From contig CAVZLU010000001.1 of assembly GCA_963776355.1 (NCBI GenBank), positions 5,685 through 69,684 of the forward strand: 64,000 nt of DNA, written 5' to 3'. Source of the stretch: an uncultured Chloroflexia bacterium. Lineage in GTDB: Bacteria; Chloroflexota; Limnocylindria; Limnocylindrales; CSP1-4. The translations under genes and the position numbers were made by a program. Under the pieces are notes generated by a model. The model did not search any database and was not told the origin of the DNA. It worked only from the letters and a program-made list of their open reading frames with translations. Of this stretch, positions 1-64,000 are shown one piece after another (the first letter of the stretch is position 1; each line of letters opens with the position of its first letter).

Positions 1-2807
1 CCGTGGGTAATCCGAATAACAATCAGTATCTGGGAGCCAGGGCGGGTCAGCCGGGAGTAGAGGTTAACGGCCAGCGGCCCGGAAGCAACAACTATACGGT
101 GGACGAGATGGACGACGCCAAAAGCACGGTCAGCAGCATCATTCTCTATCCGCCCGTGGATGCCATCCAGGAGTTCAAGGTGCAAACCAGTAATCAGGAA
201 TCGGAATTCGGCAAAAATCCGGGTGGCACCGTGAACGTGGTAATCCGAGAGCGGAACCGATAGTTACACGGAAACGTGTATGAATTTTTGCGGAACGACG
301 CCCTGGACGCCAAGAATTTCTTCGATCGGAGCGACTTGCGCATTCCCGCGTTCAGGATGAACCAGTTTGGCGGCACGCTGGGCAGCCCGATTGTGCGGAA
401 CAAAACCTTCGTTTTCGGATACTACGAAGGGTACAAGATCCGTCAGGCGCAGACCTACCTGGATTCCGTGCCCACACCGCCAATGCGCACCGGGAACCTG
501 TCGGAGTTAGGCAAGCCCATCTACGATCCGCTTACTTACGACCCACAGACGAATCTGAAGCAGCGATTCCCGAACGATACAATTCCGGCCAGCCGGCTGG
601 ATGTAGCGGCCCAGCGCCTGATAACGCTCAACGAGCCGCTGCCTAACGCTTCAGGCGTGGGCAACAACTTCCTGTATAATCCCAGACGCAACTCGGACAG
701 CAACGGCTTCGGGACGCGGATCGATCATCAGTTCCGGGAAAAGGATAATTTGTTCGGTCGATTCATCCTGCAAAACTTCAAACTGGATAATACAAGCATC
801 CTAAGCCTTCCGATTCTGCCCAGTCCGTACACTAAGAACACCCAGTCGATCCAGGCCGCTCCTGAGACGCTGAACGCGCGCGGGCTCGCGATCGGGCACA
901 CGCACGTGTTTACGCCCCGCTGGGTCGATGAACTGCGTCTCGGCTACACTCGTGAGCATGTTTACTTCGCCAATCCGTTACAGGGCGATAACGTGGCTGA
1001 CAAGGTAGGCATCCCGTTCGTGAACAATCCGGCTATAGCGTATTCGAGTGGGATGCCAAGCTTTTCGGTGACCGGGTTTACGGGACTCGGCGAATCCGGC
1101 ATTCAGCCGTTCATAGTAACTGACAACAACTATGAGGTGACCAACCACGTGACCTGGCTGAAGGGTCGACACAGTATCAAGTTAGGAGGTGACTTAATCC
1201 GGCGCCAGTACAATTTCTTTCAATCCAGCAGCCAGCGTGGGAGCTTCTCGTTCAATGGACAATTCACCAGCCAGATTGGAATCGGCAATACGGGTAGCGG
1301 CATGGGTGATTTCCTGCTTGGATTGCCATCGGAGCAGTGCCTTGACTGTGCTCCTCGGCGAAGTGGGGCGAGCGCCAGATTGAAGCCGGCGGGGTATGTG
1401 CAGGATAGTTGGAAGGCAACTGGCTAGTTTCACTTACTTTCGGTCTGCGGTACGAATTGTATACGCCGCGGGTGGAAGTAGCCGACCGGCAAGCGAATTT
1501 TGCCCCGACCGTACCCGGCGGCGCAGTGGTGCTGGCCGGTTCCGGTGCGCCATGCGGGCGCGCCCTTCGATGCATCGATTTCGGAGACTTCGCGCCACGT
1601 TTCGGCTTTGCTTACCAGTTGAACTCGAAGTTCGTCGTTGCGCGGTGGTTACGGCTTTTTCTACGACGACTACGCCGTGCATGGGTTCGGGGGAACTTCC
1701 GGACTGATGTATCAGCCGCCATTCGCCTGGAGTTCTTCCATAACCACTCCAATCACCAGTCCCACCAACCGGCTGGAGGATGGCATTCCGCCTGTGATTA
1801 CTATACCCATAACGAACGGTAAGGTGTCCCGTCAGAGGCGTCTTATACACCTCCACCTACCAAAACCCGTACGGCAAGAACTCCTACGTCCAACAGCGAA
1901 ACCTCACTGTCGAACAGCTACTGACGAAAGATTTGGTATTGTCGGCATCATGCGTGGGCAACAAGGGAACGCGAAATATGTTTAGGTCGGATGTAAACCG
2001 GGCCGTTCCAGGTCCTGGCGACGTGCAGTTACGACGTCCGTTTCAGGGTGGCCGGGCGTGACCGCGATGTTCAACGATGGCCAGTCCAGCTACAACAGTC
2101 TGCAGATGAAGGCGCAGCAACGCCTGGCGCGCGGCTTCAGGTTCCTGGCGGGCTATACGTTTGCAAAAGCCATGGACGACGGCAAGGGTGAAGGCAGCGT
2201 TGTGCAGGATGCTTATTACCGGAAAGGAGACCGGGGGCGCTCGGATTGGGACGTGACCCACCGTTTCGTATTCAGCTCGACGTACGAGTTGCCGTTTGCC
2301 GGGGTAAGAGTATGGCAGGAGGGCTTGGAAAGCTTGGTTCGAAGCTGGTGGAAGGCTGGAATATTAACGGCATCGTCCAGGTTCGACCGGGCTTCCGTTA
2401 ACACCCACCCTGGCGACTCCGCTCGCTAACACAGGCACATCGAGCCGGGCGAACTGTATCGCGAATCCGATACTCAGCAATCCAACGCCAACAGATGGTT
2501 CGATCCCTCGGCCTTCGGGACGCCGGCCCTCTACACTTTCGGAAACTGCGGCCGAAACACTTTCAATGGTCCCGGAACGCACCAGGTGGATGTGAATTTC
2601 GAGAAGACGACATATCTTTCCGGAGAGCGGAGCCGGTATGTGCAGTTCCGCATGGAAATGTTCAACCTGTTCAATACGCCTCAGTTCAATAACCCCAACA
2701 TTTCGATCGGGTCGCCGACTGTGGGCACGATCTCGAGCGCGGGAGATCCGGCAAATTTTACGCGGACTTCCAGGCAGATCCAGCTTGCATTGAAGTTCTA
2801 TTTTTGA
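1..2807 (+). CDS. TonB-dependent outer-membrane receptor (Acidobacteria Oar-like), 5'-partial, broken by several frameshifts
   Basis: Consecutive fragments (3-263, 276-1427, 1409-1822, 1638-1985, 2058-2429, 2586-2807) with family motifs VNGQR, DAIQEFKVQT, YEFLRNDALDAKNFF, NQFGGTLG, YVQDSWK, FAPRFGFAY, EMFNLFNTPQF and C-terminal RQIQLALKFYF. Confidence 0.9.
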
Positions 2808-2950
2808 CAGTGCTAACTCTCAAACAGGGTGTAACGGTGGAGCGCACGCGCGCGTCCAAGCACCCAGCGGCATACCCGGGATGAGGCCTGGACGCACTCA
2901 GCCCTACGCCAGCCCTTGTGCCCGGTGCCGAAATGGAGTACACGTCGATT

Positions 2951-3931
2951 ATGAGGAATAATCTCATTCGCTTCGCAATGCCCCACAGCGCACTGGTTCC
3001 GCTTTCGCTGCTTATGTGCCTTGCGCCAATACTGCGCGCCGATGTCACGCTCCGCTATACATCCGATGTGCAGTTGGCCTCCTTCCTGCCTCCTGAGATG
3101 CTCGATCAGTTTCAAAAGGGCCTGAAAGGGGCTGTGGGAGCATCGCAGACGATTCGCATGAAGGGCAACAAGGGATATACGACTGCCGGCAAGTTCCTCT
3201 TCATCGTGGATTTCGACAAGCAGGAATTGACGATGGTGGATGGCGAGAACAAGCACGTGGCGACCGTGCCCGCCGGCCAGTACTCCGAGAAGATGCTGGC
3301 CTCGATGCCCAAGATCCCGGAGGAGGCGCGCAAGGTGTTCGACTCGACGAAAGTCTCCTTCGATTCGCACAAGACAGGACGCACCGAATTGATTCAGGGC
3401 GTCCAGGCGGAGGAGCGCGAGGTGGTGCTCTCGATCGAAATGCCCGTACCCGGCGGAGATCAGGTCATCCCCATGATGAAAATGGTTATGCAGATCTGGA
3501 CGGCCAAGCCCGAGGAGGCGCTCCGCGTTCAGGCCATCCGCGAATTAACCGGGTACAACCTGTGGACCGGTTACTTCATGAATCCCGGCGAGTCGCTAGG
3601 AAAAATGTTCGGCGCGATGCCCGGCTTCGGTAAAGGCATGAACTCGATGTTGGAGGAGATGGCGAAGAATAAGTCCGTGATGCTGCGGTCTCAAATAAGC
3701 CTCTACTCCTCTTTCTTCGCGCAGATGGCGCAGAACATGCAGAAACAAGGCAAGCCGCTGCCGCCCAGTTACGATCCGGACGCTCCCATCGTGCAGGTGA
3801 AGCAGGAGGCCGCGGAGTTGTCCACGGCGTCTGTGGAGGATTCGACATTTCAGGTTCCCGAAGGCTATACGGCGGTGCCCATGGAAGACCTGATGAAGGC
3901 TCTGGTACAGCCGCACCAGCCGACGCTGTAG
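2951..3931 (+). CDS. Secreted hypothetical protein (DUF4412-like)
   Basis: Long ORF with coding-like codon usage, signal-peptide-like N terminus ending LRA-DVT, C-terminal STFQVPEGY motif; start uncertain (2918/2933/2951/2978). Confidence 0.65.
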   Translation: MRNNLIRFAMPHSALVPLSLLMCLAPILRADVTLRYTSDVQLASFLPPEMLDQFQKGLKGAVGASQTIRMKGNKGYTTAGKFLFIVDFDKQELTMVDGENKHVATVPAGQYSEKMLASMPKIPEEARKVFDSTKVSFDSHKTGRTELIQGVQAEEREVVLSIEMPVPGGDQVIPMMKMVMQIWTAKPEEALRVQAIRELTGYNLWTGYFMNPGESLGKMFGAMPGFGKGMNSMLEEMAKNKSVMLRSQISLYSSFFAQMAQNMQKQGKPLPPSYDPDAPIVQVKQEAAELSTASVEDSTFQVPEGYTAVPMEDLMKALVQPHQPTL

Positions 3932-4100
3932 CATAGCCCGCAACCGGCGGATTCATAACGTCCCCATACTGATCGCAGAATCGCGGAGGGCCTTGACTGA
4001 CCTGTACGCCGGGCTGCAGGGGAGCCGCAGCCGCGTCCCAACGGCCCGTATCAACCAGTTTCAGTTTCTTGTTGCCCCGCAAGGTAGAATAACCCCATTG

Positions 4101-5430
4101 ATGCCTCCTTCTCATGGGCCTTATCTCCTGCTGCTGACGCTTGGGTCGGTAGCACTGTTGCTGGTGTTGATTCTGGTAGTTCGGCTGCACGCCTTTCTGG
4201 CGCTGCTGCTGTCGGCCATGGCGCTCGGCTTGGGCGCGGGCATGGCGCCGGTCAAGGTGCTGGCGTCCGTGCAGGCCGGATTCGGCGAGGCCCTGGGATT
4301 CATTGCCATCGTGGTGGGTCTGGGTGCGATGATCGGACGGTTTCTGGAACACGCCGGCGGCGGGCGCGCGCTGGCCGACTGGTTGCTCTCGAAATTCGGA
4401 CGTGAGCGCGCAGTCTGGGCCGTGCTGTTCGCGGCCTTTCTGGTGGGCCTGCCGATTTTCTTCGAAGTCGGATTCATTATCCTGGTGCCGCTGGTATGGA
4501 ACCTGGCGCGCGAGTCGAAACGGTCGCTGCTGTACTACGGGATGGCGCTGATGGCGCCGCTGACCGTCACGCACGCGCTGGTGCCGCCGCATCCGGCGCC
4601 GTCGGCTGCCTGCCAACTGTTGGGCGGCAGACCTGGGGCGCGTGATTCTTTACGGCGCGGCGCTTTCACTGCCGATGGCGATCGTCGAGCGGCATTCTGT
4701 ATGGCGGCTGGATAGCGCGGCGGATTTTGTGCCGCTGCCCGCCATGGCGATCGATCGGCAGCCGGACGCGCCGGGCGAGGCAAGAACCCGCCGCCCGTGC
4801 CCCTGGTCGTGCTCATTCTGCTGTTGCCGGTTATCCTGATCTTCGGGCACTACGATTTGGGGAGGTCCGGTCTTCAGCTTTCGTGGGTCATCCGTTTACC
4901 GCGCTCACAATCGCCGCGCTGGCGGCGATGCTCTGCTTCGGCTTCGCGCGCGGGCTCGACCGCAAGGGCATTTCCAAAATGGCAACGGATGCTTTGGAGC
5001 CGATCGGCACGTTGCTCGTGATCATGGGCGGCGGCGGCGCCTTCAAGCAGGTCATCGTGGATTCGGGCGTGGGCCCCTACGCGGCCAAGATGCTGGCGGC
5101 ATCCAGCATCTCGCCGCTGTTGGTGGTGTACCTGATGGCCGCCGTGATGCGCGTCGTGCAAGGTTCGGCCACGGTGGCGATCATCACCGCGGCCGGGATC
5201 GCGGCGCCCATGGTGAAGGGCATTCCCGGGTATCGGCCGGAGATGATCGTGCTGGCTTGTGCTGCGGCGGTACGTTCCTTTCGCACGTGAACGACGCCGG
5301 GTTCTGGATGGTGAATCAGTACCTGGGCATGACCGTGCCGCAAACACTCAAATCCTGGACCATGCTGAAAATGATCGCGTCCGTGACCGGATTCGCGATT
5401 GTGCTGCTGGCGCAGTGGCTGATCGGCTGA
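4101..5430 (+). CDS. gntP: GntP-family gluconate:H+ symporter (frameshifted)
   Basis: Hydrophobic fragments with LHAFLALLL, GLGAMIGRFLE, FFEVGFIILVPL, HALVPPHPAP, GGGGAFKQVIVDSG, QGSATVA, SHVNDAGFW motifs in shifting frames. Confidence 0.85.
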
Positions 5431-5435
5431 ACGGA

Positions 5436-5764
5436 ATGATGAAACTATACGACCTGGATCCGGGATCCGACTGCCCGGAGATTGTGCGCATGATCGTCGA
5501 GATCCCCAAGAACTCGGCGAATAAATACGAGTACGACGGGGAACTGGGTGTGTTCCGGCTGGACCGGGCGCTGTATTCGCCGATGCATTATCCGGGCGAC
5601 TATGGCTTCATCCCGGGGACGCTGGCCGAAGACGGGGATCCCATGGACGTGCTGGCGCTGGTGGAAGAGCCCAGCTTTTCCGGATGTCTGATCGGGGTGC
5701 GACCGCTGGGGTTGCTGGATATGCTGGACCAGGAGGAGCCGGACCAGAAGATCCTCGCGGTGCC
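5436..5764 (+). pseudogene. ppa: Family I inorganic pyrophosphatase, 3' part lost by insertion
   Basis: IEIPK-like, NKYEYD, LDRALYSPMHYPGDYGFIPGTLAEDGDPMDVL, DQKILAVP; similarity stops at ~5764 where mobile DNA begins. Confidence 0.9.
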
Positions 5765-5771
5765 CCTCGGG

Positions 5772-6420
5772 GTCGAGTAGGCCCAGGGAATCTCACCCCG
5801 AGCCCCTCACGGAACCGTGCTTGAGCCTCTCGACTCACACGGCTCGTGCCACCCCCTGAAGGCTACCGCCTTCCGTCGAAACCAGCCGGTTCCTCCTGTT
5901 GTCAGTTGACCGAAACGGCTCCAACGCGGATGGCCCGCCCCCTTCCCTCCACGGACATTACTCCGCTTCATCGGTACTACGAGGCAGTCCGCCCCTGATT
6001 GTCGCATCGGTACTTTCCGCCTCGCGGGTCTTCCGCTTGTGCCTTTTCCCTTGCCATCGCCAACCAGGTTCTCGAGTTCCGTACAAAAGCCCGAATTTGA
6101 GTCACGCCTCTTCTACACCGGACACCACATGGCCCGAAAGTAGGTCTCCTGCCATGCTGATCCCAGAGCAGTGACCACGCCCTGGTTCTGATGCCATCCG
6201 AAGTTTTGTTTCGATGCTTCATCAAAGGTTCGCTTACGCTCGTCTCTCAAATCCATACATGACGAAATCTAATGTCTCGCCTTTTAACCGTGACGTTCAC
6301 CACCGCGGCTTTTGCCCGAAGCAGCTCACGGCTGTTTGAAGCCTCCTCCTACCAGACGGCTTCGAAGGGCCTACCTCCATCTTTCGCACAGCATGACGCT
6401 TTCGCGTCTTCTCGACACAC
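5772..6420 (-). ncRNA. ORF-less group II intron (IIB-like), 649 nt
   Basis: Minus strand begins GUGUG (6420); 34-nt domain V GAGCCGUGUGAGUCGAGAGGCUCAAGCACGGUUC (5845-5812); domain VI ending CUACUCGAC (5772); no RT ORF in domain IV; EBS1/EBS2 complementary to the flanking 5' exon. Confidence 0.92.
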
Positions 6421-6467
6421 GATCACTTCAAAACCGGCCAACGGACCATCACCTGGACGAACTTGTT

Positions 6468-7487
6468 TTACCTTACCGGCTGGCGGTCTGGCAAGTCCAG
6501 TTTGACCCAGTCCGGTCCCTCATCGTCAGCCCTGAGATGCCGGCTGTCATCCAGCCCGACGTTCTGCAGGACCATATTCCAGTCCTCCCCTTCCTGCGTC
6601 GGAAGGTGAGCTTTGAAAATCAAGTCACTTCTTCCCGTTCTGCGGGCGATACTCGCTACCGCCTCACGAATTACCTCCACCAGCTGGCGTCCTGCATTAT
6701 CGGCGTCGAATGCCGCTACGATTTCGGCCCCGGCCGGTAGCTTCGCGATAGTCGCTTGGACCAGTTCGCTTTGCCGTGAGCTTGGTTTGCCACCCAAGCT
6801 GGCATAGCGGGTCTGGTCCTCCGCATCCGGAAACAGCGCGGCATGGGAGAGCGCGTCCACGGCGCTCTCGGTCAAGATCAGACGCCGGTCGGCCGGCTGG
6901 GTATGCGACATCCACAAACCCTTTTGGCCCCCGGCGGCAAAGCCGGTGAATCCACTATTCTTGATCTCGTATCCGCACAACCCCGCGGCATCGAAATGTG
7001 GAAATACCGTGTTGCCGAGGGAGTCGATCCGCATGCGGCCCGCCAACCGCGGCGATAACAGCGCTGCTGCGGGCACACAGCGCTCGTGTTCGAGATACGG
7101 AAACCGCTGTGCGTCTACCATGCGCCGGTACGCGCCTTCGACACGCATCCGGTCCGGCCCGGCCGGCTCCAGTTTGGGGAACTGCGAGGAGATCGCAGGC
7201 CGGCCGATCCATGGCCGCAGGATCTGACGCACCGCACCGAGACTCAGATTCTGGCGCCTTTGCAGAAGATCGATGACGGTGCCGTTGTCCCGGTCATCTC
7301 TCACGGAAAAGAAGACATAATGGCCATTGCCATTGCGCTTGACGACGATCTTGTCGGCGCCGCGCCGCAGCACCGTGCTTCCGCGCCAGCTCTCGCGCCG
7401 GTCGATCTCATAGCCAAGGCTCACGGCAAATTGGCGTAGATCGATCTGCCGTTTGAAGGCATCGAGTTCGCTATCCTGGTTCCTCAT
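6468..7487 (-). CDS. DUF3991 + Toprim-domain protein (primase-like, plasmid-type)
   Basis: DNGTVIDLLQ, CGYEIKN, GFTGFAAGGQKGLW, LILTESAVDALSH, YASLGG, AAFDADNAG (Toprim E and DxD). Confidence 0.8.
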   Translation of the reverse strand: MRNQDSELDAFKRQIDLRQFAVSLGYEIDRRESWRGSTVLRRGADKIVVKRNGNGHYVFFSVRDDRDNGTVIDLLQRRQNLSLGAVRQILRPWIGRPAISSQFPKLEPAGPDRMRVEGAYRRMVDAQRFPYLEHERCVPAAALLSPRLAGRMRIDSLGNTVFPHFDAAGLCGYEIKNSGFTGFAAGGQKGLWMSHTQPADRRLILTESAVDALSHAALFPDAEDQTRYASLGGKPSSRQSELVQATIAKLPAGAEIVAAFDADNAGRQLVEVIREAVASIARRTGRSDLIFKAHLPTQEGEDWNMVLQNVGLDDSRHLRADDEGPDWVKLDLPDRQPVR

Positions 7488-7535
7488 CAGAAAAAACCTT
7501 TTCCTTCCCTATTGCCCGTTTTTCTTCGTGGGTGA

Positions 7536-7961
7536 TCACTGGCTTTCCGCCGCTGTAGCTGCTGCCAGCTTGGTGCGCCAACTCCGCGGGCCGCACTTGA
7601 GCACATGCCCGTGGTGCAGCAGCCGGTCCAGCATGGCGGTGACCGCGGCCGCATCGCCCAGCAGTTTTCCCCAGTCTTCCACGGGTCTGTTCGAGGTCAG
7701 CAGCGTGCTCGCCCGTTCGTATCGCCGCATGATGATTTCCAGCAGGTCCTCGGCCGCGGTATGCGGCAGTTTGCGCATGCCGAAATCGTCGATGATGAGG
7801 AGCGGCACGCTGGCCACCGACTCCATGAACTGCTTGCGCGTACCCTCCACTACCGCCTCCGCCAGATTGTCCAGCAGGACATGCGTCTCCCGGTACAGCA
7901 CACGATAGTTCTGTTGGATAGCGGCTTGGCCGATGGCTTGGCCCAAGTGACTCTTTCCCGT
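7536..7961 (-). pseudogene. istB: IS21 helper ATPase IstB, 3' part
   Basis: (T)GKSHLGQAIG, LLIIDDFG (Walker B), RRYERASTLLTSNRPVEDW, AMLDRLLHHG. Confidence 0.92.
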
Positions 7962-7963
7962 CC

Positions 7964-8386
7964 CACCAGAGCCAGTCACATGATGCCTATGTTTCCGAGC
8001 GCGTAACGGTACATTACCGTTGGCTCGCTCTCCACGAAGTTACCCTTGACTGTCACCGGAGGGTTTCTCTTCCTGATGGTGAGCACCTCCACTGTGAGTT
8101 GCCGGATGGAGCGATGGGTGCGATTCCACTTTGGATGACAGATCCTGTGACCTGTGCCGGCTTCTCTTTCGGTGAACCCTTGGTTTCAGTCGAAGCGCTC
8201 AGCAATCTCCGCGCGCTGCTGGACTCGGTGCGATCCAGGCATTCGACCAGGGCAGGCACCGAAGGAAGCGGAGAGGAGAGCCATAAGGGGCCAAGGGTCT
8301 CAGCGCCCCAAGAGATGACGCGGGAAGTTTCGGGGCCAATCATACTGCGAACTTTAAGGAGTCCCGGGGGTGAGGGAAAGTGCTGA
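7964..8386 (+). CDS. Small accessory protein of the recombinase element (Y4bD/DUF5372-like), lacking its start codon in the integrated state
   Basis: Stop-free frame from the element's left end: HDAYVSERVTVHYRWLALH...ELPDGAMGAIPLWMTDPVTCAGFSFGEPLVSVEALSNLRALL; no ATG/GTG/TTG until 8099; family name from recollection only. Confidence 0.65.
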   Translation, partial: HQSQSHDAYVSERVTVHYRWLALHEVTLDCHRRVSLPDGEHLHCELPDGAMGAIPLWMTDPVTCAGFSFGEPLVSVEALSNLRALLDSVRSRHSTRAGTEGSGEESHKGPRVSAPQEMTREVSGPIILRTLRSPGGEGKC

Positions 8387-8916
8387 AACCGGATGTCATG
8401 CACTGCGCGACGGGAAACGTACGACACAGCTTCCGGAGAGTTTCTCCACACAGGCTGGTCGCAGCCGTTTTCGAAGTGGTGCGAAGATACAGCGCACCAA
8501 CGATGCGGCTGATCAGGCTCAACTATAGTCGGGCCCGAAGCGTGCTATGTGTCTGCCGGATTTACCCCGGCTGTTGGCTTCATAATCCGACAACTCTCTC
8601 TCAGTGGGTCTATAGTGTTGGTGATCGTCACCACCTAAAACAGGAGTGCCACCGGAATAACTCGCGATGCCGATTCTTCTCTGTAAGGATGCCTCCTCTC
8701 TCCAATCGGCTCGATTACCCGTCCGGCGTAGTCTCAGTGTCGGGCACTCTCTTGTCCGAATCAACACCGCCAACGAATCCAGCTGAGGTCCCTTGGCCGA
8801 GTTTCGTCTCGGATCTATGCTTGGCGCTGGCGACCTCCTATGATTACGGAAAGGTGCCGGCGGTCTGTCGGTGCCTCGTAGCCAAGAACGAAGACCGAAG
8901 GAGATACGCAGCAGCA

Positions 8917-9113
8917 TGACTCGGAATCCTAAAGCGCCAGCGGCCCACCAGCAGCTGCTCTTTTTTCAGGCAGCCCAGCGACCACTAGAGCTGCCCAGCG
9001 ACAAACAACGAGAACTCCAAACAGCAGTAGCGGACCTTCTGTTGAATGCCCTCACGGGTGACGATCTCATCGACAGTGGAGGAACTGATGACGAACCCCA
9101 AGCTCACGCCTGA
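8917..9113 (+). CDS. Small hypothetical protein overlapping the recombinase start
   Basis: MTRNPK...QQLLFF...LPSDKQRELQTAVADLLLNAL; overlaps the recombinase 5' end, a layout I recall in related elements. Confidence 0.55.
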
Positions 9114-11184
9114 CCATCTACGCCGCAAAGCCATTATCTACATCCGCCAATCTACACCCAGCCAGGTACTGTACAACAGGGAAAGCCAGCGACGGCAGTA
9201 CGGGCTCGCCGACTATGCGCGGTCGTTGGGCTTCGAGGAGGTGGAGACCATAGACGACGATCTGGGCCGTTCCGGTTGTGGGTTGGTGGAACGCCCAGGC
9301 TTTGAACATCTGGTGGCCGAAATCTGCGCCGGGCAAGTGGGAGCCGTGTTCTGTATCGAGGCTTCGCGCTTGGCCCGAAACGGTCGAGATTGGCATCACC
9401 TAATTGAACTGTGCGGTTTGGTCAACGCCTTGGTGATCGACCCGGAGGGGATGTACGATCCCCGTCTCATCAACGATCGCCTGCTCTTGGGGCTTCGGGG
9501 CACAATGAACGAGTACGAGGTGAACCTGCTCCGGCAGCGCTCCCTGGAAGCCATTCGTCAGAAAGCGCAACGCGGCGAGCTGCAATTTCGTCTGCCCATT
9601 GGTTATTGTTGGACCCTGGCTGGCAAGATCGAGATTGATCCGGATCAACGCGTGCAACAGGTCATCCGCCTGATCTTTGAAAAACTCGGCGAACTGGGCA
9701 GCGTGCGTCAGGTGTTTCTGGCTTTCCGTCGCGAAGGGATTCTCCTGCCAACGCTAAATCTGAACGATGATCCGTTGGGCCCGAAAGTCAGTTGGAAGCC
9801 TGGCCGGTACGGCACCATTCTGAAGATCGTAAGCAATCCCGTGTACGCGGGTGCCTACGCGTTTGGTAAGACAGAGGTGCGCACGAGCGTTGTCGATGGC
9901 CGAGCGCGGAAAACCGAGGGCCATCAGAAGCCGAGAGAAAGTTGGGCAGTCTTGATCAAGGGCCACCATGCCGGTTACATCTCTTGGGAGCAGTTCGAAC
10001 GGAATCAGGTACTATTGAGCGAGAATGCTTACATGCAGTCGCGTATGGGTCGTAGGTCAGGCCGGGGCGGTAAGAGCCTGCTAGCTGGGCTGCTGCGTTG
10101 CGGCCGCTGCGGTCGAATGTTGAATGTCTCGTACAAAGGCCGAGGCGGCAACCGGCCATGTTTCGATTGCCGGGCCATGGTCAACCACGGACTGAAGAGT
10201 TGTATCAGATTCAGTGGCTGGAGGCCCGACCGAGCGGTGTCCTGCGAGATTCTGCGCGTGATCGAAGGTAGCGCCGTGGAAGCGGCTCTGGAAGCGGCCG
10301 GGCGGATGACGCAACAAGACGCGGAATGGCGCCGTGCGTTAGACCTGGAGTTAGAACAGGCCCGTTATGAAGCCCGTTTAGCGGCGCGTCGGTACGAGGC
10401 CGTGGATTGCGACAACCGCTTGGTAGCCAGTGAACTGGAAGGGAGATGGAATGCCGCGCTGGAAAAAGTGCGGGAACTAGAGAACCGAATGCAAGAGGCG
10501 GAATCCACTGCGCAGGCCAAACCTGTTCCGAGTAAGGAAGCTTTGCTGGCGTTAGCCGAAGATCTGCCTGGGATCTGGAACGCGCCGGAGACCGACATGC
10601 GACTGAAGCAGCGGATTGCCCGAATTCTGATCCAAGAGATTGTGGCAGATCTGGACGAAAAGGCCAATGAGATCGTCCTGATCATCCACTGGCAGGGTGG
10701 ACGCCACTCGGAGTTGCGCGTGGCTCGAAACAAGACTGGTCACCACGGCAGGTGCACTAACGTCGAGGTATTTGATCTGATCACTCAAATGGCGGGCCAA
10801 TATCGCGACGAACAGATCGCCGGGACGCTGAACCGGCTTGGACTACGGACAGGCGCGGGGAATAGCTGGGACGCGGCGCGGGTTCATGCTCTACGTGCAA
10901 AGCTGGACCTTCCAGCATTCGATCCAGCGCGGCCAGGGCCGGTCATGCTGAGCCTGGACCAGGCTGCAACTCAGCTCGGCACCTGCCGCACATCGGTCAG
11001 GCGATTGATCCGGGATAAGACTCTGCCAGCCACGCAAGTCATCCCCTACGCACCTTGGCAGATCTCGGAAGAGGCCGTCAAATCGCAGACCGTTATCGAT
11101 GCCGTAAAGAAAATGCAGATGCGCAGTCATGCCCCGCGGCCACGAGATGTGGATGACAAGCAGTTAATGTTTTCAATGTCTTAA
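9088..11184 (+). CDS. Large serine recombinase (resolvase, recombinase, Zn-ribbon, coiled coil, C-terminal HTH)
   Basis: GGAGGA RBS, YIRQS catalytic Ser, DDDLGRSG, ERPGF, EASRLARN, NPVYAG, GLLRCGRCGR, C-terminal excisionase-like HTH (LSLDQAATQLGTCRTSVRRLI). Confidence 0.95.
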   Translation: MTNPKLTPDHLRRKAIIYIRQSTPSQVLYNRESQRRQYGLADYARSLGFEEVETIDDDLGRSGCGLVERPGFEHLVAEICAGQVGAVFCIEASRLARNGRDWHHLIELCGLVNALVIDPEGMYDPRLINDRLLLGLRGTMNEYEVNLLRQRSLEAIRQKAQRGELQFRLPIGYCWTLAGKIEIDPDQRVQQVIRLIFEKLGELGSVRQVFLAFRREGILLPTLNLNDDPLGPKVSWKPGRYGTILKIVSNPVYAGAYAFGKTEVRTSVVDGRARKTEGHQKPRESWAVLIKGHHAGYISWEQFERNQVLLSENAYMQSRMGRRSGRGGKSLLAGLLRCGRCGRMLNVSYKGRGGNRPCFDCRAMVNHGLKSCIRFSGWRPDRAVSCEILRVIEGSAVEAALEAAGRMTQQDAEWRRALDLELEQARYEARLAARRYEAVDCDNRLVASELEGRWNAALEKVRELENRMQEAESTAQAKPVPSKEALLALAEDLPGIWNAPETDMRLKQRIARILIQEIVADLDEKANEIVLIIHWQGGRHSELRVARNKTGHHGRCTNVEVFDLITQMAGQYRDEQIAGTLNRLGLRTGAGNSWDAARVHALRAKLDLPAFDPARPGPVMLSLDQAATQLGTCRTSVRRLIRDKTLPATQVIPYAPWQISEEAVKSQTVIDAVKKMQMRSHAPRPRDVDDKQLMFSMS

Positions 11185-11185
11185 C

Positions 11186-11201
11186 GAGGAGTAGCAGAAT
11201 G
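11186..11201 (+). promoter_or_regulatory. Orphan RBS plus start codon at the element's right end
   Basis: GAGGAG (11186-11191), 7-nt spacer, ATG (11199-11201), immediately after the recombinase stop codon. Confidence 0.7.
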
Positions 11202-11206
11202 TCACG

Positions 11207-11538
11207 GTGCCGCCGGGACCCAGGAAAAGTGCATCTTCCCGCTTGCCGATGAAAGCACAGGTGGCCAGGTCAAACACCAGGCTGCGATTCATCTTCGGGT
11301 TAAAAGTGAAGTCGAAGTTGTCCAAAGTCTTGTGCGGGTCGCGGAAGGCGGCCTGTTTGCGCCGGCGATCCAAGAGTCTCTCGCTGCGGCGGGTAAGCTC
11401 GTCACTCACCAGACACGAGATCAGATCGATCGGCGCCATGGCTTCGGCCTGCGCTTGGCGCAGTCTGGTTTCCAGCACGGCGGCTGTGCCGCCGAGCCGG
11501 AGTTGTCGTAAAGCCCGTTGTAATTCAATGAGGTTCAT
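11207..11538 (-). pseudogene. istB: IS21 helper ATPase IstB, 5' part
   Basis: MNLIELQRALRQLRLGG...AAFRDPHKTLDNFDFTFNPKMNRSLVFDLATCAFI...LFLGPGGT. Confidence 0.92.
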
Positions 11539-11955
11539 GGTTCGCTCTCCTGGGTTTTGCTTTGAATGAAATCGCGGTATTCGGTGAGGTCGCGGATCAG
11601 GGGATCGACTTGCCGCAGGCTCAGAGGCAATTGCGGACCCCGTTCCAGATAGCGGCGCACAAAACGGTAGTAGTTGGAAGCGCCGGTCTCCAGGGCCACG
11701 GCGCAGGCATCTTCCACCATCGCCGGGCCATGCTTCTTGGCCAGCCCCAGCACGCCCTGAATGCGGCGTACGGCGACTTGCCCCTCCTCCTCGTACATCC
11801 TGCGGCACACGACTCCCATCTGCTGACCGGCACGGTCGGCGCGCAGCAGTAGGTGTTGTATCCCCGGCGGTGTGTGTTTGGGGCGGTCCTCGTCCTTGAT
11901 CCGATGTTTGCCACGCACCTGAGGCAGGTGTTCCCGCAACAGTTCGCCGGTCTGC
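11535..11955 (-). pseudogene. istA: IS21 transposase IstA, C-terminal fragment only
   Basis: TGELLREHL...AVRRIQGVLGLAKKHG...ACAVALE...YRFVRRYLER...QVDPLIRDLTEY; stop overlaps the istB ATG. Confidence 0.8.
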
Positions 11956-12055
11956 GTCGCCGACATCGCCACGTCGTTCCAGATCAAGCTCTGACCCGGC
12001 GCCTCAGGGCCTGTGGCCGAGTCGCGGTCGTGGTCAGGAGCCTCAGGGAGGCGAG

Positions 12056-12478
12056 ATGGGCGAGGTAGACGAATTCCTGGGCGCGGTGCTGCCGACCTTG
12101 CACGAGATGGAGATCGCGTTCCACAACGGCGACGTCGGTCCGCGCCTTGCAACCTGGTCGCATAACGATCCGGTAACCGTGTTCGGCGCCCTGCTGACGA
12201 AACGTGGCTGGAGTGAGCTCGCGCCGGCGTTCGAATTCCTGGCGTCCAGGTTCTCCAACGGCACGGCATACGAGTACGAGGTCATCGGGGCGGGGGCGAG
12301 AGGAGACCTCGCCTACATCGTCGGATACGAGCACACGATGGCTTCCGTGGGCGGAGCGGAGCCCGCGGCCTATGACCTGCGCGTCACGACCGTCTTCCGA
12401 CGCGAGGACGGCCAGTGGAAGATCGTCCATCGGCACGCCGATCCGCTGCCGGAGAGGACACCGCGCGCCGTCAGCTGA
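12056..12478 (+). CDS. NTF2/SnoaL-like (DUF4440) protein
   Basis: GGAGG RBS; GDLAYIVGYEH, LRVTTVFRREDGQWKIVHRHAD. Confidence 0.85.
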   Translation: MGEVDEFLGAVLPTLHEMEIAFHNGDVGPRLATWSHNDPVTVFGALLTKRGWSELAPAFEFLASRFSNGTAYEYEVIGAGARGDLAYIVGYEHTMASVGGAEPAAYDLRVTTVFRREDGQWKIVHRHADPLPERTPRAVS

Positions 12479-12484
12479 CGCGGT

Positions 12485-12507
12485 TCTGACGAGCGGCTCT
12501 CGTCAGA
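12485..12507. terminator. Hairpin between convergent genes
   Basis: TCTGACGAG-cggct-CTCGTCAGA perfect 9-bp stem. Confidence 0.5.
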
Positions 12508-12556
12508 TCGAACAGACCTCGCGGATCCGAAGCGGGAAGATTCGGCTCACAGGCCC

Positions 12557-13042
12557 TCAGTCGAGGTCGAGCGAGAGGTAGTTGCCGGGATCCCGGAAGC
12601 CCATGCGCTCATAGAGCGAGCGTCCGTCGTCCGACGTGCGCAGGTAGACGCGGCGCAGGCGCAGGGCGCGGGCATCGGCCACCAGCGCATCCATGACCGC
12701 CCTCCCGACACCGCGGCCGCGCCAGCGAGGGAGCGTGTAGACGTTGACGATGAACCCCTCGCCGGTCCGCCGCGATCGCGGATGCGGCGGACGGTCGACG
12801 ACGACGAGCCCGCCCATCCCCACGATCCGGCCGCCGTCCTCGACGACCCACGACCGATAGACGTCGCCGTCGACGTGCGTCGCCAGGTAGTCGGCAACCT
12901 GGGAGCGGTGCGGCCCCACGCGGTCGGGGGGGAGGTCGCCGCCGAGCAGCTCGCGGTCGAAGGCGAGGCGCAGGTCGAGGATCACGGGGAGGTCGGCCCG
13001 GCTGGCGCGCCGGACGTGGTAGGAGTGGCGGGTCTCGCTCAC
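12557..13042 (-). CDS. GNAT-family N-acetyltransferase
   Basis: FIVNVYTLPRWRGRGVGRAVM, GRSLYERMGF; GTG start inferred. Confidence 0.85.
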   Translation of the reverse strand: MSETRHSYHVRRASRADLPVILDLRLAFDRELLGGDLPPDRVGPHRSQVADYLATHVDGDVYRSWVVEDGGRIVGMGGLVVVDRPPHPRSRRTGEGFIVNVYTLPRWRGRGVGRAVMDALVADARALRLRRVYLRTSDDGRSLYERMGFRDPGNYLSLDLD

Positions 13043-13090
13043 GTGGGGATCGTGCCACGCCGCGCCGCCAGCCGCCGCTAGACTCCGCCG

Positions 13091-14383
13091 GTGACTCCCG
13101 AGCAGCCCGCGCCGGGCGATGGCATGCCCGCATCCCCGCCCGGGCCGGCGCAGGACTGGCACTCACTGCTGCTCGTCTACGGGATCGTCTCCACGATCGA
13201 GGCGCTCGGCATTGCCCAGGTGTTTGCCTTCCTGCCCCTCCGCCTGCGGGAGGTGGGCCTGCCCGTGGCCCAGATCCCCGCGTTCACGGGCCTCTTCACC
13301 AGCCTGATCTTCGTCTTCGGGATCATCCTGGTCCCCTTCTGGGGCGTCTGGGCCGACAAGTACAGCCGCCGCGCCGTGATCGTCCGCAGCGCGGTCGTGG
13401 AGGCGGTGGTGTTCGCCGGCGTCGCCCTCGCCGAGGAGCCCTGGCAGCTCGCCGTCAGCCTGCTCCTCGTGGGCCTGCAGCTCGGCAACACCGGGGTGAT
13501 GCTGGCCGCCCTGCGGGATGTCACGCCGCTGCACCGGGTGGGAACGGTCACCGCCCTCTTCGGAGCGACGGGGCCGCTCGGGTTCGCCATCGGGCCGGTG
13601 CTGGGCGCGATCATCATCGACGGCCTCGGCCTGCCCCTGGTGGACGTCTTCTGGCTCGGGGCGATCCTCTCCCTGGGGTCGATCCTGCTGCTGCTTGCCG
13701 GCTCCCGGGAGATCCGCCCCCCGGTCATCCCCGAGGGGAGCGCGGTCAGCCTGGCCCGGCGCGCAATTCGCGGGGTGATGGCCGACCCGGCGGTGCGCCG
13801 AATCTTCGCGATCTTCGGAGTCTCCGTCCTGGCCAACCAGATGAGCCGCCCCTACCTGCCCCTCCTCGTCGAGGACGTGAACGGGGGGGCCGCCAACCTG
13901 GCCTCCGCGATCGGGCTCGTCACCGGCACGGCGGCGCTCGTCGGGGCCCTGATCTCGCCCCTCGCCGGGCCGCTCGGCGACCGGGTCGGGTTCCGCCGCG
14001 TCCTGGCCGGGGCGCTCCTGGGGGCCGGGGTGACGCTGCTCCTGATGCCGCTCGCGCCGGCGGTCGCGGTCCTCGCCGGCGTGGCGATGGTCTATGCGGC
14101 ACTCCAGGCCTCGACCCAGGCGATGGTCTTCGGGCTGGTCGCGGTCGAGGTGGCCCCAGAGCGGCGCTCGGCGACGCTGAACCTCGTCCTGCTGCCGCTC
14201 TACGTCGCCGGCATCATCGGACCCACGATCGGAGCCGTGGCCGCGAGCGTCGCCGGCATCGCGGCCCCGTTCATCGTCGCAGGGGTCGTCTTCCTGGCCG
14301 GCGGGGCCGTCGTCGCCGCCTCGCTGTGGCGCGCGCGCCGCGCGGTGTCGAGGCCTCCCGACCGGGAGGCGTCGGAGAGCTGA
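13091..14383 (+). CDS. MFS transporter
   Basis: About 12 hydrophobic segments; WGVWADKYSRR and GPLGDRVGFRR motif-A repeats. Confidence 0.88.
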   Translation: MTPEQPAPGDGMPASPPGPAQDWHSLLLVYGIVSTIEALGIAQVFAFLPLRLREVGLPVAQIPAFTGLFTSLIFVFGIILVPFWGVWADKYSRRAVIVRSAVVEAVVFAGVALAEEPWQLAVSLLLVGLQLGNTGVMLAALRDVTPLHRVGTVTALFGATGPLGFAIGPVLGAIIIDGLGLPLVDVFWLGAILSLGSILLLLAGSREIRPPVIPEGSAVSLARRAIRGVMADPAVRRIFAIFGVSVLANQMSRPYLPLLVEDVNGGAANLASAIGLVTGTAALVGALISPLAGPLGDRVGFRRVLAGALLGAGVTLLLMPLAPAVAVLAGVAMVYAALQASTQAMVFGLVAVEVAPERRSATLNLVLLPLYVAGIIGPTIGAVAASVAGIAAPFIVAGVVFLAGGAVVAASLWRARRAVSRPPDREASES

Positions 14384-14428
14384 AGAAGGTCTGCCGAGCT
14401 CGGCCTCGTGGCGGGCCGGTGCCGCCCG

Positions 14429-15604
14429 CTAACGCGGCGGCAGGTCTCGCTCCTCGACACCGGTGTATCGCGCATCCGGCCGGATCAGCCGGTTCGCCGA
14501 CGCCTGCTCGATCACGTGCGCCGTCCAGCCTGCGTGGCGGGCGAGCGCGAAGGTGGCGGGGAAGAGATCCGGCGTCAGGCCGACTCCCTGGAGGACGGCC
14601 GCGGCGTAGAACTCGACGTTCGTCTTGAGCGGCCGGTCCGGGTACTTCTCCTCGAGGACCTTGAGGGCGACGTCCTCGACCTTGATCGCGAGCTCCAGCC
14701 AGTCGGGCTTGGTCGGCATCGCCTCGACCACCTTGCGCAGCGCCGCCGCGCGCGGGTCGTAGGCCCGGTAGACGCGATGGCCGAAGCCCATCAGGCGCTC
14801 GCCGCGGGCGAGGGCGTCGCGGACCCACTGCTCGGCATGCTCGGGCGAACCGACCTTGTGGATCTGCTCCACCACCTCGGAGGGGGCACCCCCGTGCAAC
14901 GGTCCCTTCATCGCCCCGATCGCCCCGGTGACCGCCGAGGCCATGTCGGAGCGGGTCGACGTGATCACGCGCGCCGTGAACGTCGAGGCGTTCAGGCCGT
15001 GCTCGGCGCCGACGATGAAATACGCATCGAGCGCGCGCGCCGTCGACCGGTCCGGCCGCTCCCCGGTGAGCTGGTAGAGGAAGCCCGACACGAGGTCGAG
15101 CTTGGGGTCCGGATCGATCGGCTCGAGGTCCTGGCGGAGGCGGGTGAACGCGGCCAGCGCCGACGGCGAGAACTCCGTGAGCGCCCGCGCCTGGACCTCG
15201 TTCGGCGGCCAGTCGAGAAGCTGGGTGGCGCCCCACACCGAGACCGCGGTCCGCAGGGCGTCCATCGGCTTGGCCGTGCGGGGCAGGCCTCGCAGCGCGG
15301 ACATCACGGCCGACGGCACCCGGGCGGCGGTCATCCGGGCCTTCGGGTCCCACGTGCCGGTCCACAGGAGATTGGCGACCGCGGCGTACGTCCCGTGGGC
15401 GACCAGGTCCCCGATCCGGTAGCCGCGGTACATCAGGCGGCCATTGGCTCCGTCCACGAGGCCGAGCGCGGTCTCGGCGGCGAGGACGCCCTCGAGCCCC
15501 GGCGAATACGGTCGGCCATCGACGGTGTGCGCGGCGACCGGGGTCGTGGGATCGGCCACCGGGACGGCCGGCACGATGGTCGGCTTGACAGGCTTCTCGG
15601 TCAT
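14429..15604 (-). CDS. Citrate synthase / 2-methylcitrate synthase
   Basis: YSPGLEGV, GRLMYRGY, AEHGLNAST, GPLHGGA, LMGFGHRVYRAYDPRA, NVEFY. Confidence 0.92.
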   Translation of the reverse strand: MTEKPVKPTIVPAVPVADPTTPVAAHTVDGRPYSPGLEGVLAAETALGLVDGANGRLMYRGYRIGDLVAHGTYAAVANLLWTGTWDPKARMTAARVPSAVMSALRGLPRTAKPMDALRTAVSVWGATQLLDWPPNEVQARALTEFSPSALAAFTRLRQDLEPIDPDPKLDLVSGFLYQLTGERPDRSTARALDAYFIVGAEHGLNASTFTARVITSTRSDMASAVTGAIGAMKGPLHGGAPSEVVEQIHKVGSPEHAEQWVRDALARGERLMGFGHRVYRAYDPRAAALRKVVEAMPTKPDWLELAIKVEDVALKVLEEKYPDRPLKTNVEFYAAAVLQGVGLTPDLFPATFALARHAGWTAHVIEQASANRLIRPDARYTGVEERDLPPR

Positions 15605-15749
15605 CGGGCGAATCCTCGGGAGGCGGCGGGGGAATGGCCGGTGAGGGGCCGCAACCGGAGCCCATGGTACTCCGCGGCGCAGGCCGGAAGGGGCGGCGCG
15701 GACGACTCGGGGGCGCCGCGCCAGGCGATGCGGGGAGGCGTCGGCGAGC

Positions 15750-16568
15750 CTAGGCGGCCCGCCGCGGATCGTCGATCGCGAGCCCGCTCGCTGCCGTGGC
15801 GTCGAGGACCCAGGTCGCCCCGCCACGGCGCGCCCGCAGGGCCGGAAGGCGTCGCTCGTTGGCGGCCGCGTCCGCCGGGCCGAGCAGCTCGGCCGTGATC
15901 CGGGCCTTCCCCGGGCCGAACGCCGCCACCACGAGGGAGCCTGCGCCGTCGAGCACACGGGGGGTGAGGGTGACCCGGTCGAGGTGCGGGGTGAGGTGCG
16001 CGGGCGCCGGGGCCCACGTCGTCCAGCCGGGGGCGTCGAAGGCGGCGCTGCCCGGGAAGACGGAGAGCACGTGGCCGTCGGACCCGATCCCGACGAGGAT
16101 CGCATCGAACGCCGGGCGATCGGCGACATCCGTCGGCAGCTCGGCCCGAAGGAGCGCCTCGAACCTCGCGGCGCAGGTCGCCGGGCTCTCGCCCGCGGCG
16201 AGGGCGGCGTCGATCGGCCACGGATGGACGTGGTCGGGATCCAGCGGCGCCGGGGCCAGCCCGCGCCGCGCGTCGCCGGGGAGGAGCACGCGGTCGATCG
16301 CGCCGAGGTTGCAGTCCGGATCGCCGCGGGGCACGAAGCGGTCGTCGCCGACCCAGAGGTGGAGGACGTCCCAGGGGACGCGCGAGCGCAGCGGCTCGGC
16401 GAGCAGGGCGCGGTAGACGGCGGCCGGCGTCGACCCGCCGGTGGATGCGAAATCTGCCCTGCCCCGCCTTCGGGCCCCGAGGGCGAGCGCCGCCGCGAGC
16501 ACGTCGGCCACGGCCGCGGCGGCAGCCCTCGCGTCCGGCCGGACGAGGATCGCCGGTTCGCCCGACAC
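15750..16568 (-). CDS. pgl: 6-phosphogluconolactonase
   Basis: TGGSTP, GDDRFVP, GIGSDGHVLSVFPG, RVTLT; last gene of the zwf-opcA operon. Confidence 0.88.
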   Translation of the reverse strand: MSGEPAILVRPDARAAAAAVADVLAAALALGARRRGRADFASTGGSTPAAVYRALLAEPLRSRVPWDVLHLWVGDDRFVPRGDPDCNLGAIDRVLLPGDARRGLAPAPLDPDHVHPWPIDAALAAGESPATCAARFEALLRAELPTDVADRPAFDAILVGIGSDGHVLSVFPGSAAFDAPGWTTWAPAPAHLTPHLDRVTLTPRVLDGAGSLVVAAFGPGKARITAELLGPADAAANERRLPALRARRGGATWVLDATAASGLAIDDPRRAA

Positions 16569-16612
16569 CCGCTCCGCCAGCAGGCCGCGGCCCGGCGCCG
16601 GCCCGGCCGCGC

Positions 16613-17898
16613 TCACCCGGCGGGTCCCGGTCCGACGAGCCGGGCGGCCATGGCCAGGGTGCCCTCGGCCACGACATCCCGTCCGCCGGCCTCGATCGCC
16701 TCGGCCAGAAGATCCGCGTCGGTGCGCCGCGGGGCGTGGAATGTCCGGTCGAGGGCCTCGACACCGTCCTCCCAGACCCGGGCGTGGACACTCTCCGCCT
16801 CGGCCGTGACCTCGGCCCGGAGCTCGGAGCCGCGCCGCTCGGCCAGCAGCTCCAGGCGCAGGGTCGTGCCACCGGCCATCGTCGAGATGACGGGCCGCAT
16901 GACGATCTCGACGTCGAGGCCCCGCTCCCAGGCCAGCCGCGACCTCAGGCCCCGCCCGGGCTCCGGCGGGCTGCCGGGCACGGGCGGGCGAACCTTCTGC
17001 GACGTCGTCTTCGCGACCCGCTCGAGTGGCTTCACCACTCGCAGGTCGAGGCGCGAAGCGAGCCAGGCGACGTGGTAGATCGGCTTGACCAGGTTCGTGG
17101 CCACCTCCGCGCCGGGGCCGCCGCGGGTCGCATACGTAACCGCTGCCCGACGGATCGAGCGCAGGTAGGGCTGGAACTCCGGGCGGTCGAAGATCGAGGC
17201 CACCGCCTCGCGCCAGCGGGCCTGGCGCATGAGCGCGAAATCCGAGATCGGCAGGGACGGCCGGGCGAGCGCGGCCAGGGCCCGGAGCCGGTCGAGCCCG
17301 TCGCCGGTCCAGTGCGATCCGTCCACCACGAGGCGGTCCGCCGTGCCCACGAGCGCCGCCGACAGCGCGGTCCCGAACGACGGGTCGCCGAGCCACCACA
17401 CGGTCACCGGCAGGTCGTGGACAAGGAGGGGCGCGACGATCGCATCGAGGTGATGGCCGGCCGCCCCGCCCGCGGTGATGTACGCCTGCTCGGCGCACGT
17501 CTCGGGCGCATCGGCCCGGGGGGTCATGCAATAGGCCTTGACGTCCGCCCGCAGCCAGCTCGGACCGTCGGGATCCGTGGGGACGACGATGAGCGTCCGT
17601 GAGGGGTGGCGGCCCGTTCCCATCGCGATCGTCGCGGCGGCTCGTTCGCCGAGCTCCGGGCTGCGGGCCACCACGACCAGGTTCTGGACGCTCGTGCGAG
17701 CCGCGCCCGGGCGCTCCGGCGTCCGTTCTCGAGCCGCCATCGCCTGCGGCTGTGACCAGATCCGGGCGAGCTCGAGCTCGATGTCGGCCACCGACGACGC
17801 GCGCCCTGCCCAGCGCAGGGTCGGCTCGCCGGGCGTCGCCGTGATCCCGAACGGGACGACGACCCGGCCGGGCCTGGCGGGCGTGCCGGCCGAGCCGG

Positions 17899-17914
<16 letters not shown>
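16613..17914 (-). CDS. opcA: Glucose-6-phosphate dehydrogenase assembly protein OpcA
   Basis: RHPSRTLIV, VAPLLVHDLPVTVWWLG, DRLVVDGS, SDFALMRQARWREAVASIFD; directly downstream of zwf. Confidence 0.85.
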
Positions 17915-19548
<1,634 letters not shown>

Positions 19549-19555
19549 GTCGGTC

Positions 19556-20453
19556 CTACTCCGTCTTCACGGCGTGGCCGCCGAACTCGTTGCGGAGCGC
19601 GGCCAGCACCTTGGCCCCATAGCTCTCATCCTGGCGCGAGCGGAAGCGGGCCTGCAGCGACAGGGTGATGACCGGGGCCGGGACGTCCCGGTCGATGGCC
19701 TCCTGGACGGTCCAGCGGCCCTCGCCCGAATCGGCCACCCAGTCCTTGATGCCGCGGAACTCGGGGTTCTTGACGAGGGCATCGTGCAGCAGGTCGAGCA
19801 GCCAGCTCCGGACGACCGAGCCGTAGCGCCAGATGCCCGCAACCTGCCCGAGGTCGAGGTCGTAGTCGCTGGCGTGCATGATCTCGAAGCCCTCGGCATA
19901 GGCCTGCATGAGCCCGTACTCGATGCCGTTGTGCACCATCTTGACGTAGTGCCCGGCGCCGGGCCCACCGACGTGGGCGTAGCCATCGGCGGGGGCAAGG
20001 GTCGCGGAACACCGGCTCGAGCGGCTCGACGGCGTCGCGGTCGCCGCCGACCATCAGGCAGTAGCCGACTTCGAGGCCCCAGACTCCGCCGGACGTGCCG
20101 GCATCCACGTACCTGATTCCCCGCCCGGCGACCAGGGCATGGCGACGGACATCGTCGTGGAAGTTCGCGTTGCCGCCGTCGACGATCGTGTCGCCCGGCG
20201 AGAGCAGTCCCATCAGCTCATCGACCATGGCCTCGGTGGCGTCGCCCGCCGGGAGCATGACCCAGACGGCACGGGGCGCCTGCAGGCCCGCGATGAGCTC
20301 GGCGAGCGAGAAGGCGCCCTCCGCGCCCTCGGCCATGATCTCGCGGGTTCGCTCGGGCGTCCGGTTGAAGGCGACCACCTCGTGGCCGTCGCGGACGAGG
20401 CGGCGAACCATGTTGGCCCCCATCCGGCCGAGGCCGACGAAGCCGATGCGCAT
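19556..20453 (-). CDS. gnd: 6-phosphogluconate dehydrogenase, short decarboxylating type (frameshift ~20,000)
   Basis: MRIGFVGLGRMG, VDGGN, DAGTSGGVWG, then KMVHNGIEYG, DSGEGRWT, LRNEFGGH. Confidence 0.93.
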
Positions 20454-20508
20454 CGGGTCCCTCCCTCTGGAGCGCGCCCGAGCATCGGCGCGGGCGAACG
20501 GTTCGGAG

Positions 20509-22299
20509 CTACTGACGAATGCTGGACGCGATGGCCGCATCGAGCGCAGCCAGCCCGGCGTCCACGTCGGCGCCGAGGTGGACGCGCAGGACCGGGAGGT
20601 CGTGCGCCTCGAGGGCCTCCATGTCGCCGCGGGCCTGGGCGTCGATGAGCTGCCCGAAGGTGTACGGCCTGCCGGGGACCGGGCGGTCGGCGGGGTGGTC
20701 CGCCGTGAGCTGGAGGAACCAGCCCACGGGAGCCCCGCCCTTGTGGAGCTGCCCCGTCGAGTGGAGGTAGCGCGGGCCGAAGCCGCCGGTGGTGGCCAGC
20801 CGGGTCGCGTCGCGAAGTCGGGCGCGCATCCGGTCGATCGCCTCGGCGCGGGCCGGCGTCGGGGCCACGAAGGCTCCGATCGCCAGGTAGCCGTTGGCCG
20901 GGACCCGCTCGAGGTGGCGGCGAATCTCGCCGCTGACCGAGCCGTCGCCGTCGGTGAGGCGGAGAGGCGTGTCACCGTAGAGGGCGAGCCCATCCCCGGC
21001 AGCGAGCGGCTGGTCGGCCGGAAAGGCGCCCCGGTGCTCGAGCTCCTCCAGCACGCGCTTCGTGTTCTCCTTCGACTCCGTGACGTTCGGCTCGTCGAAC
21101 GGGTTCACCGCCAGCAGGATGGCCGCGATCGCCGTGGCGACCTCCCAGCGCAGGAACTCCGCACCAAGGTCGATCGGATCCGTGAGCCCGAAGCGCAGGA
21201 CCGGGTGGCCGGCGGCAGCCAGCACGTCGAGGAGCGCGTCGGCGGAGGTGCCATCGGGGGCCGCGGCCGGCGGCTGACTTCCATCGAGGGCGATCCGCAC
21301 GAAGACGCGGTCCCTGCCGTAGGCGGCCGGCGGTCCGAGCGGCTCGCGGTCGACGGGAACGATTCCCGTGCCGGCCTTGCCGGTGCTCTCCGCGATCAGC
21401 TGCTCCAGCCACGCCCCGAGCGGGCCGATCGCCGGGTCGACGACGAAGGTGACCTTGTCGCGGCCCGCGACGGCGAGGGCGCCGAGCGTCGCCCCGAGGG
21501 CGACGCCGGGGTTCGACGCGGGGTCGCCGGCCTGGCAGCGAGCCTGCATGGCGACCGCCGAGGCCATGAAGGGATCGAGATCGACCCCGACCAGCGAGGC
21601 CGGCAGCAGGCCGACATAGCTCAGGGCAGAGTAGCGGCCGCCGACGGACTCCGGGTTGAGGAAGACGCCGTGCATGTTGTCCTGGTGGGGGATGGCCGCC
21701 AGCGACTTGCCGGGGTCGGTCACGGCCACCATGAGCTCGCCGGGCGACTCGATCCGGGCGCCGTGCGCGCGGAGGGCGTCGTGGATGCGGGCCCAGGCAT
21801 CGGCCTGGAAGGCGAGGGTCTCGGTGGTCGTTCCCGACTTGGACCCGACGATGAAGAGGGTCGCCAGCGGATCCAGGCCGTCCCACGCCAGCCGGACCGC
21901 CTCCGGATCGGTCGAGTCGAGGACGCGGAGGGACAGCCAGCCCTCGATGTCGCTGAACGCCGTCGCGATCACCTCGGGGGCAAGGCTGCTTCCGCCCATG
22001 CCGGCCACGATCGCGGCCGTGAAGCCTTCGTCGCGGGTCGTCTCGCCGAACGCCTCCAGCGCGCCGACCTGGTCGCTGAAGTCGGTCGGGAGGTCCAGCC
22101 AGCCGAGGCGATTGGCGATCTTCTCCTCCACGGCCGGGTCGGCGGACCACAGCGACGTGTCGCGCTCGTGGAGTCGCTCGGCCCAGCGCTCCCGGTCGGC
22201 GCGCGCGAGGGCGGCGGCGACCGCGGCCGCGAGCGTCGGGTCGTCGATCCGGGCGTCGATGGTGCCCGGAGCGAACGATGGAAGCGTGGTCTCGGCCAT
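20509..22299 (-). CDS. pgi: Glucose-6-phosphate isomerase (type resembling the Pgi half of Tal-Pgi fusions)
   Basis: NRLGWL, GMGGSSL, SKSGTTTET, VGGRYSALS, EQLIAESTGK, NPFDEPNVTESK, GPRYLHSTGQLHKGG. Confidence 0.9.
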   Translation of the reverse strand: MAETTLPSFAPGTIDARIDDPTLAAAVAAALARADRERWAERLHERDTSLWSADPAVEEKIANRLGWLDLPTDFSDQVGALEAFGETTRDEGFTAAIVAGMGGSSLAPEVIATAFSDIEGWLSLRVLDSTDPEAVRLAWDGLDPLATLFIVGSKSGTTTETLAFQADAWARIHDALRAHGARIESPGELMVAVTDPGKSLAAIPHQDNMHGVFLNPESVGGRYSALSYVGLLPASLVGVDLDPFMASAVAMQARCQAGDPASNPGVALGATLGALAVAGRDKVTFVVDPAIGPLGAWLEQLIAESTGKAGTGIVPVDREPLGPPAAYGRDRVFVRIALDGSQPPAAAPDGTSADALLDVLAAAGHPVLRFGLTDPIDLGAEFLRWEVATAIAAILLAVNPFDEPNVTESKENTKRVLEELEHRGAFPADQPLAAGDGLALYGDTPLRLTDGDGSVSGEIRRHLERVPANGYLAIGAFVAPTPARAEAIDRMRARLRDATRLATTGGFGPRYLHSTGQLHKGGAPVGWFLQLTADHPADRPVPGRPYTFGQLIDAQARGDMEALEAHDLPVLRVHLGADVDAGLAALDAAIASSIRQ

Positions 22300-22448
22300 G
22301 GACGTCCTCCTGCGCCGTGGAGTTTACGCGTGGGGCGGCTGGGCCGCGCCTGGCCCGCCGTGCGCGGAGCGACCACGACCGCGGACTCGCGACCGGCATG
22401 CCCGAACGGCGCCGATGACCGCGTGGCGTGGGGCGCCACGTCGTCGTC

Positions 22449-22901
22449 CTATCGCTCCTCGGCCTCGATCGCGAGGATCTTGGCCACGCGCCGGGCGTGG
22501 CGCTCCTCCCCCGAGAACGTCGCGGCGAGGAACGCCCGAGCACACTCGACCGCCGCCTCCGTGCCGATGACCCGCCCCCCGAGGCAGAGCACGTTCATGT
22601 CGTCGTGCTCGACGCCCTGGTGGGCCGAGTACGTGTCGTGGGCGATCGCCGCCCGCACGCCACGGACCTTGTTCGCGGCCACGCTGGCCCCGATCCCCGA
22701 GCCGCAGACGAGGATCCCGCGGTCGGCCTCGCCATCCCGGATCGCGATCGCGATCCGACGGGAGAAGTCCGGGTAGTCGTCGCGAGGATCGGAGCCGTCG
22801 CCGCCAAGGTCGATCAGCTCGTGGCCCGTGTCGGCCAGCCGGCCGAACAGCTCGGCCTTCAGCCCGGCTCCGCCATGGTCGGCAGCGAAGGCGACGCGCA
22901 T
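22449..22901 (-). CDS. rpiB: Ribose-5-phosphate isomerase B
   Basis: AADHGG, DDYPD, CGSGIGASVAANK, EHDDMNVLCLGGR, RHARRV. Confidence 0.95.
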   Translation of the reverse strand: MRVAFAADHGGAGLKAELFGRLADTGHELIDLGGDGSDPRDDYPDFSRRIAIAIRDGEADRGILVCGSGIGASVAANKVRGVRAAIAHDTYSAHQGVEHDDMNVLCLGGRVIGTEAAVECARAFLAATFSGEERHARRVAKILAIEAEER

Positions 22902-24976
22902 CAGCGCGTCGCTCCCGGGTGCGGTGCGGGAGGCGCGGCGACCCGCCCGTGGAAGCCCTCGCGGACGACGCGGCGTCCGACGTCCGCCACCGCGTCGGCG
23001 GTGAAGCCGAACGCCGTCAGGATCGCTCCCACGGGGGCCGAGGCACCGAAATGGTCGAGGGCGACGATCGCACCTTCGTCTCCCGCCCAGCGCTCCCAAC
23101 CGAGGGGGACACCCATCTCCACCGCGACCCGCTTCCGGGCGGCGGCCGGGAGAACCGACTCGCGATAGGCCGCCTCCTGGTCCTCGAAGGCCTCCCAGCA
23201 GGGGAGGCTGACGACACGGGTCGCGATGCCCTCGGCCTCGAGGGCCTCCGCGGCGGCCACGGCCAGCTGCACCTCGGAGCCCGTGGCGACGTAGACGAGG
23301 TCGGGCACGGCGCCGCCAGCGTCCGACGACGCCGCCCGGATGACGTAGCCGCCGCGGCGCAATCCTTCGCGCGCGCGCTCGGCCGTACCGGCCAGGACGG
23401 GAACCTTCTGGCGGGTCAGGGCCAGGGCGGTCGGCCCGGCCGTCCGCTCGAGGGCGAGGGCCCAGGCGGCCGAGGTCTCATTCGCGTCGGCGGGCCTGAC
23501 GAACCACAGGTTCGGGATCGCCCGCAGCGCCGCGTAGTGCTCGACCGGCTGGTGCGTCGGCCCGTCCTCGCCGAGGCCGACGGAATCGTGAGTCCAGACA
23601 TACGTCACGGGGAGCCTCGACAGCGCGGCCAGCCGCACGCTGCCGCGCATGTAGTCGGAGAACGTGAGGAAGGTCGCCGCATACGGCCGGAAGCCGCCGT
23701 GGCAGGCGATCCCGTTGGCGATGCCGCCCATGGCGTGCTCGCGAACGCCGAAGCGGAGGTTGCGCCCGGCGGTCTCGGGGCCGAAGTCGCCCCCACCCTT
23801 GACGTCGGTGAGGTTGCTCTCCGAGAGGTCGGCCGAGCCCCCGAACAGCTCCGGCACGACGGCCGCCAGGGCGTTGATCGTGTCGCTGCTCGCGTTGCGG
23901 GTGGCGACCTCCGCGCCGGCCTCCCAGCGGGGGAGGGCGCCGTCCCACCCGGGCGCCAGCTCGGAGTCGAAGCGTCGCTCCAGCTCGCGGGCAGCGGCCG
24001 GGAAGGCGCTCCGATAGCGCTCGAACGCCGTGTTCCAGCGGCCTGTCAGCTCCTCCCCGAACAGGATGGCCCGCGAGAAGAGCGCCGCGACGGCGTCGGG
24101 AACGTAGAACGACCTGTCCGGGTCCCAGCCATAGGCCTGCTTCGTCAGCCGGACCTCGTCCGGACCGAGCGGGGCACCATGGGCCTTCTGGCTGCCGGCC
24201 TTGGCCGGCGAGCCAAAGCCGATGACCGTGCGCACGGCGACGATCGAGGGCCGGTCGTCCGAGCGCGCCAGGCGGATCGCCGCCTCGATCGCGCCGACGT
24301 CGTTGCCGTCCTTGACCCGCAGGGTCTGCCAGCCATAGGCGCGGAAGCGCTCGAGGACGTCCTCGGAGAAGGACATTGCCGTGGGACCGTCGAGCTGGAC
24401 CTGGTTGTCGTCGTACAGCAGCAGCAGCCTCGCGAGCTTCAGGTGCCCGGCGAGGCTGGCGGCCTCGGACGCGATGCCCTCCTGCAGATCGCCGTCGGAG
24501 CAGATCGCGTACGTCCAGTGGTCGACGACGTCGTGGCCCGGCCGATTGAACTCGGCCGCCAGGCGGCGCTCCGCGATGGCCATGCCGACGGCATTGGCGA
24601 CGCCCTGGCCGAGCGGCCCCGTGGTCGCCTCGACGCCGGGGGTCAGGCCGAGCTCGGGGTGGCCCGGCGTGCGCGAGCCCCACTGGCGGAAGCGCTTCAG
24701 CTCGTCGAGGGGAAGGTCGTACCCGGTCAGGTGGAGGAGCGCGTACAGCAGCATCGAGGCGTGGCCGGCCGAGAGGACGAAGCGGTCGCGGTTCGGCCAG
24801 TCGGGGTGCGTGGGTGCGTGGCGCAGGAAGCGCGTCCAGAGCGTATAGGCCAGCGGTGCCATCCCCATGGGGGCCCCGGGGTGGCCGGAGTTCGCCTGCT
24901 GGACCCCGTCGATCGCCAGGGTCCGGATGGTGTCGATCGCCAGCTGGTCGAGCTGGTCGGGGGACAGGGTCGTCAT
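22901..24976 (-). CDS. tkt: Transketolase
   Basis: [57 protein letters not shown]. Confidence 0.97.
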
Positions 24977-25152
24977 CGCGGCGGGCTCCCGTACGGGGCT
25001 GTGGAGGAGTGGCGACATTGTAGGCAGGGAGATGGGGCGGGACAGCGGGCGAGCGGGCCGGCCCGCGACCCGGCCCGGCGGGCGACCCGGCCCGGCAGGC
25101 GACCAACGGTCGTGGTCCGGCGCTCCCGCCGGCCCGGCGTATCCTCGGCTTC

Positions 25153-26112
25153 ATGCCGCTCCCCCTCGCGTCCCGGCGCCCCCGTCCTCTTCGCCGCTCG
25201 ACCCGGGCCGTGGTGCTCGGGGATCTCGCCCTCGACGTGGTGCTCGCGCCGGCGCGGCCGCTGGAGCACGGCACCGACGTCCCGGGCCGCGTGCGCCTCC
25301 ACCAGGGCGGCTCGGCCGCGAGCACGGCCCGCTGGCTGGCACGCCTGGGGGTCCGCAGCACGCTGGTCTGCGCGGTGGGGCGGGACGGGCCCGGCCGCGC
25401 GCTCGTGGCGGCGCTTCGAGCGGATGGCGTGGCCGTCCGCGCGGCCCGGCCGACGGGTGCGCCAACGGCACGTATCGGGATGCTGGTCGACGCCAGCGGC
25501 GAACGGAGCTTCGTCGCCGATCGCGGGGCGGCGGACCTCCTCGACGCCGTCGACCTTCGGGCCGCCTGGTTCCGGGGGGCCGGCGTCCTCCACCTGCCCG
25601 CGTACTCGCTGCTTCGCGATCCGCTGGCGACCGCCGCCGGCCGGGCGGCCGGCTTCGCCCGCGACCGGGGCGCATCCGTCTCGGTCGACCTGGCCTCGGC
25701 CGGTCCGCTCCTCTCGGGGGGACGGCGCGCCGCCCGGGAGGCGATCGCGACCATCGCGGCCGACATCCTGTTCACGAACGCGGCGGAAGCGGCTGCCTTC
25801 CTGGGCGACGGAGACGTCGCGGCGCTCCTGCGGTTCGCTCCGGTTGCCATCGTCAAGCGCGGCGCCGGCGGTGCGACCGTGCTTGCCCGGTCGGCCGCGG
25901 GGCCGACCATCCGGCTCGAGGTCGCAACCCGGCCGGTCGCGGCCGCCGACACGACCGGCGCCGGCGACGCGTTCGACGCCGGGTTCCTGGCCGAGTGGCT
26001 CGCGCGGGACCGGGCGACGGCGCCCGCGACCCTCCGACGCGCCGTCGTGGCCGGCAACCGGACCGCGGCCCGCCAGATCGCGGTGCCGCGCCCGGAGCTG
26101 GCCCTGGGATAG
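25153..26112 (+). CDS. PfkB-family kinase, probable pseudouridine kinase
   Basis: GGSAASTARWLARLG, DTTGAGDAF; adjacent to psuG. Confidence 0.85.
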   Translation: MPLPLASRRPRPLRRSTRAVVLGDLALDVVLAPARPLEHGTDVPGRVRLHQGGSAASTARWLARLGVRSTLVCAVGRDGPGRALVAALRADGVAVRAARPTGAPTARIGMLVDASGERSFVADRGAADLLDAVDLRAAWFRGAGVLHLPAYSLLRDPLATAAGRAAGFARDRGASVSVDLASAGPLLSGGRRAAREAIATIAADILFTNAAEAAAFLGDGDVAALLRFAPVAIVKRGAGGATVLARSAAGPTIRLEVATRPVAAADTTGAGDAFDAGFLAEWLARDRATAPATLRRAVVAGNRTAARQIAVPRPELALG

Positions 26113-26163
26113 GGGCGGCGCCGGCCCGCCCCTCGCTCGACCCGCCGCGCTACGCTGACCGAC

Positions 26164-27135
26164 GTGCTCGACCACGCCCCCCGCGACGCCCTCCGCTCCC
26201 GCCTCGACGTGGCGCCCGAGGTCGCCGCTGCCCTCTCGGCGGGGCGCCCGGTGGTCGCCCTGGAGTCGACCCTCATCAGCCACGGCCTCCCCTTCCCCCG
26301 GAACATCGAGGTCGCGACCGCCTCCGAAGCCGCGGTCCGCGCGTCCGGCGCTGTTCCTGCGACCGTGGCGGTGCACGAGGGGCGGATTCGCGTCGGCCTG
26401 GACGCGGCCGCGCTGCGCACGCTGGCGACGACCGATGGCGTGCGCAAGGTCGCTCGTCCCACCCTGGCCGGAGCCCTCGAGGCGGGCGGGTGGGGAGCGA
26501 CCACCGTCTCGGCGACGATGATCGCAGCGCACGCCGCGGGCATCGGAGTCCTCGCGACCGGCGGGATCGGGGGCGTGCACCCTGGTGCCTTCGAGCCGTC
26601 CACGGGCCCCGACAACCGCCTTCGGCCGCCGAGCCTGGACGTGTCGGTCGACCTCGAGGAGCTGGCCCGCACGCCGGTGGCCGTTGTGTGCGCCGGGCCG
26701 AAGGCGATCCTCGACGTGTCCGCGACCCTCGAGGTGCTCGAGTCCCGGGGGGTGCCGGTGGTCGTCATCGGCTCGGACGAGCTTCCCGGCTTCTTCTCCC
26801 GCCGGTCCGGAATCGCCGCGCCACAGGCCGTCCCGGACGAGGCCGCCCTGGCCGCGCTCGTGGCCTCCCACCTCGCGCTGGTCGGGAGCGGCGTCCTCGT
26901 GTGCGTGCCGGTTCCCGAGGCCGACGAGCTGCCGCGCCCGGAGGCGCTGGCGGCGATCGCCCGGGCCACGGCCGAGGCGGAGGCCGCGGGCATCCACGGG
27001 CCGGCCCTCACGCCATGGGTCCTCCGGCGGGTTGCGGACCTGACCGACGGCAGGTCCGTTCGGGCCAACACCTCCCTCATCATCCATGACGCCGGGGTCG
27101 CCGGGCGTCTTGCCGCCGCCCTGGCGCGCACCTGA
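26164..27135 (+). CDS. psuG: Pseudouridine-5'-phosphate glycosidase
   Basis: VVALESTLISHGLPFPRN, ATTVSATM, ATGGIGGVH, DVSVDLEEL, CAGPKAILD, TPWVL. Confidence 0.93.
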   Translation: MLDHAPRDALRSRLDVAPEVAAALSAGRPVVALESTLISHGLPFPRNIEVATASEAAVRASGAVPATVAVHEGRIRVGLDAAALRTLATTDGVRKVARPTLAGALEAGGWGATTVSATMIAAHAAGIGVLATGGIGGVHPGAFEPSTGPDNRLRPPSLDVSVDLEELARTPVAVVCAGPKAILDVSATLEVLESRGVPVVVIGSDELPGFFSRRSGIAAPQAVPDEAALAALVASHLALVGSGVLVCVPVPEADELPRPEALAAIARATAEAEAAGIHGPALTPWVLRRVADLTDGRSVRANTSLIIHDAGVAGRLAAALART

Positions 27136-27175
27136 CCATTCGGCCCGTGGCCGCCCACGCGCGGAGGTCCTCGAC

Positions 27176-28081
27176 GTGCTCGCACCGCCACGCCTCGTCG
27201 CCGTCGCCGCGGCAGCCCTCCTCCTGGTCCCGACGCTTGCCGCCTGCGCGGCGGATGGGCCGTTCGTCGTCAAGGAGACGACCACCCAGACCCTCGAGCA
27301 GCCGGTGCCCCCGGCGGCCGGTGACCTCAAGATCCGCGTCGAGATGTTCAACGGGCCTATCGAGGTCCGCGCCGGCGCGGCCGGCACGATCCACGCGGTC
27401 GTGGAGACCACCGGGGCCGGCGGCTCGAAGGCCGAGGCCCGGGCGGATGCCGCCAGGATCCTGGTGACGCTCGACGTCAACCCCGACGGCACCGCGCTCC
27501 TGCGGGCGACGTACCAGCCGAACCCGGGGTCGCCGAACAACCGCTCCGCGAGCGCGATCGTCGACGTCCCGGCGGGCGCGGCCCTGGACCTGAAGACCTC
27601 CAATGGCCCGGTCACCACGGCCGGCATCACGGGGGCGATCGCCGTCGAGACCTCGAACGGGGCAGTGACGCTCGCGGGCAGCCCGGCGGGGGCGACCGTG
27701 CGGACGTCCAATGCGCTGGTGGAGGTCGAGGGCAGCGGAACCCTCGACCTCGAGACGTCGAACGCCCGGATCTCCGTTCGGGGCACGGGCGCCACCCTCC
27801 GCGCCGCGACGTCCAACGGCGACATCTCGTTCGAGGGGACCTTCTCGACGGCAGACCAGGACCTGGAGACGTCCAACAACGCGATCACGGTGCGCCTGCC
27901 GGGCGACGCGGCATTCGCGCTCGACGCCCAGACCTCGAACGGCCGCGTGGTCCTCGACGGGTTCTCGATCCGCACGACCGGAGCCGCCAGCGGTGCATCC
28001 CTGCAGGGAACGGTGGGGTCGGGCGGGCCGTCGGTCACCCTGCGGACGACCAATGCCGCGATCGTCATCAGCGCCCAGTAG
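27176..28081 (+). CDS. DUF4097-like beta-repeat (putative adhesin) lipoprotein
   Basis: Lipobox LAAC; about eight repeated (E/A/K/Q/R)TSN(G/A/N) units; start approximate. Confidence 0.75.
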   Translation: MLAPPRLVAVAAAALLLVPTLAACAADGPFVVKETTTQTLEQPVPPAAGDLKIRVEMFNGPIEVRAGAAGTIHAVVETTGAGGSKAEARADAARILVTLDVNPDGTALLRATYQPNPGSPNNRSASAIVDVPAGAALDLKTSNGPVTTAGITGAIAVETSNGAVTLAGSPAGATVRTSNALVEVEGSGTLDLETSNARISVRGTGATLRAATSNGDISFEGTFSTADQDLETSNNAITVRLPGDAAFALDAQTSNGRVVLDGFSIRTTGAASGASLQGTVGSGGPSVTLRTTNAAIVISAQ

Positions 28082-28176
28082 GGGACAGGTTCGCCGGCGA
28101 CGTCGCGGGGCCGCGTAGTACCCTCGATGCTCCCCGCCCGGCCCCGTCGCGAGCCCGGCGGCCAGCACGGAGCGCC

Positions 28177-29217
28177 ATGCCCACCGCCAGCCCCGGCGCT
28201 GCCATCGAGGCGCACGCCCTGCGCCGCACCTACAAGGCCAAGCCGGCGATCGTCACCGCGCTCGACGGCGTCGACCTGGAGGTGCCGGCCGGCGAGTTCT
28301 TCGGCCTCCTCGGCCCGAACGGCGCCGGCAAGACGACGCTCATCAAGATCCTGACGACCCTGCTCCTGCCGACGTCCGGCACGGCCCGCGTCGCCGGCTT
28401 CGACGTGGTGACGGAGACCGCGCGGATCCGCCGGGTCATGAACATGGTCTCGGGCGGGGAGCAGTCCGGCTACGGGATCCTGACGGTCCGCGAGCAGCTC
28501 TGGATGTTCAGCCAGTTCTATGGCCTCGGGACGCGCGAGGGCTGGCGCCGCACGGATGAGCTGATCGACCTCGTCGGCCTCGGGGAGCAGCGGCTGCAAC
28601 GCGTGAGCGCCCTCTCCACGGGCCAGCGGCAGAAGCTGAACCTCGCCCGCGGCCTCGTCAACGACCCGTGGATCCTGTTCCTCGACGAGCCGACGCTGGG
28701 GCTCGACGTGGCCGCGGCGCGGGACGCGCGGGACCACTTCCGGGGCTGGAAGGCTGCCGTAGCGGGGCGGACCGCCCTGCTCACGACGCATTACATGGCC
28801 GAGGCGGACGAGCTCTGCGATCGGGTGGCGATCGTGGATCGGGGTCGGATCCTGGCCCTCGGCACGCCGGCGGAGCTGAAGCGTCGCGTGCAGCAGGAGT
28901 CGATCTTCCGGATCGAGGTGGACCACCTGCCCGGTGGGGCGGCGACTCTCGGCCGCTTGCCCGGAGTCCTCTCGGCGACTCTCGCCGGGTCGGGCGGGGA
29001 CGCGACCGTGGGCACCGAGACGGTGAGCCTGGTCCTCGCCGACGACGGGGCGATCGCCGCCGTCGTGGCCGAGCTGGCGGCGATCGGGGCGCAGCTGCGG
29101 GGCCTGGCCAAGTCGGAGCCGACGCTCGAGGACGTCTTCGTCGAGCTCGTAGGGCGTGGCCTGGACGAGGTGGACAAGCCGGCCGACGCGGTCGGCGCGT
29201 CCGGCAGGCCCGGATGA
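28177..29217 (+). CDS. ABC-2 exporter ATP-binding protein
   Basis: GPNGAGKTT, LSTGQRQK, LFLDEPTLGLD, TTHYMAEA, EPTLEDVF. Confidence 0.93.
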   Translation: MPTASPGAAIEAHALRRTYKAKPAIVTALDGVDLEVPAGEFFGLLGPNGAGKTTLIKILTTLLLPTSGTARVAGFDVVTETARIRRVMNMVSGGEQSGYGILTVREQLWMFSQFYGLGTREGWRRTDELIDLVGLGEQRLQRVSALSTGQRQKLNLARGLVNDPWILFLDEPTLGLDVAAARDARDHFRGWKAAVAGRTALLTTHYMAEADELCDRVAIVDRGRILALGTPAELKRRVQQESIFRIEVDHLPGGAATLGRLPGVLSATLAGSGGDATVGTETVSLVLADDGAIAAVVAELAAIGAQLRGLAKSEPTLEDVFVELVGRGLDEVDKPADAVGASGRPG

Positions 29218-30158
29218 GCGGCCCCGGCCGCGACGCCGCGCCGCGCGTCGCCGGCACCCCCGCCGGCGTCGGCGGGCACCGGCCCCGCCCCTACGCCCAC
29301 GACCCGGCCGCCGGACCGCGGGAAGCCGCGGACTGGAGCCGGCGAAGGGTCGCCGCGACGAACCTCCGGGCGGTGAGCGGCCGGGCCTACCCGCGCGTGC
29401 GGGGGAGTGTGCGCGAGAAGTCGTGGGTCATCTTCGAGATCGGCCTGCCGTTCCTCTCGACATGCGCCTTCGTCCTCGTCTACCGGGCTCTCGCGGCGCC
29501 CGAGGCGTACATCGGCTTCGCGGTGGTGGGCGGGGCGATGGCGGCGTTCTGGCTCAACATCCTGTGGGCCATGGGCGCCCAGCTCTACTGGGACCGCGGC
29601 GAGGGCAACCTGGAGATCTACTTCACGGCCCCCATCAGCCTGATGAGCATCCTCGTGGGCATGGCGGTCGGGGGGCTCTACATGACAGCGTCCCGGGCGC
29701 TGGTGATCATCGCGGCCGGGTCGATCCTGTTCGACGTCCAGTACGCGATCACCGAGTGGGCGTTGCTGATCACCGTGTTCATGCTGACGATGGTCGCCCT
29801 CTACGGGCTGGGCATGCTGATGGCGAGCCTCTTCCTGTTCTGGGGTCGCGAGGCCACGCACCTGGCGAACCTGTTCCAGGAGCCGGTCTACTTCATGGGC
29901 GGCCTGTACGCCCCCGTGAAGGTGCTGGGCTCGCTGGCCTTCCTGGCGATGGGGCTCCTGCCCCTCGCGGTCGGCCTCGACGCCATCCGCCAGCTGACGT
30001 TCACGCAGGCCGGCGACATCGGCGTCCTGCCGCCGACCACCGAGGCCCTGATCCTCGTCGTCATGGCCGTCGTGTACCTCCTGCTCGCGCGGCTCGCCCT
30101 GTCGCACCTGGAGCGTCGCGCCCGCGCCGAGGGCCGGCTCGTGGCCCGCTGGCAGTAG
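29214..30158 (+). CDS. ABC-2 permease
   Basis: ATGA overlap; six hydrophobic segments; DRGEGNLEIYFTAP. Confidence 0.85.
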   Translation: MSGPGRDAAPRVAGTPAGVGGHRPRPYAHDPAAGPREAADWSRRRVAATNLRAVSGRAYPRVRGSVREKSWVIFEIGLPFLSTCAFVLVYRALAAPEAYIGFAVVGGAMAAFWLNILWAMGAQLYWDRGEGNLEIYFTAPISLMSILVGMAVGGLYMTASRALVIIAAGSILFDVQYAITEWALLITVFMLTMVALYGLGMLMASLFLFWGREATHLANLFQEPVYFMGGLYAPVKVLGSLAFLAMGLLPLAVGLDAIRQLTFTQAGDIGVLPPTTEALILVVMAVVYLLLARLALSHLERRARAEGRLVARWQ

Positions 30159-30168
30159 GGCGGCCGCC

Positions 30169-31080
30169 ATGAACACCCGCGTCGTCGACCGCCACGGCCA
30201 CCACCCCGGGATGCCCGACGGCACGACCGGCACCCGGCCCGCGTCCGGCGTCCGGCGTTCCTTTGTCACGGGGGTGCGGCTGGGCTGGCAGATCGAGTCG
30301 AACTGGACCGACCCGTACCTGTTCGCGATCTACTCGCTGGCCCGGCCCCTCGGCGCGGCGCTCGTGCTCGTCGCGATCGTCTGGCTCGTGGCGGGCGGCG
30401 GGCGCCAGGACTACCTGGGGTTCCTCGTCGTGGGCAGCGCCTGCTGGACGTTCGTCGGTGGCGGCCTGTCCGGCTTCACCTTCGCGATCCTCGACGACCG
30501 CGAGCGCTACCGGATGCTCAAATACGTCTTTGTGAGCGCCGTGCGCCTCCTCCCGTTCCTGGTCGGGCGTGCCTCGGCCCAGCTCATCGCCGCCGCGGCC
30601 GGGTTCGTCGTCACCCTGCTCGTCGGCGTCCTCTTCCTGGGCGTGCAGATCTCGCTCGCGGCCATCAACTGGCCCCTCTTCGTGGTCTGCATGGCCATTG
30701 GGCTCGCGGCCGTGGTGGCCCTCGGGCTGGCGGTGGCCGGGCTCTGCCTGACCATCCGGCGCGAGGCCTGGAGCTACCCGGAGGCGATTGCCGGCGGCCT
30801 CTACCTTCTCTCGGGGGCGATCTTCCCGCCCGACGTCCTTCCTCCCTTCCTCCAACCCGTGGCGCTCATCCTCCCGACGACGTGGTGGCTCGAGGGCGTG
30901 CGCCGCGCGCTCCTCGGCGTCGCGACGCCCGAGTTGCTGGCGAGTTTCAGCGACACATTCGTCGTGCTCGCCTTGTGTGCGTCCACGGCCGTGCTTACAC
31001 TCGGGAGCTGGGCGGTCTTTCGCACCTTCGAGCGCGTTGCCCGCGAACGCGGGCTGATCGACCAGACGACCGGCAGCTGA
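30169..31080 (+). CDS. ABC-2 permease
   Basis: Hydrophobic; LLSGAIFPPDVLP, PTTWWLEGVRRALLG. Confidence 0.85.
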   Translation: MNTRVVDRHGHHPGMPDGTTGTRPASGVRRSFVTGVRLGWQIESNWTDPYLFAIYSLARPLGAALVLVAIVWLVAGGGRQDYLGFLVVGSACWTFVGGGLSGFTFAILDDRERYRMLKYVFVSAVRLLPFLVGRASAQLIAAAAGFVVTLLVGVLFLGVQISLAAINWPLFVVCMAIGLAAVVALGLAVAGLCLTIRREAWSYPEAIAGGLYLLSGAIFPPDVLPPFLQPVALILPTTWWLEGVRRALLGVATPELLASFSDTFVVLALCASTAVLTLGSWAVFRTFERVARERGLIDQTTGS

Positions 31081-31120
31081 AGCCGGGCAACGTCCCGCGG
31101 GGCGGGGCCGGGGAGGCGAG

Positions 31121-31618
31121 ATGCGGATCTACGAGGGGAGCCCGCGGCAGGACTTCGAGGAGGTCCTGCGCTCGATCGGGGCGTTCCTCGACCAGCGGGG
31201 CATGAAGGACGTCCTCCTCCTCGAGGTTCCCGACGGCTTCATCGTCCAGGGGCTGGTCATGGAGGGCGGCACCACCGGGACCTGGTCCGAGGCGGTGGGC
31301 CACCAGGTCAAGGAGACCCTCACGTTCGTGGACGACGACATCGCGCGGTTCATGGACGAGGCCCTGGCGCGCCGCGGCGGGGAGGCGGCCGAGCCCACCG
31401 ACTGGTCGAAGGCGGGCTACTATGAGAAGTCGTTCCGCGTTCTCGGGCGCTGGATCGACGGTGAGCGCCCGCACGATGTCTTCTTCTTCGAGCAGGGCGG
31501 TGCCTTCGTGGTCCGCCTGCAGATGGTCACCGCGGCCGGGGCCCACCATGCGCTGGCCGAGTTCACCCGCGAGGACATCGAAGGATTGGTCACGAGCGCG
31601 CCGCAGCTCCGGCAGTAG
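31121..31618 (+). CDS. Hypothetical protein with internal duplication
   Basis: GGAGG RBS, high GC3; two similar halves. Confidence 0.75.
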   Translation: MRIYEGSPRQDFEEVLRSIGAFLDQRGMKDVLLLEVPDGFIVQGLVMEGGTTGTWSEAVGHQVKETLTFVDDDIARFMDEALARRGGEAAEPTDWSKAGYYEKSFRVLGRWIDGERPHDVFFFEQGGAFVVRLQMVTAAGAHHALAEFTREDIEGLVTSAPQLRQ

Positions 31619-31643
31619 GCGCCACGCAGAAGGAGGCAGGCTG

Positions 31644-31799
31644 ATGAAGGCCATCAAGACTCTGGCGACTGTCCTGGGGATCCTCCTCGCGGCCGCCGTC
31701 GTCATCCCGCTCGTGGTGCTGGCCGGGCTCTTCGTGTGGCTGAAGCTCACCGAGGAGAGCGACGAGGAGGCCCTGGAGCTGGAGCAGGAAGGCGTCTGA
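31644..31799 (+). CDS. Small single-pass membrane protein (51 aa)
   Basis: AGGAGG RBS; MKAIK, long hydrophobic stretch, acidic tail. Confidence 0.7.
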   Translation: MKAIKTLATVLGILLAAAVVIPLVVLAGLFVWLKLTEESDEEALELEQEGV

Positions 31800-31939
31800 T
31801 CCCGCGGACCGACCGCGGCCCCGGCGCCGGACTCGGCGGCCGGGGCCGTTCCGTGTCCCGGGCGCGCGTCGCGCCCGACGCGGGCCGGGCTGGCTGCCGG
31901 GAGCGGCGGTCAGGGATCCCGGCGCCCGCCGGACCGCGC

Positions 31940-33256
31940 TCAGATCTCCGTCGTGGGCGGGGGGCTGGAGGCCGCGTCGTGTCGGCGGTCGGGCAGCCCC
32001 GAACCGGCGCCCGTCCGCGGGCCGAAGGCGCCCTCGCGCGCGAGCGCCGCGACCTGTCCCCCCGAGTAACCCAGCCCTCGCAGGATCCCGTCCGTGTCCT
32101 CGCCGAGCCGCGGCGCTCGACGGTACCGCGGTCGGTAGCCGGAAACCCTGATCGGCAGGCCCACTGAGCGAACGGTCCCGAGTGCCGGATGCTCGTAGTC
32201 GGCGAGCATCCCCCGCGCCTCCAGCTCCCCGGTGTCGAGCGCCTCCTCCATGGAGCGGACCGGGGCGACCGGCACCGAACCGCGGAGGCGGTCGAGCCAC
32301 TCCGCGGTGGTGCGCTGGCGGAACCGCTCGTCGAGGGCGGCCAGGAGCTCGGCGCGGTGCGATCCGCGGGCGCCGAAGGTCGCGAATCGCTCATCCTCGG
32401 CGATCCCGGGCAGGTCCATCGCGGCGACCAGGGTGACGAAGAACTTCTCCTTCGGGCAGGCGACCGCCAGGTAGCCATCGGCCGTCCGGAAGAACTGGAA
32501 CGGGATGACCGAAGGGTGGGCGGAAAGGGGCAGCCGCGTCGTGCGAAAGCCCGCCGACAGGTACCACGTCGCGGGGTAGCTCAGCATCGCCAGCGCGCTG
32601 TCGTACAGGTTGGTGTCGAGATCCCGGCCACGGCCCGTGGCGCGCGCCTCGAGGACCCCCGCCAGCAGGCCGATGGCGGCTGTCAGGCCCGCGATGTAGT
32701 CCGCGAGCGAGAGGCCGCTCTTCGCCGGCGGGCCGTCCGGGTCGCCGGTGAGCGCCGCCCAGCCGGCTTCCGCCTGGATGAGGGCGTCGTAGCCGGGCAG
32801 GGTGGCCGTGGGACCCGCCTGGCCGTAGCCCGTCAGGGCCACGCACACGATCCGGGGATTGACCGTCGAGAGGTGCTCGTACGTGATCCGCAGGCGGGCC
32901 GGCTGGTCGCCCCGCAGGTTGCTGAGCACCGCGTCGGCATCCGCGACGAGTCGCTCGAACACGGCCCGCCCGGCCCTGCTCTTGAGGTCCAGGGTGATGC
33001 TCCGCTTGCCGCGGTTGAAGGCCTCGAAGAAGAGGCTCTCCTCGCCCGCCTGGCCCGGCGGGATGTAGCGGCTGACGTCGCCGCCCGTGCCCGGATCCTC
33101 CACCTTGATGACCTCGGCGCCGAGGTCGGCGAGGTAGAGCGAGCCGAACGGCGCCGCGCCGTACTGCTCGACCGCGACGATGCGCAGGCCGGCGAGGGGC
33201 CCGGGCCGGTCCCCCGTGGCCGGCTCCGCGTCGGGGGCGCCGTCGCTCGCGGTCAC
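31940..33256 (-). CDS. Family III CoA transferase (CaiB/BaiF)
   Basis: GPLAGLRIV, LADLGAEVIKVE, NRGKRSITLDLK, GYDALIQAEAG, APRLGEDT. Confidence 0.93.
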   Translation of the reverse strand: MTASDGAPDAEPATGDRPGPLAGLRIVAVEQYGAAPFGSLYLADLGAEVIKVEDPGTGGDVSRYIPPGQAGEESLFFEAFNRGKRSITLDLKSRAGRAVFERLVADADAVLSNLRGDQPARLRITYEHLSTVNPRIVCVALTGYGQAGPTATLPGYDALIQAEAGWAALTGDPDGPPAKSGLSLADYIAGLTAAIGLLAGVLEARATGRGRDLDTNLYDSALAMLSYPATWYLSAGFRTTRLPLSAHPSVIPFQFFRTADGYLAVACPKEKFFVTLVAAMDLPGIAEDERFATFGARGSHRAELLAALDERFRQRTTAEWLDRLRGSVPVAPVRSMEEALDTGELEARGMLADYEHPALGTVRSVGLPIRVSGYRPRYRRAPRLGEDTDGILRGLGYSGGQVAALAREGAFGPRTGAGSGLPDRRHDAASSPPPTTEI

Positions 33257-34431
33257 CGCGATGTGACCCGGGTCGCCTCGGTGTGGGCGCGGATGTAGTC
33301 CCAGTCCAGCTCCAGGCCGAGGCCGGGCCCGGCGGGGAGCGAGTAGCGCCCGTCGCGGATCCTGGTCGGGAAGTCGGAGATGTTCCAGAAGAGCGGATCG
33401 CGCTCCTCGTCGAAGCACTCGACGAACGTGTGGTCGGGCACCGAGGCGAGCAGGTGGGCGGAGACCTGCGGCTCCTCGTGATGGCCCATCTGGACCCCGA
33501 AGGCTGCGCAGAGGCCCGCGGCCTTGCGCCAGATCGTGGGCCCACCCGCCCACGAGGCGTCGAAGTTGGACACGTCGATCGCCCCGTCGACCACGAGGTC
33601 GCGGATGCCGTGCAGCGTGGTCTCGCTCTGGCCGGCGCAGACCGGGATGCCCGTCTGGTAGCGCACGTCGCGCATCCAGCGCCGGTCGTTGGTCCAGCGC
33701 ACGGGCTCTTCGAACCAGCGAATGTCGAGATCATGGACCAGCCGCCCGAAGGCCACCGCCTCCGCGCGCGTGTAGCCCTGGTTCGCGTCCACCATGAGCG
33801 CAAAGCCCGGGCCTCCCGCGGAGCGGGCGACGCGCACGCGCTCCGCGTCGACCTCCGGCGAGCGACCCCCGACCTTGAACTTGCAGCCCGCGAAGCCGCG
33901 CGCCGCGTAGGACCCGATCGTCTCGACGAGGGCATCTCCCGTGAGGTGGTAATAGCCGCCGATGATCGAGATCGGGAGCGAGTCCGTCGTCGCGCCCCAG
34001 GCTCGGTACAGGGGCGCGCCGAGCCCGCGGGCGAAGACGTCCCAGATCGCGGTGTCGAGGGCCGCGATTGCCTGGAGAGCGAGCCCGCGATCCCGGAGGA
34101 TGTCGTTGGTGGCCGGCTCCATCGCTCGCCAGGCGCCCTCCGGGTCCGTCGCGCTGCGCCCCAGGATCGCCGGGGCGAGCTCGTCGTGGATGATCCCGAC
34201 GATGACGTCCTGCTCGACGTCGGTGTCGCCGCTGTACGACTCGGAGATCACGCCGTCGGCCGTGTGCAGGCGGACCACGATCGTGCAGCGGTTGACCATG
34301 GAGTAGGCGCTGCCCACGAACCGCCGCGGGAGCGCGACCCGGACCGCGATCGTCTCGATGCGGTCGATGATCAGCGTGTCGTGATCGAAGGCGCGCCCCG
34401 CGACCGGGGACGCTGGCATGCCTTGCTTCAT
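33253..34431 (-). CDS. Mandelate racemase/muconate lactonising (enolase superfamily) enzyme
   Basis: KFKVGG, LMVDANQGY, WFEEPV, CAGQSE, GPGLGLELD. Confidence 0.9.
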   Translation of the reverse strand: MKQGMPASPVAGRAFDHDTLIIDRIETIAVRVALPRRFVGSAYSMVNRCTIVVRLHTADGVISESYSGDTDVEQDVIVGIIHDELAPAILGRSATDPEGAWRAMEPATNDILRDRGLALQAIAALDTAIWDVFARGLGAPLYRAWGATTDSLPISIIGGYYHLTGDALVETIGSYAARGFAGCKFKVGGRSPEVDAERVRVARSAGGPGFALMVDANQGYTRAEAVAFGRLVHDLDIRWFEEPVRWTNDRRWMRDVRYQTGIPVCAGQSETTLHGIRDLVVDGAIDVSNFDASWAGGPTIWRKAAGLCAAFGVQMGHHEEPQVSAHLLASVPDHTFVECFDEERDPLFWNISDFPTRIRDGRYSLPAGPGLGLELDWDYIRAHTEATRVTSR

Positions 34432-35444
34432 CCCCGCATCGACGCGCGCACGGCGTCGGCGATGGACTGTGCCGTGGGCAGGGCCGCGTCCTCGAGGGGT
34501 GGGCTGTAGGGGATGCAGATGTCCGCCGGCAGGCTGACCGCCCGCGGGGCCGATCGCCACGCTGCGCCGCCCATCGTCAGCTCGCTGATGATCGTGGCGC
34601 CCCACCCGCCGGCGTGGACCTGCTCCTCCACGACCACCAGGCGACCCGTCCTGCCGATCGAGGCGCCGATGGTGTCGATGTCGAGCGGCCGGATCCAGCG
34701 CAGGTCGATCACCTCCGCCTCGATCCCCTCGCCCGCGAGCGCCGCGGCCGCGTCGAGAGCCCGCTCGACCATCATCAAGGTCGCCACGATCGTGACGTCC
34801 GCGCCGGACCGAAGGACCTGCGCGCGTCCGAGCTCGGCGCTCGCCCCGCGCCGAACCGCGCCCTTCCGTCCGTAGAGCCCCTTGTGCTCGTGGAAGAGCA
34901 CGGGGTTGGGGTCGTGGATCGCGGCCCGCAGGAGCTCGTAGGCGGAGCCCGGCGTGGACGCTGCGCAGACGCGCAGGCCGGGGAGTCCCATGTACCACGA
35001 CTCGCCGGTCGCGCTGTGCTGGGTGCCGAAGCGGCCGGTCGCGCCGGAGATGACCCGGAGCGTGACCGGGACGGCGAACTGCCCACCCGACATGAAGCGG
35101 TACTTCGGCAGCTGGTTCACGATCTGGTCGCCGGCGGTCGGCAGGAAGTCCGCGAACATGAACTCGACCACCGGGCGCATCCCCAGCAGCGACATCCCGA
35201 GCGCGACGCCGGTGAACCCGTTCTCGCAGATCGGGGTCGTGAGCACCTGGCCCGGGAAGCGCTCGGCGAGCCCCTCGTTCGTCTTGAAGACGCCGCCGCT
35301 GGCAGCCACGTCCTCGCCGATGAGCACCACCCCGGGATCGGCGGCCATCTCGTCGTGGAGCGCGGCGGTGATCGCCTCGCGATAGGTCATCTCGACAGCG
35401 ATCCCGTCGACCGGGGCGGCCGCCGGATCAGCGAGCGTAGACAT
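34428..35444 (-). CDS. TPP-dependent 2-oxoacid/acetoin dehydrogenase E1 beta-like subunit
   Basis: IGEDV, GGVFK, TPICENG, RPVVEFMFADF, QHS, DPNPVLFHEHK. Confidence 0.92.
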   Translation of the reverse strand: MSTLADPAAAPVDGIAVEMTYREAITAALHDEMAADPGVVLIGEDVAASGGVFKTNEGLAERFPGQVLTTPICENGFTGVALGMSLLGMRPVVEFMFADFLPTAGDQIVNQLPKYRFMSGGQFAVPVTLRVISGATGRFGTQHSATGESWYMGLPGLRVCAASTPGSAYELLRAAIHDPNPVLFHEHKGLYGRKGAVRRGASAELGRAQVLRSGADVTIVATLMMVERALDAAAALAGEGIEAEVIDLRWIRPLDIDTIGASIGRTGRLVVVEEQVHAGGWGATIISELTMGGAAWRSAPRAVSLPADICIPYSPPLEDAALPTAQSIADAVRASMRG

Positions 35445-36405
35445 ACGTGGCGGCCTCCTCCAGGTCGAGGTACGGGGACGTCGCCGCGCGCTCGGCGGCG
35501 GCGTCGATGTCCACCTGGACCTTCTCGTGAATGCGGGCCTGCGCGTCCGGCGAGAGGAGTCCGGAGGCCGCCAGGCGGCCGCCGAGGATCTCGATCGGGT
35601 CGCGGGCCTTCCACTCCTCCAGCTCGCCCGCCGGTCGGTACTTGGCCGGGTCGGACCGGGAGTGGCCGCGATAGCGGTACGTCTTCATCTCGAGGAGGCT
35701 TGGGCCGTCGCCCGCCCGCGCCCGCGCCACGGCCTCCGAGGCCGCGGCGTGCACGGCCTCGACATCCTGGCCGTCGACGATGATCCCGGGCATGCCGTAC
35801 GGATCCGCGCGGCGAGCGAGGTCGCCGACGGGGGTCGTGGTGGCGATGGGCGAGTACTCGCCGTACAGGTTGTTGGCGATGATGAACACGACCGGGGCCC
35901 GCCACACCGCGGCCATGTTCAGGGACTCGTGGAAGGCCCCGATGTTCGTGGCGCCGTCGCCGAAGAAGGTGAGGGCGACATTGGCCTGTCCGCGCAGCTT
36001 GAAGGCCATGCCTGCCCCGACCGCGATCGGGAGGCCGGCTCCCACGATCGCGTTCGCGCCGATGTTGCCCTTGGTGACGTCGATGAGGTGCATCGAGCCG
36101 CCGAGGCCGCGCGAGCAGCCGACGCGGCGACCCATCAGCTCGCCGAAGGCGACCTCGTGGTCCATGCCCAGGGCGAGCGCCTCGCCGTGACCGCGATAGG
36201 TGTTGGTCTGGACGTCGCCCGCCTCCATGGCCGCGATTGCGCCGACGGACACGGCCTCCTGGCCCTGGGCGAGGTGGGTGGTGCCCTGGATCTGGCCGGT
36301 CTGGAACAGCTGCTGGACCTTCTCCTCGAAGCGCCGGATCTCGACCATCTGCTGGAACCAGCGAACGCGGGTCGCCGCGTCGGCGAGGGGTCGGGGACTC
36401 GGCAT
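35428..36405 (-). CDS. TPP-dependent dehydrogenase E1 alpha-like subunit
   Basis: HLAQGQEA, YRGHG, GGSMH, FFGDGATN...NNLY (TPP motif), TYRYRGHSRSDP. Confidence 0.93.
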   Translation of the reverse strand: MPSPRPLADAATRVRWFQQMVEIRRFEEKVQQLFQTGQIQGTTHLAQGQEAVSVGAIAAMEAGDVQTNTYRGHGEALALGMDHEVAFGELMGRRVGCSRGLGGSMHLIDVTKGNIGANAIVGAGLPIAVGAGMAFKLRGQANVALTFFGDGATNIGAFHESLNMAAVWRAPVVFIIANNLYGEYSPIATTTPVGDLARRADPYGMPGIIVDGQDVEAVHAAASEAVARARAGDGPSLLEMKTYRYRGHSRSDPAKYRPAGELEEWKARDPIEILGGRLAASGLLSPDAQARIHEKVQVDIDAAAERAATSPYLDLEEAATYVYAR

Positions 36406-36483
36406 TCAGCTCCCTCCTCGTGCGCACTGGGCACCGGGCGCCATGAGCCCGTCGGGACGGCGATCGGGCGCGGGGATCGACGA

Positions 36484-36497
36484 TGCAACCGTTTCCA
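36484..36497. promoter_or_regulatory. Candidate LacI-family operator
   Basis: TGCAACCGTTTCCA, pseudo-palindrome with central CG, upstream of E1 alpha. Confidence 0.6.
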
Positions 36498-36627
36498 GCG
36501 CGGTTCGGGGCATTGTGCACGGCGTCGCCGGCTTCGGTCAACCGGCGGCGCTGCCGCGACCGGCCCGTTCGATGCCGGCCCTGGGGAGCGTTGACCGGGG
36601 CCTCCGCCGCGGGTAGCATCGTTGGTC

Positions 36628-36641
36628 TGGAAACGAGTCCG
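36628..36641. promoter_or_regulatory. Candidate LacI-family operator (weaker)
   Basis: TGGAAACGAGTCCG in the same intergenic region. Confidence 0.4.
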
Positions 36642-36777
36642 GGATGCATCTGGGGTCCTCCGCACGAGGTCGCGGGCGAACTGCTGCATGGTCATCACCC
36701 GTTCCTCGCGCGGCACCTGGTCCGGTGACGCACGCGCGCAGGGTGGCGAGCTCGCCCGTGGGTTGTGCTACGGTGCC

Positions 36778-36791
36778 TGAAACCGATACCA
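36778..36791. promoter_or_regulatory. Candidate LacI-family operator (autoregulation)
   Basis: TGAAACCGATACCA just upstream of the LacI gene. Confidence 0.6.
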
Positions 36792-36816
36792 GAACGCGCA
36801 CTGGAGGATCCGTGGG

Positions 36817-37878
36817 GTGAGGCCGGAGGCCACGGCGAGCAGGAAGGGCGGCGTGGGTCGTCCCGCGGGACGCGCCAGCATGCGCGAAGTCGCTGATCGG
36901 GCCGGGGTGGCAATGTCGTCCGTGAGCCGCGTGCTGTCCGGCCACCCGGACGTCTCGGCGCCGATGCGGGCGCGCGTCATGGCCGCCGTCGACCAGCTCG
37001 GCTACGAGCCCGACTTCCTTGCCCAGTCGCTCCGGCGCGGTGCCACCCTGACCGTCGGCTTCGTGGTCGGTGACATCTCGAACCCGCTGATCGCCGGCAT
37101 CGCCTGCGGCGCCGAATCCGAGCTCCGCGCGGCGGGCTACTCGATGCTCGTGATGAACTCGGAGAACGACCCGCGGCTGGACGCGGCCCACGTGCGGTTT
37201 TTCGAGAACCGCCGGGTGGACGGCCTGATCCTGTCGTTGGCGAACGAGCGGACCCCCGAGACGCTCGAGGCGCTCGCGAACATCGACCTGCCGTTCGTGC
37301 TCATCGACCGCGAGCTGCCGGCGCGCTTCCGGGTGAGCGCCGTGCGCAATGACCACCGGAACGGGACCCGCGACGCAACCGATGCGCTCCTGGACCTGGG
37401 ACACCGGCGGATCGCCCTGGTCACGGGACCGGTCGAGATCCTGCCCGTCCGGGAGCGGATCGCCGGTCTTCGTGAGGCCATCGCGGCCCGGGGGATTCCG
37501 AACGAGACGATCGAGATGCCGGGGTCGCTCTCGGCCGACTTCGGCGAGGTCGCGACGGAGGCCCTCCTGGCGTCCGCCGACCCGCCCACCGCGATCATCG
37601 CCGGTGGCAACCAGCCGCTGGTCGGCTGCCTGCGGGCCCTGATCCGCCACGGGATGCGCCCGGGCCGCGACATCTCGCTCGTCACCTGCGACGACGTGCC
37701 CCTGGCGGAGCTGTACGACCCGCCCATCTCGGTGATCGACCGGGACCCGGTCGAGCTCGGGCGCACGGCGGCGGAGCTGTTGCTCCGGCACCTCGGCGGA
37801 GCCGACGACCCGAGGACCGTGATCCTGCCGATGGCCTTCAAGCTTCGCGCGTCATGCATCCCCGCGCCGCCACGGTGA
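36817..37878 (+). CDS. LacI-family transcriptional regulator
   Basis: SMREVADRAGVAMSSVSRVLS HTH, LGYEPDFLAQSLR hinge, LGHRRIA; start may be 36854 or 36880. Confidence 0.95.
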   Translation: MRPEATASRKGGVGRPAGRASMREVADRAGVAMSSVSRVLSGHPDVSAPMRARVMAAVDQLGYEPDFLAQSLRRGATLTVGFVVGDISNPLIAGIACGAESELRAAGYSMLVMNSENDPRLDAAHVRFFENRRVDGLILSLANERTPETLEALANIDLPFVLIDRELPARFRVSAVRNDHRNGTRDATDALLDLGHRRIALVTGPVEILPVRERIAGLREAIAARGIPNETIEMPGSLSADFGEVATEALLASADPPTAIIAGGNQPLVGCLRALIRHGMRPGRDISLVTCDDVPLAELYDPPISVIDRDPVELGRTAAELLLRHLGGADDPRTVILPMAFKLRASCIPAPPR

Positions 37879-39267
37879 TCCGGGCCCGGCCGCAGATCGG
37901 GCTGGTCAGCGTTCGCTTCGGGCTGTTCGATGCGCAGATGCCGCCGGAGTTCCCGGCCCGCATGCGGGCCCACGCCGCGCGCTCGGCAGAGGTGCTGGGC
38001 TCCGACTTCGAGGTCCTGGCCCCCGATCTCATCGAGGACGAGGCGGGCGCTCGACGCGCCCGCGACATGCTGGCCGGGGCGCGCCTCGATGCCGTGGTCT
38101 TCGCGCCGGCGATGGCGGCTCCGCCGAGCTTCGCCGCGATCGCCCTGGAGCGGACGGCGGTCCCCCTCGTGATCTGGAATGCCCCATCGATCGCTCGGCT
38201 CCCGGACGGGTTGACCCAGGCGCAGGCGACGGAGCACACGACGACCGTCGGGGCCCTGATGTACGGCAACGTCCGCGTCCGGGAGGGTCGCCCGACCGCC
38301 GTCGTCACCGCCGGGCACGATGACGAGGTCGCGATCCGCCGGCTGGTGCGCACGGTGCGGGCCGCGGCCGCGGCGGGCTCGTTGCGCGGTGGCACGCTGC
38401 TCCGCATCGGTGACGCGATCCCCGGCTACCTCGACGTGGACGCGACGCCCGCGGACCTCGCCGCCCTCGGCCTCCGCGAAGTCGCGATCGAACTCGACGC
38501 ATGGGTAGCGGCAGTCGTCACCGCGAGCGCCGCTGCGGCAGCCAGCCGTGCTCGACGACGTCAGGCGGCGCTGGTCGGGTGATCCGGGGCCGCAGGCCGA
38601 GCGGAGTGCCCGCGTCGCGGTGGCGCTGGAGTCGGCGCTCGTCGGGGCCGGCGCGGTCGCGGGGACGGTGAACTGCCACGGGCCCTGGTTCCGGGGGTCG
38701 GAGCAGGTCGGCATCCCGGCCTGCCTCGCGGTCGCCTGCCAGGCGGAGCAGGGGCGGAGCATCTCCTGCACGGGCGACCAGCCCACGGCGATCGCGCTCC
38801 ATCTCGCCCGCCTCGTGGCCGGGTCGGCCCTCTACTGCGAGGGCTACACGCCCGAGGCGGAGACCGGCCTCCTGCTCCTCGCCGCCGGGGGCGAGGGCGA
38901 CCCGGCGTGGGCTGAGCCGCCGGGGGCGGTGAACCTCGTGCCCAACGACCACTACCCCGGCGCGCGCGGGCTGGGCACGGGCCTCGCCTTCCGTCTTCAG
39001 CGCGGGCCGGCCACCCTGCTCAGCCTTTCCCCGGCGCCCGGCGGGTGGGTGCTGGCGTGGGCGACGGGGGAGGTCGTCGAGTCGCGTTACGACGCGATGC
39101 GCGGCCCCAACGGGATGTTCAGGTTCGACTCGGGGCCGGCCGTCGAGGCGGTCGAACGCTGGATCGCCTCGGGGGCGACCCACCACAGCGCTCTCGCTCC
39201 GGGCCGCCTCGAGGTCGAGATCCCGGCGCTCTCGACGGCGCTCGGCCTGCGTGCCGTCCGGGTCTGA
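37875..39267 (+). CDS. L-fucose/L-arabinose isomerase-like protein (frameshift ~38,540)
   Basis: N-terminal VVFAP..PLVIWN, then NCH, CTGD, GEGD, GATHHSAL; paralogous to 45967-47400. Confidence 0.65.
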
Positions 39268-39287
39268 GAAACGGGAAGGAGGGAACG

Positions 39288-40430
39288 ATGTCGAAGGTCG
39301 CCAGCGTGGAGGCCATCCCGGTCACGTATCCGGAGCCGAACGACTACAACGCGCTGCGCTACCTCTGCCTCGTGAAGATCAGGACGGATGACGGGGTCAC
39401 GGGATGGGGCGAGGCCGTCACCTCGTTCCCGGAGGCCAACCTCGCGGTCAAGGCGATCATCGAGGGGATGGCCGCCCGGGTCGTCGCGCGGGACCCGCTG
39501 GACAACATCGCGATCTGGCACTCGCTGCGCGACCAGATGTGGTGGTATGGCTACAGCGGTGGCCTGGCCTCGTTCGCGGTCGCGGCCATCGACCTCGCCC
39601 TGTGGGACATCAAGGGCAAGCTGCTCGACGTCCCGGTCGTGCAGCTGCTCGGTGGCGCCGTCCACGAGCGGCTGCCGGCGGTGGCGTCCAGCCACGCGCA
39701 CTACGAGGACATCGGGCGCATGGTCGAAGAGGCCCAGGAGTGGGTCGCGCCCGGCGTCCACGGCCTGAAGGTGGGTCTGGGCAAGCGTGGCAACGCCAAC
39801 CTGGGCTACGAGCACGATCGCGACGTGGAGTACATGCGCCGGATGCGCGAGGGCCTGCCCGGCTCCCTGATCATGCTCGACTGCGGCTGGAACGTGAAAT
39901 GGGATGTCAAGACCGCCGTCAGGAGGGTCCGGGCATTCGAGGAGCATGACCTCCACTGGATCGAGGAGCCGCTCGGCGCCTGGGATCCCGAGGGCTACGC
40001 GACCCTCCGCGCCAAGACGACATCGCTCATCGCCTACGGCGAGAAGGAGTGGAACGTCGACGGGTACGAGCGGATCCTCTCGACCCGGACGGTGGACGTC
40101 GTCGGGATCGATCCGGGGCGGGCGGAGGGCATCACCGGGTCCATGCGCGTGGTGGACCGGATCGAGTCGAACAACCGCCAGGCGAACGCCCACTGCTGGT
40201 CGTCGGCGATCGTGACGGCCGCCAGCCTTGCCCTCAGCTTCGCCTCCCCGGCGTTCAAGCTCATCGAGTTCAAGCCCCTGGAAAACCCCATGCAGCACGA
40301 GCTGGTGCCCGAGCCGATCGAGCATCGGGACGGCTGGTTCTACCCACCGACGAAGCCCGGCCTCGGCATCGATGTCGTCGACCTGGCCGTCGACCGCTAC
40401 CGGAGCGACAGGCTTCTCGCCCGCAGCTGA
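39288..40430 (+). CDS. Mandelate racemase/enolase-superfamily dehydratase
   Basis: GVTGWGE, IDLALWDIKGK, LKVG, IMLDCG, WIEEPL, AYGEKE, KPGLGIDV. Confidence 0.9.
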   Translation: MSKVASVEAIPVTYPEPNDYNALRYLCLVKIRTDDGVTGWGEAVTSFPEANLAVKAIIEGMAARVVARDPLDNIAIWHSLRDQMWWYGYSGGLASFAVAAIDLALWDIKGKLLDVPVVQLLGGAVHERLPAVASSHAHYEDIGRMVEEAQEWVAPGVHGLKVGLGKRGNANLGYEHDRDVEYMRRMREGLPGSLIMLDCGWNVKWDVKTAVRRVRAFEEHDLHWIEEPLGAWDPEGYATLRAKTTSLIAYGEKEWNVDGYERILSTRTVDVVGIDPGRAEGITGSMRVVDRIESNNRQANAHCWSSAIVTAASLALSFASPAFKLIEFKPLENPMQHELVPEPIEHRDGWFYPPTKPGLGIDVVDLAVDRYRSDRLLARS

Positions 40431-40478
40431 CATCGGGCGGCGAGCGAGATCGAGGAAAGCGCAGGCAGGAGGACAACA

Positions 40479-41246
40479 ATGACCTGGAGCGTGGGCGCCG
40501 GACTGGAAGGCAAGGGCGTGATCGTGACGGGCGCGGCCGGCGGCATCGGCCGGGCGATCGCCGAGGCCTTCGCCACGACCGGCGCGAAGGTGATGGCCGT
40601 CGACCTCGACCAGGCCGCCGTGGACACGGTCGTGGCCGGCCTGGAAGGGAGCGGGCACGTCGGCGTGGGCGTCGACCTCCGCGACATCGGCGGGCACGCG
40701 GCCCTGGTGGCGCGGGCGCGCGGGGAGCTCGGCAACCTCTACGTCCTCGCCAACCTGGCCGCCGTGCTCCGGCGGCGCAACTCGCTCGATGAGCTCACCG
40801 AGGACGACTGGGACTTCCAGCACGACGTCAACCTCAAGGCGGCATTCTTCCTCGCTCGCGCCGCCGGCCACGAGATGATCGAGCAGGGGAAGGGCGGCCG
40901 GATCATCCTCTTCAGCTCCCAGGGCTGGTGGACCGGGGGCTTCGGCGGCTCCGTGGCCTACGCCGCCACGAAGGGCGGCATCACGTCGGCCTGCCGCGGC
41001 CTCGCCCGGACGTTCGGGCCCCACCGGATCACCGTGAACTGCGTGTCGCCCGGCCAGGTGCACACGCCGATGCTCATGGGCGGCCTCTCGCCCGAGATCT
41101 ACGAGAGCATGAAGAAGCAGACGCCCCTCGGCTACGTGGCCGAGCCGTTCGAGATGGCCGGGCCGGTCGTGTTCCTCGCGTCGGATCACGCGAGCTACAT
41201 CACCGGCGCGACGATCAACGCCTCGGGCGGCTTCCTCATGTACTGA
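40479..41246 (+). CDS. Short-chain dehydrogenase/reductase
   Basis: TGAAGGIG, YAATK, VNCVSPG. Confidence 0.92.
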   Translation: MTWSVGAGLEGKGVIVTGAAGGIGRAIAEAFATTGAKVMAVDLDQAAVDTVVAGLEGSGHVGVGVDLRDIGGHAALVARARGELGNLYVLANLAAVLRRRNSLDELTEDDWDFQHDVNLKAAFFLARAAGHEMIEQGKGGRIILFSSQGWWTGGFGGSVAYAATKGGITSACRGLARTFGPHRITVNCVSPGQVHTPMLMGGLSPEIYESMKKQTPLGYVAEPFEMAGPVVFLASDHASYITGATINASGGFLMY

Positions 41247-41995
41247 TGGACCCGGAGTTCGCCGGGCGCCGGGTCCTGGTCACCGGCGCCGGCTCCGGGA
41301 TCGGCCTGGCGACCGCGCGGCTCCTGGTGGAGCGCGGCGCGGCCGTGCTCGGGGTCGGGCGGTCGGAGGCGAGCCTCGCCGCGGTCGCCGCGGTCGGGGG
41401 CGCCCCGTTTCGCGCCGACGTGACGCGCCCCGGCGACCGGCAGCGGCTCCGGGGTGCCGCCGAGGGGATCGATGGCCTCGTGCTCGCCCACGGCGAGACG
41501 GCGGGCCAGCCGGTCGGCGACGTGACCGAGGCCGACTGGGATCGGACCCACGACGCCAACCTTCGGTCCGTCTTCTTCCTGCTCCAGGCCTTCGCGCCCC
41601 GGCTTCCGGATCGGGGCGCGATCGTGACGCTCTCGTCGACCGCGGCCAAGACGGGCGCGATCCCCGAGGTCGCGGCCTACGCGGCCGCCAAGGCCGGCGT
41701 GCTCTCGCTCACCCGCTCGTTCGCCACGGCCCACGCCGCCCGCGGGATGCGCGTCAACAGCGTCGTGCCGGGGATCATCGACACGCCGATGCAGCGCCGC
41801 TTCCTGGAGCTCAACGCCCCGCTCCACGGCATCAGCCCGGAGGCGCTCAACGACGAGCGCCTGGCAGCCACGCCGATGCGCCGCGCCGGGACCCCGGAAG
41901 AGGCCGCCGAGGTGATCCTCTTCCTGCTTTCGCCCCGCTCCTCGTACCTGACGGGCCAGGCGCTGAACGTCGCCGGCGGGTTCGTCACGTGGTGA
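41246..41995 (+). CDS. Short-chain dehydrogenase/reductase
   Basis: TGAGSGIG, YAAAK, RVNSVVPG; TGATG coupling. Confidence 0.9.
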   Translation: MDPEFAGRRVLVTGAGSGIGLATARLLVERGAAVLGVGRSEASLAAVAAVGGAPFRADVTRPGDRQRLRGAAEGIDGLVLAHGETAGQPVGDVTEADWDRTHDANLRSVFFLLQAFAPRLPDRGAIVTLSSTAAKTGAIPEVAAYAAAKAGVLSLTRSFATAHAARGMRVNSVVPGIIDTPMQRRFLELNAPLHGISPEALNDERLAATPMRRAGTPEEAAEVILFLLSPRSSYLTGQALNVAGGFVTW

Positions 41996-42044
41996 GCCCG
42001 CGCTGGATCGGTCCCGCAGGCCGGCACGACGCCGGAGGGGCGCG

Positions 42045-43089
42045 ATGACGGCGCCGGGCACGATGCGGGCGGCCGAGCTGGCCGAACCGGGCGCGCCGTT
42101 GCGCCTCGTCACCCGCCCGATCCCGGAGCCAGGGCCGGGCGAGGCGCGCGTCCGCGTCGAGGCCTGCGGCGTCTGCGGCTCCGACGTGTTCCTCCAGCAA
42201 GGCGGCTTCGGCGACCACGTCACGTGGCCCGTCGTCCCGGGACACGAGGCCGCCGGCATCGTGGACGCCGTGGGCAGCGGGCGTGACCGCCGTCTCGCCC
42301 GGGGACCAGGTCGCCCTCTACTACATCACGGTGCCGCCGGGCGATCCGTGGGCCGCCCGCGGGCGCCCCAACATCAGCCCCTCCGTGACGCGCATGGGCG
42401 TCGATGTTGATGGCGCCTTCGCGGAGTACGTGCTGCGGCCCGTGGAGGCCCTGATCCGGCCGCCGGCGCCGGTCCCGCCGCCGGTCCTGGCCGTGCTCAC
42501 GGACGCGGTCGCGACCCCCCTCCACGGGCTCAAGCGCGTGGCGCACCTCCAGCCCGGGGAGACGCTCGTGGTGCTCGGGGTCGGCGGGCTGGGCTCCAGC
42601 GCGGTGCAGCTGGGCCGGGCATTCGGTGCCAGGGTCATCGCCGTGACGCGATCGGCGGCCAGGCTCGAGCTCGCCCGGGCGCTCGGTGCGAGCGAGACGG
42701 TCGCCGCCGGCGACGGCGACCCGGTGGCCGCCGTCAAGGCTCTCACCGGCGGCCTCGGGCCGGACGTCGTGATCCAGTGCGTTGGCTCGGCCCTCGTGGA
42801 CGAGCAGGCGATCGCGATGGGAGGGCCCGGCGGGCGGGTGGTGCTGATCGGCAGCAGCCCGGACCAGTTCCGGGCGCGCGCGGTGGACATCTTCTGGCGC
42901 GAGCTGTCGGTGCTTGGATCGCGTGGCTTCGTGCCCGACGACATCCGTGACGCGATCGACCTCTATCTCGACGGGACGCTCTCGGTGGAGCACCTCGTCG
43001 AGCACGTGCGACCTCTCGCCGAGGCGAACGACGCGCTCGAGGACCTCAAGGCCGGCCGGGGCTTCCGGACGGTGCTCACGACCCGGTAG
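42045..43089 (+). CDS. Zn-dependent (MDR) alcohol dehydrogenase (frameshift ~42,280)
   Basis: CGVCGSD, GHEAAG, DGAFAEY, GVGGLG; the structural-Zn cysteine cluster is not seen. Confidence 0.88.
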
Positions 43090-43107
43090 CACGTAGGAGA
43101 GTGGCAG

Positions 43108-44130
43108 ATGGACCCGACGCAGCGGCGGACGCTCGGGCGGACCGGCGTGGACGTGACCCAGCTGGGCTTCGGGGGCGCCTCGATCGGCGAGCTGACCCTC
43201 GTCATCGACGAGGCCGTTGCTGTCGACGCGGTCCGGGCCGCGTGGGCCCATGGCATCCGGTACTTCGACACCGCGCCGTGGTACGGCCGCGGGCTGTCCG
43301 AGCTGCGGACCGGGTCCGGGCTTCGCGGCAAGCCGCGGGACGAGTTTGTCCTCTCGACGAAGATCGGGCGCTGGCTGCGCGCCTCGCAGGGAGGCGCCGT
43401 CGACCGCGCCCCCTGGACCGGCGGCCTGGAGATGAATGTCGTCTTCGACTACTCGTACGACGGGATCATGCGGTCCTACGAGCAGAGCCAGCACCGCCTG
43501 GGCTTCCCGCGCTTCGACCTGGCGGTCATCCACGACCTCGATCACCTCTATCACGGGCGCGGTGGCAAGCTCGACTGGTACTTCGGCCAGCTGGCCGCTT
43601 CGGGCTGGCGCGCGATCGAGGAGCTGCGGGCAGCCGGCCTGATCCGGGGCATCGGCGCGGGCATCAACGACCGGGGGCTCATCCCGCGGTTCCTGGACCT
43701 GGTCGACGTGGACTACTTCCTGGTTGCGATGCCGTACACGCTCCTCCACCAGGAGGTGCTCGACGACGAGTTCCCGGCCGCTGTCGCCCGCGGCTGCGCG
43801 TTCGTCATCGGGTCGCCGTTCCAGTCCGGGATCCTGGCCACGGGGCCGAAGCCCGGCGCCAGGTACAACTACCGGGAGGCGCCGGCCGACGTGCAGGCAA
43901 AGGTGGGGCGGATCCAGGAAGTCTGCGAGCGCCACGGCGTCCCGCTGGCGGCAGCCGCCCTCCAGTTCCCGCTCGGGCACCCCGCCGTGGCCTCGGTCAT
44001 CCCGGGTGCGTCGAGCCCGGCCCAGCAGGAGCGCAACGTCGCGACCTTCTCCCACTCCATCGCCGCCGACCTCTGGGCGGAGCTCAAGCACGAAGGGCTG
44101 CTCCGAGAGGACGCCCCGGTGCCCGCATGA
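43108..44130 (+). CDS. Aldo/keto reductase (D-threo-aldose/L-fucose dehydrogenase-like)
   Basis: LGFGGA, YFDTAPWYG, LSTKIGR, FDYSYDG, IHD, AALQFPL. Confidence 0.9.
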   Translation: MDPTQRRTLGRTGVDVTQLGFGGASIGELTLVIDEAVAVDAVRAAWAHGIRYFDTAPWYGRGLSELRTGSGLRGKPRDEFVLSTKIGRWLRASQGGAVDRAPWTGGLEMNVVFDYSYDGIMRSYEQSQHRLGFPRFDLAVIHDLDHLYHGRGGKLDWYFGQLAASGWRAIEELRAAGLIRGIGAGINDRGLIPRFLDLVDVDYFLVAMPYTLLHQEVLDDEFPAAVARGCAFVIGSPFQSGILATGPKPGARYNYREAPADVQAKVGRIQEVCERHGVPLAAAALQFPLGHPAVASVIPGASSPAQQERNVATFSHSIAADLWAELKHEGLLREDAPVPA

Positions 44131-44643
44131 GCCGCGAGCGGTTGACGAGCACGCCAGCCATGGGCGACGGCGCGCCCGGCGGGTCCGAGGGCACCGCGCG
44201 CGGCGCCCTCACCGCCGCCGACCTGGTGGGCACCTGGCGGCTCCGGACCTGGACCTCCACGGGCGACGACGGCGTGATCCAGCCGATGGGCGAGCGGCCG
44301 GAAGGGGTCCTCGTCTACACGGCCGACGGGACGATGATCACGACGCACGGACGGGCGGGCCGCCCGCCGATCGACGGCGTCGACATGCACGGCGGTCCGG
44401 AGCGCCAGCGGCTGGAGGCGATGGCGACGTTCTTCGCCTACTCAGGGACGTTCCGCGTCGACGGCGGCGACGTCCTGCACGAGGTCGCGATGAGCCTCTT
44501 CCCGAACTGGGTCGGAACAGTGCAGCGGCGCCACGTGAGATTGAGCGCAGACGGGAACGAGCTGACGCTGAGCGCGGACCCATTCGTCGTGCGCGGGCGC
44601 CTGGGCGACGCACGTGCTGACCTGGGAGCGTGTCCGCCGCTGA
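44127..44643 (+). CDS. Lipocalin-like domain protein (frameshift ~44,610)
   Basis: LVGTWRL, PMGERPEGVLVYTADG, FAYSGTF, PNWVGTVQRR, LTWER in shifted frame. Confidence 0.8.
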
Positions 44644-44694
44644 GACGGGGCGCGGCGCGACGGCCGCGACGGCCCGCGTCCGGCCGCCGGGAGG

Positions 44695-45970
44695 TCAGGC
44701 CTTCGTCTCCGGCAGCAGCACGGCGCGCACGTCGTCCGGCGACCTGACGGCATGGCGGAGGTGGACCGGCCGCCACGCGCGTGAGACGAACCCGAGGTAT
44801 GCCGGCTCGGGCGCTCCCGGCTCACGGTCGAGGTCGGGGAAGGCCCGGAACAGGGCGCGGATGGCCTCGGAGGCCTCGAGCCGGGCGAGATGGGCGCCCG
44901 CGCAATGCCGGGGGCCCACGCTGAACGCAAGGTGACTTGCCAGCCGCGGGCGACCCGGGTCGAAGCGAGCCGGCTCGGACCACCGCGCGGGGTCGCGATT
45001 GGCCGCGCCGTTGACCGCGAGGACGCGCTCACCGGCCCGGATGGAGACCCCGCCGAGCTCGAGGTCGCGCGTGGCGCGCCGCGCCCGGATGTGGACGACG
45101 GTGGTGTGGCGCAGGACCTCCTCGAGGAACGGGTCCAGGCGGGCCGGCTCCGCCACGACGGCCGCCCGCTCGTCGCGATCGAGCATCAACAGCCGGTGGA
45201 CCGCCGTGCAGATGAGCAGCGACGTCGTCTCCGACCCACCCTCGAAGAGGAACCGCGCGTTGTCGAGGACGTCCTCCTCGCCCCAGTCCGGCGCGACCTC
45301 GCGCCCGATCGACCACAGGGCCGAGATGGTGTCCTCCCGAGGGTCGTCGCGCCGTGCGCGGACGACGTCCAGCAGCGCCGGCCTGAGCGCGCGCGTCGCC
45401 GCGACGGCCGCCTCGCGGACGGCCGGATCCTCGCCGAACGTGTGGCGCCATGCCAGCACGGCCTCGAGCCAGGCCTTGGCCTCGCGCATGCGTTGCTTCG
45501 TCGCGGGCCTCCAGCCCGAGCAGGCCGGCGATGACGGAGATCGGCACGATCGAGGCGACGTCACCGAAGAGCTCCAGCGTCGGGCGCCCCGCCAGGCCCT
45601 CGAGCCGCGCGGCCAGCAGGGGGCGCACCAGCGACCGCCCGTACGGGGCGATCGGCGCTGGCCGCCAGGCGTGCGAGAGCCCCCGATGGAGCACGTCGTG
45701 CTGGGGTCCGACAAGCGACCGCAGGTCGCGCCGGCCGGCGATCTCCGCCGCCCCGGGAAGGGTCCCGGTCGGCTCCGCGAAGAGCTGCTCGTTGCGCAGG
45801 ACGAAGGCGCATTCCTCGTGGGCCAGGACCAGCCAGGCATCCATCCCGTCATCCCAGAGGATGCTTCCGGCCGCCCGCATCTGCTCGTACGCCGGGTACG
45901 GGTCGACATCCCGCAGGTCGCGCAGCGAGACGGGCGCGCGCGGGCGTTCGACGGCGATCTGGCCAGTCAC
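44695..45970 (-). CDS. Cytochrome P450 (frameshift ~45,500)
   Basis: DPYPAYEQMR, GGSETT, EEVLR (ExxR), ANRDP, HLAFSVGPRHCAG heme-Cys motif. Confidence 0.92.
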
Positions 45971-47400
45971 ACGATCACGGCTTCGATCCCGAGGTGCCGC
46001 GCCACCTCCGCCACGTCGTCCGCGATGTCGCCCGGCGTCGCGGACGAATGGTGGTTGACGCCGGCGCTCGCCCAGCGTACCCACGCCGTCTCGACCGGGC
46101 CGTCGCGAAACTGGAACGCGCCGTTGACGGTCCCGGTCTCGGGGAAGCGACGCGCGGTCAATGCGCCGCGGGCGGCCACGAAGCGGAACCCGCCGCGCGC
46201 CGCGGGGTGCGGCGTGAAGGCGACGAGGGTCGCCGGTCCCGCCGCCGGCTCCAGGACGGCGCATACGCCGCAATGCGGGTCCTTGCCGCAGAACCACCCG
46301 TTGCGCCGGAGGCGCGGCCGCTCTCCCGGGGCCAGCCATGCCAGGTCGTGCTCCCCGCTGTTGGCGATGACGACCTCCCCGGTCGCGTAGTCGATCGCCT
46401 CGATCTCGTGATAGACGGCGGCTCCGCCGAGCCGCTTCGTCGCGAGCATCGCGACGGCGGTGAGCACGTCGCCCGTGCACGTCCAGGGCACGCCGGCAGT
46501 CGTGGACCGCCCCAGCGCCCAGCACGGCGCGATCCCGATCGGCTCGCCGAAGCGGAACTGGGGCACGTGGCAGTTGAACGCTCCCGCGTCGAGGCGGTGG
46601 TCCGCGACGAGGTCCTCGACGGCGAGCGCCGCACGCAGCGATCGCTCCAGGCTTTCGTCGCGATCGACGTCCTCCTCGAACACCCAGTCCGCTCGCACGT
46701 CTGCGTCGAGCGCCCGCACCCGGCCGGCCTCCACCGCAAGGTAGCGCTCGACCAGCTCGTCCGGCTCGATCCGGACAATGTCGATCCCGGTGGCGGCACG
46801 CAGCTCGTCGTCGTCCACGTCGACGTGGAGGTACCCGTCGACGGGCACGCCCACGCGGCCCAGCCGGGCCCGCGAGATGCGCCGGGCCACGGCCGCCAGG
46901 CGCAGCGCGCGTCGGACACGGGCGACCGTGGTCGAGTCGGTCAGCCTGCCGAGCGCCATCTCGAACGGCCGGCCCCGCCGGCCGAGGATGTTCGAGAGCA
47001 TCGGCGCCCCGACGGTCGCCCCCTGGGAGGTGATCCCGCCGTGGTCGAAACCGCCCTCGACGAGGCCCGACTCGTGGAGCGCCCAGATCACGACCGGAAC
47101 GCCGGGCAGGGCGTCGAGGAGCGCCAGGGTGAAGGCCGACGGCACCGCCATCGTCTGGAGGACCAGCACGACCTCGACATCCGGCCGCGGCGAACGCGGG
47201 CGCCAGCGCAGCGGCCTCGACCGCGGAGGCGAAGTCGCCGACGCCGACGGGCTCGAAGGCATCCTCGAGCGACGAGGCAACGCGGCGCGCGAGGCGCGAG
47301 CCGGTCGGCCCGGATCGTGGGGCCGGCCGTGTGCTCCCAGAGCGTCCAGTACGGGTGGACGACGCCGATCCGGGGTCGAGCCTCGCGGCTCGGCGACAGT
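45967..47400 (-). CDS. L-fucose/L-arabinose isomerase-like protein (frameshifts near the 5' end; start approximate)
   Basis: PVVIWAL, NCH, CTGD, NSGEHD, GVNHHSS. Confidence 0.7.
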   Translation of the reverse strand, partial: TVAEPRGSTPDRRRPPVLDALGAHGRPHDPGRPARASRAALPRRSRMPSSPSASATSPPRSRPLRWRPRSPRPDVEVVLVLQTMAVPSAFTLALLDALPGVPVVIWALHESGLVEGGFDHGGITSQGATVGAPMLSNILGRRGRPFEMALGRLTDSTTVARVRRALRLAAVARRISRARLGRVGVPVDGYLHVDVDDDELRAATGIDIVRIEPDELVERYLAVEAGRVRALDADVRADWVFEEDVDRDESLERSLRAALAVEDLVADHRLDAGAFNCHVPQFRFGEPIGIAPCWALGRSTTAGVPWTCTGDVLTAVAMLATKRLGGAAVYHEIEAIDYATGEVVIANSGEHDLAWLAPGERPRLRRNGWFCGKDPHCGVCAVLEPAAGPATLVAFTPHPAARGGFRFVAARGALTARRFPETGTVNGAFQFRDGPVETAWVRWASAGVNHHSSATPGDIADDVAEVARHLGIEAVIV

Positions 47401-47433
47401 CCCCGAGCGGGACCTGACGGAGGCGGGACGGCG

Positions 47434-48082
47434 TCAGTCGTTGTGGTAGACCTCGTCGGCCGTGAAGAGGTCTGCCGCTCGGGTCGGTGATCGTCGTGAT
47501 GATCCCGGTGAACGCCTCGCCCCAGCGCCGGTTGACGTCCGTCGCGCCGATGCGTCCGAAGACCGTCGCCATGTCCGGGTAGAACTCGCCGTAGTAGACC
47601 ACGTGGGGGCCGCGCCGGAACCCGCCGTAGTTGCGGAAGCCGGAGGCGACGATCGCGTCGATCATCTCGGGCCAGGGGTTCGCGTGGAGCCCGTCGTAGT
47701 CGGCGGCCCGCTCCGGGTCGATGACGAGGCTGAAGCAACCGCGGGTCATCGGGCCGTCGAGATCCGGGCCGTCGGCGTGGAAGACCTCGTCGTAGCGCAG
47801 CATGTTCCCGTCGGCGTCCGCGATCTCCGCGATGACGTCGCGGAAGTAGTGGTTCCAGCGCGTGTTGGCCGGCTTCGGGCCGTGGACGCCGAAGGCCGTG
47901 GCCACGTCGGGGTGGCACTCGCCGTAGTACCAGACGTCGGTCCCGCGCCGGAACCCGGTGAAGTTGCGGATGCCCGACTCCTGGATCTCGGCGACGAGCT
48001 CCGGCCAGATCTCCGCGTGCCGCTTGTCGTACTCCGCCTCGGTGCCGGGGAAGATGCGGATGTACATCAGGATGCGTTCCAT
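47434..48082 (-). CDS. L-rhamnose mutarotase-like protein with two tandem domains
   Basis: EYDKRHAEIWPEL...GIRNF and DYDGLHANPWPEM...GFRNY; ends EVYHND after a frameshift. Confidence 0.85.
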
Positions 48083-48146
48083 CGAAGCCTCCCATGGACG
48101 GATGCGGCGCTCGGCGGGGTGGTCGGGTAGATCGTACCAGCGCGGC

Positions 48147-48160
48147 TGCAATCGGTACCA
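48147..48160. promoter_or_regulatory. Candidate LacI-family operator
   Basis: TGCAATCGGTACCA in the divergent mutarotase/ABC promoter region. Confidence 0.6.
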
Positions 48161-48347
48161 GCCTGTCGCGTGACGCGGCCCGGCCGCGCTCGCAATGGCT
48201 CCGTAGATGCTCGGACCGGCGCCCCGCTCGCCATGCCGGCGAGCGCGATCGGACCACGACGCCCCTCCGCGCGTGTCATCCTTTCGTCGCGCGGCGCGGT
48301 GTCTCCACGAGGCCCGCCCGAGCGTCACCCGCTGAGGTGCTCCAGGG

Positions 48348-49893
48348 ATGAACGATCCCACGACCGATTCCCGCGCCGACGTCGCGATCCTCGAGGTCGA
48401 GCACGTCACGATGGAGTTCCCCGGGATCCGGGCCCTCGACGACGTCCATTTCGACGTGCGCCGGGGCGAGGTGCACGCCCTGGTGGGAGAGAACGGGGCC
48501 GGCAAGTCCACGCTGCTCAAGGTGCTCGGGGGTGTCTACACGCCCACCCGCGGGCGCCTCCGGCTCGCCGGGCAGGAGTACGTACCCGTCAGCCCCAGCG
48601 ACGCCATCGCGGCCGGCATCGCGGTCATCTACCAGGAGTTCACGCTCTTCCCCGATCTCACCGTGGCGGAGAACGTGTACATCGGCCGCGAGCCGATCTC
48701 CCGGCTGTCGCGGGGCATCCGGTACGGTGAGATCCGGGCGAGATGCCGCGAGCTCTTCCTGATGCTCGGGGTAGACATCGATCCGGACGCCCGCGTGGCA
48801 GACATCGGCGTGGCCGCCCAGCAGCTCGTGGAGATTGCCCGGGCGCTCTCCACGGAGGGCCGCGTCATCGTCATGGACGAGCCCACGGCGGCCCTCAACA
48901 GCACCGAGGTCACGCGCCTGATGGATGTCGTCCGGCGGCTCCGTGACGAGGGCCGGGCGGTCATCTACGTGAGCCATCACCTCGAGGAGGTCTTCGAGGT
49001 GGCCAACCGGGCCACCGTGCTGCGCGATGGCCGCAACGTCGCGACCCTGGAGATCGCGGGCACGACGGAGGCGGAGCTGGTGCGCCTGATGGTCGGCCGC
49101 GACGTCGAGTCCGTGGCGCACCGCGACCAGGTCGCAGAAGGGCGAGGTCGTGCTGCGACTCGCCGGCCTCTCCGCCGGCGCGATGCTGCAGGGCGTGGAC
49201 CTGGAGGTCCGGCGAGGCGAGATCGTCGGGATCGGCGGCGTGGCGGGCGCGGGGCAATCGGAGCTCACGCAGGCCATCCTCGGCGCCCTGCCCATCCGGG
49301 CGGGATCGATGGAGCTCGGGGGCGCGCGCTTCGCGCCGGCCACCCCGGGGGAGGCCCTCGACGCGGGCGTCGGCTTCCTCCACGAGGATCGGAAGCGGGC
49401 CGGGATCCTGCCCGACCTGTCGGTCCAGCAGAACCTGAGCGTGTCCGTGCTGAAGCGGGTCCGGAACGGGCTCCTCCGCCTGCTGTCGATGCACTCGGAG
49501 CGCGAGCTCGCGGACGGCTACATGACGTCGCTGCGGGTGAAGGCGAGGGGGCCCGACCAGTCGATCAGCGAGCTGTCCGGCGGCAACCAGCAGAAGGTCA
49601 TGCTCGGGCGAGCCCTCGCGCCGGGCGGCCGGCTGCTGCTCCTCAACGAGCCCACCCGGGGCGTGGACGTGGGGGCGCGCGCGGAGATCCACCAGCTCCT
49701 GAACCGTCTCACCGCCGATGGGGCGGCGCTCCTCATGGTGAGCAGCGACCTGCCGGAGCTGATCGGCATGAGCGACCGGGTCGTCGTCCTCTCCCAGGGC
49801 CGCGTCGTGGGCCGGCTCTCCGGCGACGCGCTCACCGACGAGAACGTCATCGCCTGTGCGACGACGGGCATGCGGATCGGCGTGCCCGCGTGA
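48348..49893 (+). CDS. Sugar ABC transporter ATPase, RbsA-like (frameshift ~49,140)
   Basis: [36 protein letters not shown]. Confidence 0.93.
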
Positions 49894-50894
49894 ACACGCT
49901 CGATGTCCGGCCGGCCATCAACATGACCACGGGCCGGATGGTCGCCGAGCGCCTCCGCCGGGGGCTGGGCGCGGTCCCGCTCGCTCTGCCGCTGCTCGTC
50001 CTCGTCATCGTGCTGGCCATCGCCTCGCCCGCGTTCCTGACCCCCACCAACCTGGAGAACCTGCTGGTCCAGTCGAGCATCGTGGCCATCCCCAGCCTGG
50101 CGATGATGATGTGCCTGGTGATGGGCGAGTTCGACCTTTCCGTGGGCTCCGTCGTGGCGTTCGCGGGTGCCATCACCTGCACGCTCATCCTGAGCGGCGT
50201 CCCGACGCTGCTGGCGATGGGCGCGGGCCTGGCCGCGGGCGCGGGCGTGGGCCTCTTCAACGGCCTCGTCGTGACGCGCCTCAAGGTCACGCCCTTCATC
50301 GCCACGATGGCCACGCTCGTCATCGTGCGGGGTCTCACGCTCGTCTACACGAACGGTCACGACGTCATCGTGGCCGACCCAACCCTCAAGCTCCTCGTCG
50401 GCGCCCGGCCGCTGGGCATCCCGATGCCGATCGTCCTCGCCGCGATCGCGGCGGTGCTCGCGTGGTGGACGCTCAATCGCGTGCGCTTCGGCCGCTGGGT
50501 CAGCGCGATCGGCAGCAACCGTGATGCGGCTGGGGTCACCGGCCTCCCGGTGGATCGCACGCGGGTCCTGGTCTACATCCTCGTGGGGTCTGCCGCCGCC
50601 CTGTGGGGCCTGTTCATCAGTGCGCAGCTGCAGAAGGGCTCCGGCCTGCTGGGCATCGGCTTCGAGCTGACCGCGATCACCGTGGTCATCCTCGGCGGGA
50701 CGAGCCTCAAGGGCGGTCGGGGGACGGTGGCGGGCACGATCCTGGGCGCAATCATGCTCGAGACCATCCGCAACGGCCTGAACCTGCTCAACGTCCCGGT
50801 GGCCTACCAGCGCATCAGCGTGGGCATCGTCCTGGTGGCCGCACTCGCCGTCATCGGCCTGCGGGAGCGGTACGTCCAGGGAGGTCGGTCATGA
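49890..50894 (+). CDS. Sugar ABC permease, RbsC-like
   Basis: [37 protein letters not shown]. Confidence 0.9.
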
Positions 50895-51949
50895 GCCGGA
50901 TCGACATACCGGCCGCGCCGGCGGAGAAGCCCGCGGGGTCGCGGTCGCGAAGGCTGAGCAAGCTATGGGAGCAGTGGGGCATCGCGCTCGTGCTGCTCGC
51001 CCTCGCCCTCGTCGCCGCCGTCATCGACCCGTCGTTCGTCAGCGTCTCCAACATCCAGTCGATCATGCGCGAGAGTGCCTACGTCGGCATCGTCGCGGCC
51101 GGCATGACGATGGTCATCATGAACGGCACCTTCGACCTCTCGGTCGGTGGGCAGCTGGCGCTCGTCAGCTCCATCGCGCTCATGGGGTACGCCGCGGGCG
51201 GCACGGCGGTTGCCATCGTGGCGGCATTGATGGCGGGCCTCGGCTGCGGGCTCGTCAACGGGCTCATCATCACGCGCCTGCTCGTCACGCCGTTCGTCGC
51301 GACGCTGAGCACCCTGTTCCTCTTCCGGGGCATCACGTACGTGCTCACCCAGGACGGGCCCAAGACGCTTCCCTACGTGGAGGCGAATTCGCTGTTCGTG
51401 CAGATCGGCAGCGCCAGCGTGGCGGGCATCCCCGTTCCGTTCATCATCATGCTGGCCGTGTTCGGCGCAGCGTGGGTGATCCTCCGCAGGACGATCATCG
51501 GCCGCCAGGTCATCGCCTTCGGCTCGTCACCGGAGGCAGCCCGCTTCTGCGGCATCTCGGGAGCCCGGCTGCGGCTCTTCCTGTTCGCCCTCGTGGGCTT
51601 CTGCGTGGGCATCGCCTCGCTCACATTCGTCACGCGCGTGTGGACGGCCGATGGCGGCATCGAGGACGGCTTCGAGCTCAAGGTCATCGCGGCCGTCGTG
51701 CTCGGCGGCACCAGTCTCAGGGGCGGCCGAGGCACGCTCCTGGGGACCTTCGCCGCCGTCCTCCTGGTGGTCGGCCTGAACGACTTCCTGGTCAGCCAGC
51801 ACGTCCCGGCGAGCTATCAGCGCATCGTGCTGGGCACCGTGCTCATCACCGCGCTCGCCATCGACGGCCTGCGGACGGGCTACGCGCGCCCCGCCAACTG
51901 GCGCCTGATGCGCCGACGACGCCGACCGGAGACCGTGCCCATGACCTAG
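50891..51949 (+). CDS. Sugar ABC permease, RbsC-like
   Basis: [35 protein letters not shown]. Confidence 0.9.
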
Positions 51950-52042
51950 CGGAACACCTGAAGAGTCGGACCGCGGCCCCGGCAGCGGACGCCGGCCGCG
52001 CGCGCGGCCGATCGCCGGGCGAACGAGTAGGAGAGACGATCA

Positions 52043-53092
52043 ATGAAGTTACACAGCCGCTCTCTGCTGGCGGCAATGAGCGTGACGGCGGTCATTGTTG
52101 CAGCGTGTTCGGGAGGCGCCACCCAGTCTCCTGCTGCACCCGCATCCCAGCCACCCCCCGCATCCCAGGCACCCGCGTCCCAGGCCCCCGCCGCGTCGGG
52201 GTCGCCGGCCGCGGCCGCGCCGTGCAAGGTCGGGTTCTCTGTCTGGGACATGCAGTACGAGTTCTTCCAGGCCATGGAGAAGGGCACTCGTGAGGCTGCC
52301 GAGAAGGCGGGCTGCACGTTCGTGCTTCATGACGAGAAGTCGGACGTCAACGAGATGGTCACCGGGGCGACCAAGCTCCTCGACGAGGTGAACGTCCTGA
52401 TCATCAGCCCCTTCAAGCCGGACGCGCTCGGGCCCATCGTGACAGCCGCCAAGGCCAAGGGCATCCCCGTGATCGTCGACGACATCGGAGGGGGCGGCAC
52501 GCCCTACGACGCGATCGTGATCTCCGACAATGCCGGCGGCGGCAAGCTGGCCGCGGAGTTCATGGATGCCCAGATCAAGACCCATTCGGGTGCCACCAAG
52601 AAGGTCGTGTCCATCGGCTGTCCGCCCGACGCGGTCTACGCGGCTCGCCGCAACGAGGCCTTCGAGGCGCGGATCAAGGAGCTGGGTTACACCGTCGTCA
52701 CCGACCTGTCCGGCAACTCCGTCGCCGAGCAGGGCTACACGGTGATGAAGGACGCCCTCGCCAAGGATCCGGACGTCGCTGGCGTCTTCTCCTGCAACGA
52801 CCCGATGGTCGGCGGCGCGTCGAACGCCATCAAGGACGCCGGCAAGGACCCGGTGAAGGACATCGTGACCGTCGGCTTCAACGCAGACCCGGAGGCCATC
52901 ACCCTCATCCAGAACGGCGGCCTGTCGGCGACCGTCGCCCAGGACCCGCACGGCATGGGTGTCCTGACCGTCGATCTCGCCCAGAAGGTCCTCGCCGGCC
53001 AGCCGATCGAGTTCGGCAACGTCGAGCAGCGCGAGGTCTACATGCCGGTGAAGCTCGTCACCATCGACAACGTGAAGGACTACGTGAAGTAG
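52043..53092 (+). CDS. Sugar ABC substrate-binding lipoprotein, RbsB-like
   Basis: Lipobox VAAC, Ala/Pro/Ser linker, ISDNAGGG, CND, VGFN, TVAQDP. Confidence 0.92.
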   Translation: MKLHSRSLLAAMSVTAVIVAACSGGATQSPAAPASQPPPASQAPASQAPAASGSPAAAAPCKVGFSVWDMQYEFFQAMEKGTREAAEKAGCTFVLHDEKSDVNEMVTGATKLLDEVNVLIISPFKPDALGPIVTAAKAKGIPVIVDDIGGGGTPYDAIVISDNAGGGKLAAEFMDAQIKTHSGATKKVVSIGCPPDAVYAARRNEAFEARIKELGYTVVTDLSGNSVAEQGYTVMKDALAKDPDVAGVFSCNDPMVGGASNAIKDAGKDPVKDIVTVGFNADPEAITLIQNGGLSATVAQDPHGMGVLTVDLAQKVLAGQPIEFGNVEQREVYMPVKLVTIDNVKDYVK

Positions 53093-53131
53093 CTCCGGTC
53101 GACGACCGCGCCTGGCCCGCCAGGCACCACG

Positions 53132-53164
53132 AGCCGGCGGCTCACGACGTGCGAGCCGCCGGCT
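53132..53164. terminator. Hairpin between convergent genes
   Basis: AGCCGGCGGCTC ... GAGCCGCCGGCT 12-bp stem. Confidence 0.6.
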
Positions 53165-53247
53165 TTCGCTGACTGCCGAACCGCCGCAACCGCATCGTTC
53201 GTGCTGGCCACCGTCGCACGCAGCCCGACGACCAGCCAGGCGAATCG

Positions 53248-54080
53248 TCAGAAGGCAAGGCTCGCGCTGACGCCAATGAGCACGAGTGCCGCAGCCGCGA
53301 GGATCCGGACCGGCGGCCGCCGGCGCGCTCGCCACGATTCCCAGGCGAGGACGAGCAACGGTGTCGTGGCCAGGCACGTCTGGACGACGGCCGGGCTGCC
53401 CTGCTGGGCGGCGAGGATCAGCAGCACGAAGTAGGCGGTGACGATGAGCGCCCGCCTGAACAGCCGTGGCGCGGCCCGGAGCGGGATGTCCCGCGGCGGG
53501 AGCAGGGCGACGAACAGGATCGCCGCGATCGACGTCCGCACGACATACGTCTCGACGACCCCGACGCCCTCGTCGCCGAGCATCCGGGTGACCACCGTCA
53601 GCAGCCCGGTCCCGCACGCGGCCGCCAGCACCCGGAGCCACGTCCCGCGCCGATCGAGGCCGGCGAAGGCGCCCGTCAGCGCGGCCAGGACCGCGACCGT
53701 GACGAGGACTGCCGCGACCGCCTGGACCGGCGTCGAACGAGCCGGGGAGGAGGAGCGCCGCGCCGATCGTGGCAGGGATCGGGCTGAGGGCCGTCGCGAT
53801 GGTGGTCGAGGACGCGGCCCCGGCGTCCAGGAGGTCCCACACCGCGAGCGCGGTGATCGCCATGAGGCCAACCGAGACCAGGTGCAGCTCGACGATCGTC
53901 GGGCTCCAGCGCCAGTCCGCGAACGGCGCGAGCGGCAGGAGCAGCAGCGCATTGCACACGTAGAGGGGGCCGATGAGCTGGCGGGCCGGCAGGTTCGCCG
54001 TGAGGCCCTTGCTGGCGATCGCCTGGCCCGCGTTCGCCACGGCCGCGAGGACTGCGAGCAGGGCCGGGAAGCTCAGGTTG
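53248..54080 (-). CDS. EamA/DMT-like membrane protein (frameshift ~53,730; start approximate)
   Basis: About 10 hydrophobic segments in two repeats across ORFs 52049-54040 and 53248-53952. Confidence 0.6.
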
Positions 54081-54132
54081 GTGCCCTCGGTGGCAGGCCC
54101 GCGGCAGCCGTGCTAGGCTCCCGCGACCGGGC

Positions 54133-54146
54133 TGCAAACGCTTCCG
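54133..54146. promoter_or_regulatory. Candidate LacI-family operator
   Basis: TGCAAACGCTTCCG upstream of the 54185 gene. Confidence 0.55.
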
Positions 54147-54184
54147 GCCCGGCGGCCGTATCCTACAGCGGGAGGAAATGACCC

Positions 54185-55300
54185 GTGGCGGACACGCAGA
54201 TTGCCTTCACCGAGCTGCTCGGGCGCCGCGTCCGCATGGGTCCCTGGGAAGACCAGAAGATCTCCACGTACCGCAAGGTCCTGGAAGCGCTCGCCGAGCA
54301 CCGCTGGGACAACGCGGCGGCGCTGGAGGCCTACTTCATCGACGAGGCGAACGTCTGCTTCACGCTCTACCGCCAGTGGATCGGGGACCTCAACGGCTAC
54401 CTGACCGAGAAGGGCGTCGACGCCGCCAAGATCAGGGACCGCAACGAGCAGGCGGTCCGGGTCGCGAAGCTGCCGGACGGCTCTCCCTGGGAGCCGCGCC
54501 GCCACTGGGACCGCTTCCTGTCCGAGATGCAGCAGACGACCGCGGCCACCTATCGCGAGAAGCCCGAGGAGGCGCAGCGGCTGCTTGATGTCGCCAAGGA
54601 GACCTGGCGCCAGTGCCACGATCGGGACGTGGACCACACGTATGCCCTGATGTCCCTCGTGCTGGAGGAGCTGGGCGAGCCGGCGGTCCGCGACATGTAC
54701 GAGCGCGTCCTGCTCCCGCTCTTCGTCTGGCGCTACGAGAAGTTCGACATCGACAAGCACCCCTGGGACCAGGCGCTCGAGACCCTGATGCTCGTGGCCT
54801 GCGAGGCGATGCGCGGCCACCTCGTGGGCCCCGAGCGTACGGGCGACTTCGAGCTGATCGAGCTCGAGGACCGCTACGTCCTTCGCTTCGACGCGTGCGG
54901 ATCCGGCGGGCGGACTCTCAGGGGAGACTGGATCGAACGGACTCCCGCGCGCATGGAGGCGCCCTACAACTGGGCTGTCACGCAGGAGAAGCACTCCTGG
55001 AACCACTACACGCCGGGCGTCTGCATCTACTGCGCTCATTGCATCGTCCTCATGGAGGAGATGCCCATCGACCGCTTCGGGTACCCGGTGCGGGTGATCG
55101 ATCCTCCCACCTACCCGGACACGAACCCGGACCCGGACGTCCGCCAGAAGTGCCAGTGGCAGATGTTCAAGGATCCGACGAAGGTGCCGGAGGAGTACTA
55201 CACCCGCGTCGGGCGAGCGAAGCCCACGGCGTTTGGCTCGCATTCGACCAATGCGCGCGAGCTGCCCGTCATCAACGCCGGGCTGCCTGGCGCCGGCTGA
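54185..55300 (+). CDS. Hypothetical Cys/His-rich soluble protein
   Basis: GGAGG RBS, strong coding bias; motifs CHD, MRGH, CGSGGR, CIYCAHC, CQW. Confidence 0.85.
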   Translation: MADTQIAFTELLGRRVRMGPWEDQKISTYRKVLEALAEHRWDNAAALEAYFIDEANVCFTLYRQWIGDLNGYLTEKGVDAAKIRDRNEQAVRVAKLPDGSPWEPRRHWDRFLSEMQQTTAATYREKPEEAQRLLDVAKETWRQCHDRDVDHTYALMSLVLEELGEPAVRDMYERVLLPLFVWRYEKFDIDKHPWDQALETLMLVACEAMRGHLVGPERTGDFELIELEDRYVLRFDACGSGGRTLRGDWIERTPARMEAPYNWAVTQEKHSWNHYTPGVCIYCAHCIVLMEEMPIDRFGYPVRVIDPPTYPDTNPDPDVRQKCQWQMFKDPTKVPEEYYTRVGRAKPTAFGSHSTNARELPVINAGLPGAG

Positions 55301-55320
55301 CATCACTGCTGCCCACCCAG

Positions 55321-55360
55321 ACGAACGCGGCGCCGGACTCCTCCCCGGCGCCGCGTTCGT
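55321..55360. terminator. Bidirectional terminator-like hairpin
   Basis: ACGAACGCGGCGCCGG-actcctcc-CCGGCGCCGCGTTCGT perfect 16-bp stem between convergent genes. Confidence 0.7.
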
Positions 55361-55504
55361 GCGTCGCGCGGGTCGGCGATGTGTCGCTCAGCCGCCTCGC
55401 CCGACGGTGCGCACGCCTGCCGGTCACGGCAAGACGCCGACGGCGAGGCACCGGGGAATCGTCGGTCTCGCCCGCGCCCGGCGGCGCGCCGATCGGGCGC
55501 CTCC

Positions 55505-55792
55505 TCAGCCGATGACCTCGTAGACCTGCAGCTCGTAGTCGTCGTAGAGGGCTTTCATCGCCGGCTGCAGCGCCTGGTGGGCCTCCGAGGCTGCCCAGGC
55601 GGCTGCGCTCTCCGTGTCGACGAAGCGGGTCACCATCTGGAAGCGCGTCGGGCTTGACGCCTCGCGAAGGAGCTCGACCCGCACGAAGCCCGCCGATAGA
55701 GCCATCGTCGGCGCGTAGGTGGAGGCGAAGAGCCGCTCGAACGCCCCGGTCGCATCCGGGTGGACATTGAACGTGATGTGTCGTTCGATCAT
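55505..55792 (-). CDS. ABM-family (dimeric alpha-beta barrel) monooxygenase-like protein
   Basis: GGAGG RBS; GFVRVELLR, AWAASEAHQ. Confidence 0.75.
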   Translation of the reverse strand: MIERHITFNVHPDATGAFERLFASTYAPTMALSAGFVRVELLREASSPTRFQMVTRFVDTESAAAWAASEAHQALQPAMKALYDDYELQVYEVIG

Positions 55793-56007
55793 GTCTGGAC
55801 CTCCGTTCGGGCCATGCCGCACGCGTCGGATCGGGCGCACCCCTCGGATCGGGCGCCCAGGGCGACGTTACCGCCTGGGCTCGCCGCCGACTCGCCCGAC
55901 CCGCCGCCGCCCCCGCCATCGTTTGCGTGGTGATCCTGGGCCCTCCAGCGGGAGCCCGACCCCGGCACATCGCCCTGCCGGCGGCCTCGAAGGGGTCCCG
56001 ACAGGAC

Positions 56008-56035
56008 TTGACGGATTGTCAGATTGTCCTACAGT
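56008..56035 (+). promoter_or_regulatory. Sigma70-like promoter with overlapping direct-repeat operator
   Basis: TTGACG, 16 nt, TACAGT; spacer is GATTGTC-A-GATTGTC-C; AT-rich patch in very GC-rich DNA. Confidence 0.55.
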
Positions 56036-56135
56036 GTGGCGGGTACGGCAGACCCCGGAGGACTCCGCTGGCTGCCCGCTATAGTCGGGGCGCCGTCCGC
56101 GGTCTCGCGGGCGCATCGACTGCCGAGGAGGAGAC

Positions 56136-57314
56136 ATGAGGCTCGGGTTCCGCCGGGGAGCCGCCATCGTGGCGATCACCGGCTTGATCGTTTCTGCGTG
56201 CAGCTCGGGCGCAACCGCATCGCCCGCGGCGTCGGCGGCGCCGGCGGCATCGACGGCCCCCGCCGCGTCGACGGCCCCCGCCGCGTCGACGGCCGCCAAG
56301 GGCTGGCCGTACACGGGCACGCTCAAGGACGGGTCGACGTTCACGCTCAACCCGCGCGTCGCCGACAAGCTCGCGAAGGGCGAGCCGATCAACTACGTCT
56401 TCAACTATGGCTCCACGGCCATCCCGCTCTTCTCGCCGCAGTACCTCCAGGGCTACAACAAGACCCTCCCTGAGGCCCAGAAGATCCTGCCGATGAACGG
56501 CACGGCGAGCGCGCCGTCGTCGGCGGTCCAGGACATGAACGAGCAGATCGCGATGATCCAGGCGGTCTGGAAGGCGGACCAGATCGACTGCCTGTCGATC
56601 CAGTCGACGGGCACGGACGTCTTCACGAAGATCGTCAACGACATCGAGGCCACTGGGATCCCGGTGTTCACGGTCGGCGTCGAGTCGAATGGCAACGAGC
56701 TGACCAACTTCACCCAGATCTCGAACAAGGAAGGCCACCAGGCCGCGCAGATCGTCGTGGACTGGATGAAGGAGACGGGCAACGCCCTCAAGGTGTTCGC
56801 CGTCTCCGGTGGCGACCCGACCCAGAACTGGGCCCAGGGCCGCATGCAGGGGTTCATCGACGGCATCAAGGCGGCGGTCCCCGACGCCACGTTCCTCAAC
56901 GACGCGAAGAGCGCGCTGACGACGACCTATGACCCGGCCGGCACGTATGACGCCTACAAGGCGTTCATCCAGGGCAACCCGACCGTGCAGTTCATCGAGA
57001 ACGTCGACATCGGCGCCGAGCACGCCGACCGGGCGATCAAGGACTCCGGCAACGACGGCAAGATCCACACCATCGGCTGGAACGTCAGCATCGGCCAGCT
57101 CGACGGCGTGCAGCAAGGCACCCAGGTCGCCGCGCTCGACCAGCAGTGGGGCGAGCAGGCGGGGTTCGGCGCGCTCGCCTGTGCCGAGTTCCTCAAGAAC
57201 GGCAAGATCCTGCCGAACTCCCAGGTCCTCAAGCCGGTCACGAAGGCGAACGTCGACGAGGCTCGCGCGGAGTTCATGAAGTTCGTCGAGGCGACCGCGG
57301 CCCCGTCGCCGTAG
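56136..57314 (+). CDS. Sugar ABC substrate-binding lipoprotein
   Basis: Lipobox VSAC, APAAST linker, GRMQGF, IGWN, LDQQW; heads a permease/ATPase operon. Confidence 0.85.
   Translation: MRLGFRRGAAIVAITGLIVSACSSGATASPAASAAPAASTAPAASTAPAASTAAKGWPYTGTLKDGSTFTLNPRVADKLAKGEPINYVFNYGSTAIPLFSPQYLQGYNKTLPEAQKILPMNGTASAPSSAVQDMNEQIAMIQAVWKADQIDCLSIQSTGTDVFTKIVNDIEATGIPVFTVGVESNGNELTNFTQISNKEGHQAAQIVVDWMKETGNALKVFAVSGGDPTQNWAQGRMQGFIDGIKAAVPDATFLNDAKSALTTTYDPAGTYDAYKAFIQGNPTVQFIENVDIGAEHADRAIKDSGNDGKIHTIGWNVSIGQLDGVQQGTQVAALDQQWGEQAGFGALACAEFLKNGKILPNSQVLKPVTKANVDEARAEFMKFVEATAAPSP
56238..56294 (+). repeat. 18-bp tandem coding repeat (APAAST) x3
   Basis: GCCCCCGCCGCGTCGACG units in the SBP linker. 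Confidence 0.75.
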
Positions 57315-57427
57315 ACGACCCGACGGCACGCGCATAGCAGCGGCGGGTCGGCCTGGCGGTGATCGCACCGCCGGCCGGCCCGTCGTCGACATGAGACCAC
57401 TCTAGTCAGACGAGGAGCAGCCCCAGG

Positions 57428-58480
57428 ATGGCCGGACAATCCATTGCGCCGGGGTCCGCACCACCTGTCGCACGTGCGGGTCGAGGATGGTCGTCCCGGG
57501 CGCGGGAGGCCGGCCTCCGGCTCGGTGGCCTCGCAATCGCGATCCTCATCGTCATCCTCATCTTCACGTTCCTCAGCAAGCCGAACACCTTCCTGACCGT
57601 CACCAACGCCCTGGGCATCATGCGGTCGATGAGCACGATCGCGATCATCGGCCTCGGGCTCACGCTCGTGATCGTCGTCGGCGAGATCGACCTGTCGATC
57701 GGCTACATGTACGGGCTCGCCGCGACCCTGTGCGCGGTCTCCTGGATCAACTGGGGCTGGCCGATCTGGCTGGCCATCCTGTTCGCCCTCGGGGCGGCGG
57801 CGTCCGTCGGGGCGATCAACGCCTTCCTCGTCACGGTGGTCAAGATCCCCTCGTTCATCGTCACCCTGGGCATGGGCCAGCTGATCTTCGGGATGACGTT
57901 GCTGACCTCGAACACGGCGAACCTGAACCCTTCGTATCCGACCGGCGGCAAGCCCGTCCCGCAGGGGGAGATCGACTGGTTCTTGGGGCTGTCGAACCAG
58001 CCTCTTCCGTTCGGCATCCCCATGCAGGGGCTGTGGATGATCGGGATCGCGATCGTCATCGGCTTCGTCCTGAGCCGCTCCCTGTTCGGGTTCCGGCTCA
58101 AGGCCATCGGCGGCAATCCCCTCGCGGCCGACCTGGCCCGCCTGCCGATCCGCAAGTACAAGTTCGCGGCGTTCATGACCTGCTCCATGCTCGCCGCCAC
58201 GGCCGCGATCCTCGACTTCGCCTTCATCGGCTCCACCCAGCCGAACGCCGGCGTCTCGCTGACGTTCCCGGTCTTCGCCGCGGTCATCATCGGCGGGGCA
58301 AGCCTCTCGGGCGGCCGCGGGACGGCCATCGGGACCGTGAGCGGCGCCCTGCTGCTGGCGATCATCGCGAACGGGCTGGCGCTCCTCTCGGTCGGCTCCT
58401 ACCTCAGCCAGTTCGCATCGGGCGGCGTGACGATCGCGGCGGTGGTCCTCGACCGCTTCACCCAGAGCCTGCGGAAGTAG
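57428..58480 (+). CDS. Sugar ABC permease
   Basis: GEIDLSIG, IPSFIVTLG, AIGGN, AAVIIGGASLSGGRG. Confidence 0.9.
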   Translation: MAGQSIAPGSAPPVARAGRGWSSRAREAGLRLGGLAIAILIVILIFTFLSKPNTFLTVTNALGIMRSMSTIAIIGLGLTLVIVVGEIDLSIGYMYGLAATLCAVSWINWGWPIWLAILFALGAAASVGAINAFLVTVVKIPSFIVTLGMGQLIFGMTLLTSNTANLNPSYPTGGKPVPQGEIDWFLGLSNQPLPFGIPMQGLWMIGIAIVIGFVLSRSLFGFRLKAIGGNPLAADLARLPIRKYKFAAFMTCSMLAATAAILDFAFIGSTQPNAGVSLTFPVFAAVIIGGASLSGGRGTAIGTVSGALLLAIIANGLALLSVGSYLSQFASGGVTIAAVVLDRFTQSLRK

Positions 58481-58487
58481 GCGCTGC

Positions 58488-60027
58488 GTGACGGACGTGG
58501 TCGACTCCCCTTCGCCGGGCCCCGCCGAGGCGGCGGGCTCGGGCCTGGTCCTGCGGGGCATCCGCAAGTGGTACGGCGACACGCGGGCTCTCGAAGGCCT
58601 GGACCTCGAGGCGCGCCACGGCGAGATCCTCGGCGTCGCCGGGCCCAACGGCGCCGGCAAGAGCACCGTGATCAAGATCCTCGCGGGCGAGGTGCGCGAG
58701 GACGCCGGCGAGTTCCTGCTCGACGAAGCAGAGTGGAAGCCGCTCGAGCACCGCGACGTGGTGGCCGTGGTGCACCAGGAGCCGCAGCTCTTCCCGAACC
58801 TGACCGTTGCCCAGAACCTCATGATCGGCCGCGAAGGCACGCGGGCACTGGTTCGAGACCTCGACGCCAAGGAGCGCTCGCTGATGCGGGATCTCGCGAT
58901 CCTTGACGACGCGGATCGCTCGCTCGGCTCGGTGCCGCTGGCGATGCGCCAGCGAGTGGAGATCGGGCGGGCGCTCGCCCGCGACGCGCAGGGTGTTCCT
59001 GTTCGACGAGCCCAACTCCGCGCTCACGCCGGGGGAGTCGAGCGACCTCTTCCGGCGCATGCATGCGCTCGCCGATGCGGGGCGCGTCGTGCTCCTGGTG
59101 TCGCACCGGATCGCGGAGCTCGCCGAGCATGCCGATCGCGTGGCGCTCATCCTCGACGGCCGCTGCACCGGCATCCTCGAGGGTGCGGCCCTCACCCAGG
59201 AGGGGATCGCGGCCGGCCTCGTCACGGGGCAGGCATCCCACGAGCCCGTCGAGCAGCTCGTTGCCGAGATGGGCGAGGTGAAGGGGACCGACCTGTACCT
59301 CTCGGGCTGGACCAGCGTCGATGGCGCGTTCTCCGACATCCAGCTCCGCATCCACCCCCGGGAGATCGCCGCGATCGTCGGCGTCGAGGGTTCGGGCGGT
59401 CGCGAGCTCGTGCGCTCGATCGCCGGCTTCGAGCGGAGCACGGGCACGATCGAGATCGCCGGCCACGCCGGGGCGACGGCCGCATCGGGCGCGAGCCTGG
59501 TCTCCGCGGACCGGCAGGCCAGCCTGTTCTCGAACCTGACGATCGGCGACAACATGGTCTCCCGCCTCGACGACGAGATCACCAGGGCCGGAATCGCGCT
59601 GCGTCGCGGCCGGATGCTCGAGATCGCGAACGACCTTCGGGAGCGGTTCCGCGTCAAGGCAACGTCGCTGCGCCTGCCGATCAGCTCGCTTTCGGGCGGG
59701 AACCAGCAGAAGGTCGCGATCTCCGCCGCGATCGTGCGGCGCCCCGAGGTCCTCGTGCTCGAGGAGCCCACGCGGGGCGTGGATCTCGGCTCGAAGCGGG
59801 AGATCTACCGGATTCTCCGCGAGTACGCCAACGAGGGCCACGCCGTGGTCATCTTCTGCACCGAGGTGCCCGAGGTGTTCGAGGCGGCCGACCTCGTCTA
59901 CGTCATGTCGGAGGGTCGGCTGGCGAACCCGCTCGTCGTGCTGGATCACGCGGACGTCGAGTCGCTGGCGCGCGCCATCACCCGCCTCGAGCGTCACGCG
60001 CGCGTCCAGCCCCAGCCGGCCGCGTAG
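58488..60027 (+). CDS. Sugar ABC ATPase (frameshift ~58,990)
   Basis: [30 protein letters not shown]. Confidence 0.9.
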
Positions 60028-60050
60028 GCGGCTCGCCACCGGGAGCGGGG

Positions 60051-61546
60051 ATGGGCACGCCGGGCCGCCCTCGCGTGCTCGTGGGCTGCCTCTTCCTGGA
60101 GGCCGACTCGTTCGCTGCCGGGGTGACGACACGCGCCGGCTTCGAGACGGCCGGAGTGCTCATCGGCGAGGCGCTCCGGCGCGACCGGCTGCCCGCCGGC
60201 AAGGAGCTCGCGGCCGCCTGGGACGCACTGGCGGACGCCGGCATCGAGGTCGTCCCCAGCCTCTTCGCCTGGTCGCCGCCGGGACCCACGGTCGCGGCGG
60301 CGGACTTCGAGGCCCTCGCCGCGGAGATCGTGGGACGCTGCGACACGTCGCTCGACGGGGTCTACCTGCAGCTCCACGGCTCGATGCTCGCAGAAGGCGT
60401 CGACGACCCGGAGGGCGCGCTGCTGGCTCGCCTGCGGGCACGCCTGCGGCCGGGGGTTCCGGTCGCGGTCTCCTTCGACTGCCACGCCACGATGAGCCGG
60501 GCGATCGCCGAGCACGCGGACATCGTCACCGCCTACCGCACGTGCCCGCACGTCGACCTCGAGCGGGCGGGCCGCCAGGCCGGCGCGCTGCTCGCGGAGG
60601 CGGTGGCCGGACGCGTTCGACCCGTGCTCGGCTGGGCTCGCCTGGCCATGACCGCGCCGCCCGGCCGGCATGATGACGCGTTCCCGCCCTTCGCCTCGAT
60701 GATGGCGGCCTGCGACGCCGCGGAGGCGCGACCGGGCGTGCTCGCGGCAGCGATGCTCCCCAGCCAGCCCTGGCTCGACGTGCCGGACCTGGGCTGGTCG
60801 GCGGTCGTGACGGCGGACGGGAACCGCCGGCTCGCGGATTCCACGGCCCGGGAGATCGCGCTGGGCGCCTGGGAGCGACGGGCCGCGTTCCTGACGGGAG
60901 TGCGCCTCCCCGTCAGCGAGGCGCTGGCCGTCGCGCTTCGGGGACCCGCGCCATACGTGATCGCGGATTCGGGTGACGCCACCAACGGCGGCTCGCCCGG
61001 CGACTCGACCGAGCTGCTCCGAGCGGCCATTCCCTATCGCGACCGGCGCATCTGGCTCACGATCACCGACCCGGCCGCGGCGACGGCGCTCCGCGCGGTC
61101 GACGTCGGGGGCGCCGCGCGCGTCGACCGTGGGCCGCGGCCCGCCGGGCACGTACAACGAAGGCGACGGCGGTCGAGGGGATCGTTCGGCTCCACCCGGA
61201 GGGGCGCTTCACCTACAGCCACCCGTTCTCGAGTGGGCTCGCCGGCGACCTGGGGACCTGTGCCGTGCTCGGCATCGGCGAGATCCGGGTCGTCATCCAC
61301 GAGCGGCCGGTCGGCCTCATCGATCCGGAGGCCTACGTGGGCGCCGGCCTGCGGCCGGAGGCTGCCGAGGTGCTGCAGGCGAAGTCGCACATCAGCTACC
61401 GGGCCGGCTTCGCCCGGATCACCCCGCGAAGCGTGGTGGCGTCCACGCCGGGCCCGACGACCGCGGACCTGGCGTCGCTGCCATGGCGCCGTCGACCGCG
61501 ACCGCTGTGGCCGTTCGAGGAACCCCCGACGCCCTGGCGCGACTGA
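60051..61546 (+). CDS. M81/MlrC-family metallohydrolase (frameshifts ~61,130-61,170)
   Basis: EADSF, DGVYLQLHGSM, DDPEG, SFDCHA, YRTCPHVD, ADSGD..GGSPGDST, KS..SYRAGF, RPRPLWPFE. Confidence 0.88.
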
Positions 61547-61649
61547 TGTGCCACGAGGAGGACCCCGCTCTGCGCCCGCGCGCGATCGCTCCGGGTGGCC
61601 CGCCGCCTCTATGATCCCTGGGTCGTCGTCGCAGCAGGAGGAACGCCCG

Positions 61650-62696
61650 ATGCTTTCGTCTCGGGATCGAGTGGCGGCGGCCCTCCGAGGCGAAGAGGCC
61701 GACCGCGTCCCGTACTGCGAGGTGTACCTGAGCCGGGCGTTCGCGCATCCGCTGATGGGCTGGCCGGGCGACCTGGACCATCACGCGAGCTTCGAGGCCA
61801 ACGAGTTCAGCCTCGACGAGGCCAAGGCGGTGGCCGAGCGCCTGCAGATGGACAACATCACGTACGTCCTCCGCGCGCCGATCTACGCCGACAAGACGGA
61901 GGGCAAGGGCGGCACGCTCTTCTACGGCGCCGGCTACATCCACAGCGAGGCCGATCTCGCCCAGGTCCAGCTCCCGGACCCGTACAACGATGCGCTCTAT
62001 GCCGAGGCCGAGGCCTACGCGGCGAACAAGGGGCCGTACTCCGCCTGGTTCATCACCCGGGTCGGCATCTCGCCGACGATGATGAGCATGGGGATCGAGG
62101 ACTTCAGCCTCGCCCTCTACGACGACCGCCGTCTCGTCGAACGCCTCCTCGACATGTACGTGGACTGGGTCGAGGTGGTGGCCGAGCGGATCTGCGCGCT
62201 GGACTTCGATGTCTTCGTCACCACCGACGACATCGCCTTCGGCCAGGGGCTCTTCTTCTCGCCCCAGGTCTTCCGCGAGCTCGTCTACCCTCGCTTCGAG
62301 CGGCTCGCCCGGAAGATCACCATCCCCTGGCTCTTCCACAGCGACGGCAACGTGACCGCGACTCCTCGACGACTTCGTCGAGCTCGGGATCCGCGCGATC
62401 CAGCCGGTCGAGCCGGCGGCGATGGACATCCGCGAGGTCAAGCGTCGCTACGGAGACAGGCTGTGCCTCTGCGGCAACGTCGACATGGACCTGCTCACGC
62501 GGGGGACGCCCGAGGAGGTCGACGAGACCGTCCGCGCCCTCATCCGCGACATCGCGCCCGGCGGCGGCTACATCGTCACGAGCGGCAACAGCCTCGCCCA
62601 CTACGTCCGGCCGGAGAACGCGGTCGCGATGTCGGAGGCGGTCCACCGGTACGGGACGTACCCGATCGCGATCCGGCAAGAGGAAGCTCCCATTGA
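61650..62696 (+). CDS. UroD/methylcobamide methyltransferase-family protein (frameshift ~62,360; 3' end uncertain)
   Basis: SRDRVAAALRGEEADRVP, TDDIA, FHSDGN, LCLCGNVD, GTPEEV, PGGGYI. Confidence 0.85.
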   Translation: MLSSRDRVAAALRGEEADRVPYCEVYLSRAFAHPLMGWPGDLDHHASFEANEFSLDEAKAVAERLQMDNITYVLRAPIYADKTEGKGGTLFYGAGYIHSEADLAQVQLPDPYNDALYAEAEAYAANKGPYSAWFITRVGISPTMMSMGIEDFSLALYDDRRLVERLLDMYVDWVEVVAERICALDFDVFVTTDDIAFGQGLFFSPQVFRELVYPRFERLARKITIPWLFHSDGNVTATPRRLRRARDPRDPAGRAGGDGHPRGQASLRRQAVPLRQRRHGPAHAGDARGGRRDRPRPHPRHRARRRLHRHERQQPRPLRPAGERGRDVGGGPPVRDVPDRDPARGSSH

Positions 62697-63734
62697 ACTC
62701 GCTGCAGCGGATCCGGTCTGCTCTTGCCGGCGACACCGCCGACCGCGTGCCCGTCTTTCCGATGATCATCTCGGGTACGGCCCGCTGGGCCGGCGTGCCG
62801 ATCTCCCGCTATGCCGCCGATCCCGAGGTCATGGCTGACTGCCTCATGGCGGCGCAGCGCCGGGCCGGCTACGACGGCATCCACGTCTCCCTCAACGTGA
62901 GCGTCGAAGCCGAGGCCGTCGGGGCGCCCATCGAGCAGCCCTTCGACGAGCTCCCCCACGTGGTGGCGCCCCTGCTGGCCGACCCGGCCGATCTCATCCG
63001 CCTGAAGGTGCCGGATCCACTCGCGGACGGCCGGCTTCCCATCTTCGTCGAGGCGACGCGCATCGTCGCGCGCGACGGTCGGCGAGACGGTCCTGGTCGT
63101 TCCCAACATCCGCGGGCCGATGTCGATGGCGAGCCAGCTGCGGGGCATGGAGCCGCTGCTGATGGACCTCATCGACGCACCGGACTTCGTCGTGGACCTG
63201 CTCGCGTTCTGCGCCGAGGTCGGCGCGGTGTTCGGTGCGGCACTGAGCCGAGCGGGTGGCCACGCGATCATGCTCGGCGACGCCCTGTGCTCACCGGCGA
63301 CGATCTCGCCCACGACGTACCGTCGCGTCGCGCAGCCCGTGCACACCGAGATGATCCGACGATTGCACGAGGCGGGCGCGGAGACCGTGATCATGCACGT
63401 GTGCGGAGACATCCGGCCCATCATCCCCGACCTGGTTGCGACCGGCGCGGACGTGCTGGACCTCGACACGGCCGTGCCGCTCGACGAGGCCCGGGCGCTT
63501 GCCGGCCCGGTTGTCGGCTTTCGCGGAAACGTCAGCCCGTCATTTCTGTATCGCGCGGCGCCCGCGGCTGTCCTGGAGGTCGCGCGTCAGACGATCGACG
63601 CCGGCGGAAGCACCAGCTTCGTGCTCGGGACGGGATGCGAAGTGCCCATCGGCACCGCGATCGAGAACGTGATCGCGATGGTGGACGCTTCGCGACAGGC
63701 CTCCGCTCGTGACGGGGCGAGGGGGAGCACCTGA
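62693..63734 (+). CDS. UroD/MtaA-CmuA-family protein (frameshift ~63,075)
   Basis: RIRSALAGDTADRVPVFP, VEAEAVGA, GPMSMA, MHVCG, GNVSP, GTGCEVP...EN (HxC...C Zn motif). Confidence 0.85.
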
Positions 63735-63764
63735 GGCCTCCGCATCCCCTTCGGATTCCGTGAC

Positions 63765-64000
63765 ATGAGCGTGGTCGCCCTGGACATCGGAACGTCGCGG
63801 ATCAAGGCCGTTCTCGGGAGCTGGGATGGGGCGATCGGGGCCGTCCGCGGTGTTCCGACCCCGGTGGTGGCCACGGCCGGCGTCATGCACGAGTTCCCGG
63901 CCGGCGCGGTCCGCGCGGCCGCGGAAGCGCTCGTCACCGCTGTGGCGGCCTCGGTTCCCGGCGACCCGGTCGACACGCTCGTCGTCTCGTGCCTCGGGAC
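63765..64000 (+). CDS. FGGY-family carbohydrate kinase, 3'-partial
   Basis: MSVVALDIGTSRIKAV N-terminal ATP-binding motif. Confidence 0.75.
   Translation, partial: MSVVALDIGTSRIKAVLGSWDGAIGAVRGVPTPVVATAGVMHEFPAGAVRAAAEALVTAVAASVPGDPVDTLVVSCLG

Follow-up and report, generated by a model that had tools for sequence, protein, structure and literature searches.

We found that the window, as we call the whole 64,000-nucleotide stretch of DNA that was analysed, holds on its minus strand, at 5772-6420, an intact group II intron without an open reading frame (ORF), whose three guide loops (EBSs) pair with the end repeat of an IS21-type insertion sequence (IS). Near-identical copies in soil sequencing runs repeatedly occupy such repeats, at a right end, at a left-type end and in successive repeats. 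We judge it likely, at a probability of roughly 0.7, that this intron retrohomes into the repeats with the reverse transcriptase (RT) of a class D intron.

A class-D-related ribozyme without a protein

The 649-nt intron begins with GTGTG and ends with CTCGAC on the minus strand. An Rfam scan of the window gave two matches, to models RF01999 and RF00029, and nothing beyond them: group-II-D1D4-2 at 6258-6378 (92.4 bits) and Intron_gpII at 5772-5847 (54.4 bits). Domains I-VI, a catalytic domain V (5812-5845, by Rfam and sequence) and a bulge in domain VI (5772-5808, by folds), together with EBS1/IBS1, EBS2/IBS2 and EBS3/IBS3 pairings, place it among IIB introns; the unpaired A of domain VI at 5778 is the likely branch point. 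The longest stop-free frame within the intron is 104 codons, and domain IV is an 87-nt stub without an ORF (5848-5934, minus strand, from the consensus fold and sequence comparison). An earlier note on this DNA had read it as a complete 649-nt ribozyme with no RT, which the Rfam domains and the short frame bear out.

Compensatory changes were found in 97 of the 194 predicted pairs, domain IV included, in a 19-sequence alignment that took 18 of the 19 family representatives (L130 was left out as a near-copy of L104). The first and penultimate bases of the intron also covary, being U/G in 18 sequences, G/A in the window and C/G in L192, a pattern consistent with a known boundary interaction. A promoter scan gave 0 sites, and its 2 terminator-like sites were as many as in shuffled sequences. 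Domain IV retains a hairpin (5909-5890) similar to the DIVa of class D introns that encode an RT; the class D hairpin is described in the accessible text of PMC4615759 as a potential RT-binding site and, by analogy, the hairpin here may bind an RT.

We term the intron class-D-related, not class D, because the class is defined by its protein (class definitions follow the accessible part of PMC3552965) and the intron has no RT/maturase ORF. Its RNA is nevertheless of class D type, sharing its Rfam model with the RT-bearing introns L004 and L172, the latter with an RT that matches Sinorhizobium meliloti GR4 records at 76%. The strict class D C-terminal motif occurs in 2 of 10 relatives, with LF[VAP]HW in the rest, and RmInt2 itself is without the strict form.

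Judged by sequence comparison, the intron is one of a widespread ORF-less, class-D-related lineage with differing targets, which spans at least two phyla. A domain I pattern found 97 loci in genomes and 30 in metagenomes, and whole-genome searches added more; among these are 34 distinct ORF-less sequences of full length, which reduce to 19 on clustering at 95%, measure 641-657 nt and share 71-85% identity with the query. RT-bearing relatives, the nearest of them RmInt1/RmInt2-like, are 65-69% identical over domains I-III, and in a tree of these domains 20 ORF-less rows split from 9 RT-bearing rows with support of 100/99, a split and not a proven clade, given midpoint rooting. The ORF-less relatives carry other EBSs and have other targets: not one of the 19 representatives is flanked by the IS21 repeat, and most exons are domains V-VI of other introns, with some transposase-like or palindromic DNA (read by eye). 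IS21 targeting is therefore specific to the window's subtype, and the proposal in the earlier note that the intron homes to IS21 end repeats stands for this subtype, on pairing and junctions, but does not extend to its relatives.

The closest relative, L205:4981-5627 (genome G367), is 85% identical and has different EBSs, in palindromic, REP-like or IS-end-like sequence, implying that a recent retargeting separates the two. Three further loci (L039, L083 and L199) are head-to-tail pairs of ORF-less members with no spacer. One genome (G004) has 40 scored intron matches, 32 of them a second repeated form covering only positions 340-649, as well as 49 RT matches. More distant ORF-less relatives (L001:2952-3603 and L002) lie on Methylosinus and Methylomonas plasmids, a possible route of spread.

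A cognate RT was sought in genome G000, to which the window belongs (83% complete), where no RVT_1 match was found; this says little, because the intron segment is probably foreign there. Group II RT genes exceeded the cut-off in all five tested genomes that hold ORF-less family members.

Guide loops and the IS21 end repeat

EBS1 (GGUCACU, 6176-6170) lies in a stem-loop at 6163-6185 closed by CCAGGGC/GCTCTGG, a stem seen in both the single-sequence fold and the 19-sequence consensus fold, and pairs with IBS1 (AGTGATC, 6427-6421). EBS2 (CAAAAC, 6203-6208) pairs with IBS2 (GTTTTG, 6434-6429), and EBS3, the G at 6113, pairs with IBS3, the C at 5771, in agreement with the family. All of these lie on the minus strand, as do the 5' exon (6421-6440), which is the inner part of the IS21 end repeat, and the 3' exon (5765-5771), which is the terminal 7 bp of the IS (CCTCGGG on the plus strand). 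Together the three loops pair with the repeat at 14 of 14 positions, one of them G-U. The EBS1 and EBS2 pairings and the closing stem are as the earlier note had them, and the folds, together with the covariation seen across the family, place these motifs in EBS positions; a fold placing them outside the EBS loops was not seen. Removing the intron does rebuild the repeat, the joined exons reading CCTCGGG followed by GATCACTTCAAAACCGGCCA, and the note is right in putting the insertion point 7 nt inside the element end: among the distinct IS ends related to it, 18 of 18 have their first repeat at offset 7.

By this comparison the EBS assignments are right, because the EBS positions change with their own exons far above shuffles. 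For EBS1 the covariation score was 5.45 of 6, compared with 3.76 +/- 0.14 (highest 4.23) in 2000 shuffles over 30 distinct EBS1 loops; for EBS2 it was 5.0, compared with 4.09 +/- 0.11 (highest 4.48) in 2000 shuffles over the same 30 relatives, both from a table that retains a few rows with a mispicked 5' boundary (for example L119 and one L016 row). EBS3 could be scored in 17 representatives (2 were unscorable) and in 16 of them matches the base that opens the 3' exon, the exception being a head-to-tail intron pair.

Fifteen of the 18 related ends have, besides the repeat at offset 7, a second one at offset 31 or 32 (24 or 25 bp further in), and three hold a single repeat. Full pairing with EBS1-3 was found in 15 of the 33 repeats of these ends, compared with 0 of 238,404 background positions; when up to one miss was tolerated (G-U allowed), the counts were 31 of 33 and 1 of 238,404. 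Across five whole genomes that were selected because they have the IS, the target pattern had 32 matches, of which 26 fell at listed IS ends; three of the remaining six have the same letters and three are not IS-like, and a reversed-pattern control gave 2. Of 301 genomes sampled within a single Acidobacteriota class, 16 contain the target repeat pattern, and none of the 30 IS-end loci taken from genomes other than the window's holds the intron.

The occupied repeat is the right end of an IS21 element that interrupted an inorganic pyrophosphatase gene (5436-5764, plus strand; PF00719, start taken from the sequence), which the IS end cuts. The IS contains a Toprim/DUF3991 passenger gene (6468-7487, minus strand; profile match) and the 3' half of istB (7536-7979, minus strand), 81% identical to IstB of the intact element L202. 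A large serine recombinase (9046-11184, plus strand; profile match) lies in an element (7980-11190) that splits istB; beyond it are the 5' half of istB (11190-11540, minus strand, bounds approximate) and the 3' part of istA (11535-11975, minus strand), which is 54% identical to IstA of L202 and truncated where low-GC DNA meets high-GC DNA. A contig of soil run X4 joins 6445 to 7570, skipping the Toprim/DUF3991 gene, which suggests that IS variants without this gene exist.

Intact elements of the repeat-bearing subgroup encode IstA and IstB, and L202 exceeds the cut-offs of NF033546 (IstA) and NF038214 (IstB). As expected of IS21, most of the related ends (15 of 18) carry multiple terminal direct repeats; the end in the window carries a single one. 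The terminal CA-3' of IS21 is absent, as 18 of 18 related ends begin with CCT, a count that reflects in part a search pattern that itself required CCT, or the location of ends through the inner repeat. From these features the host IS is best classed as an atypical IS21 subgroup, not of the IS5376 type. Acidobacteriota members of the subgroup (L138-L167, L202-L204) have CC...GG termini and 7-8-bp target duplications, the latter read in 3 of 4 paired elements. An IS terminus at the TG at 5761 was considered and rejected, since related ends begin with CCT.

From window position 1 to about 12000 the G+C content is 55-65%, compared with 70-73% for eight contigs of genome G000. Several genes of this low-GC part are frameshifted; as a lead only, with one protein each, a protein from it resembles Acidobacteriota clusters and one from beyond it Chloroflexota clusters. 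Window 1-11975 (G000:C1 1-17660) is probably a chimeric contig end, with Acidobacteriota-like DNA on a Chloroflexota-like genome. The window's single repeat may stem from recombination between tandem copies or from assembly collapse, because soil run X8 shows two repeats with the window's interior; native single-repeat IS ends occur too.

Occupied repeats in soil sequencing runs

Part of the stretch is contained in 20 of 24 listed sequencing runs, and 8 runs were examined. Five of the eight, all soil runs (X1, X2, X4, X6 and X8), contain pieces that show 0-1 differences and extend over the 5' junction into the repeat, the listed piece from X1 reaching only 6 nt into the exon; the contigs are short, of low depth and possibly misjoined across repeats, and the runs might stem from a single campaign, possibly with the source of the window among them. 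One 766-nt contig of X8 comprises the whole intron with 0 differences; its inner flank is that of the window, and its 3' exon is another repeat. A join in X1 connects 6426 to 5771 via 17 repeat letters, leaving a spacer of 24 bp, and one in X6 connects 6440 to 5771 via 4 repeat letters, leaving 25 bp; these spacers equal the natural repeat spacings. The simplest reading of the two joins is that two introns sit in successive repeats.

Were the intron a decayed remnant and the tandem joins made by the assembler, its position at a probable chimeric contig end among frameshifted genes would fit, as would the known capacity of contigs to loop across repeats. We consider this very improbable: all domains are intact and show compensatory changes, the same sequence recurs in several runs, and the 24- and 25-bp spacers hold repeat letters that are absent from the window and match the natural spacing.

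Both kinds of IS end are occupied. The window shows a right end; a contig of X4 leads out of the intron into another interior, one like the stretch upstream of istA at left ends, and the same left-end-type loose end is also listed for X1 and X6. The distribution of these copies bears on whether the intron moves by itself or is moved. It might have made one or two insertions and then spread mainly as cargo of a still-mobile IS21, which would account for its being identical in several samples. Runs with IS and intron do not cover the window's ppa flank, which could place the pair at other sites or in other strains, though we do not take this as proof of another locus; and 3 of the 18 related ends are single-repeat, so that two repeats may not be strictly required in this subgroup. 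A right end, a left-type end and successive repeats can, however, be occupied only through three or more independent insertions; in vitro, IstA required two complete repeats, albeit in a different IS21 member (accessible text of PMC10122671); and istB is split in the window. Spread mainly as cargo therefore seems to us unlikely, and retrohoming into the repeats remains our preferred reading.

The earlier note had pointed to the flanks of other copies as informative, and when checked, all listed junctions of near-identical copies, from the five soil runs, proved to be IS21 repeats. A different family member, about 90% alike and with another first base, accounts for the only other 5' flank listed, which comes from X1. 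If targeting were relaxed, any loose IBS match would be used, and IS21 ends would be merely the commonest sites while unrelated ones were missed. Such behaviour is seen in a TTCACCT subtype (L005, L016, L018, L037 and L082), found at scattered sites that share mostly IBS1; the junction evidence is that of the junctions listed, and 3 of the 32 pattern matches are not IS-like. Yet every listed near-identical junction is a repeat, and full-match sites are rare outside IS ends, leaving relaxed targeting, in our estimation, with quite a small chance.

Evidence of the kind used for ORF-less introns mobilised in trans, as for TeI3, comes from run contigs and not from an assembled genome. Genome G000 has one intron copy, and no second copy of the subtype was found in samples of 401, 133, 401, 151 and 137 assembled genomes, in which 2-4 candidates per genome were scored; the best match was 85% identical. 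Viral contigs gave nothing matching the intron pattern or the IS end. Among plasmids, 292 records match the intron, 4 of them over at least 80% of its length, the top matches being 67-74% identical, and the IS end as query gave 4 chance matches only. Contigs of an RNA run (X15) cover 5770-6254 and not the 5' junction, with no spliced join listed; runs X9 and X13 contain mostly distant relatives.

A predicted route into the repeats and its precedents

We infer that the intron is mobilised by a borrowed RT. The intron RNA would splice, a class D RT supplied in trans would bind the kept DIVa-like hairpin, and the resulting RNA-protein particle would reverse-splice into a repeat; each IS could offer up to four landing sites, two repeats at each of two ends. 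The 649-bp insert would part an IstA-binding repeat from the tip or from the neighbouring repeat, and the occupied end is predicted to stop transposing, because IS5376 IstA needs two adjacent repeats and splicing cannot restore a DNA site. According to the accessible text of PMC10122671, this IstA required two complete adjacent repeats per end in vitro; by analogy, such biochemistry favours the immobilising of an occupied end.

A broader proposal can be put forward tentatively, as one that may well prove wrong: that an old, protein-free, class-D-derived clade persists across phyla by re-aiming its guides at mobile elements and borrowing any RT, and that the present subtype, filling up to four IstA-binding repeats, acts as an RNA-guided brake on one IS21 subgroup. 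Here one parasite exploits another in a clean natural setting: a gene-less 649-nt RNA uses a transposon's most conserved DNA, its transposase-binding repeats, as serial landing sites. With this intron it becomes possible to test whether introns that occupy IS ends restrain transposition through the DNA itself, and the wider ORF-less family is a natural set of retargeted, compact ribozymes.

In the literature searched, which did not extend to subscription papers, no title or abstract deals with an intron in IS21 end repeats. The two component behaviours are already published, to judge from the accessible texts, IS-end targeting for RmInt2 and ORF-less homing for TeI3, and these precedents limit the surprise. 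For the host, the IS21 model IS5376 likewise has istA, istB and two direct repeats per end, and differs in its terminal CA and 5-bp duplication from the CC...GG termini and 7-8 bp of the window's host subgroup (accessible part of PMC10122671). For the proposed effect on the host, the parallel is RmInt1 in ISRm2011-2, a class D intron proposed in the available text of PMC5894124 to block the spread of its host IS; as described there, RmInt1 interrupts an IS630-family element and blocks through poor splicing, whereas the window's insert lies in transposase-binding DNA and its predicted block would be independent of splicing.

The TeI3 introns of Thermosynechococcus elongatus are ORF-less and retrohome with the RTs of other introns; their families diverge by EBS change, and one family sits in an IS (accessible text of PMC2882425). 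The window's intron is like them in being ORF-less, in the EBS divergence between families and in having an IS as the target of one. As described there, TeI3 emerged inside a single genome, out of an RT-encoding intron already resident in it, and the IS that it targets is an IS200 element. The window's lineage, by contrast, extends over two or more phyla, and the relatives compared include no close RT-encoding parent.

Closest in targeting is RmInt2 of Sinorhizobium meliloti GR4 (class D, IIB), which lies in ISRm17 inverted repeats (PMC4615759 and PMC5894124, in their accessible parts). The two share a class D-type ribozyme, EBSs aimed at IS end repeats, left and right, and a similar DIVa hairpin. 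RmInt2 encodes its own RT, which the window's intron does not, and its host IS has an ISNCY transposase, not one of IS21, as seen in L206, which we took as RmInt2 from strain, context and GAAU loop. The window's target, unlike that of RmInt2, is a direct-repeat array, so that copies can stack within one end.

Follow-up and report, generated by a model that had tools for sequence, protein, structure and literature searches.

A DUF5372-like gene divided between the two ends of a bacterial serine-recombinase element

The mobile element and its insertion site

The window analysed here is a 64,000-nucleotide stretch of a contig from an uncultured Chloroflexia bacterium, in which an istB gene is interrupted by a mobile element carrying a large serine recombinase gene, an open reading frame (ORF) that lacks a start codon, and a further small ORF. 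The features are listed below in window coordinates, with the basis of each assignment in brackets where one applies.

7536..7965, minus strand: 3′ part of istB, from the P-loop GK[ST] to the stop (Pfam IstB_IS21, E 8.7e-39)
7964..8389, plus strand: headless ORF of 140 codons plus stop, diverged DUF5372-like (translation, relatives, fold, Atlas)
7966..11212, plus strand: mobile element, 3247 bp (empty-site contigs of runs X1 and X3)
7968..8005, plus strand: P′ arm of attP, the left-end recombinase site (arm inverted repeat)
8916..9113, plus strand: small 65-codon ORF of uncertain status, overlapping the recombinase start (ORF list)
9088..11184, plus strand: large serine recombinase, 698 aa from ATG 9088 (Pfam domains)
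11165..11212, plus strand: P arm of attP (right end), which holds GAGGAG 11186-11191 and ATG 11199-11201
11213..11214, no strand: crossover dinucleotide CC, right copy (empty-site contigs)
11215..11538, minus strand: 5′ part of istB, from the N-terminus to the first P-loop glycines (Pfam IstB_IS21, E 6.3e-16)

Contigs without the element were present in two of four runs (i.e., soil runs X1 and X3), where position 7965 is joined to 11213 with exactly 3247 bp missing and two letters that fit either side. This ambiguity of the element end corresponds to a 2-bp CC common to 7966-7 and 11213-4, and, because the empty-site contigs skip exactly 3247 bp, the exchange is placed at this CC. The original prediction had placed the crossover at a GT (7960-1 and 11207-8), which is indeed found at both ends but lies 6 bp off the site given by the empty-site contigs. 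The element is precisely present or absent in nature, i.e., mobile, and its copy number in the genome of the window is one. The crossover dinucleotide itself was the same at both ends in just 14 of 24 loci.

The insertion target consists of the Walker-A (P-loop) codons of the IS21 istB gene. When the istB halves are joined (7536..7965 to 11213 onward), a 251-aa ORF with the P-loop GPGGTGKS at residue 107 results, and this restored gene, together with the empty-site contigs, identifies the event as a conservative insertion at a 2-bp crossover without target duplication. Elements of this clade, which insert in transposition genes of IS21, IS1380, IS66 and IS110, would be hyperparasites.

The ATG of the recombinase at 9088 is preceded by GGAGG, in a frame that is open from 9046. 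Its product has the N-terminal resolvase catalytic and recombinase DBD1 domains of large serine recombinases, with Pfam matches above cut-off to Resolvase (E 5.9e-21), Recombinase (E 2.2e-17) and HTH_17, whereas Zn_ribbon_recom scored 25.2 bits against a cut-off of 25.3, its Cys pairs being invariant in 12 relatives. The 65-codon ORF at 8916..9113 gave no family in a Pfam search and had tblastn matches in six loci (L004, L027, L054, L064, L065 and L069).

A coding sequence distributed over both element ends

As anticipated by the original prediction, the left end opens into a start-less and stop-free frame, with positions 7964-8386 open over 140 codons and a stop at 8387-8389. The first in-frame ATG, GTG or TTG is TTG 8099 (codon 50 when counted in the joined ORF, but residue 46 within the headless frame) and the first in-frame ATG is codon 55 of the joined ORF, while in the left flank the frame remains open for 14 further codons with no ATG, GTG or TTG before a stop. 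The right end holds the expected Shine-Dalgarno (SD) sequence and start codon (GAGGAG at 11186-11191, a 7-nt spacer and ATG at 11199-11201), 15 nt past the recombinase stop. As it stands in the integrated element, this ATG opens a frame of just 17 codons and no plausible gene. Joining the ends creates an in-frame 144-aa ORF with either of the shared dinucleotides. A crossover that breaks the frame had been named as evidence against a split gene; the actual CC crossover keeps the frame and, compared with GT, alters residues 4-5 of the joined protein only. The ribosome binding site (RBS) and start codon lie at one end of the element and the gene body at the other, and chance is excluded as the cause of this arrangement. 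The attP site is located inside an element gene that is intact only when the ends are joined, as in split-gene ('suicidal') modules.

The P′ arm (7968..8005) doubles as coding DNA for residues 6-18 of the joined protein. The consensus sequences of the P and P′ arms form an imperfect inverted repeat (15 of 25 positions identical), and 43 of 58 loci had a motif comparable to that of the right-end P arm, with its SD and ATG, close to the stop of the recombinase gene. Since the right-end ATG sits within a motif that is mirrored in the other arm (ACAT/ATGT), recombinase binding accounts for part of its conservation.

Matches to the left ORF were found in 40 of 60 related loci, the relatives being bacterial MAGs. 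The reading frame of the junction could be examined where both ends were on the contig, the family right-end motif was present and the IstB frames were open in both flanks, and it was preserved in all 23 IstB-inserted copies that were testable in this way (22 relatives and the window). In each of these copies, the codon for the first P-loop glycine is reached 19 nt past the start codon of the right end, and the junction falls in phase 0 when G..G.GK[ST] is restored. Locus L011 displays the same junction geometry, but its IstB flank contains stops; in L023, the start codon is GTG and not ATG.

Conservation among homologues begins at the very left end and not at TTG 8099, an onset only at that codon having been named as evidence against a split gene, and the joined proteins (n = 24) align from residue 1. 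Seven of them have no internal in-frame ATG at all, the first internal GTG or TTG varies from codon 32 to codon 50 across the joined frames, and all 24 frames are stop-free for at least 100 codons. No in-frame start was found in the left flank of 14 of the 24 loci, and the other ten flanks hold only scattered GTG, TTG or ATG codons without a good SD.

Selection was assessed by NG86 on 23 sequences (L009 excluded), with recombinases ca. 60% identical to that of the window. Codons 14-49 and codons 50-95 had the same dN/dS ratio of 0.18, whereas it was 0.81 in the tail and raised to 0.52 in codons 6-13, within the P′ arm; in the same alignment, the third codon position had the highest entropy. 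These values indicate purifying selection on the start-less N-terminal part. Moreover, a profile search of a 50%-clustered library retrieved 2260 relatives at E up to 0.001, and the motif variant of the window's clade also occurs in an independent, 63%-identical protein (P0006).

Joined forms were searched for with a pattern that matches only joined ends, and six metagenome contigs matched. Three of these six contain, contiguously, the 3′ end of the recombinase gene, the SD, the ATG and a full ORF of 167-168 aa, so that the existence of joined forms is documented on three metagenome contigs. L064 is exactly one circularly permuted unit. In L065, the joined units share only 81% identity with each other, and in L069 a unit and part of a second copy are embedded in a chromosomal contig. 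Since L065 and L069 (i.e., two of the three) are not simple circles, the expressing form may be a tandem junction. A scan of L064 for promoters, covering the sigma-70 type only, revealed none, and no -35/-10 hexamers brought together by the joining. Taken together, the frame, the conservation and the crossover support the prediction that attP lies inside the gene and that its translation start is available only in the joined form.

Identity, fold and predicted partner of the product

The window ORF matched no Pfam family, and the family motif H-P-L-x-G-Q is absent from it. It does not reach the gathering score of DUF5372 (PF17342), for which the cut-off is 25 bits and the relative in L024 obtains 21.2; 37 of 83 relatives match DUF5372 with E values of 0.01 or below (best 5.1e-08). 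In the ESM Atlas, 29 of the 30 clusters nearest to the window ORF are DUF5372 (score 0.94), and the likeness in language-model features is accompanied by the same neighbourhood, the genes of the DUF5372 family also having a homologous serine recombinase downstream. Judged from these comparisons, the window ORF is filed as a diverged relative of DUF5372, being a non-member by Pfam's own rule. A search for the name DUF5372 retrieved no paper in the library searched, and we know of no described function for the family.

In other clades, an ATG upstream of the Pfam-significant DUF5372 domain was absent in nine of nine loci (L070-L078), and in eight of these a recombinase match with 40-50% identity to that of the window follows (none in the L075 sequence examined). 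The split frame also appears to be kept in four of four deeper DUF5372 clades, by a weaker method than the IstB test: in L080, L085rc, L086 and L089, the right-end dinucleotide recurs in frame 55 nt upstream of the domain, and the joined register gives a 23-aa leader in all four. The register in L089 also restores an interrupted IS1380-like transposase frame. Distant clades with other end sequences retain SD, ATG and frame, and at five distant loci the two genes even overlap, their start and stop codons sharing the sequence ATGA at the recombinase end. Among 150 database N-terminus calls, 66 were truncated, 65 extended and 19 short, several of the latter having a methionine 9-10 residues before the H-N/S-A-H motif; these inconsistent starts would arise because the start region is split from the gene body.

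The folded domain of the headless ORF comprises residues 11-96, and the product is predicted to form a small SH3-like barrel with a long helix behind it. The AF2 model gives residues 11-60 a pLDDT of at least 95, and its strands are formed by residues 12-15, 27-36, 39-45 and 51-55, so that a start at TTG 8099 (residue 46) would lose three of the four. Foldseek detected no fold similarity to solved directionality factors (RDFs; best E 0.37), the resemblances being to SH3/Tudor-like barrels, and there was no sequence similarity to a solved RDF.

When modelled as a complex with the recombinase, the pair scored 0.72 in three runs, compared to 0.00 for the best of three controls. Solved complexes attained this mark in 58 of 80 cases and mismatched pairs in 2 of 110, counts that give only a rough benchmark because custom alignments were used for the complex model. 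The runs shared at least 68% of contacts, with a partner pLDDT of at least 72, and the predicted interface involves recombinase residues 337-344, 363, 387-404, 480-496, 506-519 and 532-542. The DUF5372-like protein is thereby predicted to sit on the zinc-ribbon/coiled-coil base of the recombinase, where directionality factors bind; known RDFs are described as binding DBD2 and the coiled-coil base in the account given in PMC11722253. The earlier guess of a directionality or integration cofactor has thus gained a predicted recombinase binding, for which the complex model is the support, while the role itself stays a candidate one.

Proposed state-dependent translation and its alternatives

The best explanation, and in our judgement a probable one, is that attP splits the gene of a directionality-type cofactor, and that the state of the DNA thereby governs the supply of this protein. 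The Shine-Dalgarno sequence and the ATG, with the first five codons, belong to the right end (P arm), and the gene from codon 6 on belongs to the left end (P′ arm). As long as the copy is integrated, the gene body has no start codon and the protein could not be made. Joining of the ends, whether in an excised circle or between neighbouring units of a tandem array, completes a cistron directly behind the recombinase gene, and the cofactor would be made together with the recombinase. We infer that synthesis occurs only from this joined form, and the binding to the recombinase, the direction of the effect and the function of the protein are proposed in the same conditional sense.

With regard to polarity, the recombinase alone would bring about rare excision in the integrated state, recombinase and cofactor together would license integration into a target in the joined state, and integration would split the gene again and turn the cofactor off. 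That DUF5372 is such an 'inverse' directionality factor, licensing integration and having its synthesis hard-wired to the attP state by the gene cut, is a tentative reading, possible rather than probable. A classical RDF whose synthesis had to await excision would prevent the element from re-integrating, so that the proposed polarity is opposite to that of all serine-integrase RDFs characterised so far and, to our knowledge, without precedent.

A classical RDF, promoting attL x attR and blocking attP x attB, is nevertheless conceivable, if unlikely. Because its gene is split on integration, the integrated copy would be locked in and excised only in trans, upon supply from a copy with joined ends (an incoming circle, for example, or a tandem junction), much as the split integrase of certain archaeal elements has to come from a superinfecting relative. 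In line with this is the predicted binding site, being the site of known RDFs (as described in PMC11722253), and so are the archaeal split-integrase elements that, in the treatment given in PMC8371274, are excised via the intact copy of another element, and the tandem junctions of L065 and L069. On the other hand, the cofactor cistron directly follows the recombinase in the joined form, even to the point of the ATGA overlap in five loci, and a circle would always make both proteins, so that re-integration would never take place if the factor blocked it; an independent RDF-free window is not apparent either.

It is considerably less plausible that the right-end SD-ATG is a look-alike within a recombinase-binding site, the left ORF being translated from the integrated copy by another route, such as read-through out of the flank or a start that is internal or non-canonical. 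The ATG does lie in a dyad-symmetric ACAT motif common to both arms, and the dN/dS of 0.52 in codons 6-13 is as expected of DNA-level constraint. However, the SD part has no mirror in the P′ arm, and codons 14-49 are required by the fold and selected as strongly as the remaining domain, although neither they nor the sequence ahead of them contain a conserved start. The sole recurrent ATG/GTG of the flank, corresponding to the antisense His codon of GK[ST]H, is out of frame, and the distant clades keep SD, ATG and frame with different ends. Still more remote is the reading of the headless ORF as a decaying remnant of a formerly complete gene, without present function: the divergence of the window copy, its missing Pfam match and the near-neutral tail (0.81) would agree with decay, but the domain has a dN/dS of 0.18 across 23 copies, each of the 24 joined frames runs for at least 100 codons without a stop, and both the 2260 relatives and the shared motif variant of P0006 speak against it.

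The preferred reading, an attP-split cofactor gene, has a close counterpart in archaeal SSV1-type tyrosine integrases (SSV1, pTN3, pT26-2), where integration splits the integrase gene; the passages concerned in a review discuss this as built-in directionality control and call such elements exclusive to archaea (PMC8371274). Like these 'suicidal' integrases, the window element has its att site in a gene of its own that is whole only in the circular form. In contrast, the SSV1-type split gene is the tyrosine integrase itself, cut mid-gene, whereas here the recombinase is an intact serine enzyme of a bacterial element with bacterial relatives. The split gene of the window element encodes a predicted accessory partner, and since the cut falls between codons 5 and 6, the gene loses no more than the region of its translation start.

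In Tn4451/Tn4453 (TnpX), joined ends switch on a gene needed in the circular state, as Lyras and Rood reportedly described in 2000 for Tn4451, and IS circles have junction promoters. End joining also turns on a gene needed in the circular state from Pcirc of ICEclc and P3′end of ICEKp1, according to the relevant part of PMC13023037. In all of these systems a promoter is assembled or repositioned, whereas in the window element it is a coding body that acquires an RBS and a start codon by the joining. In mycobacteriophage BPs, it is the 3′ end of the repressor gene that is said to be changed, with both forms being translated. The integration-dependent immunity of BPs and its relatives, as outlined in PMC4557955, places attP within a regulatory gene, and there, as proposed for the window element, what the gene yields depends on whether the DNA is integrated or free. 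Unlike BPs, the window element loses the 5′ end with the start codon, for which we propose an all-or-none output. Serine-integrase RDFs such as phiC31 gp3 and SPbeta SprB are likewise small and element-encoded (PMC11722253, PMC5814800). In the window element, binding to the integrase zinc-ribbon domain at the coiled-coil base is predicted, the gene is split by attP and the effect on directionality may be reversed.

If true, the preferred reading would describe a minimal, regulator-free switch in which the recombination product decides whether the partner of the recombinase can be made, and it would account for the way in which a serine-recombinase element with two genes governs the direction in which it moves. 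The split-gene principle, described in the review's account as restricted to archaeal tyrosine integrases (PMC8371274), would extend to bacterial serine recombinases, and the DUF5372 family would acquire a testable function. Should the inverse reading hold, a widespread two-gene clade would encode directionality in DNA topology with no regulator, and essentially all DUF5372 database entries would have wrong N-termini. Integrase/cofactor pairs with self-limiting expression would be of practical interest for genome engineering. Finally, the precise insertion into IstB P-loop codons and other transposase genes presents these elements as mobile elements that target mobile elements.

The insertion in istB and the gene divided between its ends

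The IS21-type istB gene of the window is interrupted by a mobile element with the following layout.

Features of the element and its target gene
7966-11212, element genes on the plus strand: insertion of 3247 bp that interrupts the IS21-type istB
7536-7965, minus strand: 3′ part of istB, with a Pfam IstB_IS21 match
11215-11538, minus strand: 5′ part of istB, with a Pfam IstB_IS21 match
7964-8389, plus strand: open reading frame without a start codon (headless ORF)
8916-9113, plus strand: small ORF of 65 codons within the insertion
9088-11184, plus strand: large serine recombinase of 698 aa, identified by its Pfam domains

Computed removal of the insertion yields an istB ORF of 251 aa with the P-loop GPGGTGKS at residue 107. 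The Resolvase, Recombinase and HTH_17 domains of the recombinase score above their Pfam cut-offs, with the zinc ribbon at 25.2 bits vs. a cut-off of 25.3. The element is present once in its genome, and empty sites were found in two soil metagenome runs, i.e., on an X1 contig (with a short side of 28 nt) and on a 772-nt X3 contig (with a side of 255 nt). Since both contigs join 7965 to 11213 and omit exactly 3247 bp, with two letters fitting both sides, the element is polymorphic in nature and its ends are precise. A contig from a third run, X5, carries a diverged variant from another soil sample, with many substitutions and a 52-bp deletion (replaced by one T) at window 8505-8558, in the non-coding stretch between the headless and the small ORF. 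The window's element is also about 550 bp longer than most relatives (3247 vs. 2605-2706 bp), with the extra length located between the headless ORF and the recombinase (8387-9087), where no function was found. By eye, the ORF list shows a seemingly truncated istA-like frame upstream of istB (11535-12269), within which an unrelated ORF begins (12056-12478), so the IS21 copy that hosts the element may be no more than a remnant.

The original prediction held that a gene lies divided over this element, with its ribosome-binding site and ATG at the right end and its body at the left. The left-end frame is indeed open from 7964 to 8386, its first ATG, GTG or TTG being the TTG at 8099, and it extends 14 codons into the flank without meeting a start codon there. 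At the right end, GAGGAG (11186-11191) stands shortly after the recombinase stop and is followed after 7 nt by the ATG at 11199, which heads merely 17 codons in the integrated copy; joining the ends yields an ORF of 144 codons, as had been read. The crossover itself, which had been placed at a shared GT, was not borne out: because the X1 and X3 contigs skip 3247 bp with two shared letters, the exchange maps to CC (7966-7/11213-4), with GT six bases to the left. Both crossovers give the same register and differ at residues 4-5 of the joined protein only, so the frame of the joined ORF is unaffected, and the frame-breaking crossover that had been named as a counter-sign is not what the empty-site contigs display. 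The gene is thus physically split by attP, the site formed by the joined ends, and this core of the prediction is upheld by the family-wide frame, by selection and by joined contigs.

Reading frame and selection across the element family

Scanning one genome per species yielded 60 loci with a related recombinase, 40 of which gave a tblastn match to the left-end ORF; the relatives include an isolate genome (L021). In most of these the match begins at residues 1-6, i.e., at the extreme end of the element, and the homologue conservation starting only at TTG 8099 that would speak for a later start failed to appear.

Insertion occurs at one fixed P-loop codon position in IstB homologues that are only about 30% identical (window 7940-7990 and 11195-11240; L005-L046), always antisense to istB and with the glycine codon always at the same distance from the right-end start; the family thus consists of serine-recombinase elements directed at a conserved motif in a different mobile element. 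Other relatives lie in different transposition genes, seen by eye, i.e., an interrupted frame that we take to be IS66-like (L004) and, to the right of four elements (L044, L047, L048 and L063), transposase sequence that is presumably IS110-like. To the right of L061, a GPPGTGKT P-loop is encoded in sense orientation.

The frame could be assessed in 23 copies (22 relatives plus the window) that had both ends on the contig, the right-end motif and open IstB flanks. The right-end start codon stands 19 nt from the first P-loop glycine codon in 23/23, and restoring the fixed-length P-loop puts the junction in phase in all 23, with no out-of-frame relative among them; L011 has the same geometry, but its IstB flank has decayed. 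This fixed-geometry, open-frame test superseded an earlier brute-force search for any pair of ends that rebuilds the P-loop, which was too permissive and allowed many registers. The remaining 17 of the 40 loci with a left-ORF match fell outside the test as listed.

Loci with a left-ORF match outside the frame test
Left or right end off the contig: L012, L013, L019
Recombinase disrupted or right-end motif absent: L025, L033, L059
Non-IstB flank, or a stop in the IstB flank at the filter: L004, L006, L028, L036
Distant relatives without the family motif: L029, L035, L037, L040
Recombinase running off the contig: L030, L043
Match on the opposite strand: L054

Since the copies are related by descent, 23/23 does not equal 23 independent trials, and sequence evolution is the stronger evidence. 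The joined proteins can be aligned from residue 1, and neither the ORF nor its flank offers a regular alternative start: an internal in-frame ATG is absent from 7 of 24 joined ORFs, the first internal GTG or TTG varies between codons 32 and 50, and the flank has no start codon in 14/24 and supplies no consistent one. The start-less part is under protein-level selection, with codons 14-49, situated past the recombinase site and ahead of any usable start, having a dN/dS of 0.18, equal to that of codons 50-95 (23 sequences, L009 omitted). For the ORF tail, the same set gave a near-neutral 0.81. A weakly conserved small ORF lies upstream of and overlaps the recombinase start (window 8916-9113; L064 2302-2412; L004 3829-4014), and because in L064 it overlaps the joined-ORF tail in a different frame, the tail value may hide a second, overlapping gene.

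An SD-like sequence, GCA and a start codon were found near the recombinase stop (-40 to +200 nt) in 43 of the 58 loci with sequence there, the other 15 right ends including several with a looser SD-ATG by eye, or a disrupted recombinase. The distance from the recombinase stop to this motif differs among loci (about 0-100 nt) while the motif keeps an invariant layout, and in one element GTG replaces the ATG. Five distant loci have the recombinase stop and the start codon overlapping in ATGA, an arrangement typical of translationally coupled genes, which makes sense only if a coding body follows. The two attP arms are imperfect inverted copies of each other, agreeing at 15 of 25 consensus positions. 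The right-end ATG falls within an ACAT motif that recurs mirrored in the other arm, so recombinase recognition accounts for part of the conservation of this ATG; the SD has no such mirror image. The central dinucleotide (attP positions 14-15) varies among elements (CA, GG, CC, GT, GA) and is the same at both ends in only 14 of 24 loci; the mismatches may reflect later mutation or tolerated mismatched crossovers.

Joined ends in metagenomes and the wider DUF5372 family

A junction pattern, i.e., the right-end motif followed by the left-end motif at the predicted spacing, did not match any integrated locus and, across its variants, picked up 12-19 of 24 computed junctions. The metagenome search used a looser variant, the zero-match calibration having come from stricter ones, and matched six contigs. 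Three of these (L066-L068) were rejected as chance matches: their ORFs span 1-3 codons, and none has a recombinase. On the other three (L064, L065 and L069), the 3′ end of the recombinase gene runs on through SD and ATG into an open ORF without a break, so the attP configuration is real DNA; L064 and L065 hold the whole joined ORF (167-168 aa), whereas in L069 it is truncated to 84 aa. The 2696 nt of L064 amount to exactly one circularly permuted unit: the contig opens with recombinase residues 99-708 and closes with residues 12-98, the arrangement expected of a circle or of a collapsed tandem array. L065 (1-3279) holds two units of only 81% identity with the right end of one joined to the left end of the other. 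L069 (11813-14630) has, besides one unit, a second copy of which at least 347 nt are present and which breaks off at ORF residue 74, beside chromosomal genes. The attP form may therefore occur as tandem junctions, of hybrid type in these contigs, besides or instead of free circles. No circle junction of the window's own element was found in the Logan contigs of four runs, an assembly type that drops rare forms, no viral contig matched the joined-end pattern, and a search of L064 for a sigma-70-type promoter site found none.

The window's ORF has no Pfam match, and NCBIfam gave nothing useful. A relative (L024) matches DUF5372 (PF17342) weakly (E 3e-4, profile positions 1-70 of 78, from residue 13), 37 of 83 relatives do so at E up to 0.01, and 29 of the 30 nearest ESM Atlas clusters of the window's ORF are DUF5372 (score 0.94). 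A profile search returned 2260 relatives at E up to 0.001; among the best 150 of these, 66 gene calls start within the domain region, 65 include a long added stretch of unrelated sequence, and in 19 the N-terminus is short; several of these 19 begin with a methionine placed 9-10 residues ahead of the conserved H-N/S-A-H, the position predicted for the joined form. Within the phylum, 13 of 201 genomes have a DUF5372 match.

In other clades, the DUF5372 ORF lacks an ATG upstream of the domain in all nine loci examined, eight of which (all but L075) have a homologous serine recombinase downstream within the sequence covered. Four deeper-clade loci (L080, L085rc, L086 and L089) carry GAGG or GGAGG, GCAGT and then an ATG at or overlapping the recombinase stop, and in 4/4 the dinucleotide at positions 14-15 after this ATG recurs exactly 55 nt upstream of the domain and in frame, a result that needs the shared-dinucleotide requirement, the dyad scan being otherwise ambiguous (12-13 of 25, mixed phases). 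This register gives a 23-residue leader in each. L089, in genome G047, interrupts a transposase that is presumably IS1380-like, and restoring its frame brings the ATG into phase with the ORF of DUF5372 type. A search of G047 for the target element without an insertion found none, and the register rests on restoration of the transposase motif. Because these deeper clades repeat the start-less ORF and the in-phase right-end ATG, the split arrangement seems to characterize the DUF5372-recombinase module as a whole and not the window's element alone. In the G047 elements a further ORF of 169 codons separates the DUF5372 gene from the recombinase (L089 4395-4901), and the ORF tail of L010 weakly matches DUF2924 (E 0.035); a third component is possible in some elements.

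Predicted recombinase partner and proposed working

An AF2 model of the ORF from an 83-row alignment (mean pLDDT 78, at least 95 over residues 11-60) has strands at 12-15, 27-36, 39-45 and 51-55, short helices and a long helix at 76-96; according to this model, a start at the TTG (residue 46) would remove three of the four strands. Foldseek against the PDB gave no match below E 0.37, the nearest shapes being SH3/Tudor/Cren7-like barrels, and therefore no function from the fold.

A complex model of the recombinase with ORF residues 1-100 scored 0.72 in each of three runs, vs. a best score of 0.00 for three controls; the score mark was attained by 58 of 80 solved complexes and 2 of 110 mismatched pairs, a rough guide since own alignments were used. 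The runs share at least 68% of contacts, with a partner pLDDT of at least 72. The predicted interface comprises the zinc ribbon (337-344, 363) and the coiled-coil flanks (387-404, 480-519, 532-542), with 532-542 being an invariant motif and the long helix forming the partner side. The modeling thus supports a putative binding of the ORF protein to the zinc-ribbon/coiled-coil base of the recombinase. Known recombination directionality factors (RDFs), though unrelated in sequence, bind the zinc-ribbon domain (DBD2) and the coiled-coil base (PMC11722253).

We propose that the protein would be synthesized only from joined ends, together with the recombinase, and would act on it as a directionality-type cofactor. 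An autonomous element would then have only two protein states: the integrated copy would supply the recombinase by itself, the joined form both the recombinase and its partner. The main rival to a role in integration is that the partner is a classical RDF acting in trans. However, such a factor would block attP x attB precisely in the joined state, the one from which integration has to proceed, and coupling ties the partner cistron to the recombinase. For these reasons, which are reasoning and not data, we favor a partner that would license integration.

A junction promoter reportedly activates a gene in the circle of Tn4451. The same is described for the ICEclc and ICEKp1 circles (PMC13023037), and mycobacteriophage BPs reportedly has its attP within the repressor gene (PMC4557955). 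Closest in principle are the archaeal "suicidal" SSV1-type integrases with attP inside the integrase gene; the review describing them regards such split integrases as exclusive to archaea and compares the intact gene with an RDF (PMC8371274). A literature search, with subscription journals mostly outside its reach, turned up neither an account of a translation start put together across attP nor a paper that names DUF5372 or connects serine recombinases with istB. The comparative evidence for the split gene is unusually clean, and while state-dependent expression by recombination is of a known kind, the variant proposed here would be new.
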